Shown here piece after piece: positions 1-7,105 of a DNA stretch of 7,105 nucleotides. The stretch is from Propionibacteriaceae bacterium. Its GTDB lineage: Bacteria; Actinomycetota; Actinomycetes; Propionibacteriales; Propionibacteriaceae. Below the pieces are notes generated by a model. It was not told the origin of the DNA, did not search any database, and worked only from the letters and a program-made list of their open reading frames with translations. Made by a program: the position numbers and the translations under genes. Position 1 is the first letter of the stretch, and every line of letters starts with the position of its first letter. The DNA lies in NCBI GenBank assembly GCA_031256725.1, contig JAIRQE010000017.1:1-7105 (forward strand), written 5' to 3'.

Positions 1-30
1 TCTTAAGGTCGACCTAGTCAATCTGATGGC

Positions 31-54
31 GTCAGAAGATACGTCCCCCTGACA
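31..54. repeat. Palindromic REP-like element, copy A (solo, 33 nt past the recR stop)
   Basis: GTCAGAAGATACGTCCCCCTGACA is about 85 percent identical to copy C. The following TCGTCCCTG (65-73) also recurs after copy C (5016-5024). On the minus (recR) strand it folds into a 9-bp hairpin that includes G.U pairs. Confidence 0.6.
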
Positions 55-86
55 CCACTGACCCTCGTCCCTGCGACATGCTCGTA

Positions 87-686
87 CTAGGAGTTCAGGA
101 CTCGTCGTCCTTCAAAGGCTCGCCCAAGAGTAATCTCGTCGGCATATTCGAGGTCCCCTCCCACTGGCAACCCTGAGGCGAGACGGGAAATCTGGAGATC
201 CAGGGAGGCCAGCAACCGAGCAAGATAGGTCGCTGTCACCTCACCCTCGGTATTAGGGTTGGTCGCCAAGATGATTTCGGTGACTGTACCGTCTTCCAGA
301 CGATGAACCAGTTCGCGGATATGGAGGTCGGCTGGGCCACGGTTGTCGATGGGAGAGATGGATCCTCCAAGGACGTGGTAGACCCCTCGGAATTCTCGGG
401 TACGTTCAATGGCAACAATATCCTTGGATTCCTCAACCACACAGATCTTGGTACGATCCCGGCGCGAGTCCCTACAAATCCGGCAGACCTCATCTTCGGT
501 TGCATTGAAACAGGTCTGACAGAATTTTACTGTTTCCTTGGCCCGAATAATCGCGTTGGCTAGGGATTTCACGTCCTCAATCTCGGAGTCCAACAGGAAG
601 AAGGCGATGCGTTGAGCACTCTTGGGTCCTACTCCAGGTAGGCGGCTCAGTTCAGCAATGAGGTCTTGGATGGGGCCGTCGTACAT
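87..686 (-). CDS. recR: Recombination protein RecR
   Basis: 199-aa ORF. It has an N-terminal helix-hairpin-helix ([14 protein letters not shown]), a C4 zinc finger (CQTC...CRIC) and a Toprim-type core ([27 protein letters not shown]). The ATG at 686-684 overlaps the dnaX stop by 1 nt (TAATG on the minus strand). Confidence 0.95.
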
Positions 687-2662
687 TAACTCTTCTTTCG
701 CGATTCCTCGGAAACCAACTCAGCATCGAACATCTCTATGACTAACTCAGATGCTTCATCAATGGGGTTCTCAACGATGTCGTCATCGTCACTGGGAGCG
801 TCACCGGATGCATCCGGGGGATTCGGAACCACTGCCAATGCCGGAGCCTTGTGGCCCGACCCAGCCATGGGTTGTACCCCTTCAGAACTAGTGGCCAAAG
901 ACAGGATTGCTGTACCCTCATCGGGAATCGCTTCAGACTCCAACCGGGCTCGAATCTGGATCGTCGCACCCATCTCTGTGGATATCGCCTGTGCGAGGCA
1001 ATCATCCCCACCAGAGCGGTTGAAGTTATCCCGTGGGCCCGCATCAGTGAAGGTTACCCACAGGACCCTCTCCCGGATCTCAAGATCTTTGGTGTACTGG
1101 TTGAGGATCATCCACACATAGCGGCGGATCTCGGAGGTTCGCGAAAGAATCCTCGGCCAGGCTTGACGAATCCATTCAGTGGACAGATCCGTGGGTGGGG
1201 TCGCAGGTTTGGGTGGGGATGGCGGATCCTCCACAACAGGCTTGGGCTCAGCGGACTTGGGCTCAGCGGACTTGGGTGGAGCCTTGGGCGGCTGGGGGTC
1301 CGCCGCTGGCTGACTGGCCTCACGCAAAGACTGGGGTACAGAGCGTACTGGCGGTGCAGGCTCAGGTGGAACAGGAGCCTCACGTACAGGTCCACTTGGC
1401 GTGAAGCCCTTTTCCAGCTTCTCCAAGCGGGCAATGATTCCACGTTCACCAGCGTCGGCTGCAGGCAAAAGAATCCGGGCACACATGAGTTCCAACTGCA
1501 AGCGGGGGGCGGTCGTACCCCTCATGCCTACGAGCCCAGCAGCCAAAACCTCGGCAGCCCTCGTCAGGGAACCGATCCCGATTTCCTTGGCCTGGTGACG
1601 ATAACGTTCCCCTTGGTCATCGGGTACATCAAGGAGCCCAGTCGACAAAGCATCAGGGACAGCAGCGACGATCACCAGGTCACGGAACCGAGTCAGAAGA
1701 TCCTCAGTGAAACGACGAGGGTCCTGGCCCGCCTCGATGACGCGATCTACATTAGCGAAAACCTCAGCAGAGTCACCAGCAGCGATGGCATCCACCACCC
1801 CATCCAAGAGGGAATCCGGTGTGTAGCCGAGAAGGGCAGCTGCATGATCGTACCCAACCCCAGAGTCAGGTGAACCACCTATGAGTTGGTCCAAAACAGA
1901 TAGTGCATCTCGGACAGAACCAGATCCTGCTCGTACCACCATTGGAATCACACCGGACTCAACACTCACGCCCTCCTCCTCGCAGATCTGGGTGAGGAAG
2001 GTGGTCATCGTCTTGGGAGGAATCAGACGGAACGGATAGTGGTGGGTCCTGGAACGGATCGTACCAATGACCTTGTCAGGCTCGGTTGTCGCAAAGATGA
2101 ACTTCACATGGGGCGGAGGCTCCTCAACCAACTTCAGCAGAGCATTAAACCCCGCTGAGGTGACCATATGGGCCTCATCAACAATATAGACACGGTAGCG
2201 GGATCGTACAGGTGCATAGAAAGCGCGCTCTCGCAAGTCGCGAGCATCATCAACGCCACCGTGACTTGCAGCGTCGATCTCCAAAACATCTATCGAGCCT
2301 GGACCACCGCGAGCAAGATCTGTACATGAGTGGCAGACCCCACAGGGTTCAGGGGTTGGCCCCTTTTCACAGTTCAACGACCGGGCGAGGATTCGCGCTG
2401 AGGAGGTCTTGCCGCAACCCCTCGGCCCCGAGAAGAGGTACGCATGGGTGACGCGATTATTCGAAAGGGCTCTTTTCAACGGAGTCGTCACATGCTCTTG
2501 ACCAATAACTTCGCCAAAGACTTCCGGACGATAGCGACGGTACAAAGCCAAAGGAGCATCAGTGCTGACAGGGCTCGACACTGGCGGGTCTGCAAACAGA
2601 CTCGGACCATCTTGAGCAAAGAATTCCGGCCCACCATCAAGTTCTTCAAGCTGCGCATCCAT
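686..2662 (-). CDS. dnaX: DNA polymerase III subunit gamma/tau (DnaX)
   Basis: 658-aa ORF. It has Walker [10 protein letters not shown], a Zn module [16 protein letters not shown], Walker B YIVDEAHM and a sensor SRT. A Pro/Lys-rich low-complexity linker and a C-terminal tau-like region follow. About 38 aa of N-terminal extension precede the usual ALYRRYRP motif. Confidence 0.95.
1241..1294 (-). repeat. In-frame tandem repeat inside the dnaX linker
   Basis: CTTGGGCTCAGCGGA is repeated perfectly at 1241-1255 and 1256-1270. Two degenerate 12-nt units starting CTTGGG follow, at 1271 and 1283. On the minus strand this encodes ..[13 protein letters not shown]... Confidence 0.8.
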
Positions 2663-2669
2663 GAGTACA

Positions 2670-2675
2670 AGACTA
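2670..2675 (-). promoter_or_regulatory. -10-like TAGTCT hexamer 7 nt upstream of the dnaX ATG (leaderless geometry)
   Basis: The minus strand reads ..CCTAGTCTtgtactcATGGAT. This fits the actinobacterial TANNNT -10 pattern. No Shine-Dalgarno sequence is visible upstream of the ATG. Confidence 0.3.
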
Positions 2676-2914
2676 GGTGCTCACTCGGACATTTCCGAAT
2701 GCTGACGCGTTTTCAGACAATGATCTGGATGGATTTCGTACACATGCGGATTCGATGGAAGCCACCTGGGGCCAAAGTCGATGTGCGAAGCGTGTAGCAG
2801 TGACTATCTCAAAAGCCGAACAGGTGCTTGAACTGGGAGCCCATGGTGGGCAAGAATTGCGGTAGGCCCGCGCTGACGAGCACGCCAATGAGGCCACAGT
2901 TGAAAGGAACTCCC

Positions 2915-3688
2915 ATGGTAGACCCAACACCGCGTTCATTAGATTATGGCATGCGATTTGAAGGAAAGACAGCTGTCGTCACTGGTGCCGGATCAGGCAT
3001 TGGCTTGGCCACAGCCGAGATCCTCATCCAAGACGGCGGGCGTGTCTTCGCCGTCGACCTCATGGAGGATCGTCTTGCCGAAGCCCAGGAACGCCTCGGC
3101 GAGAATTACATCCCGATTGCTATCGACATCACCCGTCCTGAGGCTGCCGCACACATCGTACAAAAGGCCGACTTCAAGATCAATATCCTCGTCAACAATG
3201 CAGGGATCATGGACGGATTCCTGCCCATCGTTGAGCTTGATGATGAGACCTGGGAGAGTGTCATGGGTGTCAATATCACGGCCATGATGAGGCTGTGTCG
3301 AGCCACGATCCCTCACATGCTCCAGGCTGGTTCTGGCGCTATCGTCAATGTATCCTCGGAAGCTAGTTTGCGTACCTGTGCAGGGGTCGCCTACACAGTC
3401 TCCAAGCATGCCGTCAACGGTTTAACCAAACACATCGCTGCCCTCTATGACAAGGCTGGGATTCGCTGTAACGCGGTTGCCCCTGGTGCAGTGAAGACTA
3501 ATGTGGGTGGCAATTTCCGCTCCGAGTTGGCTGCGAAGCGTTTGGGTCCGATTATGGCTGCGACTGCCCCTGAGATGGCTGAGCCCGAATTGCTTGCCCG
3601 TGCAATCTGCTTCCTGGCTGACGACCATGGTGCAAAGTACATCAATGGTGTGATCCTCCCAGTCGATAACGGCTGGTCTGTCGTTTGA
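2915..3688 (+). CDS. Short-chain dehydrogenase/reductase (SDR) family NAD(P)-dependent oxidoreductase; substrate unknown
   Basis: Classical SDR motifs are present: TGAGSGIG (TGxxxGxG), NNAG, and catalytic Ser (VSSEAS) plus YTVSK (YxxxK). The ORF track opens at 2828, but ATG 2915 has AGGA 6 nt upstream. ATG 2951 (MRFEGKTAVVTGA) is an alternative start. Confidence 0.85.
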   Translation: MVDPTPRSLDYGMRFEGKTAVVTGAGSGIGLATAEILIQDGGRVFAVDLMEDRLAEAQERLGENYIPIAIDITRPEAAAHIVQKADFKINILVNNAGIMDGFLPIVELDDETWESVMGVNITAMMRLCRATIPHMLQAGSGAIVNVSSEASLRTCAGVAYTVSKHAVNGLTKHIAALYDKAGIRCNAVAPGAVKTNVGGNFRSELAAKRLGPIMAATAPEMAEPELLARAICFLADDHGAKYINGVILPVDNGWSVV

Positions 3689-3716
3689 GGGACTTGGGGA
3701 GGTAGCCCGGTCTAAC

Positions 3717-4253
3717 CTAGCTCCTCACTGCGTGATCCCCAAGATCCTCACGTGCGGATTCTCGCGCGAGAAGGCTTTGCTTGATTCCAAGGCCGTACCT
3801 GAAACCTCCTAGGCTTCCGTCTGCCCTGAGAACACGATGACAGGGTACGAACAATGCAACTGCGTTGTTTGCACATGCGCTGGCTGCTGCTCGTACAGCC
3901 CTAGGATTCCCCGCCCGCTCAGCGAGTTGGGTGTACGAAATGCGCTGGGCTGGTTGTACCTCATGTAAGGCTTGCCAAGCGCTGAGCTGGAAGGTACCTC
4001 CGTGCTGAAGAACAGGCACCTTACGAAGGAGCCCGAACTCACCCATGTAATAGGCGGCAACGGCATCCAGGGCCAAGGACAGGATTGCGGACTCATCAGG
4101 CCTGATCACTGTCGGGCATAAAGTGGAGTGGATCAGTGACTTCAACTCGTCTAGGTTCTCCGTCCAACCGGAGGCGAGAACTCCGTTGGTGGTGGTGAAG
4201 ATACTAAAAGGCCCGTCAGGGGTGGTACACGTGTGAGTATGGGCTTCCATCAT
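3717..4253 (-). CDS. ogt: Methylated-DNA--protein-cysteine methyltransferase (Ogt/MGMT family)
   Basis: 178-aa ORF. The C-terminal DNA-binding domain carries the diagnostic active-site motif VPCHRV and a helix-turn-helix region (ISYTQLAERAGNPRAVRAAASACANN). There are two adjacent ATGs (4253 and 4250). GGAG lies 5 nt upstream of the second. Confidence 0.9.
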   Translation of the reverse strand: MMEAHTHTCTTPDGPFSIFTTTNGVLASGWTENLDELKSLIHSTLCPTVIRPDESAILSLALDAVAAYYMGEFGLLRKVPVLQHGGTFQLSAWQALHEVQPAQRISYTQLAERAGNPRAVRAAASACANNAVALFVPCHRVLRADGSLGGFRYGLGIKQSLLARESAREDLGDHAVRS

Positions 4254-4292
4254 TGCTCCAATCCCCGAATCCTGGTGATGAGTCTACGCCCT

Positions 4293-4298
4293 TATATA
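4293..4298 (-). promoter_or_regulatory. -10-like TATATA in the AT-rich trough upstream of ogt
   Basis: The stretch at about 4280-4380 is the most AT-rich part of the window by eye. TATATA sits about 40 nt upstream of the ogt start and is flanked by two AAATGCA repeats (4300-4306 and 4321-4327). The hexamer reads similarly on both strands. Confidence 0.3.
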
Positions 4299-4369
4299 GA
4301 AATGCACATTTTCGTGGATAAAATGCAAGTTTCTTCTTCTCCCAGTATTTGATCATTTAGGGACCATTG

Positions 4370-4714
4370 CTTGAAAATAGATGAGGTGGCAGGTAGGCTT
4401 CCTGGTGTAACGGACCATCCTTGCGGGGAGCATGGAGTCCTTATCATGGTGAGGATCAAACGGGGTTTGTACCTGCACCATCACTAGTTGTGCATGTGTT
4501 GTACATGTGTAAGAGCAATGCTGGGGTAGGCATCTGCTCATCATGGTCACGGGGGAGTGATCCGTGGATATTCCGTAGAAACAGTTGAAGTCCTATGCCC
4601 TCATAAGGCTGAGGACTTGTTGTCATCCCGTGATGTCCCAAGGTTCAGCCCAGAGGCACCGTGATGTCTATGAGTTTTCTCAAGAGTTTCACTGAATATC
4701 GCTGATTGCTTTTC
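4370..4714 (+). repeat. Module 1 of tandem noncoding repeat (degenerate copy)
   Basis: TGAAAATAGAT (4372-4382) resembles TGAATAGAT at the start of module 2. CAAACGGGGTTTGT (4457-4470) resembles the module-3 hairpin CAAACGG..CCGTTTGT with its apex missing. ATCATGG occurs at 4443 and 4540. The region is rich in hairpins, but similarity to modules 2 and 3 is weak. Confidence 0.3.
4628..4668 (+). repeat. Direct repeat CCGTGATGTC x2, period 31 nt
   Basis: Perfect 10-mers at 4628-4637 and 4659-4668 in the noncoding gap. Confidence 0.6.
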
Positions 4715-4804
4715 CTGGCGTGAATAGATCAGTAATCATGGGCACACAGTTACTGAGTACTAAGAACTCAACTGCAGAACTACACATGGATGTACCGTGG
4801 GCTG

Positions 4805-4900
4805 GCCATCACCCCTCCCCCAAAATACGGTGACTGGCTCGCGGTCTGGCGACACTCGTGTCGTCAATGGCGGTGGGGGTGGCTAGCGCCCCTACCGCTA
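4805..4900 (+). ncRNA. Candidate structured RNA core of module 2 (three hairpins: C-rich loop, tetraloop, GC hairpin)
   Basis: H1 pairs GCCATCAC (4805-4812) with GTGA-c-TGGC (4830-4838) and has the 17-nt loop CCCTCCCCCAAAATACG. H2 (4849-4864) is a 6-bp stem with a CUCG loop. H3 (4868-4900) pairs GCGGTGGGGG with CCCCTACCGC, including a G4875.U4893 pair that is only allowed on the plus strand. No promoter or 3' end has been established. Confidence 0.3.
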
Positions 4901-4934
4901 ATTACTGCAATTCCTATCGGGGGGTGTCAAGGGA

Positions 4935-4960
4935 GTGTCAGAGGACGTATCTCTTGACAC
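4935..4960. repeat. Palindromic REP-like element, copy B (inverted relative to A and C)
   Basis: Sequence is GTGTCAGAGGACGTATCTCTTGACAC. Its core (4936-4959) is complementary to copy C at 22 of 24 positions. Confidence 0.65.
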
Positions 4961-4990
4961 GTCTTGACCATGTACCACTCCTTCATCAAA

Positions 4991-5014
4991 TGTCAAGAGA
5001 TACGTCTCCTGACA
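4991..5014. repeat. Palindromic REP-like element, copy C
   Basis: TGTCAAGAGATACGTCTCCTGACA is self-complementary: TGTCA pairs with TGACA and GAGA with TCTC, around a central TACG. Together with copy B it forms an inverted pair separated by 30 nt. Confidence 0.65.
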
Positions 5015-5141
5015 ATCGTCCCTGACTCTCAAGGAAGAATGGTTGCTACGTGAGTTCTCTCACGATTATCGGCACTTTGGTCGGACTAGGGGAAACGTTG
5101 CGCTGGAATAGTTGCATAAGTGATTGATGGCCAACAATCAC

Positions 5142-5182
5142 TGGGGAAGCAGGAGAAAGACTGTGTTGTCGTGGGGAAGCAG
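5142..5182 (+). repeat. Direct repeat TGGGGAAGCAG x2, period 30 nt
   Basis: Perfect 11-mers at 5142-5152 and 5172-5182. GGGGAAG is complementary to the CTTCCCC of the module-3 C-run (5218-5224). Confidence 0.6.
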
Positions 5183-5203
5183 CAGTACACAATACGTACC
5201 GCG

Positions 5204-5311
5204 ATCTGCCGTCATACTTCCCCCCAAAGATAGCAGATGGTGGTCAGGTGGCCTACGGCTTGCCGTAGTGTCGCTTCGCAAACGGTGGGGTGCTTTAGCC
5301 CCCACCGTTTG
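5204..5311 (+). ncRNA. Candidate structured RNA core of module 3 (paralogous three-hairpin unit)
   Basis: H1 pairs ATCTGC (5204-5209) with GCAGAT (5233-5238) and has the 23-nt loop CGTCATACTTCCCCCCAAAGATA. H2 (5253-5268) pairs CTACGG with CCGTAG around a CUUG tetraloop. H3 (5279-5311) is a perfect 12-bp stem, CAAACGGTGGGG with CCCCACCGTTTG, with a 9-nt loop. Confidence 0.3.
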
Positions 5312-5431
5312 TCTGCCCCCATCAAACCAAGGAATTGGGAAAGGTTCCTTGAAAAGCTCAGGTAATGTGGCAGAACCGTGCAAGCAAGGGGGCATCCTTG
5401 CAAGGATGTGGCGACACGGTACACCGGGGGG

Positions 5432-5459
5432 TGAAGGAGTTCATCACCGAACTCCTTCA
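5432..5459 (+). terminator. Perfect 11-bp hairpin without a U tract (possible I-shaped terminator or leader element)
   Basis: TGAAGGAGTTC (5432-5442) pairs perfectly with GAACTCCTTCA (5449-5459) around the 6-nt loop ATCACC. TTCAAGTGATTG follows rather than a U run. The hairpin lies 120 nt upstream of the regulator start. Confidence 0.3.
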
Positions 5460-5578
5460 TTCAAGTGATTGAACTCAGCGATGGGAGAATCATGGCAACC
5501 ACCGGTTGTCGGGTCGGTGTGACCCCAACGCACGGACCTTCCGTGACAGAAGGCTGGCTTCGTGAATCGGAGGCAGAG

Positions 5579-6175
5579 ATGATCTCTGTACTCCTTGTCG
5601 AAAGCCATGCAGCAGTACGCGATGCCTTCGCGACTATGTTTAATATGCAAGAAGACTTCACTGTTGTGGCGACTGCGTCGTCTGTGCGTGAAGCCATCAA
5701 CTTGGCTTGGGTACACCAGCCTGATATTGCACTGATCGACATGCAGTTACCCAATGATTCGGGTTTCCACATGATCGAGCAGTTGCGTTCCTCTGTACCC
5801 CATTGCCGATGCGTGTTACTGACATCCAACGACCTTCAAGGGTACCGTTGTCGCGCCTATGAGTACGGGGCCTGGGCCTACCTCAGCAAAGAACTTTCTT
5901 TTGCTGACATTGTGGGCGCCCTAGAGCAGGTACACGATGGCAAACGTCTCATAGATCCACGAGTGATCTGTAGGGAGAATCATTCCCCCTTGACAAATCG
6001 AGAAACCGACGTTTTGAGAATGGTTGCGAGGATGGGTACCACTGCGGAGATCTCCAAGGTCATGCATTTGAGCCCTGGTACTATCAACAACTACGTCTCC
6101 TCGATCATGTCCAAGTTGGGTGCATCCAACAGGGTACAAGCGTTGATCATCGCTAGGGAAAACGGCTGGATTTAG
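5579..6175 (+). CDS. NarL/LuxR-family response regulator (receiver + LuxR-type HTH), orphan in this window
   Basis: The receiver domain begins MISVLLVESH, with D54 (ALIDMQLP), T82 (LLTS) and K104 (YLSKE). The C-terminal LuxR HTH reads LTNRETDVLRMVARMGTTAEISKVMHLSPGTINNYVSSIMSKLG. The start was chosen at ATG 5579 because GGAGG (5569-5573) lies 5 nt upstream. The ORF stays open back to 5465, and an in-frame ATG at 5492 is an alternative start. Confidence 0.85.
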   Translation: MISVLLVESHAAVRDAFATMFNMQEDFTVVATASSVREAINLAWVHQPDIALIDMQLPNDSGFHMIEQLRSSVPHCRCVLLTSNDLQGYRCRAYEYGAWAYLSKELSFADIVGALEQVHDGKRLIDPRVICRENHSPLTNRETDVLRMVARMGTTAEISKVMHLSPGTINNYVSSIMSKLGASNRVQALIIARENGWI

Positions 6176-6253
6176 GTCGACTACGTTCACTTAAGAATCG
6201 CACATTCTTCAGCGAAACTCCGCTCGCGTGGCCCCATTTCTATTGAATATTGT

Positions 6254-6314
6254 CACGGTAGTGGAGTTTGGAGGCTTTTCGTCCGGTGTGAAGCGTCGAA
6301 ACCCCGCTACCGTG
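6254..6314. terminator. Long imperfect hairpin between the convergent regulator and membrane-protein genes
   Basis: CACGGTAGTGG (6254-6264) pairs with CCGCTACCGTG (6304-6314), giving 11 bp with one U.G pair. Further inner pairing is possible. There is no clean U tract on either side. A cUUCGg mini-hairpin, GTAC-TTCG-GTAC (6358-6369), sits just past the membrane-gene stop. Confidence 0.25.
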
Positions 6315-6375
6315 AACGAATCCTTGTCATTTAGGGCAGTTGGGCGAAGTTTCGTCAGTACTTCGGTACGTGATC

Positions 6376-6987
6376 TTAAAAGCGAGTCCAGGTGATGGCT
6401 AGCAGGAGTACTGTCGCTGCTGGGTAGGTGATGGCTAGGGTCAGATGTACCCACTGCTTGGTGATCGCCCACTGTCTAAGGTAAACAATGATGCTGGCAA
6501 TAAGCAGGGCAACCCCTATTCCGGCGACCGGCCAGGGTGGGAGTTCAGCGACTGGTTGTTGGAAGAGACTGATGGGTGTGAGAATCAACCCCATGGTGAG
6601 GAACCCCAGGAGCATGGGCAGTACCGTTCCACGACCGACCAGGCCAAGAAAACGGTCTGTTTGAACCCCGAGGAGTACAAGGATCCCCACCACGACGATG
6701 ACGCTGATCAGGAGCCCCGATGCCACCTCGATCTGCACTCCGTCGCGCAGGGGCCGTACCGCCCACAAGCACAAAGACATCCCCAGGAAGCCAAGAATGG
6801 CCGGGAGAACAGCTGGGATCAGACCTAGTGTCGGGGGTTCCTGATCTGTGGAATCTGCGTATCCTTCATCATGAGCTACATCGTCCGATGCCTGAGAAGA
6901 ATCCCGGTTGTGAGGCTCGGATTCTGGGCTGTGGTACTCGCTCATGCCAATCAGTGTATCCAACCTTGGTATGTACCCCTTGTTCAA
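6376..6987 (-). CDS. Hypothetical polytopic membrane protein (acidic N-terminus, about 5 TM segments)
   Basis: 203-aa ORF with five hydrophobic stretches of about 20 aa (e.g. LIPAVLPAILGFLGMSLCLWAV, LLISVIVVVGILVLLGV). I recognise no family motif. The track start at 6987 is TTG. ATG at 6945 (MSEYHSPE) is an alternative and sits 7 nt downstream of a TACACT -10-like hexamer. Confidence 0.6.
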   Translation of the reverse strand: MNKGYIPRLDTLIGMSEYHSPESEPHNRDSSQASDDVAHDEGYADSTDQEPPTLGLIPAVLPAILGFLGMSLCLWAVRPLRDGVQIEVASGLLISVIVVVGILVLLGVQTDRFLGLVGRGTVLPMLLGFLTMGLILTPISLFQQPVAELPPWPVAGIGVALLIASIIVYLRQWAITKQWVHLTLAITYPAATVLLLAITWTRF

Positions 6988-7007
6988 CCGAAGTCGATCA
7001 TGTCAAA

Positions 7008-7055
7008 TTGCCCGCGAAACATGACCCGTGTATCACATGGTTTTTGCCCGCGAAA
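7008..7055. promoter_or_regulatory. Two perfect 12-nt direct repeats TTGCCCGCGAAA upstream of the membrane-protein gene
   Basis: Copies at 7008-7019 and 7044-7055, period 36 nt, lie 21-68 nt upstream of the TTG start. This is a candidate operator or promoter element. The window ends at 7105. Confidence 0.4.
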
Positions 7056-7105
7056 TCAGGTGGTGAGTCTGATCCCGGATGGGTCAGGTAAGGGCCTGGT
7101 TTGAC

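Follow-up and report, generated by a model that had tools for sequence, protein, structure and literature searches.

In qrr1-luxO of Vibrio and RNAIII-agr of Staphylococcus, a small RNA gene is located beside, and divergent from, the gene for its controlling regulator, and the link between the two has been demonstrated. The candidate RNA family described here resembles these systems in that a small RNA gene is in conserved synteny with a response-regulator gene, but it is co-directional with the regulator and a regulatory link would be a prediction from synteny. RsaE/RoxS of Firmicutes and sX13 of Xanthomonas contain several hairpins, the last of them a terminator hairpin, and two or three of their loops carry C-rich motifs, for which binding to G-rich motifs close to start codons has been proposed or demonstrated. 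The candidate RNA likewise has several hairpins, a C-rich loop and a terminator-like end hairpin, but RsaE/RoxS and sX13 belong to other phyla and share no sequence or covariance-model similarity with it.

The 6C RNA (RF01066; B11 in Mycobacterium tuberculosis), for which we know of no link to a two-component system, is also a small stem-loop RNA of an actinobacterial host with unpaired runs of C in its loops. It is defined as an ~80-nt structure with at least six C in each of two loops (PMC5014011), and the C-rich loops of the mycobacterial 6C sRNA have been shown by experiment to bind G-rich ribosome-binding sites, with no chaperone involved (PMC6486639). Unpaired C-rich stretches are common among the sRNAs of high-GC Gram-positives (PMC6486639). 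The candidate RNA is longer (115-130 nt) and contains a single C-rich loop, located in the first (P1) of its three hairpins, where the definition of 6C has two. The loop of the second hairpin (P2) is ordinary, the sequence of the third (P3) is conserved and, unlike 6C, the family occurs as tandem copies. It is also tied to a two-component system.

The repeated element upstream of the response regulator gene

The window is a 7,105-nt stretch of Propionibacteriaceae DNA (contig JAIRQE010000017.1), in which a gap at positions 4254-5578 separates ogt from the gene for a NarL/LuxR-family response regulator. This gene-free gap holds two diverged tandem copies of an undescribed ~120-nt RNA-like element with three hairpins and a C-rich loop. 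The RNA-like elements, of ~115-130 nt each, form a paralogous pair on the plus strand:

4790-4904, plus strand: RNA copy A; covariance-model matches of 86.5 bits (model R1) and 73.9 bits (model R2, window-free)
4794-4845, plus strand: P1 of copy A; apical loop CCUCCCCCAAAAUAC unpaired, 4814-4828
4847-4866, plus strand: P2 of copy A
4868-4900, plus strand: P3 of copy A, a GC hairpin with the loop GCUAG
5194-5314, plus strand: RNA copy B; covariance-model matches of 69.5 bits (R1) and 52.2 bits (R2, window-free)
5198-5244, plus strand: P1 of copy B; loop AUACUUCCCCCCAAA unpaired, 5214-5228
5246-5276, plus strand: P2 of copy B
5278-5312, plus strand: P3 of copy B; arms AAACGGUGGGG and CCCCACCGUUU, then the U-rich tail UUUGUCU

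These two copies, both on the plus strand, were the only matches to R1 in the window, and the same model also recovered copies outside its seed at two related loci, L017 (78 bits) and L020 (72 bits). R2 was built without any window sequence, and the covariance-model E-values range from 1e-11 to 1e-17. In total, 27 copies were identified at ~19 metagenomic Propionibacteriaceae loci, all 27 of them co-directional with, and located upstream of, the gene for an orthologue of this response regulator or its kinase; copies were sought only beside regulator orthologues, and all sequences are metagenomic. The hosts are uncultured gut bacteria that are known from metagenomes alone, and the covariance models can be used now for the annotation of their genomes.

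Searches of Rfam 15 with the whole window, the gap alone and 15 related loci identified no family and gave only chance matches of miRNA or snoRNA type and tRNA-Ile genes. The 6C model (RF01066) had no match at E <= 10 in the window or the gap alone, or at E <= 5 in the 15 related loci. The family is absent from Rfam 15 and would be a new one, of the actinobacterial C-rich-loop kind.

Identity between copies A and B of the window is 60%. Copy A shares 72% identity with its orthologous copy at the closest related locus, L027, and aligns there at 71%, on par with the coding genes, while the flanking spacer is unalignable. Clustering by identity resolves the orthology of A and B copies only weakly. 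The spacing from A to B is ~180-400 nt across loci and is not conserved; in the window, the spacer between them accommodates a repeat insertion.

A preliminary description of the window had divided the gap into tandem modules, two of which (modules 2 and 3) were said to share nine colinear blocks. The nine block strings are all present where they had been placed, and blocks were found to be kept in relatives with conserved synteny. With module boundaries set after inspection of the sequence, the two modules aligned locally with a score of 26, as compared to 18.5 ± 2.2 for dinucleotide shuffles (reached by 4 of 300), and semi-globally with z = 7 (reached by 0 of 300). By our own estimate, chance alone would give ~0.8 exact 10-mer and ~3 exact 9-mer repeats in a sequence of 1.3 kb, as compared to three exact 10-mer pairs observed. 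The repeat unit is the ~120 nt spanned by blocks 3-6 (4781-4900 and 5186-5311), which coincide with the three-hairpin element, and not a nine-block module of ~400 nt. Blocks 1 and 2 (the motif GAATAG and a hairpin) are located upstream of the element, and their recurrence is confined to L001, L002 and L027, the closest relatives, apart from GAATAG alone in L013. Blocks 7-9 are located outside the repeated element: those of module 3 are the G-run and hairpin of the regulator leader, kept in L001, L002 and L027, and those of module 2 are common to no relative.

The number of copies is two rather than three or four. A weaker upstream copy had been suggested at 4372-4470, where we obtained alignment z values of -1.0 and 0.7 and no match to R1 or R2 with filters off, in a region without similarity to the closest relative. 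At 5487-5505, where a partial fourth start had been proposed, the covariance models have no match; the sequence there consists of a conserved Shine-Dalgarno motif (GGGAG) and its ATG. Two further features occupy the remainder of the gap upstream of copy B:

4254-4777, no strand assigned: unconserved spacer of ~520 nt that includes "module 1"; no blastn similarity to L027, no covariance-model match
4936-5014, no strand assigned: palindromic repeat in the A-to-B spacer, specific to this lineage; its arms are 4936-4959 and 4991-5014

The open reading frames in the spacer at 4254-4777 contain no Pfam domain, and this region probably holds the ogt promoter. The palindromic repeat, which has a third arm at window positions 31-55, folds at -49.9 kcal/mol (z = -5.8), is absent from 36 of the 36 related loci compared, and is outside the RNA family.

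Fold and covariation of the three hairpins

The helices common to the copies are P1, capped by an unpaired loop, P2, and the GC-rich, terminator-like P3. P1 is a long stem with an unpaired loop of 15-19 nt and the family loop consensus CCCUCCCCCCC-AAA; the loop is C-rich in all copies and unpaired in the minimum free energy (MFE) structures of both window copies. This consensus reads as an extended look-alike of the anti-Shine-Dalgarno sequence CCUCC. P2 is a short hairpin with loops that read like GAGUGAAAACGC, and P3, 13 bp in all copies, is a GC hairpin of very high stability with an almost invariant sequence (CGGUGGGG/CCCCACCG); it is present in both the MFE and the centroid structures of both window copies. 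The MFE is -61.5 kcal/mol for copy A (z = -4.9) and -63.1 kcal/mol for copy B (z = -6.8) on the plus strand, as compared to z values of -1.2 and -3.0, respectively, on the minus strand.

In an alignment of 25 distinct copies, RNAalifold identified 35 pairs, with compensatory changes in 28. Paired cells accounted for 91.2% in this alignment versus 80.2% in shuffles and 34-55% in slid controls, and none of 500 shuffles reached the observed value for any of five pairing measures. A window-free alignment, which takes in two copies first detected by the covariance model, had 90.4% of its cells paired and double changes in 31 of 36 pairs. G.U cells outnumber A.C cells by 96 to 29, and this excess indicates a transcript from the plus strand, as had been proposed in the preliminary description and as the MFE z values also favour. 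The three helices of the family described by R1 and R2 are thus backed by covariation on the plus strand. With ~30 covarying base pairs, the family is well supported, in a phylum with few understood sRNAs. The earlier view that the gap holds either sRNA genes in tandem or a modular leader, of no known RNA family, fits the covariation, the strand and the results of the Rfam searches.

The gap does hold a small dispersed palindromic repeat (4936-5014; 31-55) and a histidine kinase gene has indeed been lost at this position in the lineage, both of which would agree with a sequence that acts at the DNA level (a protein-binding or REP/MITE-like repeat), with the remains of the kinase gene, or with chance resemblance. 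These explanations are largely refuted, and we regard them as highly improbable: compensatory changes affect 28-31 pairs, the G.U excess is strand-asymmetric, and the E-values of the covariance-model matches are low. Furthermore, the indels by which the copies vary in length do not come in multiples of three, and the "ATG" at the 5' end is not conserved. None of the nine open reading frames in the gap has a Pfam match at E <= 1, and tblastn searches of the gap with the kinases of L017 and L019 returned nothing at E <= 10. A decayed histidine kinase was rejected on this result; no frameshifted kinase or other gene was recovered. The sole match to these kinases in the window covers 39 aa at 2841-2945 (E = 0.015).

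Candidate transcription signals, linkage to the regulator and proposed function

The candidate signals that flank the copies and the syntenic partner of the family are:

4781-4789, plus strand: conserved flank TACACAUGG directly 5' of copy A (counterpart of copy B: TACACAAU, 5186-5193)
5348-5368, plus strand: CTTGAAAAGCTCAGG-TAATGT, of which the last six bases fit the actinobacterial -10 element TANNNT; candidate promoter/operator of the regulator gene
5579-6175, plus strand: NarL/LuxR-family response regulator, with Pfam matches to Response_reg and GerE

We identified 25 orthologues of the regulator, at 59-85% identity. In the more distant orthologous loci L017 and L019, a gene for a HisKA_3 kinase is located between the RNA position and the regulator gene. 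The regulator had been called an orphan; by this comparison, it is an orphan only secondarily. At the kinase-less loci, the regulators lack the acidic pocket Asp and several also lack the phospho-acceptor Asp.

We lean towards copies A and B being two tandem, anciently duplicated plus-strand genes of an undescribed small non-coding RNA family, most likely a small regulatory RNA. P3 with its pyrimidine- or U-rich tail would terminate transcription, and termination at P3 would free each copy as an RNA of ~120 nt. By analogy with 6C, the C-rich loop would serve as the seed: it would base-pair with the ribosome-binding sites of target mRNAs, which are rich in G, and prevent the initiation of translation. 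Because the RNA gene stays just upstream of a NarL-type two-component system, or its kinase-less descendant, throughout the clade, the two probably form one regulatory module, in which either the regulator would drive the RNA promoter or the RNA would tune the G-rich leader of the regulator. The strict linkage to the regulator also fits a cis-acting element. The family is unusual in three respects: its single long anti-Shine-Dalgarno-like loop, its tandem paralogues and its strict synteny with a two-component system from which the kinase was later lost. Together, these make a concrete, testable case of possible wiring between an sRNA and a response regulator.

Within the 8 nt after P3, most B copies have 3-6 U and most A copies 1-3 (read by eye), and a simple terminator scan makes no call at P3. 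Upstream of the copies, only a loose GGGGAA motif and the conserved "CAC" flank were seen. Most of the 27 copies carry a CAC(A/T) core in this flank, 4-12 nt ahead of the element, and the flank may be either an unpaired 5' start of the RNA or a segment of a promoter that was not recognised. A scan for the sigma-70 consensus found no match upstream of either copy, its single match being at 4297-4324, so that origin of the RNAs by processing or read-through is possible. An ECF-like promoter (GGGAAC...CGT) was considered and dropped, as it would place the transcription start within the covarying P1 stem.

The absence of a recognised promoter before the copies and the position of all copies upstream of a regulator or kinase orthologue would also be expected of cis-acting elements in the 5' leader of the regulator gene or the kinase-regulator operon, with P3 as an attenuator terminator. 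Read-through into the two-component genes would be set by whatever binds the C-rich loop (candidates are a protein, a ligand, the 30S subunit and the G-rich 5' arm of P3), and the two copies would behave as tandem riboswitches. The sequence of P3 is nearly invariant beyond what pairing demands, which a competing interaction between the loop and P3 would explain: GGUGGGG in the 5' arm is nearly complementary to CCCCUCC in the loop, with one U.U mismatch and in low-complexity sequence. Against such a leader, a strict CTTGA-N8-9-GG-TANNNT motif separates the last RNA copy from the first two-component gene at 17 of 21 loci. In its TANNNT part, T1, A2 and T6 are the same throughout and positions 3-5 differ, and sequence conservation with L001 and L002 begins at this motif in the window. 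The conserved TANNNT between P3 and the gene would imply an independent promoter, and suggests that the regulator has its own, with TANNNT at 5363-5368. CTTGA was rejected as the corresponding -35 element because it is only 8-9 nt from TANNNT. Moreover, the distance from P3 to the first two-component gene ranges from ~67 to 457 nt and the spacers between A and B are unconserved, both of which, like the TANNNT motif, argue for separate transcription units. No conserved antiterminator was seen by eye in the alignment, and P3 forms in every predicted structure of the window copies noted above. On this evidence, we consider a cis-acting leader possible, although doubtful. An unlikely variant is that the RNA provides the signal input of the two-component system: the C-rich loop and the invariant P3 arm (GGUGGGG) would together act as an attenuator that can be switched, or as a ligand or protein sensor, to control read-through into the kinase and regulator genes, and the RNA would have become the sole input to the regulator after the loss of the kinase and phospho-acceptor chemistry.

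Base pairing between the loops and their own downstream leaders, as assessed with RNAduplex, was not significantly stronger than pairing with shuffled leaders (z values from 0.8 to -2.1), which also speaks against the cis-acting leader. The L001/L002 loop CUCCUCCCCC is perfectly complementary over 10 nt to GGGGGAGGAG in the leader of these loci, as such a leader would predict; this match may result from base composition alone.

The near-invariance of P3, beyond the needs of a terminator, is also left without explanation if the RNA is a base-pairing sRNA. Together with the conserved loop, the strict co-occurrence with the regulator and the loss of Asp residues from the regulators at kinase-less loci, it would fit an RNA that binds a protein rather than pairs with other RNAs. 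The protein could be the adjacent regulator, with the RNA as its decoy or scaffold, or some other RNA-binding protein. We think this very unlikely, since GerE/LuxR domains bind DNA, the regulator contains no RNA-binding domain, and the RNA is also present in L017 with a normal kinase-regulator pair.

The regulator leader and its upstream reading frame

The last 230 nt of the gap form a separate conserved leader region with the candidate promoter and an upstream open reading frame; the predicted leader of the regulator mRNA is ~210 nt, with the upstream frame coupled to the regulator gene. Its features are:

5425-5430, then 5432-5442 / 5449-5459, plus strand: G-run, followed by the hairpin UGAAGGAGUUC / GAACUCCUUCA, an 11-nt inverted repeat that is 100% complementary
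5483-5578, plus strand: Shine-Dalgarno sequence GGGAG (5483-5487), ATG (5492) and a 29-codon frame (MATTGCRV...)

The G-run and hairpin are kept in L001, L002 and L027, with changes that are partly compensatory. In the same three loci, the upstream frame is separate and ends at a TGA inside the ATGA of the regulator gene; in the window as assembled, it runs on in frame into the regulator gene. The upstream frame also holds a hairpin, GGGUC/GACCC (5511-5515 / 5521-5525). The window protein is listed in the database with 227 aa, which places its start at 5492, and the annotation of the regulator start is corrected here.

Two copies of a structured RNA upstream of the regulator

Two copies of an RNA element are located in the 1.3-kb gap upstream of the response regulator gene, with a separate conserved leader downstream of them. 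The element represents a new family of structured RNA, of the type of sRNA that has a C-rich loop. The window is a complete metagenomic contig of 7105 bp. Its features, among which no tRNA gene was found, are as follows.

Features of the window
87-686, minus strand, recR
686-2662, minus strand, dnaX
about 2915-3688, plus strand, short-chain dehydrogenase
3717-4253, minus strand, ogt
4254-5578, 1.3-kb gap between ogt and the NarL/LuxR response regulator
4790-4904, plus strand, RNA copy A
4933-5017, 27-nt inverted repeat with core arms at 4936-4959 and 4991-5014 and a third arm at 31-55
5194-5314, plus strand, RNA copy B
5579-6175, plus strand, NarL/LuxR response regulator
6376-6987, minus strand, membrane ORF

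Orthologous loci were gathered through a one-genome-per-species scan, a metagenome scan, a protein search and eight contig look-ups, which gave about 30 loci with regulator orthologues of 55-85% identity, all of them metagenomic. Two are Propionibacteriaceae MAGs with Nt197P3 bin names, a naming used in a MAG set from the higher-termite gut (PMC7024585). Synteny is maintained across the loci, with dnaX, the dehydrogenase and sometimes ogt followed by the gap and the regulator. Side-by-side reading of the upstream regions revealed a single repeated unit, which consists from 5' to 3' of a conserved start (AUGURCC), a long stem (P1) with a cytosine-rich loop, a small second hairpin (P2) and a GC-rich hairpin (P3), CGGUGGGG...CCCCACCG. 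Two copies are present in the window and in loci L027, L009, L011, L016, L030 and L036, and one copy each was found in L001, L002, L007, L012, L013, L014, L018, L021, L023, L031 and L034. The gap can be aligned to that of the closest relative, L027, only at 4778-4902 and 5271-5578, with no alignment for 4254-4777 and 4903-5270, and copy A is conserved between the two to a degree comparable to the neighboring genes.

RNAalifold folded an alignment of 25 distinct copies (115-130 nt) into three helices of 35 pairs, of which 28 show compensatory double changes. Standard pairs account for 91.2% of the cells, as compared to 80.2% after shuffling, none of 500 shuffles matched on any of five measures, and pairing falls to 34-55% when the 3' partners are slid by 1-3 columns. 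G.U cells outnumber A.C cells by 96 to 29, and the RNA is therefore read from the plus strand, as a preliminary description of the gap had proposed. For both window copies, the MFE fold is exactly the three-helix structure, with energies of -61.5 (z -4.9) and -63.1 kcal/mol (z -6.8), as compared to z-scores of -1.2 and -3.0 for the reverse complements. A covariance model of the element (R1), run with filters off, identified only 4790-4904 (86.5 bits) and 5194-5314 (69.5 bits) in the window, both on the plus strand, and recovered copies outside its seed in L017 (78 bits) and L020 (72 bits) as well as a degenerate copy in L022. To remove circularity, a second model (R2) was built without any window sequence; it gave the window copies scores of 73.9 and 52.2 bits, with double changes in 31 of the 36 pairs in its alignment. 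We consider it highly probable that the element represents a plus-strand structured RNA family.

The preliminary description had divided the gap into modules of nine colinear blocks that fit no recognized RNA family; its finding is real and its interpretation largely right, except that there are two copies rather than three or four. Rfam gave no credible match in the window, the gap alone or the related loci. All nine block strings occur where they had been placed, and modules 2 and 3 resemble each other above chance in local alignment (score 26 vs 18.5 +/- 2.2 for dinucleotide shuffles, reached by 4 of 300) and semi-global alignment (z about 7, reached by none of 300). The RNA element corresponds to blocks 3-6 only. 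Blocks 1-2 are located upstream of it and are shared with the nearest relatives only, while blocks 7-9 of module 3 are part of another conserved unit, the leader of the regulator. The module 2 counterparts of blocks 7-9 are unsupported by the relatives; they are exact repeats of 9-10 nt, of which we estimate that about one is expected by chance per 1.3 kb, and three exact 10-mer pairs were listed. This stretch of module 2 is also broken up by the 27-nt inverted repeat at 4933-5017. The weaker module 1 gave no repeat signal (alignment z -1.0 and 0.7), and what had been taken for a partial fourth start is the opening of a short upstream reading frame, with its Shine-Dalgarno sequence and ATG.

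The regulator and its kinase

In two more distant orthologous loci, L017 (1795-2994) and L019 (136-1383), a HisKA_3/HATPase_c kinase is encoded directly upstream of the regulator, and in L017 the RNA element is located about 140 nt upstream of the kinase. The ancestral order was therefore likely RNA, kinase, regulator, with subsequent loss of the kinase in the window clade, where no remnant of it is detectable. That the gap itself is a decayed kinase gene was ruled out: tblastn with the L017 and L019 kinases gave no match in the gap at E <= 10, and none of the nine gap ORFs matched Pfam.

In the regulator alignment (A2), the acidic pair after beta-1 is E-S, E-P, E-G or E-T in the kinase-less loci and E-D in L017 and L019, which retain the kinase. 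Several orthologues (e.g., P0006, P0007, P0017, P0018) have T, S or A in place of the phospho-acceptor Asp, which is present in the window (IALIDMQ). To judge from these residues, the regulators of the kinase-less loci seem not to depend on phosphorylation.

The window regulator has 227 aa in the database, starting from the ATG at 5492, as compared to 198 aa in the relatives. There, the 29 codons that correspond to window 5492-5578 form an upstream ORF of their own in a different frame (MTATGCRV...; L001 and L002 5915-6004; L027 1981-2070), which is preceded by GGGAGAA and ends with the TGA inside the ATGA of the regulator. Small indels in the window fuse this ORF in frame with the regulator, which is either a real fusion or an assembly error. 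In the more distant L031, L036, L021/23, L030 and L016, GGGAGA and a start codon likewise precede a frame that stays open up to the same TGA, an end point that is trivial because the regulator gene starts with ATGAT. In most relatives, the regulator is followed within about 50-80 nt by a tRNA gene on the same strand (L006 2082-2155, L007 3646-3714, L009 3645-3718, L011 1660-1733, L021 3664-3737 and others), a predicted tRNA-Ile by its anticodon loop CUGAUAA, read as GAU; in the window and L027 a convergent membrane ORF is found there instead.

Transcription and proposed action of the RNA

On balance, and with modest confidence, we read the copies as free-standing, trans-acting sRNAs. Since no promoter was recognized in front of the copies, and all copies visible in the loci examined are linked to the regulator, we keep a cis-acting leader or attenuator of the regulator as a serious, though less likely, rival. 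The more distant paralogous regulators in L024-L026 have no adjoining copy in the R1 search. Against a leader, 17 of 21 loci contain CTTGA-N8-9-(G)G-TANNNT after the P3 of the last copy and ahead of the first two-component gene, and the final hexamer (TAATGT, TAACGT, TAAGGT, TACTCT, TAGTGT, TAATCT or TAATAT) varies only at the three N positions. We take TANNNT to mark a -10 element for the principal sigma factor of Actinobacteria, as known from mycobacterial promoters. The motif, this likeness and the variable spacing, with variable P3-gene distances and unconserved A-B spacers, argue that the regulator is transcribed alone, downstream of P3.

As a free-standing RNA, the element would be terminated by P3, and its C-rich loop would pair with G-rich ribosome-binding sites, because the loops of 6C RNA have been experimentally mapped to act on such sites; sRNAs of high-GC Gram-positive bacteria commonly contain C-rich stretches that are unpaired (PMC6486639). 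The loop consensus, CCCUCCCCCCC-AAA, includes the anti-Shine-Dalgarno core CCUCC, and the predicted folds of the window copies leave the loop exposed. Several copy-A orthologues (L011 252-379, L016 2089-2218, L030 1561-1687, L036 1565-1693) have the loop CCCCCC(C)AGGGGGG, in which the C-run can pair with the adjacent G-run; this would hide the seed instead of exposing it and may set the A copies functionally apart from the B copies. The leader in the window contains a G-run and a GGAGG-containing hairpin (5425-5459), and the L001/L002 loop has a perfect 10-nt match to its own leader. As a target of the loop the leader is nevertheless unsupported, since, across the loci, pairing a loop with its cognate leader gave no better duplexes than pairing it with shuffled leaders.

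Among known families, 6C comes closest; it is defined by two C-rich loops within a structure of about 80 nt (PMC5014011), as compared to a single C-rich loop, a length of about 120 nt and a terminal hairpin of conserved sequence in the RNA element. Membership in 6C was rejected, as the Rfam model gave no match and the loop number and length differ. The element probably acts in the manner of 6C, RsaE/RoxS or sX13. Its position next to a response-regulator gene resembles qrr1-luxO and RNAIII-agr, but here the genes are co-directional and a regulatory link is putative. We regard the element as a solid new RNA family from a narrow uncultured clade, with an intriguing putative partnership with a two-component system.

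Other repeats in the window

Of the three arms of the palindromic repeat TGTCAAGAGATACGTCTCCTGACA, two are in the gap in inverted orientation and one is at the beginning of the contig, downstream of recR; the fold of the repeat is a long hairpin (z = -5.8). Since none of the related loci has it, the repeat is interpreted from sequence comparison as a lineage-specific dispersed repeat, and it may be a MITE- or REP-like element. Two near-palindromic boxes, AAATGCACATTT (4300-4311) and AAATGCAAGTTT (4321-4332), are spaced by 21 nt in AT-rich sequence that precedes the ogt start by about 50-80 nt. The gap's single sigma-70-like promoter match (4297-4324, plus strand) overlaps them, and the boxes may serve ogt as an operator or promoter region. 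In its unconserved part, the gap also contains 2.2 copies of an 11-nt tandem repeat, GTTGTRCATGT (4487-4510), and within dnaX a perfect 15-nt tandem repeat (1241-1276, 2.4 copies) encodes a repeated PKSAE motif in a proline-rich linker.
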